64,000 nt of DNA from an uncultured Acidobacteriota bacterium (GTDB lineage Bacteria > Acidobacteriota > UBA6911 > RPQK01 > JAPXNP01): assembly GCA_963777605.1 (NCBI GenBank), contig CAVZRV010000030.1, positions 32,001 to 96,000 of the forward strand, read 5' to 3'. How positions within the stretch are numbered: the first letter of the stretch is position 1; each line of letters opens with the position of its first letter. This document shows positions 1 through 64,000 of the stretch, piece after piece. Below the pieces are notes generated by a model, which ran no database searches, was not told the origin of the DNA, and saw only the letters and a program-made list of their open reading frames with translations. The position numbers were made by a program, and so were the translations under genes.

Positions 1-1097
1 CTGCGCACGGGGCGGACCTATCAATTCTTGCTGGACGAGGTGAACCGGTACTTTGCCGATCCCTTCGACATCGTCACGAGCCCCGACGGAAAACGGGCTT
101 TCGTCAGCCACTCCGGAGTCGATCGCGTCAGTGTGATCGATCTGCAGGCACTCCGCCGACTGGTTGACCAGGTTGTCGCCGGGCGGTTGAGCGAGTCCGA
201 ACTCCGACTCGATCTGAGTTCCCAGTTCGTGGTGAAGCGTATCGAAACGGCCAGCAACCCAAAGGGCCTGGCGGTTTCACCGGACGGACGGACACTTTTC
301 GTGGCGGAACGGCTTTCCGACTCCATCCTTGCCGTTGACCTGGACACCCTGGAACCGGCTTACCGGGTCGATCTGGGAGGTCCGGCTCACGAAACGGCGG
401 TACGGAGGGGCGAAAAACTGTTCAATAGTGCGGCGCGCACGTTTCAGGGGCAGTTCAGTTGCCGGAGTTGCCATCCCCGCAACCACACCGACCGGCTCCA
501 GTACGACTTCGAACCGGATGGCCTCGGGGAGAACATCGTTGACAACCGTTCTTTGACCGGGATTCGCTATACCGCCCCGTACAAGTGGAACGGCAAGAAC
601 ACGAGCCTCTTCATGCAGTGCGGAATCCGGTTCTCTCGGATCCTGACCCGGGTCGATTCCTTCAGCGGTGACGAACTGAGCGCGCTCGTGGCCTACATCC
701 GCTCATTGCCGGTGCCGCCGAATCCCCGGTCTCACGAGGATCCTTCCAAGGTTCCCGCGTTGGAGCGGGGCCGTCACTTTTTCGATCGGACCCATACCAA
801 AACCGGTGAGTTGATATCCGGAGTCGAACCGATGCATCACCTGCCACCCAGCCCCGCTTTACACCAATCGGAAGAGCGCCGACGTGGGCAGTGCATCGCC
901 GGGCGATTCGGGCACGGGTTTTCGACACGCCCCATCTCAATAACATTTTTGCGACGGCTCCCTACCTCCATGACGGGAAGGCTCGGACCCTGGAGGAGAT
1001 CTGGACCGTCTACAACGGAAACGACACTCACGGATACACCCGGGACATGTCCAACAGGGATCTCAACGACCTGATTGAGTATCTGAAAACGTTCTGA
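1..1097 (+). CDS. YVTN/YncE-type beta-propeller fused to di-haem cytochrome c (CCP/MauG-like) domain; 5' truncated by window; two apparent +1 frameshifts (~817, ~920)
   Basis: Frame open from base 1; propeller repeats (SPDGKRAFV, SPDGRTLFVA). CxxCH #1 is CRSCH (460-474). CxxCH #2 is CITCH in the +1 frame (833-847). The C-terminal FDTPHL..TAPYLHDG motif lies in the third frame (ORF 891-1097). Confidence 0.8.
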
Positions 1098-1107
1098 GGA
1101 CAAGAAA

Positions 1108-2347
1108 GTGAAAGAAAAAAGCCTGGTTTTGCTGCTGCTCTTCTCCTCGGTAGCTGCCGCCGTACTGGCGAGCCGGCTCCCTCGAGAAACGACCGTGATT
1201 GCGGAGCATCCGGCCGAACCAGTTCCCTACGCCGGGACAACCCCGGAGCCGAGTTTGTCCGATCACCCGAACCACGATGACCTCGGTGGCCTGTCACCCC
1301 TCCCCCTGGCCACCGAATGGACCAATTTCACGGTTCGGGACGGGCTGCCGTCGAATAAGGTTTTCTCTATCCGGATCGACGGCGATCGGGTCTGGGCCGG
1401 CACCGACCAGGGCCTGGCTTGCTACGAGTCGGGCCGTTGGACGGTTATCGGCGTCAAGGACGGCCTGCCGCACCAGGCCGTCCTGAGCGTCGATGTCAGC
1501 CCTCAGACCGGAGATTTGTGGGTTGGTACCATGGGAGGGCTGGCCCGGATTACGGGGGGCCGAATTGACGTCTTCACCCAGACCAGCAGCGGTCTGTCCA
1601 ACAATTTCGTCAACGAAGTGCAGTGTGACCCGGAAGAAAACGTCGTTTGGGCTGCCACCGCGATGGGCCTGTCCCGTTATGACGTGACGTCCAATACGTG
1701 GCAGGTCTACACCCACGAGAACACGCCGATGCACGAACCCTGGACTTACTCGGTGGCGGTCGATCGAGGGATGGTCTACGTCGGAGCCTGGGGAGCCGGA
1801 ATCCTCGAGTACACCAAGGCGAACGGTCGCTGGAGGGAATACCGGGACCCGGACGGGGAGATGGAAATCGACCTGCTGCCCAACGACGGACCGGTTCACG
1901 ATGTTACTTCGGCAGTCGATTTCGCCGGGGGAGTTTTGTGGCAGGGATCTTACATGGGGATGGCGTCCTACAACGGCAGTGAGTGGCGCAGCTACTACAA
2001 GGAAGACAGCGGCCTTCCCAGCAATTTCGTCAACTTCGTTCGTGCCAGGGGCCGGGTAGCCTGGGTCTGTACCGACTCGGGATTGAGCGTGACCGATTCG
2101 GAGCGCTGGCTGACTTATCGAAAGAGCGGTGCGGGCGGAGAAATCGCGTTCAGCCGTTCAGGGGAGGTCATCCGGAAACCAGCGCATCGGGTCGGTGTTC
2201 CCGCACAACTTCGTGTTGAGTGCGGATGTTCATGGTGACTCGGTCTGGCTGGCCACTGAAGGCGGGGTCAGCCGGGGTCACATCACCGGGACCTGGGACA
2301 CGGCGGAGTCGATGAATGCGGAGAGCGTGGCGAGGAGGGAAGAGTGA
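1108..2347 (+). CDS. Secreted two-component-regulator-propeller (Reg_prop) repeat protein; apparent +1 frameshift ~2180
   Basis: N-terminal hydrophobic signal; repeated DGLPSN/SGLSNN/SGLPSN + W-x-GT-x-GL blades. The final blade (FPHNFVLSADVHGDSVWLATEGGVS) is in the +1 frame and ends at 2347, overlapping the next start (GTGA). Confidence 0.75.
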
Positions 2348-3711
2348 TTCGAACACGGCTGATTCTCGGATTGATCTTCTGCCTCGCCGCCGCCACCGCA
2401 GCGGCACCTCCGGCTGAAAAGAACAAAGACCGCGCCCGCTATGCCAACCGTCCCGACAGCCTGGTGCCCTATGCGCGGGCGGCAGTCTACAAGGACACAT
2501 ACGCACAGCCTCCGGAATTCAAGGGGGCCGGGCGAGAGATCCCCGACCCGAAAGTCGATGTGGTCAAGATTGGCTTAATCGGTCCGCTGACCGAAGAAGA
2601 CGAGCCCAAGGTTCCTCCCGGGTTTCGTCCAGGAGTCAACCCGGGCCCGAAAGCGCTTTTCGGCCATCACATGCTGTTGGGCGCGCAAGTCGCGATCGAC
2701 TTTGCCAACCGCAACGGCGGTTACCATGGCAAGAGGTTCGAATTGGTCAAACGGACCGACCTGGTTCAGTGGGGACAGACCAGTGACGAACTGGCCAAGT
2801 TCGCTTTCGAAGACCGGGTCTGGGCGGTGATCTCGGGCATGGACAGCAACAGCAACCACGTGTTGAACCGGGCCACACTCAAGGCCGAAGTTCCCCTGCT
2901 CAACGCCGGGTCAACGGACCCGACCTTGACCGAGCACAACATCCCGTGGCTGGTGCGCTGCATCAACGACGACCGTCTCAACAGTTACGAACTCTTGAAT
3001 TACATTCACCGGGTTCGCAAATTCACCCGGATCGCGGTCCTGCGCGTCAACGACCGGGACGGGCGAGTCGGCGTCGCCGAGTTCATGAAAGGCGCCCGGC
3101 GGCTGGGAACTCCGGTGCTCCTCGAATTGAGGTTTCAAAACGGCGACCAGGATTTCAGGCCTCAGCTCAAGCAGATCCGGGCGCTCCAGCCGGAAGTGAT
3201 CGCCCTGTGGGCCAATCCGCCCGAAGGGGCGCTGATCATGAAGCAGGCAAGGGAACTGGGAATGACCCAACAGTTCGTCGGGTTTGACCGGCTCTCCCAC
3301 CCGACCTTCCTCAAGGAGGTCGGTGCAGCAGGTGACGGGATGGTGGTGGCCGCCACCTTCGATCCCGAAAGCCGAAGCCCGGAATGGCTGGAGTTCGAAC
3401 GGGCTTATCGAGATCGTTACGGAGAGGAGCCCGATGCCTTCGCGGTGCACGGCTACGACGGGGTCCGCCTGGTGATCTCCGCAATCCGCCGGGCCGGTCT
3501 CAACCGGGCCCGAATCCGGGATGCCCTCTATGCCACCACTACGTTCCCCGGGGCCAGCGGTACGATTCGTTTTGACACCACCATGAACGACATAAGCCGG
3601 CCCTGGCTGGCCACCGTCAAGGGCGGCACCCTGAAGTATTTTCAGCCGGAAGACTGGCCGCGGAACGAGCACTTCCCGGTCGTCGTGAGTTCCACGGAGA
3701 GTCGTCGATGA
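2344..3711 (+). CDS. Periplasmic binding protein, LivJ/branched-chain amino acid type (Peripla_BP_6)
   Basis: Signal peptide; VKIGLIGPL start, AVHGYDG, FPGASGTIRFD C-terminal motif; GTGA/ATGA overlaps with both neighbours. Confidence 0.8.
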   Translation: MIRTRLILGLIFCLAAATAAAPPAEKNKDRARYANRPDSLVPYARAAVYKDTYAQPPEFKGAGREIPDPKVDVVKIGLIGPLTEEDEPKVPPGFRPGVNPGPKALFGHHMLLGAQVAIDFANRNGGYHGKRFELVKRTDLVQWGQTSDELAKFAFEDRVWAVISGMDSNSNHVLNRATLKAEVPLLNAGSTDPTLTEHNIPWLVRCINDDRLNSYELLNYIHRVRKFTRIAVLRVNDRDGRVGVAEFMKGARRLGTPVLLELRFQNGDQDFRPQLKQIRALQPEVIALWANPPEGALIMKQARELGMTQQFVGFDRLSHPTFLKEVGAAGDGMVVAATFDPESRSPEWLEFERAYRDRYGEEPDAFAVHGYDGVRLVISAIRRAGLNRARIRDALYATTTFPGASGTIRFDTTMNDISRPWLATVKGGTLKYFQPEDWPRNEHFPVVVSSTESRR

Positions 3712-4355
3712 GACTTGGCCTCGGGTTATCACTTGTCACGATCCTTCTCTCCCCGGCGCTTGCGGGAGTAGGGGATCAGCCAAATGAGCCGACGGCCAGA
3801 ATCGGTGTTCTCGTGGCCGGCTCTGATTCCGATCAGGCGGTGGATGACGCGATTCTCTCGGGCGTCAGGATGGCGGCGGCGGAATGGGACCGGGAGCATC
3901 CAGATCAGTCGGGCAGTGTTCAGGTAGTCCCAATCCGGGCCAATACCCGGTGGGATTCCCAGACTTCCGACATCGTCAGGGCTATCTTCGACCACCGACT
4001 CGCAATCGTGATTGGTGCTCCCAACCGCCGAACCGCTCACCTGGCGGCCCAGGTCGTCACGCGGTTAAAAGGGTCTGCTCTCCTGATCGCAATCACTGAG
4101 GATGAGACGCTGACTCAGGCCGGCGTGCCCTGGCTCATGCGGATGTGGGTGGAATCCTCGTTGGCGCAGGCATCCGGAGCGCGGAGCGCGGCGCCGTACG
4201 AAGTTTTGGCCCGGGATGCCGGGCGCGCCGTATTGGAAGCAATCGCGGCCAGTGGTTACGGGGCATCCGGAATTCGCGAGTACTTGGCGGGACACCGATT
4301 TTCCAGCAGACTAGGGACCTTCACGTTCAACCAGTCTGGCGAACGAGTGCAGTAG
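3708..4355 (+). CDS. Short LivJ-like periplasmic binding protein (single-lobe / internally shortened)
   Basis: Signal peptide; RIGVLV, LTQAGVPWLMR (similar to LTEHNIPWLVR of the previous gene), GTFTFNQSGER C-terminus; only 215 aa. Confidence 0.6.
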   Translation: MRLGLGLSLVTILLSPALAGVGDQPNEPTARIGVLVAGSDSDQAVDDAILSGVRMAAAEWDREHPDQSGSVQVVPIRANTRWDSQTSDIVRAIFDHRLAIVIGAPNRRTAHLAAQVVTRLKGSALLIAITEDETLTQAGVPWLMRMWVESSLAQASGARSAAPYEVLARDAGRAVLEAIAASGYGASGIREYLAGHRFSSRLGTFTFNQSGERVQ

Positions 4356-4496
4356 GGTACAAGAACCGTTCCCGGAAACAGCAGGACGTCCCCGGTTGTT
4401 TCCTGGGAGGATACACGAGTTGACGGTTGGCACCCCACGCAGAGGCAGACTCCAACCGGGTCCGCGTACCGCGGAGATTTCACCCGGCAGGGGACA

Positions 4497-4553
4497 GGCG
4501 CCATGCCGGGAGACCCGGGGGCCTTCGTTACCCCCGGCTCTCTGTATGGCGCC
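4497..4553. repeat. REP-like imperfect palindrome, copy 1
   Basis: GGCGCCAT...CCGGGGG-ccttcgtta-CCCCCGG-ctct...ATGGCGCC between convergent genes; core shared with 21286-21312 and 46759-46791. Confidence 0.6.
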
Positions 4554-4637
4554 GCAAAGGGTTTGGCGACTGGGTCACGAGACAGCCTGGAATGATGTCC
4601 TACCTTGTCCCAAATCAGAAATCCAAGATCTTAGATC

Positions 4638-5928
4638 TCAGACTGCTTTGCGTTTTTCCGCGTCCCAGATCATGGTCTTGTTCTGGCGATAGGAATCGAC
4701 GCCGAGCTTGATTCCCACCATGGTGGCCGTTCCCAGATCGACGTTGCAGTACGGGACGCCACCATCGCGGATGCAGTTCAGAAAATTCCCTCGCAGATCC
4801 GGGCCGCTCGTCGGGCGTGATTCCGATGCGGGTGTACCCGCCGTTCATCTCCCGGAATTCCTTGACGAAGTCGCCGTTTCCAGAGACCGTCATGCCGGCA
4901 ACCTGGCCTGCCCGATCCTGGTCGGAGTCGAGTTCGATGGTCCCATACTGTCCGTAGATGCGCGTGGGAACAGGCGTGTCGTTGGTCAGGACGCTGGTCA
5001 GGTTAATGGTGAATCCCGAAGCGTAATCCACGTTCATGAGGAAGACGTCGGGGATGTCTCGGCCGTCTTTCAGTATGTAAAGGCCTCCGTTGGCGTTTAC
5101 CCGGTGCGGGAACTCTCCCGTGTTACCCGAGATCGCGATCAGGAGGGGGGCCAGCATGTGGTACAGGAGGTCGGTGGCCACGCCGCCGTTGTAGGGCCAG
5201 TACTTCCGGAACCGGAAGAAGTGCTCGGGATTCCAGGCGATCTTGGGAGCCAGGTTCCACTCCGACCCGAGCCACATGTCCCAGTCGATGTAGTCGTCGC
5301 CCGACTTGTTGGGACCAGCCGTCTCGTCGATCGGGAACCAGACATTGAACGCGCCGCCGCGGACGTTCCGGTTGTAGCCACCCTGGGCCCAGGTCACCTG
5401 CCCGACCTTGCCCGACTTGATCAGTTGCTGCGCTTTCCAGAAACGGTCGTCGGCGGTCCGATTCGGGCCAACCTGAAACACCTTGCCGTACTTCTTGACG
5501 GCATCCTGTACCTCGAACGCCTGGTCGATGGTCAGGGTCATCGGTTTTTCGCAGTAGACGTGCTTTCCGGCGTCCATGGCGTCTATGCTGATCTTGGAAT
5601 GCCAGTGATCCGGAGTCACGACCCAGACTGCATCGATATCCTTGCGCTCGAGCAGTTTCCGGTAGTCCATGAAGCCTTCACCGCCGCATTTCTGCTTGGC
5701 GCGGTTGAGTCGGCGGCGATATACATCGCAAACCGCCACTACCTTGCACCCGTATTTGTCCCCGTGGTCAACGAGCGCATTCACGTGGCCTGTCCCCTGG
5801 CCGCCTACGCCGATGATTCCAACGTTGATCCGATCGTTGGCTCCCAGGATGGTATTCCGACTTCCTACCGCCATCACACCGGCGGTGACTGCCGTGGACT
5901 TGAAGAAATCCCGTCGTGTCGTCTTCAT
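4638..5928 (-). CDS. Tat-exported Gfo/Idh/MocA family oxidoreductase; apparent +1 frameshift ~4800
   Basis: MKTTRRDFFK twin-arginine signal, GIIGVGGQG, TPDHWH, YCEKP. The conserved-looking C-terminus (GNFLNCIRDGG..CNVDLG..WD) is in the shifted frame, with its stop at 4638-4640. Confidence 0.85.
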
Positions 5929-6003
5929 CTCTGCCCTAGCTCCTTTCGAATTTCGCCTCACGCCGGTTGACGCCCGGTCGGTTCCTGCCAATTTATGGTG
6001 AGG

Positions 6004-6927
6004 TCAGTCCCGAGTCAAGATGGCGCCAATCTCGGTGCGCAGTTCCTCAGCAATGCCTTCCGCTGCACCGGCACGGACAATCCAGCTCAGTCCGACGTCA
6101 CCGCAAGACGGTGCAGGGCCCAGGTGGATCTCGATGTCCGCCGGCCCGAGGTCCATGCTCCGAACGATACCGTCCACCTCACAGCATCCCTTCATCCGCA
6201 GGATGTCGAAGCGTCTCCGGACCACGAATCTCTCGATTCGATTCAAGTCTACGCCTCTCCCTGCCCGAACGATGATGGTTTCGAATGCCTGGTTTGGACC
6301 GGAGCCGGGTGTTTCCGCAAGCCGACTGAGGCGGGATTCGGGGAAAAGGGGCCCGTCGGCGTCAGAAAAAGTGCACCGCCGGATTGTTGCCGTCGGCGTC
6401 AACTGAGCGATCCGTTCTGAAGCTCGGGCAAGCAGGGCTTCGGGATAAAGGTCACATTTGTTGAGCAAGACCCGGTCGGCGCATTCGACCTGTTTCTGGA
6501 TGCAGGGGACGGAGTCGACCATTTTCAGGAAGGGGGCGGGGTCCACTATTGTGGTCACCGAAACGAGAGGGAATCTGGAACGAAAACCACTTTCCGCGAG
6601 CACCCGGTCAGCCGAGCCAGGATCTGCGATACCGCTCGCCTCGATCAGTATTCCGTCGAAGCCAGGCTCTCCACCCGCTTCGCTGTCCAGATCCTTCAGA
6701 ACCCCGAGAAGCTCGGTAATTCTACACCGGCAGAAGATGCTTCCTCCACTGATCGAGCGAGCCCGGGCACCGAGGGAGAGCAGTCGATGACCGTCCACAT
6801 CCTGGGGAGAAAAGTCGTTCACGAGGTACAGAAACCGTTCCGTCCGGTGTTCGTTCCAGTGTCGTTCGAGCAGGGTAGTCTTGCCGCTGCCGAGAAACCC
6901 GGTGACAAGCGCGAGCGGTGTCTTCAT
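6004..6927 (-). CDS. CobW/COG0523 (G3E) P-loop GTPase, metallochaperone
   Basis: MKTPLALVTGFLGSGKTT, GGSIFCRC, IEASGIADP, LLNKCD, RMKG; ATG overlaps the upstream stop (ATGA). Confidence 0.85.
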   Translation of the reverse strand: MKTPLALVTGFLGSGKTTLLERHWNEHRTERFLYLVNDFSPQDVDGHRLLSLGARARSISGGSIFCRCRITELLGVLKDLDSEAGGEPGFDGILIEASGIADPGSADRVLAESGFRSRFPLVSVTTIVDPAPFLKMVDSVPCIQKQVECADRVLLNKCDLYPEALLARASERIAQLTPTATIRRCTFSDADGPLFPESRLSRLAETPGSGPNQAFETIIVRAGRGVDLNRIERFVVRRRFDILRMKGCCEVDGIVRSMDLGPADIEIHLGPAPSCGDVGLSWIVRAGAAEGIAEELRTEIGAILTRD

Positions 6928-8306
6928 TGCTGCTTGAGCTTCCATGCATTTTCGATCGTCGCAGCCAGTGTGGCCTGATCCGGGATGATCGAGGCAAAGG
7001 CTACGGCGCCGTCGATACAGATACTCGGGATCTGTCCCACTTCGAGGCGAGCCATGGCCGAGAGACCCTCGCGGGTCATGATTCGATGTTCTTTGGCGAT
7101 CACTGGGACCTTGACCTGTTTTGCCGCCCGTTGGACGGCTTCCATCATGTACTGGCAGGGAGCACACGAGGCCGAGTCCAATGTGATGACATCGATTTGT
7201 ACATGCGGCAGTCCCGTGTAGCAGTCCGGCAGGTCGGGCTTCACTTCCGACCCGCTCTTGGCGACGATTGTCCGCTTGGCCACTTCCCGGCTGTAGCCAT
7301 CTCGCACCATCTCTGAGACCGCCTGCAGGTTTGTCTCCGGAGTCGCATAGGGGAGGTCGCAGCCGGGTGATAGAACGAAACCGCATCCTCCCCCGATGTC
7401 CACACAGCGGATGGCGTCGAGTCGGGAGTCGTCGTCGTCTCCGAGGAGTAGCGTGGAGGTCAGCTTCAGATTGCCGCCGAATGACTTGTTGCTGGTCCGC
7501 GTAATGTCCCGGACCTTGGCTAGGGGTATATTTTCGTCGATCGAAATGTTGTCACAGCCAGTTTCGTTCATCACTTCCAGATTGCGTGTTGCATCACCGC
7601 ATACAAACAGGGACGAGAGTCCTTTGCGCCGGCGGATCTCTCCGAAGATCTGGTCGAGCGGACCGGCGACGAAGTCGGCGAAGTGGCGGGGGGATATTTG
7701 GCTTGTCATGGGATCAACGACGGCAACCACGTCGGCGCCGTTTTCGAGATATGCCGTCGCGACCCGGCTCCCGACCGCAGCACAGAAAGCGATCACGGCT
7801 TTGACGTAATCGGGATGATCGAACATGGAGAGGAAAATTCCGTTGCCCATCAGGTGGAGGGCCAGGGTGAAAGGGCCACAGATCAGTCCGTAAAGCCCGA
7901 CCTCCGCCCCGAACTCCCGCTTCAGCACGCCCAGTGTCTCGAATACGACGGGGAACCGTCCCTGGGACGGATCGAAAGACGGCAGGTCCGAGAGGGATCG
8001 TCCCGCCTCGAGAGGATGGTCCGCTACGCTCGGCGGTGAGTCTTCGGGCCAGTTGAGGCAACACCCCAGAACCTCGGCTTCGAGCTGCAGATCAAAACAG
8101 ACCGGCAGTGCGTCAGGACGGTAGAGTTCTGCCGCCTTGATCAGCCCGCCTGCCATCAGGCTCGATGAACGGAGATATCGGGGCGCCCTCTCACCGATCA
8201 GTTTGCCGCCATGAACACCTACAAAAGGTACCCAGGCGGGGCGCCAGGTCACCTCGTTTCGAATCGCACGCAGCAGGAGTCCACGACCGGTTTCATCGCT
8301 ATCCAC
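6924..8306 (-). CDS. Uroporphyrinogen decarboxylase/MtaA-CmuA family protein with C-terminal thioredoxin-like (CAPC) domain
   Basis: DLQLEAEVLG, GPFTLA, FVCGD, GGNL, LSPGCD motifs, then SASCAPCQYM...IPSICIDG; GTG start after GGGAGG. Confidence 0.8.
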   Translation of the reverse strand: MDSDETGRGLLLRAIRNEVTWRPAWVPFVGVHGGKLIGERAPRYLRSSSLMAGGLIKAAELYRPDALPVCFDLQLEAEVLGCCLNWPEDSPPSVADHPLEAGRSLSDLPSFDPSQGRFPVVFETLGVLKREFGAEVGLYGLICGPFTLALHLMGNGIFLSMFDHPDYVKAVIAFCAAVGSRVATAYLENGADVVAVVDPMTSQISPRHFADFVAGPLDQIFGEIRRRKGLSSLFVCGDATRNLEVMNETGCDNISIDENIPLAKVRDITRTSNKSFGGNLKLTSTLLLGDDDDSRLDAIRCVDIGGGCGFVLSPGCDLPYATPETNLQAVSEMVRDGYSREVAKRTIVAKSGSEVKPDLPDCYTGLPHVQIDVITLDSASCAPCQYMMEAVQRAAKQVKVPVIAKEHRIMTREGLSAMARLEVGQIPSICIDGAVAFASIIPDQATLAATIENAWKLKQQ

Positions 8307-8421
8307 TTTTGTTCCCTCCCGAGAATACCATCGGGAATTAGCGATTAGGAGAGGTGTCGGGTTTCTGACCTCTGCTCGACCCCACCACCCACTGCGAGCG
8401 GGGTCCAGGTTGAAGGCCGAT

Positions 8422-10704
8422 TCAGGGCTCCGTTTCCCAAAAGGGATAGTGCTCGGTTGGAACTGGTGGCCAGCGCAGGTGCTCCGAGAACTGAATGATC
8501 CGTTGAACGTCTTCTTCCAGGAGGAACCCGTCGTCCCGCAGTGACCTGGCCGACTCCGTGACTTGCTCGAGGTAGGTCTGGCGGGTCGGGTAGCGCTCCT
8601 CAATCGAAAGCCGGGCGTCCCCCTTTTGCAGGCGCATCTCCCGGGTCGGTGCAAATGGCCAGAAGGAGGACTCGAACGGGGTGAGATAGTTCTCGGCTCC
8701 GGTCCCCGTCTTCCGGGGGTTGAAGCCCTGGTAGGTTCCCAGTGGAGCCTGCAGGGCGGGAACCCGAATGCCACCGATCCCGTTGCCATCCTGGTCAAAG
8801 GCGGGAACGCGGGTCTCGTAAGGGGGCCCGAACGGGACGGGAGGGACCCGGTCCTGGATTCCCTCGGACCAGAAGCGCGGACCGTAATCGAGACGTGCAG
8901 GCTTCAGGTTTCGGCCCGGATGCCGGACTGCCGGGAAGACGACGCCACCGAGTTCGTAGCGGGGAATGTGCGGAAAGCGCACCTGGTGTTCCTTGGGGGT
9001 GATCAACTCTCCGTGGTCGATACGGGGAACCCGGCTGGGCGGCGGAAGAATTCCCTCGGAGACCCAGCGATCGAGCGCGACAAGCAGGGCCCGGCCAACC
9101 GGGCGCTGGTCCACCTGCCCCACTGAATGCTCTGCATCGGAGGACGTCCGGGACGCACCCTTTCCCGGGCTGCCATGGCGTGCGCCGTTGACCATGTAGA
9201 CGCGCACGTTTGAGTTGAGGTCCAGGTCGGACGTTCCCTGGAGGTTGATGTGAAGCAGGGAGGCGGAGCGAGTCCAGTACTCCAGGGCATGGTTGGCCAC
9301 CAGGATTTTGGGGACCTTGCCGAGGCGCTTGGCTTCCCGAAGGACGTCGCCATACTGGCGCCCTTCTTGCCCCAGGGGATCAAACTGCTCGACTCCGTCC
9401 TCGGCGTACAGGAACGGCATGAAATCAGCCGGGTAGTCGTTCCCTTCGAGGTGTTTCTGGTGGTGGGTCGTCTGTGCCCAGCGGTAGTTGAAGCCGCCTT
9501 TGCCCCCTCCTGGAACGTGCGGTCTCGCCCCGTCGAATGTCATGCGATCCCGCTCGTCAACGTGAAATCCCTGGTAGATCATGTGCGTGATTACCCGGCC
9601 GGACTGTGAAATTCCAAAGATGTAGGCGTACTCGGGATCGATCTCTCCCCCGGGCGCCAGCGGATTGGGTGTCCCCGCAGAATCCTGGCGGTCGAACCGG
9701 AAGAATGAAATGGCGTCACGAATCGCCGTGAGGCCCAGGCCGACGAGGCGGGGGTAGGCCGCGGTGTAGACGACTTCGTAGAGCTTGCCGCGGCGGAAGC
9801 CCTCCGGCAGGTAGACATGCACCGGGCTGAAGATCGGCTTGCCCGAGGCGTCGAGTTTGGCGAACTGCCAGCGGTCATGCGGAATGACCTCACGGGGAGC
9901 CGGTTCCGCGGAGTCGGGATCATCGCGGACCGTCAGGACCGCTTTTGACGCGAATCCCTCGGCAAGCGGGTAACAGCGACTTCCTCCCCAGGCCAGCCGC
10001 TCGACCCGCGTTTGGTCGTCACCCTGCACGGCCAGTTCGGCATTGACGAGTCCCGTCATCGGATTGCCGTCGGGTTGAACGACGACCGGCAGGTTGATCC
10101 GAAGCGGCTTCTCGCCCACCCGCTCGACGTCCCAGTTCCATCCCGACCAGAGCAGGGAATAGCCTTGGCGCATGAGCCAGCCGTTCCCCATGTCCTCCAG
10201 GGTTCTGGGATCGGTGGTTGACTCCGCGTCGTTGAGGAAACCCAGCATCAAGGGAAGGCCCCGGTTGTTGACGTCGTAGAGCAGCCGGTGATTTCCCTTC
10301 GACAGTTCGACCGGCTTGAGCAACAGGAAGTCCCCCTCGAACTCGACTTCTCCCTCGTCGTTGCGAGCGTCCTCGCCGATCACTTCCACTATTTCGTCCC
10401 CTTCAATGCGCGAGAGATCCTGTCTCAGCTGACCCTTTGATGCCAGTTTCAGGTCAACGACCGCCGCGTTGTGAGGGTTTGCGGGAGCGACCGCGTAGAC
10501 GAGTCGGCCCCGAATGCGCTCGTAGGGGCCAACCCCGCCGAAAGAGTACCCATCCGCGACCAGCGAACGTTCCGAGATCATCAGTCGGACGACGCGGGCC
10601 AGGCACGTCTGGGCGCCGGCGGTGAGGACGGCGGTCAGGATCAAGGCACACGAAAACGGGAGCGAACGGGAGTAGTTTCTTTGCATGACACCTCGTGCCG
10701 ACAT
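8422..10704 (-). CDS. Secreted alpha/beta-hydrolase domain protein (large, ABhydrolase_10-like)
   Basis: Signal peptide; GISQSGR nucleophile-elbow motif, EYWTRSASL, DGNGIGGIRVP, SIEERY, GFLLEED. Confidence 0.75.
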   Translation of the reverse strand: MSARGVMQRNYSRSLPFSCALILTAVLTAGAQTCLARVVRLMISERSLVADGYSFGGVGPYERIRGRLVYAVAPANPHNAAVVDLKLASKGQLRQDLSRIEGDEIVEVIGEDARNDEGEVEFEGDFLLLKPVELSKGNHRLLYDVNNRGLPLMLGFLNDAESTTDPRTLEDMGNGWLMRQGYSLLWSGWNWDVERVGEKPLRINLPVVVQPDGNPMTGLVNAELAVQGDDQTRVERLAWGGSRCYPLAEGFASKAVLTVRDDPDSAEPAPREVIPHDRWQFAKLDASGKPIFSPVHVYLPEGFRRGKLYEVVYTAAYPRLVGLGLTAIRDAISFFRFDRQDSAGTPNPLAPGGEIDPEYAYIFGISQSGRVITHMIYQGFHVDERDRMTFDGARPHVPGGGKGGFNYRWAQTTHHQKHLEGNDYPADFMPFLYAEDGVEQFDPLGQEGRQYGDVLREAKRLGKVPKILVANHALEYWTRSASLLHINLQGTSDLDLNSNVRVYMVNGARHGSPGKGASRTSSDAEHSVGQVDQRPVGRALLVALDRWVSEGILPPPSRVPRIDHGELITPKEHQVRFPHIPRYELGGVVFPAVRHPGRNLKPARLDYGPRFWSEGIQDRVPPVPFGPPYETRVPAFDQDGNGIGGIRVPALQAPLGTYQGFNPRKTGTGAENYLTPFESSFWPFAPTREMRLQKGDARLSIEERYPTRQTYLEQVTESARSLRDDGFLLEEDVQRIIQFSEHLRWPPVPTEHYPFWETEP

Positions 10705-10802
10705 GATCGCCGATCACGGCGCGAGGGGCAAACTCCGCCCGCCCGAAGAAGCCGGGAAATCCGGTTTTCTCCGGCGGCAGTCTCCCGTATGCTTGGTTCA
10801 CA

Positions 10803-11678
10803 ATGAACCACTCCGAAACGTGGATCGAAGCCGATGACGGTACCCGTCTCTTCTGTCAGCGATGGGTTCCCGAACCGGTGACCGGCGCAAGGATCGGCCT
10901 CGTCCACGGGTTCGGCGACCACTCTGGAAGGTACGAGGAACTGGTTGTTTCGCTGACATCCGCCGGACACGGGCTATTTGCGTTCGACCTGAGAGGGCAC
11001 GGAAGGTCTTCCGGTCGCCGCGGACACATTCTCGCGTGGCAGCAGTATCGAGACGACCTGTCGCGTTTTCTCGACGAACTTAACAAGCAGGGTTCCGGGC
11101 CGTCATTTCTCCTCGGTCACAGCATGGGAGGCCTCATTATTCTGGAATTCCTTCTTGGCGAAGAGGCCGCTGATTCGACCGCCCGCGAAACGCACCGGGA
11201 CTCGATCGAAGGGGCGATCCTCTCGGCCCCGCTTCTCGAACAGCCCCGGCTTCCGGCCTGGCGTCTGCAGATCGCTGCCTGGCTGTCCAGGCTCTGGCCG
11301 GGTTTTTCCCTCAGAGCGGGAATCGATCCTGCCACGCTGTCTCGCAGCGAGAACGAGCAGGACGGGTACCGGCACGATCCGCTGGTTCACGGGACCGGCT
11401 CGGCGCGCCTGGCGACTGAGTTGCTTTCAGCTCAGTCGCGGGTTTTCAACTCGGCCAACCGCTTGAGAACTCCGGTCCTGCTGTGTCACGGCACGGCAGA
11501 TCGACTCGTTCCAATCTCGGGGAGTCGGCGGTTGGCCTCCGCAGCACCGCCCGCTGTCGTTGCGTTGAAGGAGTATTCGGGAGCCTGTCACGAACTGCAC
11601 AACGACCTGGTGAAGGAAGAGTATTTCGGAGACGTTCTCCACTGGATTGAGGAAACAGCTCAACGCAAGGGAGTTTGA
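10803..11678 (+). CDS. Lysophospholipase/monoacylglycerol lipase family alpha/beta hydrolase
   Basis: VHGFGDHSGRY, DLRGHGRS, GHSMGG, HGTADRLV, HELHND. Confidence 0.9.
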   Translation: MNHSETWIEADDGTRLFCQRWVPEPVTGARIGLVHGFGDHSGRYEELVVSLTSAGHGLFAFDLRGHGRSSGRRGHILAWQQYRDDLSRFLDELNKQGSGPSFLLGHSMGGLIILEFLLGEEAADSTARETHRDSIEGAILSAPLLEQPRLPAWRLQIAAWLSRLWPGFSLRAGIDPATLSRSENEQDGYRHDPLVHGTGSARLATELLSAQSRVFNSANRLRTPVLLCHGTADRLVPISGSRRLASAAPPAVVALKEYSGACHELHNDLVKEEYFGDVLHWIEETAQRKGV

Positions 11679-11679
11679 G

Positions 11680-14254
11680 ATGAGAGAGTGGGTCATACGA
11701 GTCCTGTCCTTATGTCTGACCATCGGAGTGTTGGCGTGCTCGAACTGTTCGACCGGTGAACAACCTCTCACAATCGGTATCTCACCCGTGGCAGACCCCC
11801 TGGAAGTATTGGCAGCCAAGGAACTCCGGCGCTACTGGTACCTGACGACCGGGAAACTGGGTGACATCCGGACGGTTGACGAACCGTCGGCGACAACCTC
11901 GAATCAGGTTATCCTTTGCACCATCGGAACCCCGTTCTCGCTTTCTGTCGAGCGAGTCCTGTCCCCGCCGGCGACCGACATCCAGGATGACCAGGGATAC
12001 CAGGTAATCAGCATCGGAGACCGGGGCAGCGGCGGAGTCCTGGTCCGGGGCGCCAGTCACCTCGGGACACTCTACGGTGCCTATCGCTTGATCGAGGCTC
12101 TCGGGGTTCGCTTCTATCCGGATGGCGACGCAATTCCGGAGATCCGAAAGGACCTCCGGCTTCCGCTGTTGAACCTGGTGGAGGCTCCCGCATTCCGGCT
12201 GCGGGGGATTCAGCCTTTTCACGATTTTCCGGAGGGGCCTGACTGGTGGAACCTGGACGACTACAAAGCGACCATCGCTCAGCTTGCGAAGATGCGGCTG
12301 AACTTCATCGGTTTTCACACCTATCCCTCCAAACCTTTCGACGGGGCATCGAAGCCGGAACCGATGGTGTGGATCGGCCTCGAAGACCAGGTTGCCGATG
12401 GGGGTCAGGTCCGTTCCGCGTATCCGGTGATGCACTTTCACACCGGGGACCGGACCTGGGGTTACGACACGATGGAGACATCGGCCTTCCACCTGGGGGG
12501 ATCGCAGCTTTTCGATCGGGACGACTACGGAGCCGGCTACATGGCCGGGATTTCGCCGTGGCCGCATCGACAGGAGGAGAATGTACGGATTTTCGACGAG
12601 TTCGGGAAACTCCAGCGAAGCGCGTTCGGCTTTGCCCGGAAGCTCGGAGTCCGAACCTGCGTCGGAACCGAAACTCCACTGACCATCCCGGAACCAGTGC
12701 AGGCCGAACTGCTCAGGCGGGGGATGGCCCCCGACTCGGAGGATGCCGTTCGCGCTGTCTACCGGGGGATCTTCACCCGCATCATGAAGACCCATCCACT
12801 GGACTACTACTGGTTTTGGACTCCCGAGTCGTGGACCTGGGATGAGATTCCCGATCGGGAAGTGGATCAGACCCGCAAGGATTTACTCGTCGCCTACGAG
12901 GTTGCCCGGGAGCTTGGAGTCCCCTTCGAGCTGGCCACGTCGGGATGGGTCCTGGGTCCTCCGGGGAACCGGGCGCAGTTCGACCAGGAACTGCCCAAGG
13001 AGATCGCCTTCAGCTGCATCAACCGCGAGGTCGGTTTCACCCCGGTGGAAGAGGGGTTCAGGCGGGTAGAGGGCCGTTCAAAGTGGGCGATACCGTGGCT
13101 GGAAGACGACCCTGCGCTCACCTCGCCGCAATTGTGGGTTGGGAGGGTCCGGCGTGATGCCCGGGATGCTCAGCGCTACGGTTGCGACGGCCTCTTCGGG
13201 ATCCACTGGCGCACGCGTCCTCTCGGCCCGGCGTTCGGTGCCCTCGCCCAGGCCGGATGGTCGGTACGTGATTGGGCCGAATCTCCTGACGGTCGTGACC
13301 TGGCCTCCGACGATTTTTACCTGGATTGGGCGGTCGCCCAGTTTGGGCCGGATGCGGGTCCGGAGGCGGCACGGATCTTCACCGAAGTGGACGGGGGGCC
13401 GCTCTATCACAGCGGCCAGGGTCCCCGGCAGGCCAATCTCTTCCGGGCTTCCGACTGGGCGGGTAAGGGGCCGGGCGGCGTCTTGGTCAACGAGGAACCC
13501 TGGAGTGAAGTGGCGCCCCGGTTCTCGTTTGTGGAGGAACTGGCGGCGTTGGAACCCAGGGTCACCGGAGCGGCCGCAAGGGAGCGGTTTGAATACTGGT
13601 TGAACCTGTTTCGTCTATTCCCGGCAGATGGCCGAGGTCGGCTGTACCCTGGGCGAACTGAAGGCGGCTGTGGGTGCCGCACAGAGGGAGAGAAGCCGGG
13701 TACAGGCACGGATCAGGACTGAGCAGGAGATTCTGCCACTGCGGGAGCGGGCAGCCCGGGAATGGAGCGAGATGGGGACCCTCCTGCTGAAGTACGTCAG
13801 CACGACCGGCGGAATGGGGACGATCGCCAACCTGGAACAGCACAACCTCGCCAACCTGAAACGATTGACGGAGTACGACGACGCCCTCGAGAAGCTCCTG
13901 GGAAAACCGGTTCCAGGACTTGAACTCGCAAGGGACTACCAGGGGCCGGACCGGCTCTTTCTCCCGACCAGGCGGGGAACCCTCGAAAGAGGTGAGGATT
14001 TGCGACTGGAGGCGATCGTCCTGAGCCGGATTCCCCCGAGCGAGGTTGTGCTCCACTGGAGGATGCTCGGCGACGGTGAGTTCTCGGAAGAGACCTTTAT
14101 GAGCGGAGAACGGGGCGTTTATCGGATAATACTGGAGTCAGCCCGGATCGGTGACTCGGACATTGAGTATTTTGTAGAGGCCAGAATGGACGGTTCCGCC
14201 CTTGTTGCCCCTCCGTCCGCTCCGGTGACGGGCCAGACCGTAGTGGTCTGGTGA
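11680..14254 (+). CDS. Large exported glycoside-hydrolase-like protein (GH20/67/115-type N-domain + TIM barrel); apparent +1 frameshift ~13612
   Basis: Signal/lipobox-like N-terminus; GTLYGAYRLIE, PAFRLRGIQPFH, KMRLNF, PWLEDD, GIHWR; continues as F-R-Y-S-R-Q-MAEVG in the +1 frame to 14254. Confidence 0.6.
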
Positions 14255-14305
14255 TCGAAAATTAGCCTGAATCTCCAGTGTAAACGTTGGGATGTTTGTC
14301 TTCAG

Positions 14306-16639
<2,334 letters not shown>

Positions 16640-16671
16640 TTCATCCCGCTAGTCGAATTCGTAGAGGAAGA

Positions 16672-18012
16672 ATGATGACGAGAATTGCTATGTGGAACGT
16701 GTTCTTGGGCCTCCTGCTGCTGCTCACTGCAGCCGGGTGCTCTTCGCAGAGCGGGCCGACAGCCAAGGCCGAGGCCCAGGAATTTCGCCAGGCCATGCAA
16801 TCGTATCAGCAGAGCAAGGACCCTGCAGAGAAACTCCGCTTGGCCACCGACTTCCTGGACAAGTACCCCGACAGTCCATATACGGTCCAAGTGGTCGATG
16901 CGGTAACCCGTGACTACTATGGTACCGCCGTGACTGACCCAAAAGGGGCGGTCGCGTTTGCCCAGTCCAGGCTGGCCGGGTTGTCCGATCAGCGCCAAAT
17001 TGAGGCGGGACGCCTGGTTCTCCTGCGGTTGTACGGAAAGGCGGGCATGGGAGAGTCAATCGCGGCTCTGGCGGACAAACTGGGTTCGAAGGCGAGCCTC
17101 TCCGACCGGACGGCGATCGTTGATGGAGCGGTGGCAGCCGGTGACTGGGGCCTGGTGGAAAGAGAGGCTCAAGTCACCCTCGATCTCCTTTCCCCCGATT
17201 ATCTCAAGAACAGGTCGGGAGGCGAGGAACTGAACGAAGCCCAGATTGATTTCGAACTCCGGATGCAGAAGGCCGACCTTTATCGGTATCTCGGAGAGGC
17301 CCGTTTTCGCCAGGGTGCCGTCGGTGACGCTCTCAAGGATTTCGAGTCGGCTAACCAGGACGAGATTCGTAATTTCGTGGGTCTTGGCTTTACTTCGCTG
17401 GACGAAATGTGGGGAGAGGCCTTGATCGCTTCGGGAGAGAACCAGAAGGCGATGGACGTGCTGGAGCGTCCCGCCCTGATCGGACGCAACGAGGAGGCAC
17501 TCGGGCTGTTTAGAAAGGCGTATCTTGCGACCGGGCATCCCGAAAAGGAGTTCGATCGATTTTGTGCCGACCGGCGAGTCCAGGTGGCGCCGGAGATGCC
17601 AGGCTTTCAGGCTCTGGATTACAGCGGAAAGGAATTCACCTACGAGCCGGGCAACGGAAAGGTCACCTTCCTGGCCTTCTGGTTCCCGACATGAGGGGGA
17701 TGCCGCGTGGAGTTGCCACGCCTCCAGTCGCTTTACGAGAAGTTTCGGGATCGTGGTGTCGAGTTTATCGCCGTGGAAGCGGTGCGCGACACTGAAGGAG
17801 CAGAAGAGTTCATCGAGAAGAACGGCCTGAGTTATCGCTTCCTGGAGAACGGAGAAGGAAAGAGGGAGATCGTGCGCTCATTGTTCCATGTCCGGGTGTT
17901 CCCGACGTCGCTGTTGATTGACCAGAAGGGCCGGGTGGTCAGCTGCCATATCGACTACAGTGAGGGCGACGACGCCCGCTTTGAATCTGAGATCCTAAAC
18001 CTCCTGAGTTGA
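16672..18012 (+). CDS. Putative selenoprotein: lipoprotein with TPR-like helical region and TlpA/redoxin domain, UxxC active site (TGA 17692-17694 = Sec)
   Basis: ORFs 16672-17694 and 17707-18012 are in the same frame. Read-through gives [19 protein letters not shown], followed by [11 protein letters not shown]. Lipobox TAAGC; hairpin 10 nt after the TGA. Confidence 0.85.
17695..17725 (+). promoter_or_regulatory. Candidate bacterial SECIS element
   Basis: GCGTGG-AGTTG-CCACGC perfect 6-bp stem (17705-17721) with G as 2nd loop base; possible lower stem GGGGGA/CTCC. Confidence 0.7.
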
Positions 18013-18026
18013 ATCGAGGAACTAGT

Positions 18027-19826
18027 TTGAACACACGAGAAGACATAAGAAACCTGGCCATCATCGCTCACGTCGATCACGGCAAGACGACCCTGGTGGA
18101 TGCGATGCTGTGGCAGAGCGGGATTTTTCGAAACAACGAGCAGGTCGCCGAGCGGGTGATGGACTCCATTGACCTGGAGCGGGAAAAGGGAATCACCATC
18201 ATGGCGAAGAATACTTCGATCTTCTATCGAGGTGTTCGAATCAACATCGTCGACACTCCGGGACACGCCGACTTCGGAGGCGAAGTCGAGCGAACCCTCA
18301 AGATGGTGGACGGAGTCCTGCTCCTGGTCGATGCAAGCGAGGGACCGCTTCCACAGACCCGCTTCGTGCTCCGGAAGGCGCTGGAAGCGAGCCTGCCGAC
18401 GATCCTGGTCATCAACAAGATCGACCGCTCCGACGCCCGTATCGAAGAAGTCCTCGACGAGGTTTACGACCTCTTTATCGACCTGGATGCCTCGGACGAT
18501 CAACTCGACTTCCCGATTCTTTACTGCAATGCTCGGGCAGGAGTCTGCCGAACCGAGCCCGAGGGAGAGGACCAGACCCTGGTTCCCCTGTTCGAACAGA
18601 TCCTCGCGACGTTTTCCGGTCCTCGCTTCGATCCGGATGCTCCCCTGCAGTTCCTGGTGACCAGCCTCGACTATGACGACTACGTCGGACGTCTTGCCGT
18701 TGGACGGGTCTTCAACGGCTCGTTGAAGACCCGGCAGAAAGCCATGCTGGCCCGGAATGACGATTCGATGGTCCCGGTTGACGTCACCGGCCTGTTTGGC
18801 TACGACGGGCTCAAGCGAGTCAAGATCGACGCGGCCCGCGCCGGTGACATTGTTTCGATTGCCGGGATTCAGGAAATCAGCATCGGCGAGACGGTGACCG
18901 CGGTGGAGCGGCCGCTCCGGCTTCCGGGGATCCGGGTAGACGAACCGACTCTGGCCGTGACGATTTCAATCAACGATTCGCCCTTTTCGGGCAGGGACGG
19001 GAGGTACCTCACGTCCCGGAAGATCAAGGAGCGGCTGGACCGCGAGACCCTGACCAATGTCTCCATCCGGGTGGAACCCACCGATTCACCCGACTGCTTT
19101 CAGGTTTCCGGCCGGGGTGAACTACAGTTGGCCATTCTCATCGAGATGATGCGACGAGAGGACTTCGAAATGACCGTCGGGAGGCCCCAGGTCCTGACTC
19201 ACCTCGAGGACGGGCAGGTGATGGAGCCGATGGAGAGCCTGGTTATCGATTGCCCGGAGGAGTACATCGGCGTCGTCACGGAAGCGGTTGGGATTCGCAA
19301 GGGCCGGATGACCAAGATGGTTAATCACGGCACTGGTCGGGTTCGGATGGAGTTTCGCATTCCATCGAGAGGTCTGCTCGGCTTCCGCTCGCAGTTCCTG
19401 ACCGACACGCGCGGGTCCGGAATCCTGACCCATGTTTTCGACGGCTACGACGTCTGGCAGGGCGAGATCTCCCAACGCAGCAGTGGGGCCATGGTTTCGG
19501 ACCGCCCCGGACGCGCTACCGGCTACGCGATTGAGCACCTGCAGCCGCGAGGTGAATTGTTCGTGCTCCCGGGAGAAGAAGTCTACGAAGGGATGATCGT
19601 GGGCGAGAATGCCCGTCCACAGGATCTCGACGTGAACATCACCAAGGAGAAGAAGTTGACCAATATGCGCTCCTCGACATCCGACGAACTCATTCACCTG
19701 ATTCCGCCGCGGCGGATGAGCCTGGAGCAGTCGCTCGAGTACGTTCGCGAGGACGAAGCCCTGGAGGTCACCCCGAAGTCGGTGCGGCTCAGGAAGCGGT
19801 TCCTTCAGGCCTCGAAGAGAAAGTGA
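18027..19826 (+). CDS. typA: Translational GTPase TypA/BipA
   Basis: [57 protein letters not shown]; TTG start after GAGGA. Confidence 0.97.
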
Positions 19827-19952
19827 ACGGGCGATGAATCGATGAAACCCGGGGGTATGGAGATCGCGCATCCGTCCTCCAACCGATCAGTGCCGGATCC
19901 TCCGGTATGGGCAGCCAAGATTCCGTGAGAGTCCCCGGCTATACTGTCCTCG

Positions 19953-21176
19953 ATGAGCGTTCGTACGGGGAGTGCTGACCTGCCGCTTCATGGGGGGCGC
20001 GTGCCGGCCTGGCTGGCCGGGCGGATGGCCCGCCTGGGCCGGGTCGTCACCGAAGCAATCGTCGGAGAATACGGGCGGGATGAGTTTCTGGCTCGACTGT
20101 CCCATCCCTTCTGGTTTCAGTCGTTCGGTGCCGTTATGGGGATGGACTGGCATTCTTCGGGGATTACGACGAGTGTTCTCGGGGCCTTGAAGCGGGGACT
20201 CGAGCCGGTGCAGTGGGAACTGGGCATTCACGTCTGCGGCGGTCGGGGAAGGCATTCTCGAAGGACTCCGCAGGAGCTGATCGCGGTCGGACAGGGCCGG
20301 GGGCTCGATGGCGAGGGCCTGGCCGAGAAGAGCCGGCTTGTGGCCAAGGTGGACAGTGCCGCCGTTCAGGACGGATACCAGCTCTATCTCCATGGGTTCA
20401 TTGTGACCGACAAGGGGAACTGGGCCGTCGTGCAGCAGGGAATGAACCCCGAGCTGCGCCAGGCGCGGCGGTACCACTGGCTGTCGACGCGGGTCTCCTC
20501 TTTTGTCGAGGAACCCCACAGTGCAATTGAAGGACCGACCCAAGGGGAGATCCTCAACCTGACCGACAGGCGGGCCCGTATCTCCCGGGAAACTCAGGTC
20601 GCGCTGATTTCGGATCCTGACCAGGTTGTTGGTACCTTGAAGCTGCCGTCTCACCATGATGTCCGGACGCGCGACGTGAATCTGCCCCGACTCCGCGCCA
20701 CTCTCCTGTCGGCGGCGCGGCGCGGCCCGGTCGATTTTCAGGATCTGATGATGACTCCCGGAGTCGGTGCGCGCACCCTGGAAGCTTTGGCGCTGGTTGC
20801 TGAGGTGATTCACGGTGCTCCATGCCGTTTTCAGGACCCGGCCCGTTTTTCATTTGCCCATGGTGGCAAAGACGGACATCCCTTCCCGGTTCCCCTCAAG
20901 GTCTATGACGAGACCATTCGTGTCCTCCGTGGAGCCGTTGACCGCGCCCGGTTGGGAAATGACGACCGCCTGGCCGCCATCCGTCGACTTGACCTCGAGT
21001 CAAGGCGACTGGAGTCCTGGTCCGAATCGGGCCTCGCATTTGAGGACCAACCGTCTCTTGAGGAAATCACCCAGGCCCGGAGGGTCCAGGGGCCGGCGCT
21101 CGACGAACGCTCGGTCGGAACTTCAAAATCGAGAAAGGTTCTGCCGCAGACTCCCCGTCAGTTGACGCTGTTCTGA
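19953..21176 (+). CDS. DUF763 domain protein
   Basis: GSADLPLHGGRVP, WFQSFGAVMGMDWHSSGITT, KVDSAAVQDGY, FSFAHGGKDGHPFPVP. Confidence 0.85.
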   Translation: MSVRTGSADLPLHGGRVPAWLAGRMARLGRVVTEAIVGEYGRDEFLARLSHPFWFQSFGAVMGMDWHSSGITTSVLGALKRGLEPVQWELGIHVCGGRGRHSRRTPQELIAVGQGRGLDGEGLAEKSRLVAKVDSAAVQDGYQLYLHGFIVTDKGNWAVVQQGMNPELRQARRYHWLSTRVSSFVEEPHSAIEGPTQGEILNLTDRRARISRETQVALISDPDQVVGTLKLPSHHDVRTRDVNLPRLRATLLSAARRGPVDFQDLMMTPGVGARTLEALALVAEVIHGAPCRFQDPARFSFAHGGKDGHPFPVPLKVYDETIRVLRGAVDRARLGNDDRLAAIRRLDLESRRLESWSESGLAFEDQPSLEEITQARRVQGPALDERSVGTSKSRKVLPQTPRQLTLF

Positions 21177-21285
21177 GTTGTCTGCGTCGTGCGGTTCGCG
21201 CCGGACACAGAGGCAGGCCCTTGCCGGGCCTGCGTTCGAGAAGCTGCGCCGGACCAGGTCTTGATTGCCGCACCCCGGAAGCGTT

Positions 21286-21312
21286 GGGGCCGCGTTTCCT
21301 TAGCCCCGGCTC
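21286..21312. repeat. REP-like imperfect palindrome, copy 2 (degenerate)
   Basis: GGGGC-cgcgtttcctta-GCCCC-GGCTCT between convergent genes. Confidence 0.45.
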
Positions 21313-21323
21313 TGGGTGTGGCG

Positions 21324-22259
21324 TCAGTCTACCGGATGAAAGAGTTCCGTCGAGAAATAGCGTTCCATGCGGTCCGGAAAGACCGTGACCACGGTAGCCT
21401 CGGCCCCGAGTTGCCGGGCGGCTTCCTGGGCGGCCAGGAAGTTCAGTCCGGAACTGGCGCCGACGGGAAAGCCGCTTCGCATCAGGCAGCGTGCCGCCTC
21501 CAAGGCCGCCCGGTCCTCGACTTCAATCGTTTTGAGCCCGGAAAGGTCGGCGCCGCGAAAGATCTCGGAGAGCCCTTCCATCACTCCCGGAATGCACGGG
21601 CTGAAGCTGCAGCATTCGGCGTCCCTGAGCGCCGTTCCATGGACCGGCCGGGCGTAGAAGGGGCGCGTTTCACACCCGTGGTCGTGGAATCCCTCCAGGA
21701 GGCCGACCAGGGTTCCTCCGGTCCCTACTCCGCTGACCACGGCATCAACCTGCCCCGAGGGGATCTGGTTCATGATCTCCTGCGCGGTCTGGCGACGGTG
21801 CGCCTCGGCATTGTCCGGGTTGCTGAACTGGCGGGGCAGAAACGCCGAGCGTTCTTCAGCGAGAGCTTCTGCCCGGGAAATCGACCCATGGATGCCCTCT
21901 TCCCGAAGAGTCATGACGACCTCGCCTCCGTACGCCCGGATGATCATGACCCGCTCCGCACTGACCCCCTCCGGCATCACGGCGACAAAGTGTAGTCCGA
22001 ACTGCGCGCAGGCCAGAGCCATCGCGATGCTGGTTGACCCGCTGGATGCCTCGATGACAGTCTGACCCTCGGCCAGCCGCCCCTGTCTCAGGGCTTTGCC
22101 TAGAATGTAGTTGGCGATTCGGTCCTTGGTTGATCCGCTGGGATTGAGGAATTCGAGTTTGCACCAGATGACCGGCCCGTCGGGATCCCTGCGGACGGGT
22201 ACCAGGGGTGTCACCGGTGCCTGATTCAGGTAGACGTTTTCAACTTGTTTGTGCCACAT
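21324..22259 (-). CDS. PLP-dependent cysteine synthase family protein
   Basis: KLEFLNPSGSTKDRIA, EASSGSTSIA, QFSNPDN, GVGTGGT, GASSG, VFPDRMERYFS. Confidence 0.9.
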   Translation of the reverse strand: MWHKQVENVYLNQAPVTPLVPVRRDPDGPVIWCKLEFLNPSGSTKDRIANYILGKALRQGRLAEGQTVIEASSGSTSIAMALACAQFGLHFVAVMPEGVSAERVMIIRAYGGEVVMTLREEGIHGSISRAEALAEERSAFLPRQFSNPDNAEAHRRQTAQEIMNQIPSGQVDAVVSGVGTGGTLVGLLEGFHDHGCETRPFYARPVHGTALRDAECCSFSPCIPGVMEGLSEIFRGADLSGLKTIEVEDRAALEAARCLMRSGFPVGASSGLNFLAAQEAARQLGAEATVVTVFPDRMERYFSTELFHPVD

Positions 22260-22308
22260 TCGCCCCGGAATGTAACACCAAGCCGGTCGCCAGGGAAGAG
22301 GCTGGTCG

Positions 22309-23622
22309 CTATCGGGAATTGTTGGCCCGACGGAGATCGAGCCGGTATCCGACCAACCCGTAGTAGGCGATCACGACGAAACACCCCAGCGGTACCCAGT
22401 AAGACATGTTGATGCTGGAAGTGGCGTCGGAAACCTGCCCCTGGATCGCGGTCAGGACGGCTCCGCCCAGGATGGCCATAATCAGCCCGGACCCGCCAAT
22501 CTTCGTGTCGTCACCGAGGCCGCGCACTGACAGGCCGTAGATGGTCGGGAACATCAGTGACATGCAGCCGGAGATGCAGACCAGCGCGACACATCCCACG
22601 AAGCCTCCCCCGTAAATTACCGTCAGCGTGCAGCCGATTGCCAGAAGCGCGAGGAACGAAAGAAGCGTCCCGGGAGCAAAGAACTTCATCAGCCCGGTGC
22701 AGGCGAAGCGGGAAACCGTGAAGAGGATCAGGGCGGCCAGGTAGTAGCTGGAAGACTGTTCCTCATTCAGGTGGAGTTCCTGCATGACGTAGCGGATCGT
22801 GAACGACCAGACCCCGATTTGGGCCCCGACGTAGAAGAATTGGGCTACCACTCCCCAGACGTAATGACGATTGTGGATCAGCCGGCGGAATGTCTGCCCG
22901 AGATTCAGGTCCGAACCTGAATCGGACGCTTCCGGCATCTTGATCGTCGCGATCAGGACCCACAGCAGGAGGAGGAATAGAGCGACGCCGACATAGGGTC
23001 CCATGACCGCCGAAAGTTCACCGGACTGGATCGTCTTCAGTTGTTCGGGGCTCATGGCCGCCCGATCGGCCGCTGAAGCTTGATTGAGGTGGGACAGAAT
23101 GAACCACTTGCTCAGGAACACTCCCAGGATCGACCCGATCGGGTTGAACGACTGGGCGAGGTTCAGCCTCCGCGTGCCGGTTTCCTCCGGCCCCATGGCG
23201 ATGATGTACGGGTTGGCCGAGGTCTCCAGGATCGAGAGCCCGCCGGCCAGGATGTACAGGGCAGCCAGGAAATGCCAGTAGACCATCGTTTTGCTGGCCG
23301 GGTAGAAGAGCAGTGCCCCCGCCACGAAGAGCCCGAGTCCCAGTAGAACGCCCGCTTTGTAGGTGAACCGCTTAATGAAGATGGCCGCTGGCAGAGCCAG
23401 GCAGAAATAGGATCCGTAGAAGGCAATCTGGATCCAGGAAGTCTGGAAGTCGGACATGCTCATGATCCGCTTGAACGCGGCCAGGAGCGTGTCGGTCATG
23501 TTGTTCGCCAGACCCCACCAGGCAAAACAGCTGGTCAGAAAGATGAAGGGCCAGAGGATGCCCGGAGGAACCAGTTTGCTGGACGAGGCGACTTTTGAGT
23601 CAACAGGCGGCTGATGTTCCAT
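22309..23622 (-). CDS. fucP: MFS sugar:H+ symporter, L-fucose permease (FucP) family
   Basis: WGLANN, AFYGSYF, LETSANPY, RLNLAQSFNPIG, QFFYVGAQ, MSLMFPTIY, MAILGGA. Confidence 0.85.
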   Translation of the reverse strand: MEHQPPVDSKVASSSKLVPPGILWPFIFLTSCFAWWGLANNMTDTLLAAFKRIMSMSDFQTSWIQIAFYGSYFCLALPAAIFIKRFTYKAGVLLGLGLFVAGALLFYPASKTMVYWHFLAALYILAGGLSILETSANPYIIAMGPEETGTRRLNLAQSFNPIGSILGVFLSKWFILSHLNQASAADRAAMSPEQLKTIQSGELSAVMGPYVGVALFLLLLWVLIATIKMPEASDSGSDLNLGQTFRRLIHNRHYVWGVVAQFFYVGAQIGVWSFTIRYVMQELHLNEEQSSSYYLAALILFTVSRFACTGLMKFFAPGTLLSFLALLAIGCTLTVIYGGGFVGCVALVCISGCMSLMFPTIYGLSVRGLGDDTKIGGSGLIMAILGGAVLTAIQGQVSDATSSINMSYWVPLGCFVVIAYYGLVGYRLDLRRANNSR

Positions 23623-23752
23623 GGATATCGGTCCGGGAGGAGTTGAATCGATTCGTGCCGTGGAAAATGTTCACAGAATGGAACATGCTAGCACGAGGGG
23701 ATGATCAGTTGTCCAGCAGCAATTTAGTGAGTTACGGATTGCGCGGTTGCAG

Positions 23753-23911
23753 CGAGAGACAAGCGGTTCCCGCTTGTCTCTCGGGTGAGCCCCGGAATCC
23801 AGGGGCTCTCTCCGCCGCTAGCCCGGGAGCGGCATATTGAACTAGAAACCATGGGCGCACAGCGGCTTTAATCGGAAGGCGGGCGGGGCGCCCCTCCCAC
23901 GCCCGTCTTCC
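23753..23911. repeat. Cluster of four intergenic hairpins (REP-like / possible ilvN 3' structure)
   Basis: CGAGAGACAAGCGG-ttc-CCGCTTGTCTCTCG (14 bp perfect); GAGCCCC..GGGGCTC; GCCGCT..AGCGGC; GGAAGGCGGGCG..CGCCCGTCTTCC. Confidence 0.65.
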
Positions 23912-23930
23912 GTTGTCGTCGAAGCGGCTC

Positions 23931-24470
23931 CTACAGAACGCTCCGGCTGGGCTTGGCAGCCGTTCCCCGGTAGGACGCCAGTGGCGCTACCGAGTGCTGG
24001 CCCCGGCCCATGGCGACGATTCCCGTCCGGACCATTTCGATGATCCCGATCGTGCGCAGGAGCTCACTGAAGCTTTCGATCTTGTCTTCTTCCCCAGTGA
24101 TCTCCACGATCACCGAGGTCTTGGCGACATCGACCACCCGGGCCCGGAAGATGCTGCACAGCTGCATGACCTCGGGACGGGTCTGGCTGTCAACCTTGAC
24201 CTTGATCAAGGCCAGATCCCGGGTGACCGAAGGCTTGTCGTGAAGGGGCTCCACGTGAACCACATTGGGCAACTTGTAGAGGCATTTCTCCACCTTGCGC
24301 GATTCGGCTTCAGTTCCTTCGATCAGGATGGTCATCCGCGAGAGTTCCGGATTGTCGGTCCGGCCGACCGTCAAACTGTCTATGTTGAAGTTTCGGCGCC
24401 GGAACAGGCTCACCACCCGATTCAGGACGCCGGGCTTGTTTTCGACCAGGGCACTCATGGAATATTTCAT
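23931..24470 (-). CDS. ilvN: Acetolactate synthase small (regulatory) subunit
   Basis: LVENKPGVLNRV..FRRRNFNIDSLTVG, RDLALIKV, IIEMVRTG. Confidence 0.95.
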   Translation of the reverse strand: MKYSMSALVENKPGVLNRVVSLFRRRNFNIDSLTVGRTDNPELSRMTILIEGTEAESRKVEKCLYKLPNVVHVEPLHDKPSVTRDLALIKVKVDSQTRPEVMQLCSIFRARVVDVAKTSVIVEITGEEDKIESFSELLRTIGIIEMVRTGIVAMGRGQHSVAPLASYRGTAAKPSRSVL

Positions 24471-24475
24471 GGCGC

Positions 24476-26185
24476 TTACTCCTTCTTGGCGGCAACTGCA
24501 AAGGGCCGGCGAATCATGTTGTGAAGTGCGGCACCCGCCGGAACCATGGGATAGACGATGTCGTGCTTCTCCACCACGTACTCGACGAGAACGGGCGTGT
24601 CCCGGTGGCTGCGGGCGAACTGGACCGATTCCTCAATCTGATCGCGCCGGGTCACCTTCAGGTTGGGAATACCGTAAGCGTCGGCAAGCTTGCAAAAATC
24701 GGGGCTACCCATCGGAGTCGCATGGTAGCGTTCTTCGTAGAAGAACTCCTGCCACTGTCGAACCATGCCGAGGTAGTTGTTGTTGATAATTGCGATGTTG
24801 ACGCCGACCTTCTGCTCAACGGCGGTGGCGAGCTCAGTCATGGTCATCTGGAAACCGCCGTCGCCGACGATGGCCCAGACTTCTTCTTTCGGGAGTCCCA
24901 TCTTGGCGCCAATGGCCGCCGGTAAACCGAATCCCATGGTGCCCAGCCCGCCGCTCGTGATCAGCGTTCGAGGCCGCTCGTGAAGGTAGTACTGGGCTTC
25001 CCACATCTGGTGCTGGCCGACGTCGGTGACCGTAATGCTATCTCCGGAGGTGTATTTCCAGAGATCCCGGATTACGTGGGCGGCATACAGTTTGCCGTCT
25101 TCCGGGGCATTGTAGATATCCCGGGTTTGCCGGTCGTCCTGCCACTTCTTGATGGTCTCGATCCAGGCGCTGCTGTCGGTGGCTTCCGCGATCGGGATGA
25201 GCTGTTCGAGAACCTGTTTGAGGTCGCCCACGATACCAAGATCGACGCAGACGTTTTTGTGGATTTCGGAAGCATCAATGTCGACGTGGATCTTCTTCGA
25301 CTTGGGAGCGTAGGTCTTGAGATCGCCGGTGACACGGTCGTCGAAACGCATTCCCAGGGCCAGCACAAGGTCTGCCTCCTGGATGGCAATGTTGACGTGA
25401 GCTTCGCCGTGCATTCCCATCATCCCCAGGCAAAGGGGGTGGGATTCCGGCATGGTACCCTTGCCCAGCAGGGTCAGGGCCACCGGGATGCGGGCTTTTT
25501 CGACGAATCTCAGCAGTTCGCTCTCCGCGCCGGAGAGACTGATCCCGTGTCCGGCGAGAATCAACGGCCGCCGGCTTTCGGAAAGCAGCTTGAGGGCTTG
25601 TTCGATCTCATCTCCGCTCGCGGCTCCGATCGGACGCTCGTTCGGGAGGTAGATCGGTTCGTTGGAGTACTCGAACTCGGTCGCCTTGATCTGGACATCC
25701 TTGGGGATGTCGATCAGCACCGGTCCGGGCCGCCCGCTCCTGGCAATGTGAAATGCCTCGCGAACGGTGGCAGCCAGATCTTCGACGTCGGTCACCAGAT
25801 AGTTGTGTTTGGTGATAGGAAGCGTGATACCGGTGATATCGATTTCCTGGAATGCATCGGACCCGATGACCGACGTAGCCACCTGGCCGGTGATAAACAC
25901 CGTCGGCGACGAATCGAGCATAGCCGTTGCGATTCCGGTCACGAGATTCGTGGCTCCCGGGCCGCTGGTCGCCAGGGCGACTCCGACTTTTCCGGTTGCC
26001 CGGGCGTAGCCGTCGGCCATGTGAGACGCGCCCTGTTCGTGGCGAACCAGGACATGATGAATCTGGGGATACTTGGTCATAGCGTCGTAGGCGGGCAGGA
26101 TGGCCCCGCCCGGGTACCCGAACACCAGGTCAACGCCTTCGCGCAGCAAACTCTCCCAGAGTATTTCTGCTCCTGTAAGTTTCAT
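24476..26185 (-). CDS. ilvB: Acetolactate synthase large subunit, biosynthetic type
   Basis: FGYPGGAILP, RHEQGA, TSGPGATN, RFDDRVTG, SGGLGTMGFG, GDGGFQM, LGMVRQWQ. Confidence 0.97.
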   Translation of the reverse strand: MKLTGAEILWESLLREGVDLVFGYPGGAILPAYDAMTKYPQIHHVLVRHEQGASHMADGYARATGKVGVALATSGPGATNLVTGIATAMLDSSPTVFITGQVATSVIGSDAFQEIDITGITLPITKHNYLVTDVEDLAATVREAFHIARSGRPGPVLIDIPKDVQIKATEFEYSNEPIYLPNERPIGAASGDEIEQALKLLSESRRPLILAGHGISLSGAESELLRFVEKARIPVALTLLGKGTMPESHPLCLGMMGMHGEAHVNIAIQEADLVLALGMRFDDRVTGDLKTYAPKSKKIHVDIDASEIHKNVCVDLGIVGDLKQVLEQLIPIAEATDSSAWIETIKKWQDDRQTRDIYNAPEDGKLYAAHVIRDLWKYTSGDSITVTDVGQHQMWEAQYYLHERPRTLITSGGLGTMGFGLPAAIGAKMGLPKEEVWAIVGDGGFQMTMTELATAVEQKVGVNIAIINNNYLGMVRQWQEFFYEERYHATPMGSPDFCKLADAYGIPNLKVTRRDQIEESVQFARSHRDTPVLVEYVVEKHDIVYPMVPAGAALHNMIRRPFAVAAKKE

Positions 26186-26236
26186 GATGATCTTCTCTCC
26201 TAAGTTAGCCGCCGCGAAGCCGGCCGCTCCTTGATC

Positions 26237-27901
26237 TCAGTCCAGGAAAACTGCTCCGGTACTGGCACTGCTGACCAGCCGGGAATAGCGTCGCAGCCAT
26301 CGACTCTCGATCTTTGCCTCAAACGGGGGCAATTCCGAGAGCCGGCCGGTAATCTCTTCGTCACTCAGTTCAACGTCGAGACTGCGCTGGTCGAGGTCGA
26401 TCCGGATAATATCTCCGTCGCGGAGGGCTGCAATCGGCCCTCGCGCGGCTGCTTCCGGACTGACATGTCCGATCGACATCCCGCGGCTTCCTCCCGAGAA
26501 CCGACCATCGGTCACGAGTGCGACGGTCTCGCCCATACCCATTCCCTGGAGCTGGGCGGTCGGTCCAAGCATTTCCTGCATCCCCGGGCCGCCTTTAGGG
26601 CCCTCGTAACGAATCACAACCACTTCACCGGGCTTTACTTCACCGCCCAGGATGCCCTGGGCAGCGTCTTCCTCACTCTCGTACACTCGGGCGGGACCGC
26701 GATGTTGCCGAGCTCCGGCCACGCCGCCCGCCTTGATCACGGCACCCTCCGGTGCCAGGTTTCCGGTCAGCACCGCCAGGCCACCCGTCTTGGAGTAGGC
26801 ATTCTCGCAACTCCTGATGACTTCAGAGTCGCGAATTTCCGCGGATGCGATGTTCTCGCCAAGGGTTTTGCCGGTCACGGTCGGTCGGTCGAGATGCAGG
26901 ACGTTGTCCCGGCGACTGATTTCCTTAAGGATAGCAGGAATCCCACCGGCCCGGTGAACATCTTCCATGTGCCACTTGCTGGCCGGGCTCACCTTGCAGA
27001 TCTGGGGGACGCGCGCGGCCACTTCGTTGATTCGGGCAAAGGGATAGTCCACCTCGGCTTCGTAAGCGGCCGCCAGAGTATGAAGCACCGTGTTCGTACT
27101 TCCGCCCATCGCCATGTCGAGGACGAAGGCATCGTCAATCGCGTCCCTCGTCACAATCTTTCGAGGTGTCAGGTCAAGTTCGATAAGAGTCATCAAGGAC
27201 GTCGCCGCCGTCCGGGCCAGTTGCCGCCGCTCCTCGGTTTCGGCAAGGGCCGACCCGTTGTAGGGCAGGGCAAGGCCGATCGCCTCGAGCAGGCAGTTCA
27301 TGCTGTTCGCCGTGAACATTCCGGAACAGGATCCGCACGATGGGCAGCCGTGGTCCTCGAGGAGTTTGAGTTCGTCTTCGTCGATCTTACCCGCCCTGTA
27401 TGCGCCGACTCCTTCGAAAACGCTAACGAGATCGACAGCCCGCCCATCGGGCATCTTGCCTGCCGCCATCGGTCCTCCACTGACGAAGATCGTGGGAATG
27501 TCGACCCGAAGGGCGCCCATAAGCATTCCGGGGACAATCTTGTCGCAATTCGGGATACAGATCATGGCATCGAACGCGTGAGCGTTGACAACCGTTTCGA
27601 CCGAGTCGGCGATGAGTTCCCGGCTTGGCAGGGAGTAGTTCATTCCGACGTGACCCATTGCGATGCCATCGTCGACGCCGATCGTGTTGAACTCGAAGGG
27701 AACCCCGCCGGCCTGGCGGACCGCCTCCTTGATCAGCGCGCCGAAACGCTGCAGGTGAACATGGCCCGGAATGATGTCGATGTAGCTGTTGCAGACGGCG
27801 ACAAAGGGCTTGCCCATGTCCGCGTCTGTTACTCCGGTCGCCTTCAGAAGTGATCGGTGGGGCGATCGCTCGAAGCCTTTCTTGATCCGGTCTGATCTCA
27901 T
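26237..27901 (-). CDS. ilvD: Dihydroxy-acid dehydratase
   Basis: [57 protein letters not shown]. Confidence 0.97.
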
Positions 27902-28015
27902 GCGGTTTGCTCTTTCCCTTTCTGGTTCCTGCGGCAGAGGGCGGACTTGACCTTGGAATTCTCCTCGTGATTTCCCGCCTTTCTGCCTTACTTCACAACA
28001 TTCGAATTCAACCCC

Positions 28016-28043
28016 AAAAAAAAAGCCCCCGATTTTCGGGGGC
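28016..28043 (-). terminator. Intrinsic terminator (attenuator) upstream of ilvD
   Basis: Minus strand GCCCCCGA-AAA-TCGGGGGC followed by T9. Confidence 0.9.
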
Positions 28044-28071
28044 CTGTCTGGCTCTTTCTGGTCTGCGGCTC

Positions 28072-28176
28072 TTAGCGTATCGTCGACGAATGAGCCCCCC
28101 TCATCCGCCAGCCGCTGTTGACGGTAATAAGTACTAGTACCAGTACGAGGGAGAGCAGATTGAGGGTGTTGATCAT
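28072..28176 (-). CDS. ilv operon leader peptide (34 aa, [22 protein letters not shown]...)
   Basis: Dense Leu/Val/Ile run with codons that are unusual in a high-GC genome (GTA CTG GTA CTA GTA CTT ATT); ends 28 nt before the terminator. Confidence 0.8.
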
Positions 28177-28212
28177 TCCGTTTACCACGATTTCAGCCTT
28201 CGTCGATCCGGT

Positions 28213-28242
28213 AAGGTATCCGACCAGGGACCCCTTTGTCAA
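28213..28242 (-). promoter_or_regulatory. Sigma70-type promoter of the ilv leader
   Basis: TTGACA (28242-28237), 18-nt spacer, TACCTT (28218-28213). Confidence 0.55.
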
Positions 28243-28326
28243 TCCCGTCCCGCCCGATCTGAGGGTTGATTTCAATTAACTTCGATATGATTTATACTTC
28301 CTGGTTTTTGTATCCGGAGAATTCGC

Positions 28327-29757
28327 ATGGCGGCAGAGTCACAGAATCAGTCGATATTGGTGATGAAGTTCGGGGGAACTTCGGTCGGAAGCGAGGAAGC
28401 GATCGAGCAGGTGGCTTCCATAGTGAAGGAGAGCAATCGAACCTGGAAGGGTGTTGTGGTCGTCCTTTCGGCGCTGTCCGGGGTCACCAACCTGCTCCTG
28501 GAAAGCGCGGCAAAGGCCGCGGCGGGCAGTCGGACCGTAGGACCCGAAGCCGCAATAGCGTTGGAGGCGCGACATCTCGCCGTGGCCCGGCGCCTTCTCC
28601 AGGATGAAACCAGACTGGGCTCGTTCACCGAGGAATTACATCTGCTGACGGAGGAATTCCGGAACCTCTGCGGGGCCATCGCGGTTCTCGGAGAGGCGAC
28701 TCCGCGCGCCCTCGACGCCGTCGCCTCGATCGGAGAGAAACTCTCCGTGCGACTGGTTTCGGCGGTTCTTTCGGAGCGGGGTGTCCCGGCACGCTTCGTC
28801 GATGCGATCGACTTCGTGATCACCGACTCCAACTTTCAGTCGGCCCATCCTGACCTTTCGGCGACCCGTGAAAAGGCGCATCAGCTCCTGTTCCCTCTTC
28901 TCGACGAGGGAATCGTACCGGTCGTGACCGGCTTTCTCGGCAGCACCCCGGATGGAATCACAACGACCCTGGGCCGAGGAGGTAGTGACTACTCGGCGGC
29001 TCTCGTGGGAGCGGTTCTGAGTGCTCAGGACGTCTGGATCTGGACGGACGTTGACGGAGTCATGACCGCCGACCCACGGGTCGTTCCTGCCGCACAGACG
29101 ATTCCCTCGCTCTCATACCGTGAGCTGGCCGAGTTGGCTTACTTCGGGGCGAAGGTCCTCCATCCGATGACGATTCGCCCGGTGGTGGAAGCCGGGATCG
29201 GATTGTCCATTCGTAACACGTTCCAGCCGCACCATCCCGGAACCAGGCTGGTCGCGCGCAACGAGCACACCACACAAGTGATCAAGGCCGTCACCTCGAT
29301 CAAGGGCGAGTGCCTGATTACGATCGAAGGGAGAGGAATGTTGGGGGTTCCCGGCGTCGCGGCAAGGGCGTTTGCTGCCGTCGCAGCCACCGGCACCAAT
29401 GTCACTTTGATCAGCCAGGCCTCCTCGGAACAGAGCATCTGTTTCGCCGTTCCGACTGTACGAAGTCTGATCGTGGTCAACGCCCTCGAGAAGGCCTTTG
29501 CTTCGGAACTGAACGCCAGGGACATCGACCGGATTTGGGCGTCGTCCGAGATGGTCATCGTGACGGTGGTCGGGTCGGGAATGCGGCACACACCGGGAGT
29601 CGCCGGCAGGGTTTTCAGTGTGCTTGGGGATCGGGGCGTAAACGTCATCGCTATCGCCCAGGGATCGTCCGAAGTAGCGATCAGCCTGGTGCTGGAAGCC
29701 AAGGATCTGGAATCGGCAGTAGTCGGTCTGCACAGCCTGATCGGAAAAAAAGATTAA
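28327..29757 (+). CDS. lysC: Aspartate kinase with two ACT domains
   Basis: VMKFGGTSV, VLSALSGVTN, TTLGRGGSDYSA, WTDVDG..ADP, FGAKVLHP, SQASSEQSI, AQGSSE. Confidence 0.9.
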   Translation: MAAESQNQSILVMKFGGTSVGSEEAIEQVASIVKESNRTWKGVVVVLSALSGVTNLLLESAAKAAAGSRTVGPEAAIALEARHLAVARRLLQDETRLGSFTEELHLLTEEFRNLCGAIAVLGEATPRALDAVASIGEKLSVRLVSAVLSERGVPARFVDAIDFVITDSNFQSAHPDLSATREKAHQLLFPLLDEGIVPVVTGFLGSTPDGITTTLGRGGSDYSAALVGAVLSAQDVWIWTDVDGVMTADPRVVPAAQTIPSLSYRELAELAYFGAKVLHPMTIRPVVEAGIGLSIRNTFQPHHPGTRLVARNEHTTQVIKAVTSIKGECLITIEGRGMLGVPGVAARAFAAVAATGTNVTLISQASSEQSICFAVPTVRSLIVVNALEKAFASELNARDIDRIWASSEMVIVTVVGSGMRHTPGVAGRVFSVLGDRGVNVIAIAQGSSEVAISLVLEAKDLESAVVGLHSLIGKKD

Positions 29758-29773
29758 GAAGGATCGGTATCAA

Positions 29774-30832
29774 ATGGAAAGAAGAACCAGAGTCGCCGTT
29801 TTGGGTGCCACCGGAAGCGTTGGACAGCGATTTGTCCAGATGCTCGAAGGGCATCCCTGGTTTGAATTGGTCTCACTGACGGGGTCGGCCCGGCGAGTGG
29901 GCAAGACTTATGAAGAAACCTGCCACTGGGTTATTACCGATCCGATGCCCAAGGCGTTCAGGAATCTTCGAATCGTCCCGACGGAACCGGACAGGGTGGA
30001 TGCCGATTTGGTGTTCTCGGCTCTCCCGTCCGGGGTTGCCCGCGAACTGGAGCCCCTTTTCGCACAGGCGGGGAAGGGAGTCTGCACGAACGCCGGTGCC
30101 TACCGGCGGGAGTCCGATGTCCCGGTGCTCCTGCCGGAAGTCAATCCCCACCACACCGAGTTGATCCACCGGCAAAAAAGGGAGCGCGGATGGAAAGGGT
30201 TCATCGTCACCAACCCCAACTGCACTTCGACTGGAATGACGATCGCCCTGAAAGCCCTCTACGATGCTTTTGGCCTGGAAAAGGTAATGGCCTTTTCGAT
30301 GCAGGCGATATCGGGCGCCGGCTATCCCGGTGTGGCCTCGCTCGACATCGTGGATAACGTGATTCCGTACATTTCGGGGGAAGAAGAGAAGGTTGAGTGG
30401 GAACCGCGCAAGATGCTGGGAAGTCTCAACGGAGACGCAATTGAACTGGCGGATTTCACGATTTCCGCACACGCTAACCGGGTTGCCGTCTCCGACGGTC
30501 ACCTTGTCTGCCTGACCGTCAAACTGTCCAACCCGGCGTCGGCCGAAGAAGCGAAGACTGCCCTGGCGGAGTACGCGCTCCCTGAAGCCTGCCGGGAATT
30601 GCCCTCCCGCCCCGAGCCGGTGATCCTGGTTCGCGACGAGGCTTCGCGGCCTCAGCCGAGGCTGGATCGGATGACCGGGGGTGGTATGACCACCGTCGTG
30701 GGACGAGTCCGTCCCGACACTCTGTTCGATTTGCGGCTGGCCGTCATGTCCCACAACACCATCCGGGGCGCCGCAGGAGGCTCGTTACTCAACGCGGAAC
30801 TCCTGGTTTCCCAGGGACATCTCAACAGGTAA
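29774..30832 (+). CDS. asd: Aspartate-semialdehyde dehydrogenase (archaeal/fungal-like subtype)
   Basis: VLGATGSVGQRF, NPNCTS, MQAISGAGYPG, NVIPYISGEEEK, RPQPRLDR, HNTIRGAAGG. Confidence 0.95.
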   Translation: MERRTRVAVLGATGSVGQRFVQMLEGHPWFELVSLTGSARRVGKTYEETCHWVITDPMPKAFRNLRIVPTEPDRVDADLVFSALPSGVARELEPLFAQAGKGVCTNAGAYRRESDVPVLLPEVNPHHTELIHRQKRERGWKGFIVTNPNCTSTGMTIALKALYDAFGLEKVMAFSMQAISGAGYPGVASLDIVDNVIPYISGEEEKVEWEPRKMLGSLNGDAIELADFTISAHANRVAVSDGHLVCLTVKLSNPASAEEAKTALAEYALPEACRELPSRPEPVILVRDEASRPQPRLDRMTGGGMTTVVGRVRPDTLFDLRLAVMSHNTIRGAAGGSLLNAELLVSQGHLNR

Positions 30833-30861
30833 TTGAAGGGGCGAAACTCGAAACCGGCGAA

Positions 30862-31884
30862 CTACCGGATGATCGGCAGTTCCACCGTCTTGTCGAGTTT
30901 GAAGCTCATGCGCTGCTCGGTCGGGAACTCGACCTCGTCTCCAGGGGTTGCCAGGGTCACACCGGTTCCGGCACCCGCTCCAACGGCGGCACCGATAGCA
31001 GCTCCTTTGCCGCCCCCGGCGATTGCACCGACCACCGCCCCGATTCCCGAAGCGATCCCAATGCGTTTGGCATCACGTGAGCCCGTTCCCTGGGCTTCGA
31101 AACTCAAGGTGTTGGTGTCGATCCTGTAGGATTCGCCTCCCACCTCAAGGGCGGTGAGGGTCAGGGACATTTGGGCTTTACCCTTGACTTTTCCCGACTT
31201 GACGAGCTGAGTGATCTTCCCTGTGACAGTAGCGCCAGCCGGCGCCAGGACGTGGCCGCCCTCTTTGAGGTCGTCCTCGAGGATTCCCTCAAAGCTCTGA
31301 CCAGACTGATTCGATCGAGAACTCAGACTTTGGGAGAGTCGAATGACGACTTCCGTTCCCGCCCCCAGCGTGGCGGTGGTCGGCGGCGGCGGCGGAGGTG
31401 GTGGCTCGGAAGGAGTCGCTGCACGAGCCGTTTCCTGGGCCCGGGATGCACTCCCGGCCGTCTTAGGCGCGGTAGAGGGCCGCTTTCCCGCGGTTTCACG
31501 CGAGGGAGGAGCGGCCAGGTTGAGCCCTGAATCCGTGCCTCCGACTGCCGGCGTCTCGCCTTGAGCGGAACTCGAATCCGCCTGCTCGACTGGAGTTCCC
31601 TGGGCAGCCAGGTAGGCCTTCTGAGCCTCGATCATGGTGGCGATCGTCATGCCTACGGGAAGCTGTGCGGGGGCGACATCGGGATGGACCCGCTCAACGT
31701 AGCCTTTCATCAACTCGTAGTCCTGGTAGGACAGTTCCTGCTTGGCCTGATCGGCGAGTTGTGCCGAGTTCTCGGCTGTTACCACTTGCTGTTCGAGGGA
31801 TGTGCTCGTGGAGGAGCAGGCGGAAACCAGTGCCAGAAGCAGTAAAACGGGAAGAAGCGTCAACGGCGGAAGCCACTTTCTCAT
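30862..31884 (-). CDS. Hypothetical lipoprotein with Pro-rich linker and TrbI/VirB10-like beta domain with glycine-zipper tail
   Basis: Lipobox LVSAC; PPPPPPPP linker; GTEVVIRL..SS; GAVVGAIAGGGKGAAIGAAVGAGAG. Confidence 0.6.
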   Translation of the reverse strand: MRKWLPPLTLLPVLLLLALVSACSSTSTSLEQQVVTAENSAQLADQAKQELSYQDYELMKGYVERVHPDVAPAQLPVGMTIATMIEAQKAYLAAQGTPVEQADSSSAQGETPAVGGTDSGLNLAAPPSRETAGKRPSTAPKTAGSASRAQETARAATPSEPPPPPPPPTTATLGAGTEVVIRLSQSLSSRSNQSGQSFEGILEDDLKEGGHVLAPAGATVTGKITQLVKSGKVKGKAQMSLTLTALEVGGESYRIDTNTLSFEAQGTGSRDAKRIGIASGIGAVVGAIAGGGKGAAIGAAVGAGAGTGVTLATPGDEVEFPTEQRMSFKLDKTVELPIIR

Positions 31885-31952
31885 TGGGTTACTCCATGTT
31901 TTCGTGCGTGCAAGTCCGGAAAACGGGGTTGCTGTCAGAGTATCGTGAAAGC

Positions 31953-32645
31953 TCAATTACGTCGACCGCCAAGCAGACCGGCTCGCATCAGGAAGTAGAG
32001 GAGGGTGAGCAGGGTAGAGACGGCGGCCGCAACGTAAGTGAGGGCGGCGGCGTTGAGCACCTTGTCCACCCCAACTCGCTCGCGTTCCATGATGATTCCG
32101 TATTCGACGAGCAGTTTCTTGGCCCGGCTCGAAGCATCGAACTCGACTGGCAGGGTAACGACCTGGAACAAGAGAACAGCCGAAAAGAGCACCGCCCCAA
32201 CGAGTACCATGTTGGTGGCACCCAGCATGAGACCAAAGAGCATCACCAGGTACCCCAGTTTAGACCCGATGCTGGCGGTCGGAACGAGCAGAGACCGGAG
32301 CCAGAGCGCGGCGTACTTGCGGGCGTGCTGAATGGCATGGCCGCTCTCATGGGCGGCAATCCCAACGGCCGCGATGGAGGTCGAATTGTAGACGCCATCC
32401 GAAAGGGCGAGCGTTTTGTTCACCGGATTGTAGTGATCGGACAGGAACCCCTGGGCCTGAACCACCGACACATCGTTGATCCCCGCGCTGCGAAGGATCT
32501 CAGCCGCCGCTTCGGCACCCGTAATGCCTCGGGCCGTGCCCACCTTGGAGTATTTCTTGAAATTGACCTTGACCCTCCAGCTGGCCCAAAGGGAGAGGAT
32601 CAGGGCCGGAGCCAGAAAGACAAAATAGACCGGGTCGAAAATCAT
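31953..32645 (-). CDS. Membrane zinc metallopeptidase (YugP/Zn_peptidase_2 family)
   Basis: LSDHYNP, AAHESGHAIQH, VTLPVEFDASSRA, AAALTYVAA. Confidence 0.9.
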   Translation of the reverse strand: MIFDPVYFVFLAPALILSLWASWRVKVNFKKYSKVGTARGITGAEAAAEILRSAGINDVSVVQAQGFLSDHYNPVNKTLALSDGVYNSTSIAAVGIAAHESGHAIQHARKYAALWLRSLLVPTASIGSKLGYLVMLFGLMLGATNMVLVGAVLFSAVLLFQVVTLPVEFDASSRAKKLLVEYGIIMERERVGVDKVLNAAALTYVAAAVSTLLTLLYFLMRAGLLGGRRN

Positions 32646-32778
32646 CTTAGGTCACCTTTATGGCCAAAGCCGGCCGGAAGGTCATCCCGCCGGCAAGTTC
32701 GATCTTTGTGTGTCTCATCATCCATAGATGCTTTAAGAAGAAGCACGATTCCAAATTTCGTATCCTGTTGTATGTAAG

Positions 32779-32817
32779 ATGAGATTACGTTCGAGGCAAG
32801 GGAAAGACAACAGTTGA
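32779..32817 (+). CDS. Candidate hflX leader peptide MRLRSRQGKDNS
   Basis: ATG AGA TTA CGT TCG AGG ... TGA, stopping 4 nt before the hflX Shine-Dalgarno; begins with the RLR/RSR (+X+) motif. Confidence 0.55.
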   Translation: MRLRSRQGKDNS

Positions 32818-32835
32818 CGAAAAGGAGTACCTGCC

Positions 32836-34512
32836 ATTCATCACATCGACGGTAACCTCCTCGGAATCAAACCGGCACAGCTGAAAGCGCTCGAGCGGAC
32901 CTTCCGGCGCAAAATTCCGCCGAGCCAGGTCATTTCAGTCGAACTCGCCCACCACCTGGCGGGGATTTCGCGGGAATTGGGACGTCAGGTCGGTGTTCTG
33001 GCGCGGCGAGATGGGGCGATTCAGACCGTCATCGTCGGTGATGCCACCAGCCTCGAGATCCCGGAGATCGGTCGATTGCGGGGACGGCTCGGGCGGCTGC
33101 GGGGACTCCGGCTGCTGCACACTCATCTTCGTGGAGAGTCGCTGAGTGATGACGACCTCAATGACCTCGCGCTGTTGCGGCTGGATTTGGTCGCCATGAT
33201 CGAAGTGACCGATGATGGCCTGGCCGCGAAGATCGAGCTTGCACATGTGCTCCCCTACGTCCAGGAAACCGGAGGAGCGGCCGACGAGGCTTTTCGTCGC
33301 ATTGTGGCGCCCGACGCCGGGCGACTCGATTTGGACTTCCTTCCCACCGTCAAAGCCCTCGAAGCCGAATTCGCCAAGCTTTCGGCAGCCAGGACCTCCG
33401 AAACCGGAAACGAGCGAGTCCTGGTGATCGGGGTGACCCCCGACGACGAACACTTCGAGGAAACCTTGGAGCTGGTGCGCTCCGCAGGAGTTCAGATCGC
33501 CGGTTGGGTTCGTCAGAAACGCCAGCGGATTCACCCCCGGACGGTGGTGGGCCCGGGGAAATTGAGCGAAATTGTCCTCGACGGCATGCGCAAGCAGGCC
33601 GACGTGGCCGTTTTCGATGTCGATCTGAAGCCGGCGCAAAGCCGGGCGTTCGAGGACGAAACCGGGTTGAAGGCCGTTGATCGTACCCAGTTGATCCTGG
33701 ACATCTTTGCCCAGCGCGCCAAGAGCCGGGACGGCAAACTCCAGGTCGAGCTGGCCCAGTTGAAATACTCACTTCCGCGTCTTACCGAGAAAGATGCCGG
33801 GCTCTCGAGACTCTCCGGCGGGATTGGGGGCAGGGGGCCGGGTGAAACGGTGCTGGAAATCGGTCGCCGCCGTATCAACGACAGGATTCGTTACCTGGAA
33901 AAGGAAATTGGTCGGCTTGCCCGGCAACGGGACCTTCGTCGGCAGCGCCGGCGGCGAAACAAGCTCCCGGTAATTTCGATCATCGGTTATACCAATGCCG
34001 GAAAGACGACTCTTCTGAACGCCCTGACCAAGAGTTCGGTGGAGGTGGAGGACAAGATGTTCGTCACGCTCGATCCGACAACTCGACGGCTTCGTTTTCC
34101 CCGGGAGGGTGAGGTGGTCCTGTCCGACACGGTGGGTTTTCTCCGCGACCTGCCGGAAGAGTTGCTGGCAGCATTCAGCGCCACACTGGAGGAACTCGAG
34201 AGTGCCGATCTGCTTCTCCACGTGCTGGATGCTTCCGACCCGCACATCGATCTCAAGGCGAAGGCGGTCGAACGGATTACTGCCCAGCTCGAACTGCACC
34301 ACTTCCCTCGGCTTGTGGTGCTCAACAAAACCGACCTGTTGAGCAGAGATGAAGTCCGGGCGCTGGCGCGACGGTACGACGCCGTTACCGTGAGTGCCGT
34401 CACCAGGGAAGGCCTCGCCGAACTGATTTTGAAGGCCGAGGAGATCCTTTCGATTTCCCTCTCCGGGGGATTTCGGCAAGGAGTGAGAGCGGTGTCTGAA
34501 CAGGGTGGCTAG
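32836..34512 (+). CDS. hflX: GTPase HflX (long N-terminal type), probable ATT start
   Basis: DRTQLILDIFAQRA, KLQVELAQL, GGIGGRGPGET, GYTNAGKTT, TLDPTTR, DTVGF, NKTD. The frame extends 47 codons upstream of the ORF-track start as IHHIDGNLLGIKPAQLKALER, with ATT 8 nt after AAGGAG and an in-frame stop at 32815. Confidence 0.9.
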   Translation: MHHIDGNLLGIKPAQLKALERTFRRKIPPSQVISVELAHHLAGISRELGRQVGVLARRDGAIQTVIVGDATSLEIPEIGRLRGRLGRLRGLRLLHTHLRGESLSDDDLNDLALLRLDLVAMIEVTDDGLAAKIELAHVLPYVQETGGAADEAFRRIVAPDAGRLDLDFLPTVKALEAEFAKLSAARTSETGNERVLVIGVTPDDEHFEETLELVRSAGVQIAGWVRQKRQRIHPRTVVGPGKLSEIVLDGMRKQADVAVFDVDLKPAQSRAFEDETGLKAVDRTQLILDIFAQRAKSRDGKLQVELAQLKYSLPRLTEKDAGLSRLSGGIGGRGPGETVLEIGRRRINDRIRYLEKEIGRLARQRDLRRQRRRRNKLPVISIIGYTNAGKTTLLNALTKSSVEVEDKMFVTLDPTTRRLRFPREGEVVLSDTVGFLRDLPEELLAAFSATLEELESADLLLHVLDASDPHIDLKAKAVERITAQLELHHFPRLVVLNKTDLLSRDEVRALARRYDAVTVSAVTREGLAELILKAEEILSISLSGGFRQGVRAVSEQGG

Positions 34513-34613
34513 CGTCTGAGGTGGATTTTCCGCAGGTCTGATAGAATTTCACTTTTCTGGTAGCCACTTGGCAGCGAAACGATCCGGCCAGGACGTTTTT
34601 GCTCGGAGAGACG

Positions 34614-36005
34614 ATGAACGTCAACAAGCTGCGGGAACTGATCAAGGGCATCGTGGTGACCGACGAGGATGCCCTGCAGGATGTCAGTGGGGATTTCGGC
34701 CGCCTCGTCTATTCCAGCCCCCAGGCGGTCGTAGCCCCCGCCTCATCCGAGGATGTTCGACGAGTCGTGGAGTTGGCTAACCAGGAAGACTGGACGGTGG
34801 CGACAAGAGGTGCGGGACACTCCCAGAGCGGCCAGTCACTGAGCCGTGAGGGTGTCCTGCTTGACATGATGGCGCTGAACCGGATCGGGCAGGTCGAGGA
34901 GGACGCGGTCTGGGTCGATGCCGGCGTGCTCTGGGAAGACCTCGTTGACCGCCTGATGGGAAAAGGATTTCTTCCCCCCGTTCTGACCAACGACCTCAGC
35001 GTGACCGTTGGGGGCACCCTTTCGATGGGGGGAATCGGAGTCGCCTCTCATCGGTTCGGAATCCAGGCCGACAACGTGGATGCTCTCGAAGTGGTGACCG
35101 GAACCGGGGACCTGGTGACCTGCTCGCCCACGGAGAATCAGGAGCTATTTGACGCAATCCGTTGCGGGCTCGGTCAGTTCGGAGTGATTACCCGCGCCCG
35201 GCTGCGCCTGCGGAATTTCTCTCCCAACGTGCGGACCTTCTTCCTGCTCTACGACAGCCTGGAAGCCCTCATGGGGGATTATCTGCGGGTCCTCCGTGAT
35301 CAGCGTTTCGACTTCATCGAAGGCTGGTGTTCACCCTGCCTGCAGGGGCACCGGAACCTGGGCGGGACCCGTGTTCCCTTCGCCGAGTGGTTTTATCCGG
35401 TCCAGGTCACGGCAGAGTATGCCGACGCGGCCCCGTCCGATTCTCTGCTCGGCGACCTCAATCACTTCCGCAAGGTCCACTGCGAAGACTCTTCGCTGCG
35501 TACTTTTATCCGGCGGATGGAGCCTCTTTTCCAGGAGTGGAGGGAAAGCGGCGCCTGGAGGCAGCCTCACCCATGGATGGAAGTGATGCTCCCCTGGGAT
35601 CGTGCTGCGGATTACATTGACGGGGTACTCAAGAGTCTGCCGCCTCCATTAATGTCGGGCGGAGGGCGCATTGTCACTTGGCCCTGCCGGTGCGACGTTT
35701 CACAGGCGCCGATGTTCGTGCACCCGGCAGGTGAGTTCTTTCTTGGACTCGGAATTCTTCCCTCACTGCCCCGGCAGACCCTGAAGATGGGACTGTCACT
35801 TCTGAACAAGGCCAGTGACCTGGCGCTTCAACTGGGGGGGAAGCGCTACTTGTCGGGCTGGGTCGAGTTCGATCACGCGAGATGGATGGCCCATTTCGGC
35901 GATCGCTGGTCCCGCGTGCTGGAATGGAAGAATTTCTTCGACCCGAACGGGGTTTTGAACCCGGGATTCATTCACTTCACGCGTGATAACGGGGGCTCCG
36001 TTTGA
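34614..36005 (+). CDS. FAD-linked oxidase, cytokinin dehydrogenase-like (VAO/PCMH family)
   Basis: RGAGHSQSGQ covalent-FAD His motif, TVGGTLSMGG, GLGQFGVITRARL, PHPWMEV, FDPNGVLNPG. Confidence 0.8.
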   Translation: MNVNKLRELIKGIVVTDEDALQDVSGDFGRLVYSSPQAVVAPASSEDVRRVVELANQEDWTVATRGAGHSQSGQSLSREGVLLDMMALNRIGQVEEDAVWVDAGVLWEDLVDRLMGKGFLPPVLTNDLSVTVGGTLSMGGIGVASHRFGIQADNVDALEVVTGTGDLVTCSPTENQELFDAIRCGLGQFGVITRARLRLRNFSPNVRTFFLLYDSLEALMGDYLRVLRDQRFDFIEGWCSPCLQGHRNLGGTRVPFAEWFYPVQVTAEYADAAPSDSLLGDLNHFRKVHCEDSSLRTFIRRMEPLFQEWRESGAWRQPHPWMEVMLPWDRAADYIDGVLKSLPPPLMSGGGRIVTWPCRCDVSQAPMFVHPAGEFFLGLGILPSLPRQTLKMGLSLLNKASDLALQLGGKRYLSGWVEFDHARWMAHFGDRWSRVLEWKNFFDPNGVLNPGFIHFTRDNGGSV

Positions 36006-36135
36006 CCGGTTCAGGTCCTCGGGCCGGGAACGGGCGAGCGGTTGCCACCTGTGGGACTTCACTTCCGGCGAAACCAACGCTAACCAGGAAATTGTGACGG
36101 CCATGAATTGTTCTTTCTCTTCAGTTTTTTCTTCG

Positions 36136-37809
36136 ATGCGATTCCTGCCTCGGGCATCCCGACCTGGAAGACAGTTGATTACACTCGCTGCCCTGCTCGG
36201 AGGCTTTTTCTTCCTCCTGGTTGCGGCGGGGTGCGGAGCCGGGACTGTCGGTGTCGATAGTGCCGGCATTCGAAAAGACCTCGCGGCACTCTCCTCCGAC
36301 GAGATGGAGGGCAGGGCGCCCGGGACTCAGGGAGGTAACCGGGCTGCGGATTACGTCGCGAAGCGGTTTCAGGAAGTCGGGTTGTCGCCGGGATTTGGTG
36401 AGAGTTTCCGGCAGCCTGTGCCCATGGTCGGACTCGAGTTGCAAGGCGAGCCGGCCCTCGAATGGTCGGTGGGAGCGACCAAGACGGTGCTGGAGATGCC
36501 CCGTGACATGGTGGTGTGGCCGGGCGTGGCGGAGAACCGGATCAGCGTCGACGAGGCGCCCATGGTCTTTGTGGGTTACGGGATCACCGCTCCCGAATTG
36601 GGCTGGTCCGATTACGAAGGGATCGACGTTCACGGCAAGGTGGTGGTTTCCCTGGTCAACGACCCACCTTCGGACGACCCGGAATTCTTCGGAGGGCGCG
36701 CCCTGACCTATTATGGTCGCTGGACTTACAAGATCGAAGAGGCGACCCGGCAGGGGGCGGCCGGCATTATCCTGATTCACGAGACCGAAATGGCCGGCTA
36801 TCCGTGGAATGTCGTGGAGGGGTCGTGGTCGGGCGAGCAGTTCAGTCTTCCCCGGACGGAACTCAAAAGCACCGTGGTGGAATCCTGGATCTCACAGGAT
36901 GCCGCGGGCCGGCTTCTGGAAGCGTCCGGAATGAGTCTCGAGGCCGCCCTGAAAAAGGCTGCCGGACCCGGGTTTCGGGCGGTCCCGCTGAAGACTACCT
37001 TCTCCTGCAGCTTCGATGCGAAATCCCGCAGGATCGAGTCGGACAACATCGGTGGTTACCTCGAGGGGACTGACCCCGAGCATCGCGACGAACTGATAGT
37101 GCTGACCAGCCACTACGATCACCTCGGCGTCGGTCCCGCCGTTGATGGAGATACGATTTACAACGGTGCCCTGGACAACGCTTCGGGAACCGCTCTCCTG
37201 ATCGAACTGGGCCGCGTGCTTGCTGCCGAGCGTTCGAAGCTGGGGCGCTCGGTTCTGCTCCTGGCCGTCACCGGAGAGGAGCAGGGACTGCTCGGCTCCG
37301 AGTATTTCGTCGCTCACCAGGCGGACGCACCGGGCCACGTCGTTGCCGATGTCAATTTCGATGCGGTCAACGTCTGGGATGACACCAGCGACATGGTCGC
37401 CATGGGCGCGGACCAGTCCTCAATCGGCAACGTCGTGGACGAGGTGTTCCGGAATCTTGATATCCAGTTGACGGACGATCCGGCGCCCGAACAGGGTCAC
37501 TTCTTCCGTTCCGACCACTTCAGCTTCGTCAAGGCGGGAATCCCAGCGGTTTATTTCGACTACGGGAACCACTTCCGAAACCAGCCTGTGGACTGGGGAG
37601 AGAAGATGAAGGACTCGTACCTGAAACACAACTATCATCAGCCCAGCGATGAGTACGACCCGTCGTGGTCACTCAAAGGCGCGGTCCAGATGGGGAAAGT
37701 CGTGGAAGAGACTGTGCTCCGGCTGGCAACGCCCGGGTTCGCGATCCTCTGGAACCCGGACTCGCCGTTCGCTCCCTCCGGGACGTCCGGCCTGTCTGGA
37801 AGTCGTTGA
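36136..37809 (+). CDS. M28 family metallopeptidase with PA domain (lipoprotein; start uncertain)
   Basis: SDEMEGRAPG, YYGRWTYK, SHYDHLG, NGALDNASG, GEEQGLLGS, RSDHFSF, YHQPSD; lipobox VAAGC. Confidence 0.9.
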   Translation: MRFLPRASRPGRQLITLAALLGGFFFLLVAAGCGAGTVGVDSAGIRKDLAALSSDEMEGRAPGTQGGNRAADYVAKRFQEVGLSPGFGESFRQPVPMVGLELQGEPALEWSVGATKTVLEMPRDMVVWPGVAENRISVDEAPMVFVGYGITAPELGWSDYEGIDVHGKVVVSLVNDPPSDDPEFFGGRALTYYGRWTYKIEEATRQGAAGIILIHETEMAGYPWNVVEGSWSGEQFSLPRTELKSTVVESWISQDAAGRLLEASGMSLEAALKKAAGPGFRAVPLKTTFSCSFDAKSRRIESDNIGGYLEGTDPEHRDELIVLTSHYDHLGVGPAVDGDTIYNGALDNASGTALLIELGRVLAAERSKLGRSVLLLAVTGEEQGLLGSEYFVAHQADAPGHVVADVNFDAVNVWDDTSDMVAMGADQSSIGNVVDEVFRNLDIQLTDDPAPEQGHFFRSDHFSFVKAGIPAVYFDYGNHFRNQPVDWGEKMKDSYLKHNYHQPSDEYDPSWSLKGAVQMGKVVEETVLRLATPGFAILWNPDSPFAPSGTSGLSGSR

Positions 37810-37839
37810 GGGCTTGATCAGGTACCCGATTGAACCCAG

Positions 37840-39720
37840 ATGCTGTTTCGACTTGAAGACCTCGCCAAAGAGTTCAGTGGAGAATGGCTGTTCCGGGAGA
37901 TCACCGGCCAGTGTAACGAGGGTGACCGGATTGGCCTGATCGGCCGGAACGGCGTTGGGAAGACGACTCTTTTCGAACTCATCGAGGAGAAACTGACGCC
38001 GGATGGCGGCCGTGCCGTCCGGGCTCGCTCGCTCGAGATTTCCCGGGTGGAACAGATCCCCAGGTACCAGGACGGTTCCTCGCTAATCCAGGAAACCCTG
38101 ACCGTGTTTGAACCTCTGCGCCGGATGGAGGAACGGCTGCGCCATCTGGAAGGGCAAATGGCGGAGGCAGGGCTGGATGAGAACCTCGCCCAGGAGTATG
38201 GGGAACTGCACACGGTTTTCGAGTTGAAGGGAGGGTACGGCTACCGTGCCCGGGCGGAGAGGGTGCTTTTCGGACTCGGCTTTGGGGCGGACGACCTGAA
38301 ATTGCCCTGCGAACATCTGAGCGGGGGTCAGCGGAGCCGAATGGCTCTTGCGCGGGCCTTACTGAGACCGGCCAATCTGCTCCTTCTCGACGAGCCGACG
38401 AACCACGTCGACCTGCAGGGGATCCTCTGGCTGGAGCAGTACCTTTCCGACCTGAAGGGCGCGTTGATCGTGGTCAGCCATGACCGGCACTTCCTGGACC
38501 GGGTCACCAACCGGACCTGGGAGGTGGAAGGACGGACCCTCCACGATTACCCGGCACCATACACGCGTTCCCGCCGCTTGCGGGAGGAGCGCCGCCGGAT
38601 CGAGGAGGAGGCCTTCGAAAAACAGCAGGAATGGAAGCGGCGCACGGAGGACTATATCCGCCGTAACATCGTCGGGCAGAAGACGCGCCAGGCCCAGTCG
38701 CGCCGGAAGCAGCTGGAAAAGGCGGACTGGATCGAATCGCCAACCTTGGGCGAGAGCTCAATTCACATCAGGATCCCCGAAGCCCGCAGAAGCGGCAGCC
38801 TGGTAGTCGAGATCGAAGGAGGTCGTGTCGGATACGGCAGCGAGGCCTTGCTCGAGGACGTTTCGATGATCGTCCACCGTGGCCAGCGGATCGGCATCCT
38901 GGGCGGAAACGGAACGGGCAAGTCCACTCTCCTGAAGTCTCTCCTTGGCGAAGTTCCCCTGATCGAGGGAGACGTGCGTTGGGGACACTACTACATCCCC
39001 GGATATTTTGCTCAGGAGGGGAAATTCGAGCCGGATCATCGCACCGCGCACGACGTCCTGGCCGGACTGAACCCGGCTTGGACTGACGAGGAATTGCGCA
39101 GTTTCGCCGCGCTTTTCGGCTTCAGGGGAGAGGACGTCCACCGGGAGGTCCAATTGCTCAGCGGGGGAGAGCGGAGCCGACTGAGCCTGGCTCGGCTGTT
39201 CTCCTTTCCCTGCAACGCCCTCTTCCTGGACGAGCCGACCAACCATCTCGACATCGACAGCCGTGAGGCCCTGGAGGGAGCGCTGGCCGAGTTCGGCGGA
39301 GCCCTGGTCGTGGTCTCACATGACATCGCGTTTCTCCAGAACAGCGTCGAAGAGTTCCTGCTCATTCGCGATGGAAGGCTCGAAAGCTTAAGCCGGTTGG
39401 ACGATCTCGAGGATCTCCTCCTGGAAAAGGCGGCACCGACCCGACCGCTGGCCGGGGAGAAGCGGCCGGGAGAACGGGCACCGCGCGAAGGGTTGTCGAA
39501 GAACGAACGAATGCGTCTCGAAAAGCGCATGGCGGAGATCGAAGAGCTCATCGCGGCTCTTGAAAAGGCTCGGGCCCAGGTGGAAGAGGATCTTCAATCG
39601 GGCTCGGCAGATCACGTCTACCTGCAGCAGTTGTCGGCCCGGTACCAGGAACTCGAGGAGGATCTGGCGGGACTCTACGGGAGTTGGGAGGAGCTCGCTG
39701 ACCAGCTTGAGTCCGACTGA
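37840..39720 (+). CDS. ABC-F family ATP-binding protein with C-terminal coiled coil
   Basis: Two NBDs: GRNGVGKT/LSGGQ/LLLDEPTNH and GGNGTGKS/LSGGE/LDEPTNHLD; no TM segments. Confidence 0.92.
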   Translation: MLFRLEDLAKEFSGEWLFREITGQCNEGDRIGLIGRNGVGKTTLFELIEEKLTPDGGRAVRARSLEISRVEQIPRYQDGSSLIQETLTVFEPLRRMEERLRHLEGQMAEAGLDENLAQEYGELHTVFELKGGYGYRARAERVLFGLGFGADDLKLPCEHLSGGQRSRMALARALLRPANLLLLDEPTNHVDLQGILWLEQYLSDLKGALIVVSHDRHFLDRVTNRTWEVEGRTLHDYPAPYTRSRRLREERRRIEEEAFEKQQEWKRRTEDYIRRNIVGQKTRQAQSRRKQLEKADWIESPTLGESSIHIRIPEARRSGSLVVEIEGGRVGYGSEALLEDVSMIVHRGQRIGILGGNGTGKSTLLKSLLGEVPLIEGDVRWGHYYIPGYFAQEGKFEPDHRTAHDVLAGLNPAWTDEELRSFAALFGFRGEDVHREVQLLSGGERSRLSLARLFSFPCNALFLDEPTNHLDIDSREALEGALAEFGGALVVVSHDIAFLQNSVEEFLLIRDGRLESLSRLDDLEDLLLEKAAPTRPLAGEKRPGERAPREGLSKNERMRLEKRMAEIEELIAALEKARAQVEEDLQSGSADHVYLQQLSARYQELEEDLAGLYGSWEELADQLESD

Positions 39721-39756
39721 AATCCTGTTCGAGGGCCTGTGCTAACATGAGGCGCA

Positions 39757-40698
39757 ATGGTCGAGAAGGTTATCCTGGCGAGCCCCCGCGGATTCTGTGC
39801 AGGTGTGGTGCGCGCCATCGACATAGTCCAGATTGCACTCGAACTTTATGACGATGAGGCTCTCTATGTGCGCAAGGAGATTGTCCACAATCCCCACGTC
39901 GTGGAAGACTTGCGCAGTCGCGGAGTCATATTCATCGATGAACTGACCGACGTTCCCGATGGGCAACGGGTCATCTTCAGCGCTCACGGCGTTTCTCCCG
40001 CCGTTTGGGAGGAAGCGCAAAAGAAGTGCCTGCGAGTGATCGATGCAACCTGCCCATTGGTGACCAAGGTTCACATGGAGGCCCGGCGCTTTGCCTCCAA
40101 GGGCTACACGATCATCCTGATCGGCCATCCCGGACATGAAGAAGTAGAAGGAACCATGGGTGAGGCCGCCTTGCAGATGCGCCTGGTCAGCAACCTGGAC
40201 GAAGTTGAAGCACTCGAGTTCGAGCCGGGTGCGAAGTTGGCTTACCTTACCCAGACGACCTTGAGCCTCAACGACACCCGCAAAATCGTTGGCGCGCTCC
40301 GCAGGCGATTTCCGTCCATCGAAGGGCCGCCCTCGGCCGATATCTGCTATGCCACGCAAAACCGGCAGGAGGCCGTCCGCGAGATGGCCGGAGTCTCAGG
40401 TTTGATCCTCGTGGTCGGCGCAACTAACAGCAGTAACTCAAACCGGCTGGTGGAAGAGGGCATGAAGCACGGCTGCCGGTCCCACCTGATCAACGACGTC
40501 GGCTCGATTCAGCCGGAGTGGCTGGATGGGGTTCGGGTAGTGGGAATCACCTCGGGTGCTTCCGCCCCGGAATCCCTCGTGGAAGCCGTAGTCGAGTATT
40601 TCAGGGTCCGCGGCGCAACCGTCGAGAACCTGGTCACCCGCCACGAATCGGTGGAATTCGCCCTCCCCATCGAGCTCCGGGCCTCCGCAAATCGGTGA
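39757..40698 (+). CDS. ispH: 4-hydroxy-3-methylbut-2-enyl diphosphate reductase
   Basis: PRGFCAGV, IVHN, SAHGV, DATCPLV, HEEVEG, TQTT, ICYATQNRQ, SSNS, TSGASAP. Confidence 0.97.
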   Translation: MVEKVILASPRGFCAGVVRAIDIVQIALELYDDEALYVRKEIVHNPHVVEDLRSRGVIFIDELTDVPDGQRVIFSAHGVSPAVWEEAQKKCLRVIDATCPLVTKVHMEARRFASKGYTIILIGHPGHEEVEGTMGEAALQMRLVSNLDEVEALEFEPGAKLAYLTQTTLSLNDTRKIVGALRRRFPSIEGPPSADICYATQNRQEAVREMAGVSGLILVVGATNSSNSNRLVEEGMKHGCRSHLINDVGSIQPEWLDGVRVVGITSGASAPESLVEAVVEYFRVRGATVENLVTRHESVEFALPIELRASANR

Positions 40699-40790
40699 CA
40701 CGCCCGCATTGCTCCGGTAACTCCTTGTCAACGTGAACTTTTTTCTGAGGTCTGGTACTCATATTCGGAGCGGCACCGGGCGAGGTCGAA

Positions 40791-42542
40791 TTGACGCTCG
40801 ATGGCCCGGCGAATAGAATCCGCCGGGTGGAAATTCAATCGGCGTTCGCCTGTTACCCGATAGAGACTCTACGGGACCTCGTTTTCAAGGTCGTCGATCG
40901 CTACGGCGCCAAGCCTGCCCTGGCGGCCAAGCGATCGGGTGCCTACGAATCTATCTCCTTCCTGGAACTCCGGAGCCAGGTCGAGTGTGTCGCCGAATTC
41001 CTGCTCAGCATCGACCTTCAGAAAGGGGATCGAGTCGCGATCATTTCAGAGAACCGCCCGGAGTGGGCGATTGCCTACCTGGCGGCGGTGGCATCGGGCC
41101 TCACCGTGGTTCCCGTGGACAAGGAGCTGAAGGAGCCGGAGATCCGCCACATCCTGAATTTCTCCCAGACTCGAGTGGTTTTTGCGGCTGGTGACTATCT
41201 TCGCATCGTCGCCGACGAAGGCAGCCATCTTCCAATGCTCTCGACCGTGGTCGGCCTTGACGGAGATGGCTCGGGGGCGAATTTTGGTTTTGATGAACTT
41301 GTCGCCGAAGGCCGCGCGCGGCTGGCTGAGGGGGAACACCGCTTTGCCGACGTCGAGGTCGCCCCGGAAGACACGGCGGTCCTGATCTTCACGTCCGGGA
41401 CAACGGGGGCGGCTAAAGGGGTCATCCTGAGTCATGCCGCGGTGACGTCAAATATCGTGGGTACCTCGTACCATGTTGCCATCGATCGAGAGGACGTCCT
41501 CCTGTCGGTCCTGCCCCTGCATCACACGTACGAATCAACGGCCGGATTCCTCACCGCGCTCTACCAGGGGGCATGGATCTGCTACGCAGAGAGCCTTCGC
41601 CGGGTCGCCGACAACATTCGGGAATCAAAGGCTACCGTGATGCTGGGGGTGCCTGCGCTGTTCGAGGCCATGTACCGGCGCATTGCGGCCGGGATCGAAG
41701 AGAAGGGGCCAGGCAAGTTCAAACTGGCCAAAGGTATCGCCGGGATCAGCGAAAAGGTGTTCGGTGTCAACCTGAGGCGAAAGCTCTTCTCGGAACTCCA
41801 CGAGCGCTTCGGAGGCCGGTTGCGCCTGTTGATCTCCGGTGGTGCCGCGATTAATCCCGAGGTAAGCCGGGGCTTTCGCGAATTGGGGATCGACTTCATT
41901 CAGGGTTATGGGATGACCGAGTACGGGCCGATCATCAGTGTGAATCGAGTGGGCCGATTCAAAGACGGATCGGCAGGACTGCCCCTGCCACACACCGAGG
42001 TTCGTATCGTCAACGAGGAGATTGTCGTCCGGGGACCCTGTCTTTTCGAAGGCTATTTTCGAAACGATGCCGCGACTCGGGAAACCCTGCGGGACGGGTG
42101 GCTCTACACGGGAGACCTGGGGTACCTGGACCGGGATGGGTTTCTCTTCGTGAGCGGACGGCGCAAGTCGGTAATTGTGACGCCGAACGGGAAGAACGTC
42201 TACCCTGAAGAGATCGAGTCCAGCCTGAACGAATCGGGCTTCATTCAGGAATCGCTGGTGTGGGGTGGCCCGGACGAGAACCCCTCCCTGACGGAAGTGC
42301 AGGCGATCATCGTTCCTGACTTCGAGGCATTCGACGACAAGTACGGGAGTGACGGCTGGGACGACGAAAAGATTTTCAACGTGCTCTCGGAAGAGGTGCG
42401 CCACTGCAATCGGAAACTGGCCGGCTTCAAGCGCATCAAGAAATTTGTTGTGCGCAACGAAGTGTTCGAAAAGACCACGACCCGAAAGATTAAAAGATAT
42501 CTATACACGGCCAAGTCAAAACCCCTCGAGAAGAACCGCTGA
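40791..42542 (+). CDS. Long-chain fatty acid--CoA ligase (AMP-binding); start uncertain
   Basis: [50 protein letters not shown]. Confidence 0.9.
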
Positions 42543-42600
42543 GGGGCCGGAGGGAGAGCGGGCGAGGAACTGCCGTTGTCCCGGAATAGAGGAGTCATCC

Positions 42601-42960
42601 ATGAGTGATTCGAGTCCAGAACTGGAAACTTTTCCGAATCAGTACCCGGGACGCGAGTACGAAGTGAACGTTACCTGTCCGGAGTTCACCGCGGTTTGTC
42701 CGAGAACCGGGCAGCCCGATTTTGCGACGATCCGCATCAGCTACGTCCCGGACGAGCGGATCATCGAACTGAAATCGCTGAAGCTCTACATGCACTCCTT
42801 CCGCAACCAGGGAATTTTCCACGAGCATGTGACGAACAGGATCCTGGATGACATCGTGGCGGCTTGCCGGCCCCTGCGATGCGAGGTCGAGGGCGATTTC
42901 AACATGCGAGGCGGGATCAAGACCGTGGTTCGCGCCCGCTATCAGAAGAGCGAAAAGTGA
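42601..42960 (+). CDS. queF: PreQ1 synthase (7-cyano-7-deazaguanine reductase), short type
   Basis: [31 protein letters not shown]; GAGGAG SD. Confidence 0.95.
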
Positions 42961-43014
42961 AGTTTCGGCGAATGGTCAGAAGCGGGATGGTCAATCGAAA
43001 CAGAGGTGCCCGGT

Positions 43015-43932
43015 ATGCTACGAAACGTCCTGTTGCGTGCTGCTTCCAGTCGTTCCCTGGTTTCCGTTTTCTCTTCCCTTGGCCGACACTCGGGGCTGTC
43101 AAAACGGTTCATCGCGGGTGAGACCCTGTCCGATTCCATCGCCGTCGTCCGTGAACTCGAGGAGAGAGGGCTTCTGACCACACTCGATCTCCTGGGGGAG
43201 AATACCAGCCAGGAAAACGCGGCCGTACAGGCAACCAGGAATTACATCGAACTGCTCCACGGGATCCGCCGGGGAGGGGTCGGGTCAACGATATCGATCA
43301 AGCTGACCCAGCTGGGTCTCGACATCGACGCGGAGCTCTGCTTCCAGAACCTCTGCCTTATTCTGCAGAAGGCAACCGAGTGCCGGAACTTCGTCCGAAT
43401 TGACATGGAGGGATCGCGATACACGGAATCGACTCTCGCACTCTATCGCCGCTCTTTCGATCGCTTCGGGCACGACCACGTGGGAATCGTGATTCAGGCC
43501 TATCTCCACCGTTCCGAACAGGACATTCGTGATCTGAGCGGACGGGGTTGCAATATTCGGTTGTGTAAGGGAGCCTACATGGAGCCTCCGGAGATCGCTT
43601 TCCCCGAGAAGGCGGACGTCGATCGGAATTTCTGCCACCTGGCCGACATCATGCTCGAATCCAGCGGTTACTCCGCCATTGCAACCCACGACGACCGGAT
43701 GATCGCCCACGTTGGTGCCTCGATTGAACGCCTGGGGCTGGAACCGGACCGCTACGAGTTTCAAATGCTTCTCGGCGTGCGAAGAGAGAAGCAGATCGAG
43801 CTCCTCGAAGAGGGATACAAGATGAAAGTCTATGTCCCGTTCGGTACTCAGTGGGCGCCCTATTTCATGCGGCGGTTGGCTGAAAGACCGGCAAACCTCC
43901 TGTTCCTCCTGCGGAACTTTTTCCGCAAGTGA
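43015..43932 (+). CDS. Proline dehydrogenase (monofunctional)
   Basis: RFIAGET, DLLGE, SIKLTQLG, RIDMEG, QAYLHR, RLCKGAY, IATHD, YVPFG..YFMRRLAERPAN. Confidence 0.93.
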   Translation: MLRNVLLRAASSRSLVSVFSSLGRHSGLSKRFIAGETLSDSIAVVRELEERGLLTTLDLLGENTSQENAAVQATRNYIELLHGIRRGGVGSTISIKLTQLGLDIDAELCFQNLCLILQKATECRNFVRIDMEGSRYTESTLALYRRSFDRFGHDHVGIVIQAYLHRSEQDIRDLSGRGCNIRLCKGAYMEPPEIAFPEKADVDRNFCHLADIMLESSGYSAIATHDDRMIAHVGASIERLGLEPDRYEFQMLLGVRREKQIELLEEGYKMKVYVPFGTQWAPYFMRRLAERPANLLFLLRNFFRK

Positions 43933-43945
43933 CGTTGAGGACGCT

Positions 43946-44827
43946 TTAAAGCCGGCTGGTCATACGGGAAAGGTACTTGCGCAAGGGGCGGAAATCCCCG
44001 AACTGGGCGTCGAACGCCAGGTCCTTCCAGTCGGAATAGCGCTCCTTCTCCCGGGCAGCAACGATTACCGGAATGCGATAGGCGGATGTTAATCGGCTGA
44101 AAGTGGCAATTTCTTCGCTGGTGACCGCATTTGGGTTCTCGCCCACGAAAATGCAGACCAGGTTGATGGGCTCAACCTCGACAATTTCCGACATGATCTG
44201 GAAAGACACTTCGTCACCCAGGTTGAGGGAATCCCAGCCTTCCACTTCCAGGAGCTGGCTCAAGACCGATACGGGAACCCGGGATCGCCTCGTCGGCGCA
44301 GCGCAAAGCGCCGTCTTGCCGTTGGTGTTGCGGCGAATGATCTTGGGGAAAAGGTGGAGGAGGGCGTCTTCGACGTTGTTGCGCACAAGGAGGGCCTGGC
44401 CTGACGAGAAAGTTCCTTCCCGGGTAGCTGCCGCAATCATGGCCGGCAGTGGAACCAGGATTTCCTCGTATATCTCTTCAAGTTGCATCCCTCGCAGGTA
44501 GAGTCGTTCGAGCAGGCACTTCACTTTGTTGCGTTGGTTGTGGCCGGCGAGATAACGAAGAAGGTTGCGGACCTTGGAAAAGTTCCGCGAGTTCAGCCAG
44601 ACTTCCAGTTCCGGGTCTTCCCACTCGTCGGTCGTCAAAAGTCCGGTCGCTTCAAACGAGCGGCTTTTCTGGAACTCACTGATATCTTCGAGTCGAAAAC
44701 GCCGATGGCCACCCGGCGTACGGTAGCAGCGCAAGCCGAAGTCATCAGCCCAGCGCTTGACCGTCGATTCGCTGACGTTCCACATTTGAGCGACTTCTCG
44801 CGTGGAATAGGTTCTCTCTCCGGTCAT
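43946..44827 (-). CDS. Excisionase/MerR-like HTH regulator with degenerate B12-binding (CarH-like) domain
   Basis: STREVA..VSESTVKRWAD..RTPGGHRRF HTH; EIYEEILVP and LEVEGWDSLNLG resemble B12-binding_2/B12-binding regions. Confidence 0.7.
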   Translation of the reverse strand: MTGERTYSTREVAQMWNVSESTVKRWADDFGLRCYRTPGGHRRFRLEDISEFQKSRSFEATGLLTTDEWEDPELEVWLNSRNFSKVRNLLRYLAGHNQRNKVKCLLERLYLRGMQLEEIYEEILVPLPAMIAAATREGTFSSGQALLVRNNVEDALLHLFPKIIRRNTNGKTALCAAPTRRSRVPVSVLSQLLEVEGWDSLNLGDEVSFQIMSEIVEVEPINLVCIFVGENPNAVTSEEIATFSRLTSAYRIPVIVAAREKERYSDWKDLAFDAQFGDFRPLRKYLSRMTSRL

Positions 44828-44922
44828 CCCTCTCCCAACCTGGCGACACACTCCAAAACCACCCGGATCATAACACGCGCCCGGTGCTGGCGAAAGGCGA
44901 AGATTGAGAGAAAGAGAAACAA

Positions 44923-46488
44923 TTACCGGGTGGACTCAAGGTCGTCAAAAACGTAGGCCAGACGGGCTTCTGCCCTCTGGCCTTCCCACTTCATCAGTTT
45001 GCATTTCAGTTCATTTCCCGGGCAAAGGATGCGAAGAAAGGTCAACTCCTTCTCCTCGCGGATCACCCGGTCCTCACGGCTGAAAATCTTGGTCCAGGTT
45101 CCCACGTTGAAGTAGCGGGCTCCGTCGTCCAGTTGCCAGATATCCGGTTCGTGCGTGTGTCCCATCACGACCACCCGGGCTCCCGTCTGCTTCCGGATTT
45201 CGGCCGCGACGCGTCGTAGCCCCAGTCTTTCGCGACCCGGGCGGCTTTCTCGTCGGATCCAGACGACGATCAGAATGAGTTCCAGCAGTGCCAGCCATCG
45301 AAAGGATTCCGACAATCGTGCACTCGGGGCCTTGCTGAGATCGAGGGCCGCACCGGATAGTGTTGCGGGGAAAAAGCCGCTCGCGATCGGCAGGAGGCCC
45401 TGAAGCAGGACGATCATGATGGGGAGGCAAAGAAGGAGGAGCAGGAATGGAGTTCGATACGGGCCGGTCACCATTCGCAGCCAGCGGTGGCTGTGCAGGC
45501 CGCGGCGCTGAAATATGGGCGTGGACCGCAAGTTATGGAGGGCTTCCAGAACTGACTCCCATTCTTCCTTAGAACGTCCGGGAAGCTTGTCAGAGAGATT
45601 CCGGGCGGTAGCCTGGAGGCGCTTTTGGTGGAGGCGGTCGCGAGACCGGTAAGACTCGGCGGTCTCACGCTGCCACTTATTCCGAAATCTGCGCAGCATT
45701 TCCCGACCGTCGGAAAGGAGAAAGCCGAGGGCCTTCAGGGGATGATGGGCTGCGACCCAGGCCACGTAGCGAGACGCGGGCTTGATGTTGTCGGCGAAAG
45801 GGGAGTCGGTTTCGACCCGGTTGAAAAGGTAGCGTACGAAAAGTGACCCGGGCGGAAGTTCGACCTCGCATCCGGCGGCACCGCCGTGACTGGAAGTTTC
45901 GGGAAGTCTGGGTTCGAGCATGCTGCGAAACGAGTTGAACCCGTCGTACTGGTTGCCGTGCTCGATATAGATTACTCCGTCGTAGTGGAACCACGGCCTG
46001 AACTCGACCCGGGCTGCCACCGTTTCGGGGGTCGTTCTGGCCTGGAAGGCGAGCTCTTCGACAAAGGCCTTTCGGACTTCGGGATAGTTGAGCTCGATGT
46101 CGTGGTTCCCGGTCACCAGGACGAGGCGGTGAGCCTGAACGAACTCCGCTAGTTTCTCGAAGAAGTCCGCGTGTCCTGCGATCACCTTCTTCAGCTTCCA
46201 GGCGCTTTCCTCTGGGCCTGCTTTCAGCCCGTACACCGAGTCGCTGCGAAGGCCTTCCAAGGTTTCTGGCTCTTCGTTAACCTGGAGCAGGTCCATGAAG
46301 TCCCCATCGATCACGAGCGTCCACTCGGTTCCGACCCACCGGGGATCGTTCATATGGTGATCGAGGAAGGCGCAGAACTCGTCGTCGAACAGAAAATCTT
46401 CGGTGCGAGAGATGTGTCCGGTTTCACTGTTGCGACCGGAGCTCAGGTGAAGGTCACTGACGATAAGCGTCCCTGGGCGTCGCAGCAT
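44923..46488 (-). CDS. Calcineurin-like metallophosphoesterase with two inserted hydrophobic helices
   Basis: SDLH, DGDFMD, GNHD, EHGNQYD, GHTH, YFNVGTW. Confidence 0.8.
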   Translation of the reverse strand: MLRRPGTLIVSDLHLSSGRNSETGHISRTEDFLFDDEFCAFLDHHMNDPRWVGTEWTLVIDGDFMDLLQVNEEPETLEGLRSDSVYGLKAGPEESAWKLKKVIAGHADFFEKLAEFVQAHRLVLVTGNHDIELNYPEVRKAFVEELAFQARTTPETVAARVEFRPWFHYDGVIYIEHGNQYDGFNSFRSMLEPRLPETSSHGGAAGCEVELPPGSLFVRYLFNRVETDSPFADNIKPASRYVAWVAAHHPLKALGFLLSDGREMLRRFRNKWQRETAESYRSRDRLHQKRLQATARNLSDKLPGRSKEEWESVLEALHNLRSTPIFQRRGLHSHRWLRMVTGPYRTPFLLLLLCLPIMIVLLQGLLPIASGFFPATLSGAALDLSKAPSARLSESFRWLALLELILIVVWIRRESRPGRERLGLRRVAAEIRKQTGARVVVMGHTHEPDIWQLDDGARYFNVGTWTKIFSREDRVIREEKELTFLRILCPGNELKCKLMKWEGQRAEARLAYVFDDLESTR

Positions 46489-46741
46489 CGGGCTCAATTA
46501 TAGGGCGCGCAGCGCCGCTGACAACCTCTCCCTCTGAAACTGGCCACGAGTTAACCTGGGCGCCGGCGCTCGCGTTTGCAGTCGGTGTGTCCAGGATCCA
46601 GCCGAAAGCCACGGGCTTCTGAGTTCCACCGATCGCCTGTATCTCGATCCAGACGCATCCAAATCGTCCAGGCTTTCCAACTCATCCCAAATGAAGTTTC
46701 AAGTTAGTCGGGCCCCCGGCGGCGCCGGACCATTCGCAGAG

Positions 46742-46815
46742 TGAACCGGGTCCGCGAACCGGGGGCGCGGCTTCGCCTTACCCCCGGCTCTGTGTCCGTG
46801 CCATTCCACGGTTCA
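46742..46815. repeat. REP-like imperfect palindrome, copy 3
   Basis: TGAACCG..CCGGGGG-cgcggcttcgcctta-CCCCCGG-ctct..CGGTTCA; AACCGGGTCCGCG is also present at 4454-4466. Confidence 0.6.
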
Positions 46816-46928
46816 AATGGACCAGGGTCCAAGCTTCCAGGTGAAGTTTTCAGGAAACCCTCAGACCGGGGGGCTCAAGAGTCTCCAGGTCGAGCCTCAC
46901 CGGGATCGGCAGCCGCCCACGAAAGGAG

Positions 46929-48115
46929 TCATCTCTTACGAAGCCTGCTCACGAACCGGGCCATGCGTTCCATGGCGATCTTGATGTTCTCAAGTGATGT
47001 CGAGAAGGAGCAGCGCACGAAGCCGGATCCACTTGCGCCAAAGGCTTCTCCCGGCACGACCGCCACCTGCTCCTCATGGAGGAACTGAAAGGCAAAGTCG
47101 CGAGAACTCAACCCCAGTTCGGAGACGTTGGGGAAGGCATAGAAGGCACCACGGGGATGGACCAGGGGCAACTCCATCTCGTTGAGCGCGTGGACCATGA
47201 AGTTCCGGTTCCGACGGAACAGGTCCCTGCAAGTCGGAGACATCTTTCTCTACCCGCTTGATTGCCTCCACGCCCGCAACCTGACTCAGGGTCGGTGCGC
47301 ACAGCATGGTGTACTGGTGAATCGTCATCATGGCATTGATCAGGTCTTTCGGACCACACGCGTAGCCGAGTCGAAAGCCGGTCATCGCCCAGGCTTTGGA
47401 AAAGCCATGGAGAAGAATCGTTCTCTCCCGCATTCCGGGCAGGGCGGCAATACTCTCGGTGGGATTCCTCGTAGCTCAATTCGGCGTATATCTCGTCGGT
47501 GATAACCAGGAGATCGTGGCCGCGAGCCAGGTCGGCAATATCCTGCAGATCCTGGCTGCTCAGAACGGCCCCGGTAGGGTTGTTCGGGAAATTGAGCATC
47601 AGGGCCTTGGTGCGAGGCGTTATCTGTGCCTCGATGGCGTCTGCCGTCAACCGAAAATTGTCCTCGAATCGGGTCTCTGCCACAACCGGGACGCCGTGGG
47701 CAAGCTGGATCACGGGACGGTAAGAGACGTAGCAGGGTTCGTGATAGACGATTTCGTCGCCGGGATCGATGATCGCCCGCAGCGCCAGGTCGACGGCCTC
47801 ACTGACCCCCGTGGTGACCAGGATCTCGTCCTGCGGGGAGTAGGGAATCCCGAAAAACTCGCCCGCGTATCGGGCAAGGGTCTGGCGCAGTTCCAGCAGG
47901 CCCAGGTTCGACGTGTAACCGGTAGCCCCCTTTTCCAAGGCGTAGATCGACATGTCCCGGATGTGCCAGGGAGTCTGGAACCCGGGCTCGCCCACGCCGA
48001 GACTAACGGTGTCGGGCATGGAACTGACGACGTCGAAGAAATCGCGAATGCCGGACTTCGGAATGTTGCGAACCGAGTCGGAGATGAAACTACGGGGTGA
48101 CTTTGAGCCGTTCAT
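46929..48115 (-). CDS. Class I/II PLP aminotransferase; two apparent +1 frameshifts (~47459, ~47229)
   Basis: SLGVGEP, YTSNLG, FPNNPTG, TDEIY | GFSKAWAMTGFRLGY | PRGAFYAF..VPGEAFG..VRCS spread over three frames. Confidence 0.85.
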
Positions 48116-48569
48116 ACTCGTCTGGGGGATCCATCAGCAGTCCCCGGTGCTTGTAGGTTTTCAGCATGAAATGGGTACAGGTGGAAGTGACTCCCTCGAG
48201 AGGGGCCAACTTGGCGCTGACAAAGGAGGCTACTTCCTGAAGTGTCCGGGCATCGACGAAGATCAGCAGATCAAAGGTGCCGGATATCAAATAGAGTGAT
48301 CGGACTTCAGGAAAGGCACCGACGCGGCGAGCCACCGTGTCAAAGCCACCTTTTCTTTCCGGGGTAACTTTGACCTCGATCAGAGCTGTGACCATGTCGC
48401 TGCGCGCCTTTTCCTCGTGAATAATCGCCTGGTACCCACGGATGACCCCGGTTCGTTCATACTCGGCGATCTTCGCCGCGACAACCTCAGCGGGTTGGTC
48501 CACCATCCGGGCGATGTTTTCCACCGACTCTCTGCCGTTCTGCTGCAAAATCTTCAGGATTTCGTCCAT
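48090..48569 (-). CDS. Lrp/AsnC family transcriptional regulator
   Basis: MDEILKILQQNGR..IARMV HTH, GVIRGY, LYLISGTFDL, THFMLKTYK; overlaps the aminotransferase start. Confidence 0.9.
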   Translation of the reverse strand: MDEILKILQQNGRESVENIARMVDQPAEVVAAKIAEYERTGVIRGYQAIIHEEKARSDMVTALIEVKVTPERKGGFDTVARRVGAFPEVRSLYLISGTFDLLIFVDARTLQEVASFVSAKLAPLEGVTSTCTHFMLKTYKHRGLLMDPPDEYERLKVTP

Positions 48570-48736
48570 TGTTCGATTCCCTTGTTGACTCGGGCCACTA
48601 GTGGTTCGGGAACGGACCACAAGGGTAGCACAGACAGCGTGGATCGCCGTGTGGGCCGGGTTTCGGCGGGGCGAAGCCGGCGAAAGCGGATGGGACTTTG
48701 CCAAACGGATCGAAACCGTTCAAAATGTGGCGCTGC

Positions 48737-49510
48737 ATGGAAAAATCAATTCTTCTCGAAATAATCGCTGCTTCACTCGACGATGCCAGAGCCGCTGTTG
48801 AAGGCGGCGCCGACCGGCTGGAACTTTGCAGCGCCCTGGCCCAGGGCGGGTTGACGCCCTCGTTGGGAACGCTGGAAGCCATCAAGGCAGAACTCGACGT
48901 TCGGGTCATGTGCATGGTCCGGCCCCGCGAGGGAGGCATGGCTTACAGCGAAGGCGAATTCGCGGTCATGCTGCGCGATGCCGAGCATCTCCTCAAGTCA
49001 GGTGCGGACGGGCTGGTTTTCGGGTTTCTTTCTACCGACGGCGAAGTGGATATCGACCGCTCCCGGAAATTCCTGGACAAGGTCGCCGACGTTGCCCAGG
49101 GAAGACCCGTGGAAACGGTTTTCCACCGCGCCTTCGACGTCGTGGGCCATCCCGAGCGGGCGCTTGAAGAGATCGTCAATCTGGGAATCACGCGGATCCT
49201 GACTTCCGGCCGCGCTCCGGAGGCGATCGACGGCACTGCCGAGATCCGAAGCTACGTCGAACAGGCCAAGGGCCGAATCCAGATCCTTCCAGGCGGTGGA
49301 ATCGATCTCTTTTCGGTGGAGCGGGTTGTGACCGAGTCGGGTGTTGACCAGGTCCATCTCTACCTGACGGACGAGTTGGAAGACCGTTCGGTGACTCGAA
49401 ATCCGCGAATCTACTTCGGTGCCCACGTGCCGTCATCCGAACTCGAAGTTCGCAGAGTCTCTCCCGACAGGGTTCGCCGGGTGCGTTCGATTCTGAATCG
49501 AATCAACTGA
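48737..49510 (+). CDS. cutC: CutC family protein
   Basis: GADRLELCSALAQGGLTPS, MVRPREG, FHRAFD, RILTSG, PGGGI. Confidence 0.92.
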   Translation: MEKSILLEIIAASLDDARAAVEGGADRLELCSALAQGGLTPSLGTLEAIKAELDVRVMCMVRPREGGMAYSEGEFAVMLRDAEHLLKSGADGLVFGFLSTDGEVDIDRSRKFLDKVADVAQGRPVETVFHRAFDVVGHPERALEEIVNLGITRILTSGRAPEAIDGTAEIRSYVEQAKGRIQILPGGGIDLFSVERVVTESGVDQVHLYLTDELEDRSVTRNPRIYFGAHVPSSELEVRRVSPDRVRRVRSILNRIN

Positions 49511-49517
49511 TCCGGAT

Positions 49518-51767
49518 TCAGTTGAGCAGGTCGAACATCTTGGAGAACTTGACGATGAGGCTTCGCTCGCCTTGGAAATCGGAGAACTCGAAGCCCCGCG
49601 TGTCGTTGTAAACCACGAACAGGCCGGTGTTGGCTGCCTGCAGCCAGGCGAACCGAAGGTTCGTGGACCAGACCTCGTCCAGGTCGTTGTACTGGATCAG
49701 TGTCTGCACGAAGATGCGGGGCGTGAACGAGTAGGAGATGCGGGCGCGACTCAGGTTGACCGTGAAGTCTCCGCTCGGCAGACTGATATCGTTGCGGCTC
49801 CAGCCGATTTGGGTGTTGAGGCGGTCGCCGAGTCTCATTCGCACGGAAGGTTCCGTGGCCAGGCGGTCGCCGCCGAAGAACCCCCCGATGTGGGACTCGA
49901 TTCGCCCGCTCAGCCAGGCGCCCTCATCGCTGAACGCCACCAGTTGGGCCTCTTGGTTGTCGTAGGTACCCGGGGGGACGAAGATCCCGGGGTAGATTTC
50001 GAATGGCTCCAGGACTCCTTCCCGCGTGAAGTTGATCCCGGTGTGGACCGACGCCCCGCTTTTCCACTCCCAATGGTTGTCGACGTGGAGGTAACCGGTT
50101 TCCTGGAACCCTTCGAAATCCCAGTAGCCACGGTAACTGACGTGTGGGCGGAGTTCGTGCAGGCCCAGGAAATGCGCCGGCCGATACCGATAGAGGACCA
50201 TCCAGTCGGCTTTTCGGAAGCTCTCCCGCCGCAGGAAACCGACTTCAGGATTGAAGTTCTCCCCCACCTCCGTGTAGTGGGCCGAAAGTGACCAGGCCTG
50301 GGAGTCATACTCCGATCCGAACCGGAAAGCCTGTTGGCTGGAGTCCATCCCCGGAGTCGAAGTCTTGGCGATGAAGCCGGAAACCTGTCCGTATTCTCCG
50401 ATTCCCCACTTGCCGTCGAAGCCGTAAGTCCGGTTGTAGTCCTCCGCAGCCGCAAACTGGCCGGTGCCCTGGCGGTTGATAAAGATTCCGCCCATAGATG
50501 AGCGGTTGCGCATTTCCCGGTTCACTCGAACCACCGTGAAATTGTTGGCGGGAGCGACGTTCTCCATCCCCTGGGTCTGCATGTTCAGCAGGCCGATGTT
50601 GGTCTTCTCGCCGATCCTTCCCGAGAGACGTCCTCCTCCGACGATTGGGATCACCTCGCCGTCGGGGCCAAGGCCGATCCGGCGACTGAAAAAGAGTTCC
50701 ACCTCTCCAGGCGATCCGACGGAGAAAAGGCCGGCGTTTTCAAGGAAGAACGGCCGCTTCTCGGGGTAGAAGAGGTTGAACCGGTCCAGATTGATCTGCT
50801 CTTCGTCCACTTCCACCTGGGCAAAGTCTGTGTTGACGGTTCCGTCCAGCGTCAGGCTCGGAGTGAAATTGTATTTCACGTCGAACCCGCCGTTGCCAAG
50901 CCAGTTGGTACGCGAAGGTTCCGAGCGATTGCGCAGTTCGCCGAGTATGTAGGGGGTTAGCTGAAGGTTCTTCTGATCAGGGATTTCCAGCCCGGTAATG
51001 GTGCCGGCCATCGAGAGGCGGTAGATGTTGAACTGCCGGGGCAGGGGAGCCCAGTAAGCGCGCTCGTTCCGTCTCCGAATGTTGCGCTGGAAGTTGACCC
51101 CCCAGGTCTGCTCTTCGGCACTTCGGAAGCGGACTGTCCGGAACGGTATCGCGAACTCGGCACTCCACCCGAAGTCGCCGATCAGGGTTTTGACCTGCCA
51201 GGACCCGTCCCAGTTCAGGTTGAAGCCACCGCCCGAGCCGGCAGTCTGGCGGCTCCCGAGGCCGGTTGTCCCCTGTCCTTCCCTGGAGACCTGTCCGTCG
51301 TACTCGATGCCGGCCGGATTGGTTCCGAACAGGAACCCGTTCTGGCGGTCGAGGTAGGTGTCGAGAATCACTTGAAAGCTGTCGGTCTCATCCAGCGGGG
51401 AATCCCTGCGGCTGTCGGAGATGATGATCTGGGATGGATCGCGGTCGTAGCAGACGACCCCGATGTAGAGATTCTCGCGATCGTGGAGGATCCGAACGAC
51501 CGTCTTCTCGCTCGACGGACGTCCCTCGTCGGGCTGAGTCTGCCAGAAGTCGGTAATCTCGCCGGCCCCATTCCAAGCCGGGTCCGAGAGAACGTCTCCG
51601 TCGATTTGAGGAGCCTGGTCGGTAGTGGTGACCTCAGCCGCCGGGGGAGTCGTGGGCGGAAGGGTCGGGGCGATCTGCCCCAGCGTGATCCGGACCACGA
51701 GAAAGAGCACGACAAAGCTCAATAACAGGCGATAAGCGTTCTGAAGTGTTCCCGGTCGAATCATCAT
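49518..51767 (-). CDS. CBM9-like/DOMON + DUF5916 outer-membrane-type protein
   Basis: APQIDG..W, LDTYLD, WSAEFAIPF, NTDFAQVEVD, NLDRFNLFYPEKRPFFLE, FFSRRIG, FNPEVGF. Confidence 0.8.
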   Translation of the reverse strand: MMIRPGTLQNAYRLLLSFVVLFLVVRITLGQIAPTLPPTTPPAAEVTTTDQAPQIDGDVLSDPAWNGAGEITDFWQTQPDEGRPSSEKTVVRILHDRENLYIGVVCYDRDPSQIIISDSRRDSPLDETDSFQVILDTYLDRQNGFLFGTNPAGIEYDGQVSREGQGTTGLGSRQTAGSGGGFNLNWDGSWQVKTLIGDFGWSAEFAIPFRTVRFRSAEEQTWGVNFQRNIRRRNERAYWAPLPRQFNIYRLSMAGTITGLEIPDQKNLQLTPYILGELRNRSEPSRTNWLGNGGFDVKYNFTPSLTLDGTVNTDFAQVEVDEEQINLDRFNLFYPEKRPFFLENAGLFSVGSPGEVELFFSRRIGLGPDGEVIPIVGGGRLSGRIGEKTNIGLLNMQTQGMENVAPANNFTVVRVNREMRNRSSMGGIFINRQGTGQFAAAEDYNRTYGFDGKWGIGEYGQVSGFIAKTSTPGMDSSQQAFRFGSEYDSQAWSLSAHYTEVGENFNPEVGFLRRESFRKADWMVLYRYRPAHFLGLHELRPHVSYRGYWDFEGFQETGYLHVDNHWEWKSGASVHTGINFTREGVLEPFEIYPGIFVPPGTYDNQEAQLVAFSDEGAWLSGRIESHIGGFFGGDRLATEPSVRMRLGDRLNTQIGWSRNDISLPSGDFTVNLSRARISYSFTPRIFVQTLIQYNDLDEVWSTNLRFAWLQAANTGLFVVYNDTRGFEFSDFQGERSLIVKFSKMFDLLN

Positions 51768-51824
51768 CTCAGAACGGGCCGTGCGTCTTCGTCGCGGTCG
51801 TTCGAGACCGTTCCAGGTTGATCC

Positions 51825-52862
51825 TCAAGGCAGTTCCGCCAGTTTAACCGGGCGGCCCTCAGCGGCGGACAGGTCCGCTGCAAAGGCGACCCGGTGAGTT
51901 TCATACCCCGACTGAAAGTCGGTGAGGGGCATCGGCTCACCCTGCGCGAGACTGTCGATGAAGGCCTGAAACTGGGGCTGGTAGGGATGGTCAACCACGT
52001 CGCCCGAGTCGATCAGTGCCGTTTCGAGCGTGCTCCACTTCTCCTTTAGCAGGCCGTCCAAACGAGCCGAATAGAAGCGGTTGTCGAGCAGGCTGCCCTG
52101 GCTGCCGACGAGGTGCAAGTGGAAGTAGTAGGGCTGCAGGCAGTCAATCGAGGAGGCCACCTTTCCGACCGCGCCGTTGGCGAACTTCAGGATGGTGACG
52201 CTGGTGGTGTCGTACTCGTAAGGACGAAAGATCTCGCTTCCTGATCGGCTGGCGTAGCTGGTCACCTCCTCGACCTCGGAATCCATGAAAAAGAGCAATG
52301 AGTCGAGTGCGTGGCATCCGGCAGTCAGGAGGCTGCTGCCTCCCATGTCCTTCTTGATGTTCCACTCATACTGGCCGTACCAGGGGCCGATCCCGTGATA
52401 GTAGTCGACCTCGGCATAGTGGAGGTTCCCGAGCAAGTCCGCGTCGATAACCGATTTCACCATGCTGAAGTGCTTGCTGTAGCGGCACTCAAAGCAGACA
52501 CAGGTTCCTACCCCGGATTGTTCGACCACTTCCTTGACCCGTCGGGCGTTCTGGTAATCGATCGAAATCGGCTTTTCGATGATCAGGTGCTTTCCGGCCC
52601 GGGCGGCGGCGATGGCCTGTTCCGGATGGAGCGGATGGGGAGTGCAGATGTCGATGATGTCAATCTCGGGGTCGGAGACCATCTTTTCGAAATCGGAATA
52701 GGCCTTCAGCGGAGTGCCGAAACGCTGTTCCAGTTCAGATTCGTCGAGGTCCCGCCTCGAGCAGACCGCGGTTACCCGGGCGCCTTCAACTGACTTGAAT
52801 GTTTCGATATGAGCTCCGGCTACCCAGCCGAGGCCGACAATTCCTATATTGAATTCCTTCAT
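51825..52862 (-). CDS. Gfo/Idh/MocA family oxidoreductase (cytoplasmic)
   Basis: [38 protein letters not shown]. Confidence 0.9.
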
Positions 52863-53019
52863 CGCTGCTGTTACCTCCGGGAGCATTCTAAACTGGTTGC
52901 GGCAGACAAACCTGCGCCATTCTAACCGGAACCAGCGAGTGGCGAAAGGCGGGTCTGCAAATCGGCGGGGTGCACAATCTGGCGCGGAGTGGAAAAGGCG
53001 GTGATAATGGTCAATTGTT

Positions 53020-53616
53020 ATGAAGCAGTGGGAAAGTGTCGGCGATCAGTTCACGCAGCACCTTGAAGATCTGGTCCTTTCCGATGGGACGAGGATTCGG
53101 CTTCGCTCGCTGGAACGGTCGGACCGGGCCGAAATCGCTCACGGATTTGAGCGCCTCTCTTCGTCCTCCCGATACATGCGCTTCCTGACTCCGAAGCAGT
53201 TTCTCTCGGACGAAGATCTGAGTTTTCTGACCGAACTGGATGGATTCAACCACGTCGGGCTGGTGGCGATGCGGCTGGACCGGGACGGGTCCGAGGTTGA
53301 TGGGATCGGGATTGCCCGCTTTCTCCGTCTTCCCGGCGAGCCCGATGTGGCCGAACCGGCCGTCACCGTCATTGATGAGATGCAGGGGCGGGGAATTGGC
53401 AGTCTCCTGCTCTCCCGCCTGGCGAAAGCGGCCGTGGAGAGGGGGATTTGCCGGTTCCGTTCCTATCTTCTTTCGGAGAATTACCGGGGCGAGGAGATGA
53501 TTCGCAAGCTTTTTCCCCGTGTTCATTTCGAGATTCGCAGCGAGGTCGTGGTGGCCGATTTCCCCCTCTGCGGGGATGAACCATTTCCAGCCAGTCGATT
53601 CACCAAGCCGGGCTAG
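53020..53616 (+). CDS. GNAT family N-acetyltransferase (PatZ/Pat N-domain-like)
   Basis: [37 protein letters not shown]. Confidence 0.85.
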
Positions 53617-53675
53617 TGTCCTGCCACGCATCATATGCCTTCTCATCATTTGGGAATCGCTGTTAGAATCCCACT

Positions 53676-54317
53676 ATGCTGAGGGGGTGGTTGCCTATCG
53701 TGTCGTTGGCGCTGTTGTCGTTGGGCTGGCAAACGGCCTCCCAGCGGCGTGATCCGCTCGAGTACATCCGCATCATGGAGTCGGCGAACCGGGTGCGCAA
53801 GCTTCAGGTGGAGCGGGTAGTGCAGGCGCTCGACGTCAAGCCGGGTGAGGTGGTGGCTGACCTGGGTGCGGGTTCCGGACTCTTCACCCGACCGCTTGCC
53901 CGGAAGGTCGGGCCCGACGGGTTAGTCTACGCCATCGACATCGACCGTGCTCTTCTCGATCATGTCGAGGAAACGGCGCACGAGCAAAACCTTCCCAACA
54001 TCCGGACAGTGCTGGCCAGCGAATACGATCCTCGGATCCCGGAGAAAGTCGATCTGGTCCTGATCTGCGACACGCTGCACCAGATCAAGGATCCGGGCGC
54101 CTACCTGAAAGACCTGACCCGCTACCTGAAAGACTCTGCCCGGGTCGCAGTGATCGACTACGAGAAGAACTGGCCGAGCCGCCTCAATTCAGGGAAGTTC
54201 ACCGTCAAGCAGCTGGATGGCTGGATGCGTAGTGCCGGCTGCCAGCGTGACCACGTGTTCAGCTTCCTGAAGGACAACTTCTTCATCGTTTACCGGTTTC
54301 ACGCCCTGGGCAGTTGA
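53676..54317 (+). CDS. Class I SAM-dependent methyltransferase with N-terminal signal-like segment
   Basis: VADLGAGSG, VYAIDID, VAVIDY; hydrophobic N-terminus. Confidence 0.85.
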   Translation: MLRGWLPIVSLALLSLGWQTASQRRDPLEYIRIMESANRVRKLQVERVVQALDVKPGEVVADLGAGSGLFTRPLARKVGPDGLVYAIDIDRALLDHVEETAHEQNLPNIRTVLASEYDPRIPEKVDLVLICDTLHQIKDPGAYLKDLTRYLKDSARVAVIDYEKNWPSRLNSGKFTVKQLDGWMRSAGCQRDHVFSFLKDNFFIVYRFHALGS

Positions 54318-54339
54318 TCTCCACCGGCCCCGCCCGGCC

Positions 54340-55737
54340 TCAGATATCCGCCACGGCTCCCGGTTGCGGATAGTGGACCTGTTCGTAGCCCATGTCTTTC
54401 AAGGTCTTCTGGAACGGGACCGCCTGTTCTTCCTCACCGTGGACCAGAAAGATCTCCTTGAGTCGTTCGGTTGACTGGCACTTCACAAAGTCGAGCAGTT
54501 CCGTGCGGTCGGCGTGCGCGCTGAAGTCGTCGATTCGGATCACCCGGCACCGCACGTCATGCTCCTCGCCGAAGATCCGGACCTGCCGGTTGCCGTCCAT
54601 CAGCCGCCGCGCCAAGGTGTATTCGGCGGCATAGCCGACCAGGAGAACGACGTTTCGGGGATTCCCGATCGAGTTACGGAGGTGATGAAGGATTCGCCCT
54701 CCTTCAGCCATTCCCGACGCCGAGATGATCATGTGCGGGTACTTGAGATCGTTGAGCCGCTTCGACTCTTCCACGGTTCTGATGTACTTGAGCCTTCCGA
54801 AACCAAAGGGATCCTCGTGGTTTTCGAGGAAGACCCGCTCGGTTTCCCGGTCGAAACACTCCGGGTGACGGCGGAATGCTTCGGTGGCATTCAGCGCCAT
54901 CGGGCTGTCCACGAATACGGGCAGGTCGGGAATCCGGTTCTGGTCCCAGAGTTTGTGCAGCAGGTAGACCATAAGCTGGGTGCGGCCCACAGCGAAAGCC
55001 GGTACGACAATCTTGCCTCCGGCCTCGACGACCTCGCGTACCAGCTTGGCGAGATCCTCCATGACGTCGAGGGAGAGCCGGTGAACCCGGTCTCCGTAAG
55101 TGCTCTCCATGATCAGGTAGTCGAGGTCCCGCAGGTAGTCGGGATCCCGGATGATCGGCATTTCCTTTCGGCCGAGGTCGCCCGTGAAGCCGAGGCGGAA
55201 GGATCGGCCGCGCTCCTGGACTTCGAGGAGTATTCCGGCGGATCCCAGGATGTGACCGGCGTCCCTGAATGTTGCCGTGACTCCTGGTACGACTTCGAAC
55301 GACTCGGCGTACTGGACGGGCCGAAACGCTTCCAGGGCCTTCTCGGCGTCTTCGAGCAGGTACAGGGGCTGAATCGGCGGCTGACCTTTTCGCTTACGGA
55401 TCTTGTTGACGAACTCGACGTCCTTCTCCTGGAGAAACGCCGAGTCCCTGAGCATGATCCCGCACAGGTCAATCGTCGCATCCGTGGCGTAGATCGGCCC
55501 CCGAAAACCCTGCTTGACCAGGTTGGGGATGTTCCCGCTGTGATCGATGTGGGCGTGCGACAGCAGCAGGGCGTCGATTTCCGCCGGGTCAAACGAGAAG
55601 TTGAGGTTTCGCGTGTAGGTGTCCGAACGGCGGCCCTGGAAGAGTCCGCACTCGAGCAGGAGACGGCGCCCGTTCACGCTGAGCAGGTGCTGAGATCCGG
55701 TCACGGTGCGAGCACCGCCGAGAAAGCGAATTTTCAT
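54340..55737 (-). CDS. MBL-fold beta-CASP ribonuclease (YSH1/TTHA0252-like)
   Basis: GGARTVTGS, SHAHIDHSG, AGHILGS, MESTYG, AFAVGRTQ, SASGM, FSAHAD, LVHGE. Confidence 0.92.
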   Translation of the reverse strand: MKIRFLGGARTVTGSQHLLSVNGRRLLLECGLFQGRRSDTYTRNLNFSFDPAEIDALLLSHAHIDHSGNIPNLVKQGFRGPIYATDATIDLCGIMLRDSAFLQEKDVEFVNKIRKRKGQPPIQPLYLLEDAEKALEAFRPVQYAESFEVVPGVTATFRDAGHILGSAGILLEVQERGRSFRLGFTGDLGRKEMPIIRDPDYLRDLDYLIMESTYGDRVHRLSLDVMEDLAKLVREVVEAGGKIVVPAFAVGRTQLMVYLLHKLWDQNRIPDLPVFVDSPMALNATEAFRRHPECFDRETERVFLENHEDPFGFGRLKYIRTVEESKRLNDLKYPHMIISASGMAEGGRILHHLRNSIGNPRNVVLLVGYAAEYTLARRLMDGNRQVRIFGEEHDVRCRVIRIDDFSAHADRTELLDFVKCQSTERLKEIFLVHGEEEQAVPFQKTLKDMGYEQVHYPQPGAVADI

Positions 55738-55820
55738 GGCCGAAACTCTATCAGACTTCGGCGACGCTGCCACTCCTGCCAGGCGTGAAGATCGGTACTG
55801 GGCCCTCGGCGGAAATCTTT

Positions 55821-57689
55821 CTACGCCAGTGACTGTCTCACCGCCTCGACAATCCGGCGGGCACTGAGCCCGTGGTAGTCGAGGAGTTCATCGGATCCAC
55901 CGGAGCGGGACAGTTCCCTGACTGCCAGGTGGGTCCAGCGGCACGGGGTGACTCCGTCCACCGCGGTTCGCACCGCTTCGCCCAGGCCCCCTTCGAGGTA
56001 GTGATCCTCCACCGTGATGATGTGACCGGTCTCGCGGGCTGCCTCGTTGAGCGTTTCCTGATCGATGGGCTTCACCGAGTAGAGGTCGATGACGCGAACC
56101 ATGAGGTTCTCTTCGGCCAGGACCTGGGAGGCCTTCAACGCCTCGTGCAGCGTCACGCCGGCTCCGACCAGGGTGGCCTTGTCGGCTGTGCTGCGCCGCA
56201 GAATCTTGCATCCGCCGACCGGGAAGGATTCGGCGTTCGGATAGATCACAGGAGTCTTGGGACGGCTGGTACGGATGTAAACGATGCCGGGAGTGGCGGC
56301 GGCCTCGGCCACGAGTCGTTCCGCGCTCACACCGTCGCTGGGGTAGAGTACGGTCGAGCCTGCCACGGCCCGCATCATGGCGAGGTCTTCCAACCCCATT
56401 TGGGAGGGGCCGTCCTCGCCGATCGAGACACCGGCATGGGAACCGCACAGTTTCAGGTTGACCTGCGAAATGGCCGACATGCGAATGATATCGTATGCCC
56501 GGGTCAGGAAGCAGGCAAAGGTGGAGGCGAAGGGGATCTTCCCCATGGCTGCCAGTCCGGCTGCCGCCCCGACCATGTTCTGCTCGGCGATGAAGCACTC
56601 GATGAATCGATCCGGGTGTTCGTTCAAGAAATCAATTGAGTAGGTGGAATTCTTGCAATCGCCGTCGAGTGCCACCACTTCGGAATTGACTCTGCCCAAC
56701 TTGGCGAGCCCACTCCCGTAAGCCTGCCGGGTGGCTACCTGCTCTCCGATTCGGTACTCGGGAGCAGGGACCTCCGCCGCACCCGAACTTTCCGTACGAG
56801 TCCCTTTTGACTCCGGTTTGGACAGGGCCAGTGGCTCAGGAAGGGGTTCATCCGGCCCGAGGTCTTCCAGGGCCTGCTTAACCTGTTCGGGGTCGGTGAC
56901 CGGCTTTCCATGCCAGCCCTCCTTATCAGCCATGAACGACACACCTTTTCCCTTGATGGTGCAGGCGATGACCGCAACCGGCTCGGAGTCATCAGCAACC
57001 GCCTCGGCAAGTGCGCCAACCACGGCACGTACATCGTGGCCGTCCACGGTTACCGTTCGCCAGCCTAAGGCACGGTATCGGTTCTCATAAACGGAGAGGT
57101 GGTGCTGGTACATGGTCGGCTCGCTCTGACCGAGCCGGTTTATGTCGACGATTGCCGTGAGGCTGCCCAGCTTGTAATGGCTGGCAAGCGCAGCCGCTTC
57201 CCAAACCGAACCTTCGGCCGACTCGCCGTCTCCCATGAGCACGAAGATTCGATTGTCGATTCCGTCCATGCGCGCCGCCAGGGCCATACCGACCCCATTT
57301 GAAAGCCCCTGTCCGAGGGAACCGGTGGCGACGTCGATGAACCGGTTGCGCGGTGTTGGGTGGCCTTCGAGTTCGCTTCCCATTTTCCGGAGAGTCAACA
57401 GTTCGTCGGTCGGGAAAGCCCCTGCCTCGGCCAAAGCGGCCCAGAGGATCGGCGCCCCGTGGCCTTTCGACAACACGAAGCGGTCGTTGGCCGGGTTCTT
57501 GGGATCGGAGAGATCGTAGCGCAGGAAGTGGAAGAATATGGTGGACATGATCTCGGCACACGAAAAGCAGGTCGATGGATGGCCGGAACCCGCTTCCGTT
57601 GTGGACAGCAGCGAGTGTCGGCGCAGCCGGTTCGCCATGATTTCGAGGGACCGGGTTTGGGCATCTGATAGGGTGCGATTTGGGCTCAT
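55821..57689 (-). CDS. tkt: Transketolase (single-chain, short/mammalian-like type)
   Basis: SGHP, LSKGH, EGHP, TGSLGQG, GDGE..EG..WEA, FIAEQ, GEDGPSQ, TVEDH. Confidence 0.92.
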   Translation of the reverse strand: MSPNRTLSDAQTRSLEIMANRLRRHSLLSTTEAGSGHPSTCFSCAEIMSTIFFHFLRYDLSDPKNPANDRFVLSKGHGAPILWAALAEAGAFPTDELLTLRKMGSELEGHPTPRNRFIDVATGSLGQGLSNGVGMALAARMDGIDNRIFVLMGDGESAEGSVWEAAALASHYKLGSLTAIVDINRLGQSEPTMYQHHLSVYENRYRALGWRTVTVDGHDVRAVVGALAEAVADDSEPVAVIACTIKGKGVSFMADKEGWHGKPVTDPEQVKQALEDLGPDEPLPEPLALSKPESKGTRTESSGAAEVPAPEYRIGEQVATRQAYGSGLAKLGRVNSEVVALDGDCKNSTYSIDFLNEHPDRFIECFIAEQNMVGAAAGLAAMGKIPFASTFACFLTRAYDIIRMSAISQVNLKLCGSHAGVSIGEDGPSQMGLEDLAMMRAVAGSTVLYPSDGVSAERLVAEAAATPGIVYIRTSRPKTPVIYPNAESFPVGGCKILRRSTADKATLVGAGVTLHEALKASQVLAEENLMVRVIDLYSVKPIDQETLNEAARETGHIITVEDHYLEGGLGEAVRTAVDGVTPCRWTHLAVRELSRSGGSDELLDYHGLSARRIVEAVRQSLA

Positions 57690-57967
57690 GACCTCATTTT
57701 CTCCTGGCAGCTCTTTGAGGGGTGTGCGGTTGCGAATCCTGCAAAACCCGAACTATATGAAACGTCTGAAAACCTGTCAATTCAGGCCGGTTAGAGTGTC
57801 GGCAGACTGGAAATCGCCGGTTCACGCTCACGGCGGCCTTCTATTCGAAGTATACGACGGGAAGACCTGATCTGCGAATCACAGGCACCCGGTTGTCATC
57901 GTCGGGCACCGGGAACCATAATTGAGGGAGTTCACGAATACAGCAACGCTTTCCTCGAGGATAGAAG

Positions 57968-60900
57968 ATGAAGCCTTCGCACATGGGCCTCTTGTTACTA
58001 ACGTTGTCTCTGCTGGTTGCAACACCCGGTGCTGCCGGTGCTCGGGAAAATACTCGACCTCGGGTCGATCGGGCAACAGACGGTGCCGTGGTGGTAGCGG
58101 GCCTGATCGGGCCAGCGACGATCGATCGGGATTCCTGGAGCATTCCTCACGTTCGCGCCGGTAACGACCGCGACGTCTACTTTGCAATGGGCTACCTCCA
58201 CGCGACAGACCGGTTCTTCCAGATGGATTACTCCCGCAGGCTCTTTTCGGGGACGCTGGCCGAGCTGGCGGGGCAGTCTGCCCTCGATTCGGATATTCAG
58301 CTCCGGACAATCGGTTTGCGAAGGGCTGCGGAGAAATCACTTCCGATTTACTCGGGTGAGGCGTTGTCGATGCTCGAGGCGTACTCCGCCGGAGTCAATG
58401 CGTGGCTTGCCGAGGCGCAGGGAAACCTGCCGCCGGAGTACCAGGAACTGGAGATCACGCAGATCCCGTCCTGGTCCCTGCTGGACACGGTGACGATCAT
58501 GAAGGGGATCGCTTTCGGGCTCTCATTCGACCTGGGGGATATTGAGCGGACCGACGATTACGAAGCCTATCTGGAAGCCGGCCAGGCCCAGGGTTTCGAC
58601 GGGAGTGCCCTCTTCTCGCAGGACCTGTTTCGCAGTGCCCCGTTCGACCCTTCAATTTCGATTCCTGACTGGTTCGAAAATGGCCAGACCCTGGTGCCGG
58701 AGCAGGCAGGCAAGACCAGCCGCCCGGAAGTGTCCCGGCGGCTGTTGTCCGATTACCTGGAACGAGTTCGGAAGATTCCCGCTCTCTCCGGTGCCCTGGA
58801 TAGAACGGAGAGGAGCCCGGGAAGCAACTTCTGGGTGATCGGCCCGGAGCACTCTGCCACGGGCCACGCCCTCTTTGCCAACGATCCCCATCTGTCACTC
58901 GGCAGCCCGGCGGTGTTCTACGAGGTTTACCTGACCGTCACGCATGATCCCGGAAGAGGGGGCATGAATGTGGGCGGAGTCTCGTTCCCGGGTGTTCCCG
59001 GGGTAGTGCAGGGTTGCAACGATCGGATTTGCTGGGGCTCGACGGTCAATCCGCTCGACGTGACCGACATCTACGAAGAGCGGCTTGCAGTTGCAGGATT
59101 TCCGCCGAAAGTGGTTGGAACGGTTTTCGGTGAACAGCTCGAGCCGGTGGTGACTATTGCCCAAACGTTTCGCGTGAACCAGACCGGCAATTTGATCGAA
59201 GACGACCTTCAGGCGGCCAAGGTCGGGTCCCTTTCGGGCGGAACCACCTACATTGTTCCCCGGCGCAACATGGGGCCGATCGTTTCTGTCGATGCCCAGA
59301 ACCTTGCCGACATCAGGGGCTTGAGCGTCCAGTACACCGGGTTGGGTGCAACCCGGGAAGGGGAGACCTTTCTCCGGCTCGCCCGGGCGCGAAATGTCAA
59401 CGATTTCAAGGAGGCTCTCCAGTATTTCGATTTCGGCTCCCAGAACTGGGGTTACGCCGACGTGGATGGGAACATTGCTTATTTCACAAGCGGAGAACTG
59501 CCGTTGCGCGAGGATCTTCAGGAGGGTGCCGTAGACGGGGCCCAGCCCTGGTTCGTCCGCGACGGAACTCACCAGGCGCACAACGAGTGGATATCGATGC
59601 AGCCAACCTCGCACCGGGAAACTCTCCAGGCGCTCGATTACGCCATTCTGCCCTTTGATGAGATGCCCCAGGTCGTGAACCCGGGACAGGGTTTTATCGC
59701 CAACGGCAATAACGATCCCGTGGGCGTTTCACTCGACAACAACGTGCTCAACGAGCTCCGCCCCGGAGGGGGGATCTTCTACCTGAACCCCGGTTTCACC
59801 AGCCTTCGCATCGGCCGGATCGACCAGATGATCCGCGAGGCGATCTCCAGCAAGCCGGAAGGATTGACGATCGCAGATCTCCAGCGCATGCAGGCCGACA
59901 ACGTCCTTCTCGACGGAGAAGTCTTCGTTCCCTACATCCTGGATGCGATGGAACGGGCCTCATCCGACGGCGTCCCGACCGAACTGGGCAGTCTGGCGGA
60001 AGACGCGGGCTTGCAGGAGGCCGTCGCCCGGCTTCGGAACTGGAGCTTCAAAACGCCGACCGGAATTCAAGCCGGCTACGACCCGGGAGACGACCCCTCG
60101 AATCTTCCCGATCCGGACGCCGAGGAGGTTGCCGACAGCATTTCGGCCACCATCTACGCGGTCTGGCGAAGCAGCTTCGTGGCGGCGACGATCGACAAGA
60201 CACTGGAGGGCCTCGGGCTGATGGACCACCGTCCCGACAGCGAGCGGTCGATGTCGGCGTTGCGGAATTTTCTGGATCACTACGACGAGTATCACGGCGT
60301 CGGCGGCTCTGGAGTTTCCTTTTTCGAAGTGGACGGGATCACCGATTCGAGTGATGCCCGCGACTACCTGATCTTGAAGAGCCTGCGCGACGCTCTCGAC
60401 CGGCTCGCCTCCTCCGAGTTCACCGAGGCTTTCGGCGGCTCCACTGACCAGGAAACCTACCGTTGGGGACGGCTCCACCGAATCCAGTTCGAACATGATC
60501 TCGGGGGTGCCTTCGACATTCCCCCGGCGGCAGGTCTCTCCAACCTGTCGGAGAATTTGCCGGGCGTCGCCCGTTCCGGAGGTTACGAAACGGTGGATGC
60601 CGCTGCCCACTCAGTGCGGGCGACGGGTTCGAACGGGTTCATGTTTGGAAGCGGCCCTGCTCGCCGGTTCGTGGGCGAGCTAAACCCTGAGAGAATTGAG
60701 GCCTACCAGGTCATTCCCGGTGGGGAGGATGGACGCCCGGATTCTGCCGGGTACGGAGCCGAGCTGGGGCTCTGGCTGACGGACCACTATCATTCGTTCG
60801 AGCTCGAGTCAGCGGGGGCGTCGAGTGCCGACCAGCTGACCCTCGTTCCATCGGGCTATCGTCTCTATTTCCCGTATTACCAGGGTGACGCCGGTTCGTT

Positions 60901-62245
60901 CACGGGATTTGCAGCGGCCAATTTTGCCGGCTCGTCGGCTGAGTTGCAATATACGGCCAGCAGTGAGGACGGGAGCCAGTCTGGGTTTCAGGAAAATCCG
61001 TCGACATCGGAGCTTTCGGACGGGACCCAGGTAGCCCGGCTCGGGAACGAGATTTTCGGCGTCCCGGCCGGCGAGGCCCAGTCGGCGTGGGTGGAACTGC
61101 TTGCGACATTTGCTACGCCTCCGGCGCAATGGCCGGCTCTTGGGAGCTTTTTCCAGGTCGGCCGGGTTGCGGGGACGGTCCGGGGTCTTGATGGGTCCGT
61201 GGCCCAGACTCAGGCCGCCAGGGAGCTCTACTTCACCCGCATTTACCAGGGGCAACAGGCGGACGGAGTGGCGCCGGTCTCAACACTGCTGTCACTTTCC
61301 AACCCATCACCGGATGAGGTGACGGCGACCATTCAGCTCTACCTGCCCGTGGTCCCGCAGGACCCGTCCGGGATGCCTCTTGCAGCGAGGCTTTACGATG
61401 AAACAAGTCGGACGATTGCGGCCCACGGGTTCATGCTTGAATCGGTGGGCGAACTCTTCGCGACCGAGGTCACCGAGGGGTATGTCAGGGTGGTCGCCTC
61501 GGGATCGGGGTTGGTTGGATTCGAGCTTGTGCAGGGCGCCGAAAGTGCCGATTTCCTGGCGTTGAACCCGGCCCTGCCGGACGGACCCAGGACACTTTAT
61601 TCGGCGCAGCTCGCCTACGGTCCTTCTCTCGACACCAGCATCAAGCTGGTCAACACGAGCGCGTTTGAACGTCATGCCACTCCCAGGGCTGTTCGGGGCG
61701 GCGGGCTTCCCGACCTTGCCGCGGATGAGGTTCAGCTGGCTCCGGGAGGGGCGGTGGAACTGCGGGCCAGCGAGCTGTTTTCCGGGCAGGCCGCGGGCGG
61801 AGCCTTCTTTACCGCGTCCCTGGTGATCGATAGTGACGGCCCGGGAGTCGTCGGCGACGTCGCTTTCGGGTCCTTCTGGTCCCTTCGGATCGGGGCGGCA
61901 TTGCCTCTCCAGATCGAGCCGACCCGTTCGGCCTTATTTGGGCACGTCGCCAGTCTGCCCGGTCAGCTGTTTACCGGTTTCGCACTCTTCAACCCAGGGG
62001 CCGAGGCGGGATTGGTGACGCTGACGATCTTCCGGGCCGATGGAAACCCGGTCGGGGAGGCGACTATTCCCGTGGGGGCGGGAGAACGAGTGTCACGTAC
62101 CGTGGCCGAGATGATCCCGGACCTTTCGGAACTGGCGGGCGGCTATGTGACGGTCGTTGCCACTGTCCCACTTGTTGCGCAGGAGTTATTCGGCGATTTT
62201 GGGCTCACGCTTCAATCCGCCGTACCCCCGACCATCGTCGAATAA
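57968..62245 (+). CDS. Penicillin acylase (peptidase S45, Ntn-hydrolase) family protein with ~460-aa repeated C-terminal extension
   Basis: Signal peptide, RDSWSIPHV, GYLHATDRFFQMD, GSNFWV (Ntn Ser), NDPHL, QNWGYADVDGNI, WGRLH; C-terminal repeats FTGFAAAN/FTGFALFN. Confidence 0.88.
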   Translation: MKPSHMGLLLLTLSLLVATPGAAGARENTRPRVDRATDGAVVVAGLIGPATIDRDSWSIPHVRAGNDRDVYFAMGYLHATDRFFQMDYSRRLFSGTLAELAGQSALDSDIQLRTIGLRRAAEKSLPIYSGEALSMLEAYSAGVNAWLAEAQGNLPPEYQELEITQIPSWSLLDTVTIMKGIAFGLSFDLGDIERTDDYEAYLEAGQAQGFDGSALFSQDLFRSAPFDPSISIPDWFENGQTLVPEQAGKTSRPEVSRRLLSDYLERVRKIPALSGALDRTERSPGSNFWVIGPEHSATGHALFANDPHLSLGSPAVFYEVYLTVTHDPGRGGMNVGGVSFPGVPGVVQGCNDRICWGSTVNPLDVTDIYEERLAVAGFPPKVVGTVFGEQLEPVVTIAQTFRVNQTGNLIEDDLQAAKVGSLSGGTTYIVPRRNMGPIVSVDAQNLADIRGLSVQYTGLGATREGETFLRLARARNVNDFKEALQYFDFGSQNWGYADVDGNIAYFTSGELPLREDLQEGAVDGAQPWFVRDGTHQAHNEWISMQPTSHRETLQALDYAILPFDEMPQVVNPGQGFIANGNNDPVGVSLDNNVLNELRPGGGIFYLNPGFTSLRIGRIDQMIREAISSKPEGLTIADLQRMQADNVLLDGEVFVPYILDAMERASSDGVPTELGSLAEDAGLQEAVARLRNWSFKTPTGIQAGYDPGDDPSNLPDPDAEEVADSISATIYAVWRSSFVAATIDKTLEGLGLMDHRPDSERSMSALRNFLDHYDEYHGVGGSGVSFFEVDGITDSSDARDYLILKSLRDALDRLASSEFTEAFGGSTDQETYRWGRLHRIQFEHDLGGAFDIPPAAGLSNLSENLPGVARSGGYETVDAAAHSVRATGSNGFMFGSGPARRFVGELNPERIEAYQVIPGGEDGRPDSAGYGAELGLWLTDHYHSFELESAGASSADQLTLVPSGYRLYFPYYQGDAGSFTGFAAANFAGSSAELQYTASSEDGSQSGFQENPSTSELSDGTQVARLGNEIFGVPAGEAQSAWVELLATFATPPAQWPALGSFFQVGRVAGTVRGLDGSVAQTQAARELYFTRIYQGQQADGVAPVSTLLSLSNPSPDEVTATIQLYLPVVPQDPSGMPLAARLYDETSRTIAAHGFMLESVGELFATEVTEGYVRVVASGSGLVGFELVQGAESADFLALNPALPDGPRTLYSAQLAYGPSLDTSIKLVNTSAFERHATPRAVRGGGLPDLAADEVQLAPGGAVELRASELFSGQAAGGAFFTASLVIDSDGPGVVGDVAFGSFWSLRIGAALPLQIEPTRSALFGHVASLPGQLFTGFALFNPGAEAGLVTLTIFRADGNPVGEATIPVGAGERVSRTVAEMIPDLSELAGGYVTVVATVPLVAQELFGDFGLTLQSAVPPTIVE

Positions 62246-62304
62246 TTTTCCACTGCGGCAGAGGAAACCCGGCCCATCTCGACTTAACGGTTACAATGGG
62301 AGTC

Positions 62305-63288
62305 GTGTTGAAGGACAGCTACGATAGGGAGATCAGGGACCTGCGCATCTCGGTGACCGACCGGTGCAACTTCAAGTGCTTCTATTGCAAAACGGCTGTC
62401 GGTGTGAACTACGTCGCCCGCGAGCGATTGCTGACCTACGAGGAAATCGCGAGGCTGGGCCGGCTGTTTGTTTCCCTGGGAGTGACCAAGATCCGGGTCA
62501 CCGGAGGAGAGCCCCTGCTCCGGAAGAATCTGGAGGCCCTGGTCGTGGAGCTTGCCGGGATCGAGGGTTTGCGGGACCTTGCCCTGACTACCAACGGCTT
62601 CAATTTCCACCGGCACGCCCAGGCGCTGAAGGAGGCAGGGCTGCAGCGGGTTACTATCTCACTCGATTCGCTGAACCGGGAACGATTTCGGGAGATGACC
62701 GGCAGGGACGACCTCCAGAACGTGCTCCGGAGCATCCGGGTCGCGCGCGACAGCGGCTTTCAGCCCGTGAAGGTGAACTGCGTTTTGGTTCGGGGCTGGA
62801 ACGACGACGAGTTAACCGCTTTTGCCGAACTGGCCCGGCGGGAGGGGATTGCTGTCCGCTTTATCGAGTTCATGCCGCTGGACGAAGACGAGAAATGGAC
62901 CCGGGAGCAAGTGGTTACGGGTCGGGAAATTGTCGAGAGACTTTCGGGACATTTCGAACTCGAACCGCTGGCCTCACTGAACGCGAGTGAGACGTCGGTG
63001 AATTTTGCTTTGGACGACGGCCCCGGCAGCGTGGGAGTAATCTCGACGGTTTCCGACGCTTTCTGCGGCGCCTGCAGTCGCATCCGCTTGACCGCCGACG
63101 GGAAATTGCGGACCTGCCTCTTTTCGTTGCGGGAGTACGACATCAAACTGCTGCTGCGATCCGGCGCCGGTGATCCGGGACTGATCCGGTTCATTGAAAG
63201 AACGGTCGAGAAGAAGGAAGAAGGGCACCAGATCAACCAGCCCGGTTTTGTCCCACCGTCCCGGTCGATGTCCTACATCGGGGGCTGA
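62305..63288 (+). CDS. moaA: GTP 3',8-cyclase MoaA (start 62296 or 62305)
   Basis: LRISVTDRCNFKCFYC, TGGEPL, RFIEFMP, FCGACSRIRLTADG..TCLF, C-terminal MSYIGG. Confidence 0.96.
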   Translation: MLKDSYDREIRDLRISVTDRCNFKCFYCKTAVGVNYVARERLLTYEEIARLGRLFVSLGVTKIRVTGGEPLLRKNLEALVVELAGIEGLRDLALTTNGFNFHRHAQALKEAGLQRVTISLDSLNRERFREMTGRDDLQNVLRSIRVARDSGFQPVKVNCVLVRGWNDDELTAFAELARREGIAVRFIEFMPLDEDEKWTREQVVTGREIVERLSGHFELEPLASLNASETSVNFALDDGPGSVGVISTVSDAFCGACSRIRLTADGKLRTCLFSLREYDIKLLLRSGAGDPGLIRFIERTVEKKEEGHQINQPGFVPPSRSMSYIGG

Positions 63289-63379
63289 ACCGGCGAGACC
63301 ATTTTGAGATTCCTGGGCCTGCCCGTGAAACCGTCTCGGTCGAGGATGCGTCATTCACTGCAAAGGAGACTTTTGCACA

Positions 63380-63709
63380 ATGCTGACACTGACAACCAAG
63401 GCGATTGAACAGTTAAGAGAAGCTATTGCAGGCCAGGAAGTTCCGAAGGATTTCAACGGAGTCCGGGTCGCCGTCGTTGGCGGCGGTTGTTCTGGATTCC
63501 AATACGCGATGCGGCTCGAAGGCGACAGCCGCGACGGGGACCAGATCGTTGAAGTCGACGGTTTCAAGGTCTACATTGACGAGCAGAGCAGCCTCTACCT
63601 TGAGGGTGCCGAGATCGATTTCGTCGTGACCCCCCGGGGATCCGGTTTCAGGTTCAACAACCCGAACGTGACCGGTACCTGCGGCTGCGGCGAATCGTTC
63701 AAGGTCTAA
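63380..63709 (+). CDS. A-type Fe-S cluster carrier (IscA/ErpA/HesB family)
   Basis: GGGCSGFQY, FNNPN..TCGCGESF. Confidence 0.93.
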   Translation: MLTLTTKAIEQLREAIAGQEVPKDFNGVRVAVVGGGCSGFQYAMRLEGDSRDGDQIVEVDGFKVYIDEQSSLYLEGAEIDFVVTPRGSGFRFNNPNVTGTCGCGESFKV

Positions 63710-63736
63710 TTAGCGACGGGTTTGAGGTAATCGGCG

Positions 63737-64000
63737 ATGTGGCCTTTTCGTTCTCTCAGTGATTCGCCTATAGTCCGCCAGTTGAGCGCAATCGAGGCCA
63801 AGGAACGACTCGTGGGCGGCGACGTCCAACTGGTAGACGTGCGCGAGCCGTTCGAATTCCAGTATTGCCGGATTGACGGTGCTCTTCACATTCCTCTCAG
63901 GAAGATCCTTGTCGGCAACGTGACCGGGTTGGCGCAGGACCGTGATGTTATCTGTTATTGCCATCACGGGGCGCGCAGCCAGCATGCCGCCCAGGCGCTC
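63737..64000 (+). CDS. Rhodanese-like sulfurtransferase, 3' truncated by window (absent from ORF track)
   Basis: Manual translation MWPFR...VDVREPFEF..RIDGALHIPL...VICYCHHGARS; GAGG SD upstream. Confidence 0.85.
   Translation, partial: MWPFRSLSDSPIVRQLSAIEAKERLVGGDVQLVDVREPFEFQYCRIDGALHIPLRKILVGNVTGLAQDRDVICYCHHGARSQHAAQAL

What the first reader, a model, noticed from the sequence alone, without database searches (positions are those of the whole stretch)
16672..18012. Hidden exported selenoprotein: TPR-TlpA lipoprotein with UGGC active site and SECIS-like hairpin
Seen: two ORFs in the same frame separated only by TGA-GGG-GGA-TGC-CGC. The TGA sits exactly at the first Cys of the TlpA motif (FW-x-x-x-CxxC-x-x-E-x-P), giving [15 protein letters not shown] perfect stem GCGTGG/CCACGC with an AGTTG loop starts 10 nt downstream. 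There is an N-terminal lipobox and a TPR-like helical region. Known: bacterial Sec insertion uses UGA plus an immediately downstream hairpin with a G near the start of the loop, and UxxC thioredoxin-fold selenoproteins exist. Inference: a 446-aa membrane-anchored extracytoplasmic Sec oxidoreductase with a substrate-recruiting TPR region, lying between tex and typA. Automated annotation would split it.
Basis: partly seen in the sequence, partly recalled or inferred. Interest (0 to 1): 0.85.

Follow-up and report, generated by a model that had tools for sequence, protein, structure and literature searches.

The report
Exported TPR–TlpA selenoprotein gene, real
The apparent stop codon inside this gene almost certainly encodes selenocysteine at the active site of an exported redox enzyme, one of a large family that gene callers cut short, though this kind of bacterial selenoprotein is already known.

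Summary
Window 16672-18012 is one 446-codon gene. Its in-frame TGA (17692-17694) sits at the first Cys of a TlpA/ResA-type CxxC motif ([14 protein letters not shown]).

- **Sec machinery:** the genome has selA, selB, selD (itself with an in-frame TGA) and tRNA-Sec.
- **Orthologs:** 6 of 6 full-length orthologs, 31-39% identical, keep the TGA at the same position.
- **Databases:** the N-terminal domain found 168 representatives in 1.84 billion. Of the best 150, 131 end exactly before this position and 8 are full-length with Cys there.
- **Hairpin:** GCGUGG-AGUUG-CCACGC meets the published bacterial SECIS criteria. It pairs in 384 of 384 cells across 64 sequences, with compensatory changes at 4 of 6 pairs. 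It is absent from 15 of 15 Cys-form genes carrying the same FWFPT motif.
- **Structure:** AlphaFold gives a signal peptide with lipobox, a TPR-like solenoid, and a ResA-like thioredoxin fold (Z 20.8).

The biochemical role is inferred: an extracytoplasmic reductase, probably fed by DsbD/CcdA. Thioredoxin-fold UxxC selenoproteins have been catalogued since 2005, so this is a new, Sec-dominated, systematically truncated member of a known kind. I found no description of this two-domain architecture. The scan had already noted an AhpD-like selenoprotein elsewhere in this genome.

The parts
16664..16668 (+). Shine-Dalgarno-like GAGGA upstream of the two candidate ATG starts (16672 and 16675)
   Evidence: Read directly from the sequence. 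The database product P0002 starts at the second ATG.
16672..16740 (+). Signal peptide with lipobox-like L-T-A-A-G-C. Cys23 (16738-16740) is the presumed lipidated residue.
   Evidence: Translation. The model gives helix 2-20 with pLDDT 63-69. Of 127 homologs of 320 aa or more, 123 have an N-terminal hydrophobic run and 62 match a lipobox regex recalled from PROSITE. No signal-peptide predictor was available.
16756..17586 (+). All-helical TPR-like solenoid domain (residues about 29-305, 15 helices)
   Evidence: AF2 gives pLDDT 97.2 and pTM 0.91 for the domain alone. The top Foldseek and VIA hits are mostly TPR proteins, best Z 14.6 and Foldseek E 2.4e-5. Pfam TPR_14 scores 19.7 bits, below its 23.5 cut-off.
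17587..18009 (+). TlpA/ResA-like thioredoxin-fold domain (residues 306-446), spanning the TGA
   Evidence: Pfam AhpC-TSA 52.3, Redoxin 50.8 and Thioredoxin_8 47.5 bits, all over cut-off. ResA 2f9s Z 20.8 with rmsd 1.9 over 137 residues; DsbE 3gl3 Z 20.6; CcmG 1kng Z 17.6; TlpA 1jfu Z 16.0.
17692..17694 (+). Sec codon UGA (residue 341), the first position of the U-G-G-C redox motif
   Evidence: TGA is at the same column in 7 of 7 orthologous genes and in the 64 family loci, which were selected by this motif. Cys occupies this position in 8 full-length homologs.
17701..17703 (+). Resolving Cys344 (TGC) of the UxxC motif
   Evidence: invariant Cys, codons TGC/TGT.
17705..17721 (+). bSECIS hairpin: 6-bp stem GCGUGG/CCACGC and 5-nt loop AGUUG, with 16 nt between the UGA and the loop
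   Evidence: MFE -9.0 kcal/mol. The criteria come from the Fig. 2 legend of PMC13188914. 384 of 384 cells are paired, 4 of 6 pairs carry double changes, and there are 22 compensatory cells against 2.2 +/- 1.3 in shuffles. 5 of 6 codons are invariant here against 1 of 45 elsewhere. The hairpin is absent from 15 of 15 Cys forms.
17899..17910 (+). F-P-T-S, the presumed cis-proline loop of the thioredoxin fold (residues 410-413)
   Evidence: Position. P and T are invariant in the 7 orthologs (columns +71 and +72). Its role as the cis-Pro loop is inferred from knowledge of thioredoxin folds and was not tested.
18010..18012 (+). True stop codon (TGA), with no hairpin behind it. typA follows after 14 nt if it starts at TTG 18027.

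Best explanation
Window 16672-18012 is a single gene for a 446-residue selenoprotein.

**Shown by comparison:** the UGA at 17692-17694 is decoded as selenocysteine. SelB and Sec-tRNA(Sec) would be recruited by a 17-nt hairpin that lies 10 nt downstream, inside the codons for R-V-E-L-P-R.

**Inferred:** the product is exported through its signal peptide and, in this organism, probably anchored as a lipoprotein by Cys23.

**Shown by model:** it has a TPR-like alpha-solenoid of about 280 residues followed by a TlpA/ResA/CcmG-type thioredoxin fold.

**Inferred mechanism:** Sec341 takes the place of the nucleophilic first Cys of CxxC and forms a selenenylsulfide with Cys344. The protein would act as an extracytoplasmic thiol-disulfide reductase that DsbD/CcdA keeps reduced. 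The TPR-like domain would hold the substrate or partner. The substrate is unknown.

The gene belongs to a large family found mainly in Acidobacteriota. Sec is the rule in this family and Cys the exception. Gene callers end nearly every member at the UGA.
For: - **Sec machinery in the same genome:** SelA 430.1 bits, SelB 354.4 bits, SelD 362.8 bits with one in-frame TGA, and tRNA-Sec 70.5 bits with anticodon TCA.
- **Orthologs:** 6 of the 15 same-family genomes searched have a full-length ortholog, and 6 of 6 carry exactly one TGA at FWFPT-U-xxC. They are 31-39% identical to the window's protein.
- **Database truncation:** phmmer of residues 1-305 against 1.84 billion representatives gave 168 hits at E<=0.001. 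Of the 150 listed, 131 end immediately before the Sec position (96 end in FWFPT). Eight are full-length with CxxC there, and 11 are fragments that end elsewhere.
- **DNA pattern search:** Of the 80 loci returned, 64 match the family profile and 16 are chance hits in short frames.
- **Hairpin:** loop 5 nt, stem 6 bp, G at loop position 2 followed by U, 16 nt from UGA to loop, MFE -9.0. All four published bSECIS constraints are met.
  - Across 64 sequences, 100% of 384 cells pair. Four of 6 pairs change on both sides (GC>UA, CG>UA, GC>AU, UA>CG/AU), and these changes alter the encoded residues (R>L, V>A/M/K/E, R>H/Y/Q).
  - There are 22 compensatory cells against 2.2 +/- 1.3 in shuffles (0 of 500 reach the observed value). 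With the partner slid by 1-3 columns, pairing drops to 20-66%.
  - Synonymous sites are frozen: 5 of 6 hairpin codons are invariant, against 1 of 45 other invariant-residue codons.
  - Control: all six positions can pair in 62 of 62 Sec-form loci (the other 2 of the 64 are cut off by contig ends), in 0 of 15 real Cys-form FWFPT-C-xx-C genes, and in 0 of 16 chance TGA matches.
- **Fold:** AF2 pLDDT 94.9 and pTM 0.88 for the whole protein. ResA Z 20.8, DsbE 20.6, CcmG 17.6, TlpA 16.0. The N-domain hits are mostly TPR proteins.
- **Export:** 123 of 127 homologs have an N-terminal hydrophobic run.
- **Possible electron donor:** a DsbD_TM gene is present in the genome at 104.4 bits.
- **TGA is otherwise a stop here:** it ends 32 of 45 open frames of 300 codons or more in the window, and it ends this gene itself.
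Against: - There is no direct evidence of selenium in the protein and none of expression. No RNA run was listed.
- The hairpin region is not thermodynamically exceptional: z 0.44, and 126 of 200 shuffles fold at least as well.
- The 6-bp stem and the 16-nt spacing both sit at the short end of the published ranges.
- The 64 loci were selected by the FWFPT-TGA-xx-TGY pattern, and many are close kin, so the cell counts overstate the number of independent events.
- No NCBIfam model reaches its cut-off: ResA 72.7 against 170, TlpA 30.6 against 230, WAxxUGC_long 34.4 against 300. Orthology to a characterised enzyme is therefore not shown.
- No conserved redox partner lies next to the gene. The commonest neighbour, in 10 of 64 loci, is an RF-1-domain protein. 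Class II aldolase follows in 5 of 5 same-family orthologs, while tex and typA flank only here. The function rests on fold analogy alone.
- The lipobox pattern is met in only 62 of 127 homologs. Lipidation is not a family trait and was not tested with a dedicated predictor.
Confidence: 0.88

Rival explanations
1. The TGA is a genuine stop. The locus makes a 340-residue exported TPR protein. The downstream 101-codon frame (GTG 17707 to 18012) is either a separate small thioredoxin-like gene or not expressed.
For: This is how gene callers read it: P0002 has 339 aa, and 131 of the 150 best homolog representatives end there. TGA is the commonest stop in the window.
Against: The thioredoxin fold would be cut between strand beta-1 (FLAFWFPT) and the active-site helix, and Pfam and AF2 both model one domain across the TGA. 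The frame and the residues are conserved across the TGA in 7 of 7 orthologs at 31-39% identity to the window's protein. The TGA aligns with Cys in 8 full-length homologs. The candidate GTG 17707 lies inside the conserved hairpin and has no ribosome-binding site. The hairpin covaries.
Confidence: 0.03
2. Dual output. UGA decoding is incomplete, so the gene yields both the full selenoprotein and, when selenium is scarce, a truncated TPR-only exported protein with a role of its own.
For: Sec insertion competing with termination is established bacterial biology (recalled, not from a call). The N-domain folds on its own with pLDDT 97.2.
Against: Nothing in the data requires it. Among the 150 best homologs, no natural N-domain-only form ending upstream of the beta-1 strand was seen, other than fragments. 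A product ending at FWFPT would carry an orphan beta-strand.
Confidence: 0.07
3. Pseudogene or assembly/sequencing error: a Cys codon (TGC/TGT) mutated or misread as TGA.
For: One base separates TGA from TGC/TGT. The source reads could not be examined.
Against: The same TGA is present in 6 of 6 orthologs from other genomes and in 64 family loci. A specific covarying hairpin accompanies it and is missing from Cys forms. The full Sec machinery is present.
Confidence: 0.01
4. UGA is read through without selenocysteine, by near-cognate Trp/Cys/Arg insertion or by a reassigned code.
For: Read-through alone would also give an open frame.
Against: TGA ends 32 of 45 long frames in the window, and it ends this gene. 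The position is the catalytic Cys of CxxC, where only Cys or Sec works. The genome carries selA, selB, selD and tRNA-Sec. The hairpin fits the SelB-type bSECIS model.
Confidence: 0.01

Closest known systems
ResA (Bacillus subtilis), CcmG/DsbE and TlpA (Bradyrhizobium): extracytoplasmic, membrane-anchored thiol-disulfide reductases of the TlpA-like thioredoxin family
   Same: The C-domain has the same fold: 2f9s Z 20.8, 3gl3 Z 20.6, 1kng Z 17.6, 1jfu Z 16.0. The redox motif sits at the same place. There is an N-terminal export/anchor signal, and a DsbD-type donor is present in the genome.
   Different: Sec replaces the first Cys. A TPR-like domain of about 280 residues precedes the fold. Scores stay far below the NCBIfam cut-offs for ResA (72.7/170) and TlpA (30.6/230). 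It does not lie in a cytochrome c maturation or Sco context.
[quoted passage not shown]
   Same: UxxC on a TlpA/redoxin/AhpC-TSA-type fold with a bacterial SECIS just downstream. These families are listed in the table of PMC13188914 (passages), in PMC1088965 Tables 1-3 (passages) and in PMC1794560 Tables 1-3 (passages).
   Different: The listed example accessions could not be fetched, so identity with one of these families is neither shown nor excluded. The passages I read mention no TPR domain, lipoprotein or FWFPTUGGC motif ('tetratricopeptide' and 'lipoprotein' occur 0 times in PMC13188914). In this family Sec forms far outnumber Cys forms (131 against 8 of 150).
NF041054 'ResA-like WAxxUGC motif-containing protein' (NCBIfam selenoprotein equivalog)
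   Same: A ResA-like domain with Sec at the redox motif and a long N-terminal extension. It is the only selenoprotein-specific NCBIfam model that hit.
   Different: It scores 34.4 bits against a cut-off of 300. The motif is U-G-C there and U-G-G-C here. The match covers the thioredoxin domain only.
Etrx1/Etrx2 (Streptococcus pneumoniae) and SdbA (S. gordonii): surface-exposed thioredoxin-family proteins (Etrx2 is a lipoprotein)
   Same: A TlpA-like fold outside the cytoplasmic membrane, lipid-anchored in Etrx2: 4hqz Z 17.2, 5um7 Z 19.2.
   Different: They use Cys, they are single-domain, and they come from Gram-positive hosts. Their link to methionine sulfoxide reductase is recalled, not tested here.

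Membership tests
Bacterial selenoprotein gene (Sec-UGA plus bSECIS) | In-frame UGA that aligns with Cys in homologs | tested here: met
   Eight full-length homologs have CxxC at the aligned site. Pfam thioredoxin-fold models span the site.
Bacterial selenoprotein gene (Sec-UGA plus bSECIS) | UGA and protein conservation on both sides are kept in orthologs of other organisms | tested here: met
   6 of 6 orthologs, 31-39% identical to the window's protein. 64 of 80 pattern-selected loci are family members with about 104 open codons after the TGA.
Bacterial selenoprotein gene (Sec-UGA plus bSECIS) | bSECIS model: loop 3-9 nt, upper stem 4-16 bp, G in the first two loop positions, 16-37 nt from UGA to loop, MFE <= -7.5 kcal/mol (PMC13188914, Fig. 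2 legend) | tested here: met
   Loop 5 nt (AGUUG), stem 6 bp, G at loop position 2, spacing 16 nt, MFE -9.0. Covariation supports the stem. bSECISearch itself was not available.
Bacterial selenoprotein gene (Sec-UGA plus bSECIS) | selA, selB, selC and selD present in the genome | tested here: met
   All are over the curated cut-offs, and ARAGORN gives tRNA-SeC with anticodon TCA.
Bacterial selenoprotein gene (Sec-UGA plus bSECIS) | Selenium shown in the protein | not testable with these tools
   Needs 75Se labelling or mass spectrometry.
TlpA-like thioredoxin family (ResA/CcmG/DsbE/TlpA; cd02966) | Thioredoxin fold of the TlpA/ResA type with the redox motif at the start of helix 1 | tested here: met
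   ResA 2f9s Z 20.8, rmsd 1.9 over 137 of 138 residues. Foldseek TMt 0.88-0.90.
TlpA-like thioredoxin family (ResA/CcmG/DsbE/TlpA; cd02966) | Extracytoplasmic location through a signal peptide or membrane anchor | tested here: inconclusive
   A hydrophobic N-terminus and a lipobox-like LTAAG-C are present, but no dedicated signal-peptide or lipoprotein predictor was run.
ResA or TlpA proper (NCBIfam NF002854, NF047696) | Score over the curated cut-off | tested here: not met
   72.7 against 170 and 30.6 against 230 bits. It works like them but is not filed as either.
NF041054 WAxxUGC_long selenoprotein | Score over the curated cut-off, and a WAxxUGC motif | tested here: not met
   34.4 against 300 bits. 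The motif here is FWFPTUGGC.
Tetratricopeptide repeat (TPR) proteins | Sequence match to Pfam TPR models | tested here: not met
   The best is TPR_14 at 19.7 bits, below its 23.5 cut-off. The others are weaker.
Tetratricopeptide repeat (TPR) proteins | Helix-turn-helix repeat solenoid fold | tested here: inconclusive
   The top structural hits are mostly TPR proteins. However, Z is 12.6-14.6, close to the level said to be common for helical repeats. Foldseek gives E 2.4e-5 with TM 0.36.

The most novel reading that the evidence does not exclude
This gene represents an undescribed, widespread family in Acidobacteriota, Gemmatimonadota, Krumholzibacteriia and allied phyla. Its members are exported two-domain selenoproteins (TPR-like clamp plus TlpA-U). 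Selenocysteine is the ancestral and near-universal state, with 131 Sec-truncated against 8 Cys representatives. The SECIS is so constrained that it fixes the codons of the R-V-E-L-P-R active-site helix. The C-terminal TPR module, which resembles Hsp70/Hsp90 tail-binding clamps, would deliver a specific periplasmic client to a selenolate reductase. That would be a dedicated envelope repair or maturation pathway that depends on selenium and is absent from current annotation.
Probability: 0.35. Interest if true: 0.55.

Novelty: new member of a known kind. Interest (0 to 1): 0.4.

Why it matters
Two practical points follow. First, a whole family is mis-annotated in public databases as 'hypothetical' or 'TPR repeat' proteins of about 340 residues that lack their catalytic domain. 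Any redox or selenium budget drawn for Acidobacteriota and their neighbours therefore misses it. Second, the family offers a clean natural test case for the bacterial SECIS. It is a minimal 17-nt hairpin at the shortest allowed spacing, with many natural compensatory variants. It overlaps conserved active-site codons, so the pressure from the RNA and from the protein can be separated. Biologically it adds an envelope-located, Sec-dependent thiol reductase to soil and sediment bacteria. It does not change what is known about how Sec is decoded or what thioredoxin folds do.

Tried and rejected
- **Rfam:** a scan of 17600-17800 at E<=10 gave only two chance matches (mir-646, WT1-AS_4). No bacterial SECIS family matched. 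This says little, because such short hairpins are poorly modelled.
- **Thermodynamics:** the 81-nt stretch does not fold better than shuffles, so energy was dropped as an argument.
- **Reads:** only one public run held a small share (0.14) of the stretch, kept as contigs, and no RNA holder was listed. One 151-nt contig with 1 difference covers 17546-17696, and two more divergent contigs cover 17674-17746. No alternative letter is listed at 17692-17694. Depth is 2-8 and the first contig ends 2 nt past the TGA, so this neither confirms nor refutes the base call.
- **The search for related loci:** The single protein found only one unrelated TlpA-domain locus. A DNA pattern search was used instead.
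- **The search for homologous proteins:** the word-indexed search gave 7 hits, of which 5 are truncated N-pieces. No full-length annotated selenoprotein record appeared. The search is word-limited, so this is not evidence of absence.
- **Synteny:** tex and typA are not next to the orthologs. The neighbour clusters (RF-1 domain protein in 10 of 64 loci, a phytase-like protein in 7, IF-2B family in 5, and class II aldolase in 5 of 5 same-family orthologs) gave no redox partner.
- **Literature.** Three full-text searches were answered:
  - 'selenocysteine, TlpA, lipoprotein' found 2 unrelated reviews.
  - 'selenoprotein, disulfide interchange protein, bacterial SECIS, thioredoxin-like' found 14 papers.
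  - 'selenoprotein, Acidobacteria, TPR, thioredoxin' found 0 papers.
  - PMC5029168 has none of six search terms.
  - Haft & Tolstoy 2025 (PMC12013261) is not held, and supplements are closed. The supplementary tables of the selenoproteome surveys may list this family.
- **Earlier scan notes:** a search by sequence found nothing.
- **Complex prediction:** not used, because no partner is claimed.
Full report
**Observation.** An ORF from ATG 16672 (or ATG 16675) ends at TGA 17692-17694. The same frame continues GGG GGA TGC CGC GTG GAG TTG CCA CGC and stays open to the TGA at 18010-18012. Reading TGA as U gives 446 residues with [14 protein letters not shown]. The hairpin is GCGTGG (17705-17710), AGTTG (17711-17715) and CCACGC (17716-17721), after a 10-nt spacer. 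Pfam AhpC-TSA (52.3 bits), Redoxin (50.8) and Thioredoxin_8 (47.5) match residues 308-432 across the TGA, all over their cut-offs. The upstream gene is tex, with Tex_N, Tex central region, Tex_YqgF, HHH_3, HHH_9 and S1 domains. The downstream gene is typA (TIGR01394, 910.5 bits).

**Sec machinery.** The window's genome (6.73 Mb, 53 contigs) has all four components:
- SelA, 430.1 bits.
- SelB, 354.4 bits against a cut-off of 242.
- SelD, 362.8 bits with one in-frame TGA, in the context KCAG-U-ASKL.
- tRNA-Sec, 70.5 bits, which ARAGORN calls tRNA-SeC with anticodon TCA.

TGA is otherwise the main stop. It ends 32 of 45 mechanically listed open frames of 300 codons or more in the window, so a reassigned code is excluded.

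**Orthologs.** The read-through protein was searched in 40 related genomes. Six of the 15 same-family genomes have a full-length match (E 1e-51 to 1e-75), and every one of the six carries exactly one TGA. After extraction and alignment, the TGA is at the same column in 7 of 7 genes, in FWFPT-U-(GG/PG/PA)-C-RVELPRL. Identity to the window's protein is only 31-39%. The other nine same-family genomes gave only thioredoxin-domain paralog matches.

**The family in protein databases.** The word-indexed search returned only truncated pieces of 337-349 residues, including the window's own 339-residue product. A source names these 'hypothetical protein' or 'TPR repeat protein'. An exhaustive phmmer search with residues 1-305 against 1.84 billion representatives found 168 proteins at E<=0.001 and 106 at E<=1e-10. 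The 150 listed break down as follows:
- 131 end immediately before the Sec position (129 by regex, plus P0079 and P0115). Of these, 96 end in FWFPT.
- 8 are full-length and have CxxC at that position, for example FWYPT-C-IGC-RVELP.
- 11 are fragments that end elsewhere.

So Cys homologs exist, but Sec forms dominate. The Atlas look-up agrees: the nearest clusters are about 340-residue 'hypothetical' or 'TPR' proteins, mainly from Acidobacteriota and Krumholzibacteriota.

**The family in genomes.** Sixty-four match a profile of the family; these have 22-753 open codons before the TGA (the shortest are cut by contig ends or upstream stops) and, where the contig allows, 103-115 after it. Sixteen are chance hits in short frames. 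By record title the 64 are:
- 41 Acidobacteriota: 20 labelled generically, 9 Holophagae or Holophagales, and 12 Thermoanaerobaculia or its orders and families. That the last two groups belong to this phylum is recalled, not tested.
- 3 Candidatus Sulfomarinibacteraceae.
- 5 Gemmatimonadota.
- 2 Krumholzibacteriia.
- 1 each of Latescibacteria, Chitinivibrionia, Fibrobacteraceae, Glassbacteria, 'Deltaproteobacteria' and 'Chondromyces sp.'.
- 7 unnamed bacteria.

Seven loci score only 54-101 bits and are distant in the N-domain: the five Gemmatimonadota, the Glassbacteria locus and one Acidobacteria locus.

**SECIS.** The published bacterial model asks for four things: a 3-9 nt apical loop on a 4-16 bp stem, a G in the first two loop positions, 16-37 nt between the UGA and the loop, and MFE <= -7.5 kcal/mol (PMC13188914, Fig. 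2 legend, passage read). Here the loop is 5 nt (A-G-U-U-G), the stem is 6 bp, the spacing is 16 nt and the MFE is -9.0. All four are met, with two at the lower limit.

Three independent lines show that the RNA itself is under selection.
- **Synonymous sites.** Among the 7 orthologs, 5 of the 6 hairpin codons are codon-invariant. Only 1 of 45 other columns with an invariant, degenerate residue is.
- **Covariation.** In an alignment of 64 sequences, all 384 stem cells form standard pairs. Four of 6 pairs show changes on both sides (GC to UA in 4 sequences, CG to UA in 10, GC to AU in 2, and UA to CG or AU in 6). There are 22 compensatory cells against 2.2 +/- 1.3 in column shuffles (0 of 500 reach the observed value). 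Sliding the partner by 1-3 columns drops pairing to 20-66%. These changes alter the protein (Arg to Leu; Val to Ala, Met, Lys or Glu; Arg to His, Tyr or Gln), so pairing is kept at the cost of residues.
- **Control.** The matching pattern with TGY in place of TGA found 105 stretches, and 80 loci were returned. Fifteen of these are real thioredoxin-like genes, and in 0 of 15 can all six positions pair (the maximum is 4). All six pair in 62 of 62 Sec-form loci (2 of the 64 are cut off by contig ends) and in 0 of 16 chance TGA hits.

There are points against. The 81-nt region does not fold better than shuffles (z 0.44). No Rfam family matched. The loci are related and pattern-selected, so cell counts are not counts of independent events.

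**Structure.** With a 50-row alignment, AlphaFold2 gives pLDDT 94.9 and pTM 0.88. The model has an N-terminal helix (residues 2-20, pLDDT 63-69), 15 helices from residue 29 to 305, and then a beta-alpha thioredoxin fold.
- **C-domain.** It matches ResA (2f9s, Z 20.8, rmsd 1.9, 137 residues), DsbE (3gl3, Z 20.6), SdbA (Z 19.2), CcmG (Z 17.6), the pneumococcal lipoprotein Etrx2 (Z 17.2) and TlpA (Z 16.0).
- **N-domain.** Modelled alone (pLDDT 97.2), it finds mostly TPR proteins. The best Foldseek hit is a consensus TPR at E 2.4e-5, with TM of only 0.36. VIA-align gives Z 12.6-14.6. Protein residues 141-293 align to three-repeat peptide-clamp TPR domains of FKBP38/52, PP5, Sti1, Sgt2 and Sec72. 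These Z values are close to what helical repeats commonly reach, and the Pfam TPR models stay below cut-off. 'TPR-like' is therefore a fold description, not a membership.

**Export.** The N-terminus has a hydrophobic core followed by L-T-A-A-G-C. Of 127 homologs of 320 residues or more, 123 have an N-terminal hydrophobic run and 62 match a lipobox pattern recalled from PROSITE. Export looks like a family trait, and lipidation a trait of about half the members, this one included. No dedicated predictor was available.

**Context and function.** The gene is packed between tex (32 nt upstream) and typA (14 nt downstream, if typA starts at TTG 18027 behind GAGGA). This context is not shared by the orthologs.
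- The same-family orthologs have class II fructose-bisphosphate aldolase downstream in 5 of 5 loci.
- Across the 64 loci the commonest neighbour, in 10 loci, is a 140-186-residue RF-1-domain protein directly downstream. Next come a phytase-like protein in 7 loci and an IF-2B-family protein in 5.
- No redox partner travels with the gene.
- The genome has one DsbD_TM gene (104.4 bits).

The proposed mechanism is therefore inferred from the fold family. DsbD/CcdA would pass electrons to the U-G-G-C centre. Sec341 would attack a substrate disulfide (or another oxidised sulfur species), and Cys344 would resolve the intermediate. The TPR-like domain would bind the client. I put about 0.5 on this functional outline and about 0.9 or more on the gene being a genuine selenoprotein gene.

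**Comparison with what is known.** Thioredoxin-fold UxxC selenoproteins are long catalogued.
- 'Prx-like protein' and 'thiol-disulfide isomerase-like protein', both UXXC, appear in the Sargasso Sea survey (PMC1088965, tables read).
- 'Prx-like thiol:disulfide oxidoreductase' and 'thiol:disulfide interchange protein' appear in the 2006 genome survey (PMC1794560, tables read).
- The 2026 review lists cd02966, PF08534, PF00578 and PF13098 UxxC families and a 'UGC-containing TlpA' family (PMC13188914, passages read).
- The scan itself had already noted an AhpD-like selenoprotein in this genome and judged it real but ordinary.

What I did not find is this two-domain architecture. It was absent from the passages read and from three full-text searches. 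It was also absent from NCBIfam, where the best selenoprotein model (NF041054) scores 34.4 against 300, and ResA and TlpA also stay below cut-off. I could not fetch the example accessions or read supplements, and PMC12013261 is not held. The family may therefore be covered by one of the broad catalogue entries.

**Verdict.** It is a new, Sec-dominated and systematically truncated member of a known kind of bacterial selenoprotein. It is useful for annotation and as a natural SECIS variant series, but it would not surprise a specialist.

Noticed in passing
G000:C7:931111-932034 (-), outside the window: The genome's selD itself has an in-frame TGA (…KCAG-U-ASKL…), so selenophosphate synthetase is a selenoprotein here.
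   Followed up: partly
G000:C7:756228-756830 (+), outside the window: There is a second, single-domain TlpA-like gene with an in-frame TGA at FFFPT-U-GTC-NAELPQL and a lipobox-like LLWACPGC N-terminus. It is about 26% identical to residues 307-444 of this protein. Several related genomes also have short Sec-TlpA paralogs with one TGA.
   Followed up: partly
L069:5973-6392, L071:202-759, L087:140-601 and 7 further loci: A 140-186-residue RF-1-domain protein lies directly downstream on the same strand in 10 of 64 family loci. From recall it looks like the ribosome-rescue factor ArfB. It is probably inherited synteny among kin, but it is curious next to a recoded gene.
   Followed up: partly
window 18009-18029: The mechanical typA ORF starts at TTG 18009, overlapping this gene's stop. 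However, the TypA model starts matching at residue 13 of that ORF, and TTG 18027 is preceded by GAGGA (18016-18020). typA therefore more likely starts at 18027, 14 nt after the selenoprotein gene, which suggests co-transcription of tex, this gene and typA.
   Followed up: no
window 19953-21176 (+): A 407-residue DUF763 protein (416.5 bits) lies downstream of typA. The opposite-strand ORFs 19122-19871 and 19887-20813, and the ORF 13628-14254, have no Pfam match, and the last two also have no NCBIfam match.
   Followed up: no
G000:C29:412511-413152 and C29:419808-421721, outside the window: The only DsbD_TM gene found (a 641-codon frame) lies about 7 kb from selB on the same contig. A link was not examined.
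   Followed up: no
L179, L193, L205, L207, L208, L218, L232, L242 and L167, L178, L212, L214, L228, L239: The exact FWFPT-C-xx-C motif with Cys occurs in Neisseria/Kingella (CPGC/CHGC, short proteins), in Bacteroidota (about 400-residue N-extensions) and in Solibacteraceae (one with a 590-codon upstream frame, one cut by the contig end). None has the hairpin. Fourteen of the 15 real Cys-form genes score only 20-52 bits against the family profile.
   Followed up: partly
L092, L114 (upstream frames of 715 and 753 codons); P0136, P0138, P0139 (677-695 aa): Some members have the TPR-like domain preceded by a further 350-400 residues, and they still end at or continue through the Sec site. A longer architecture therefore exists.
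   Followed up: no
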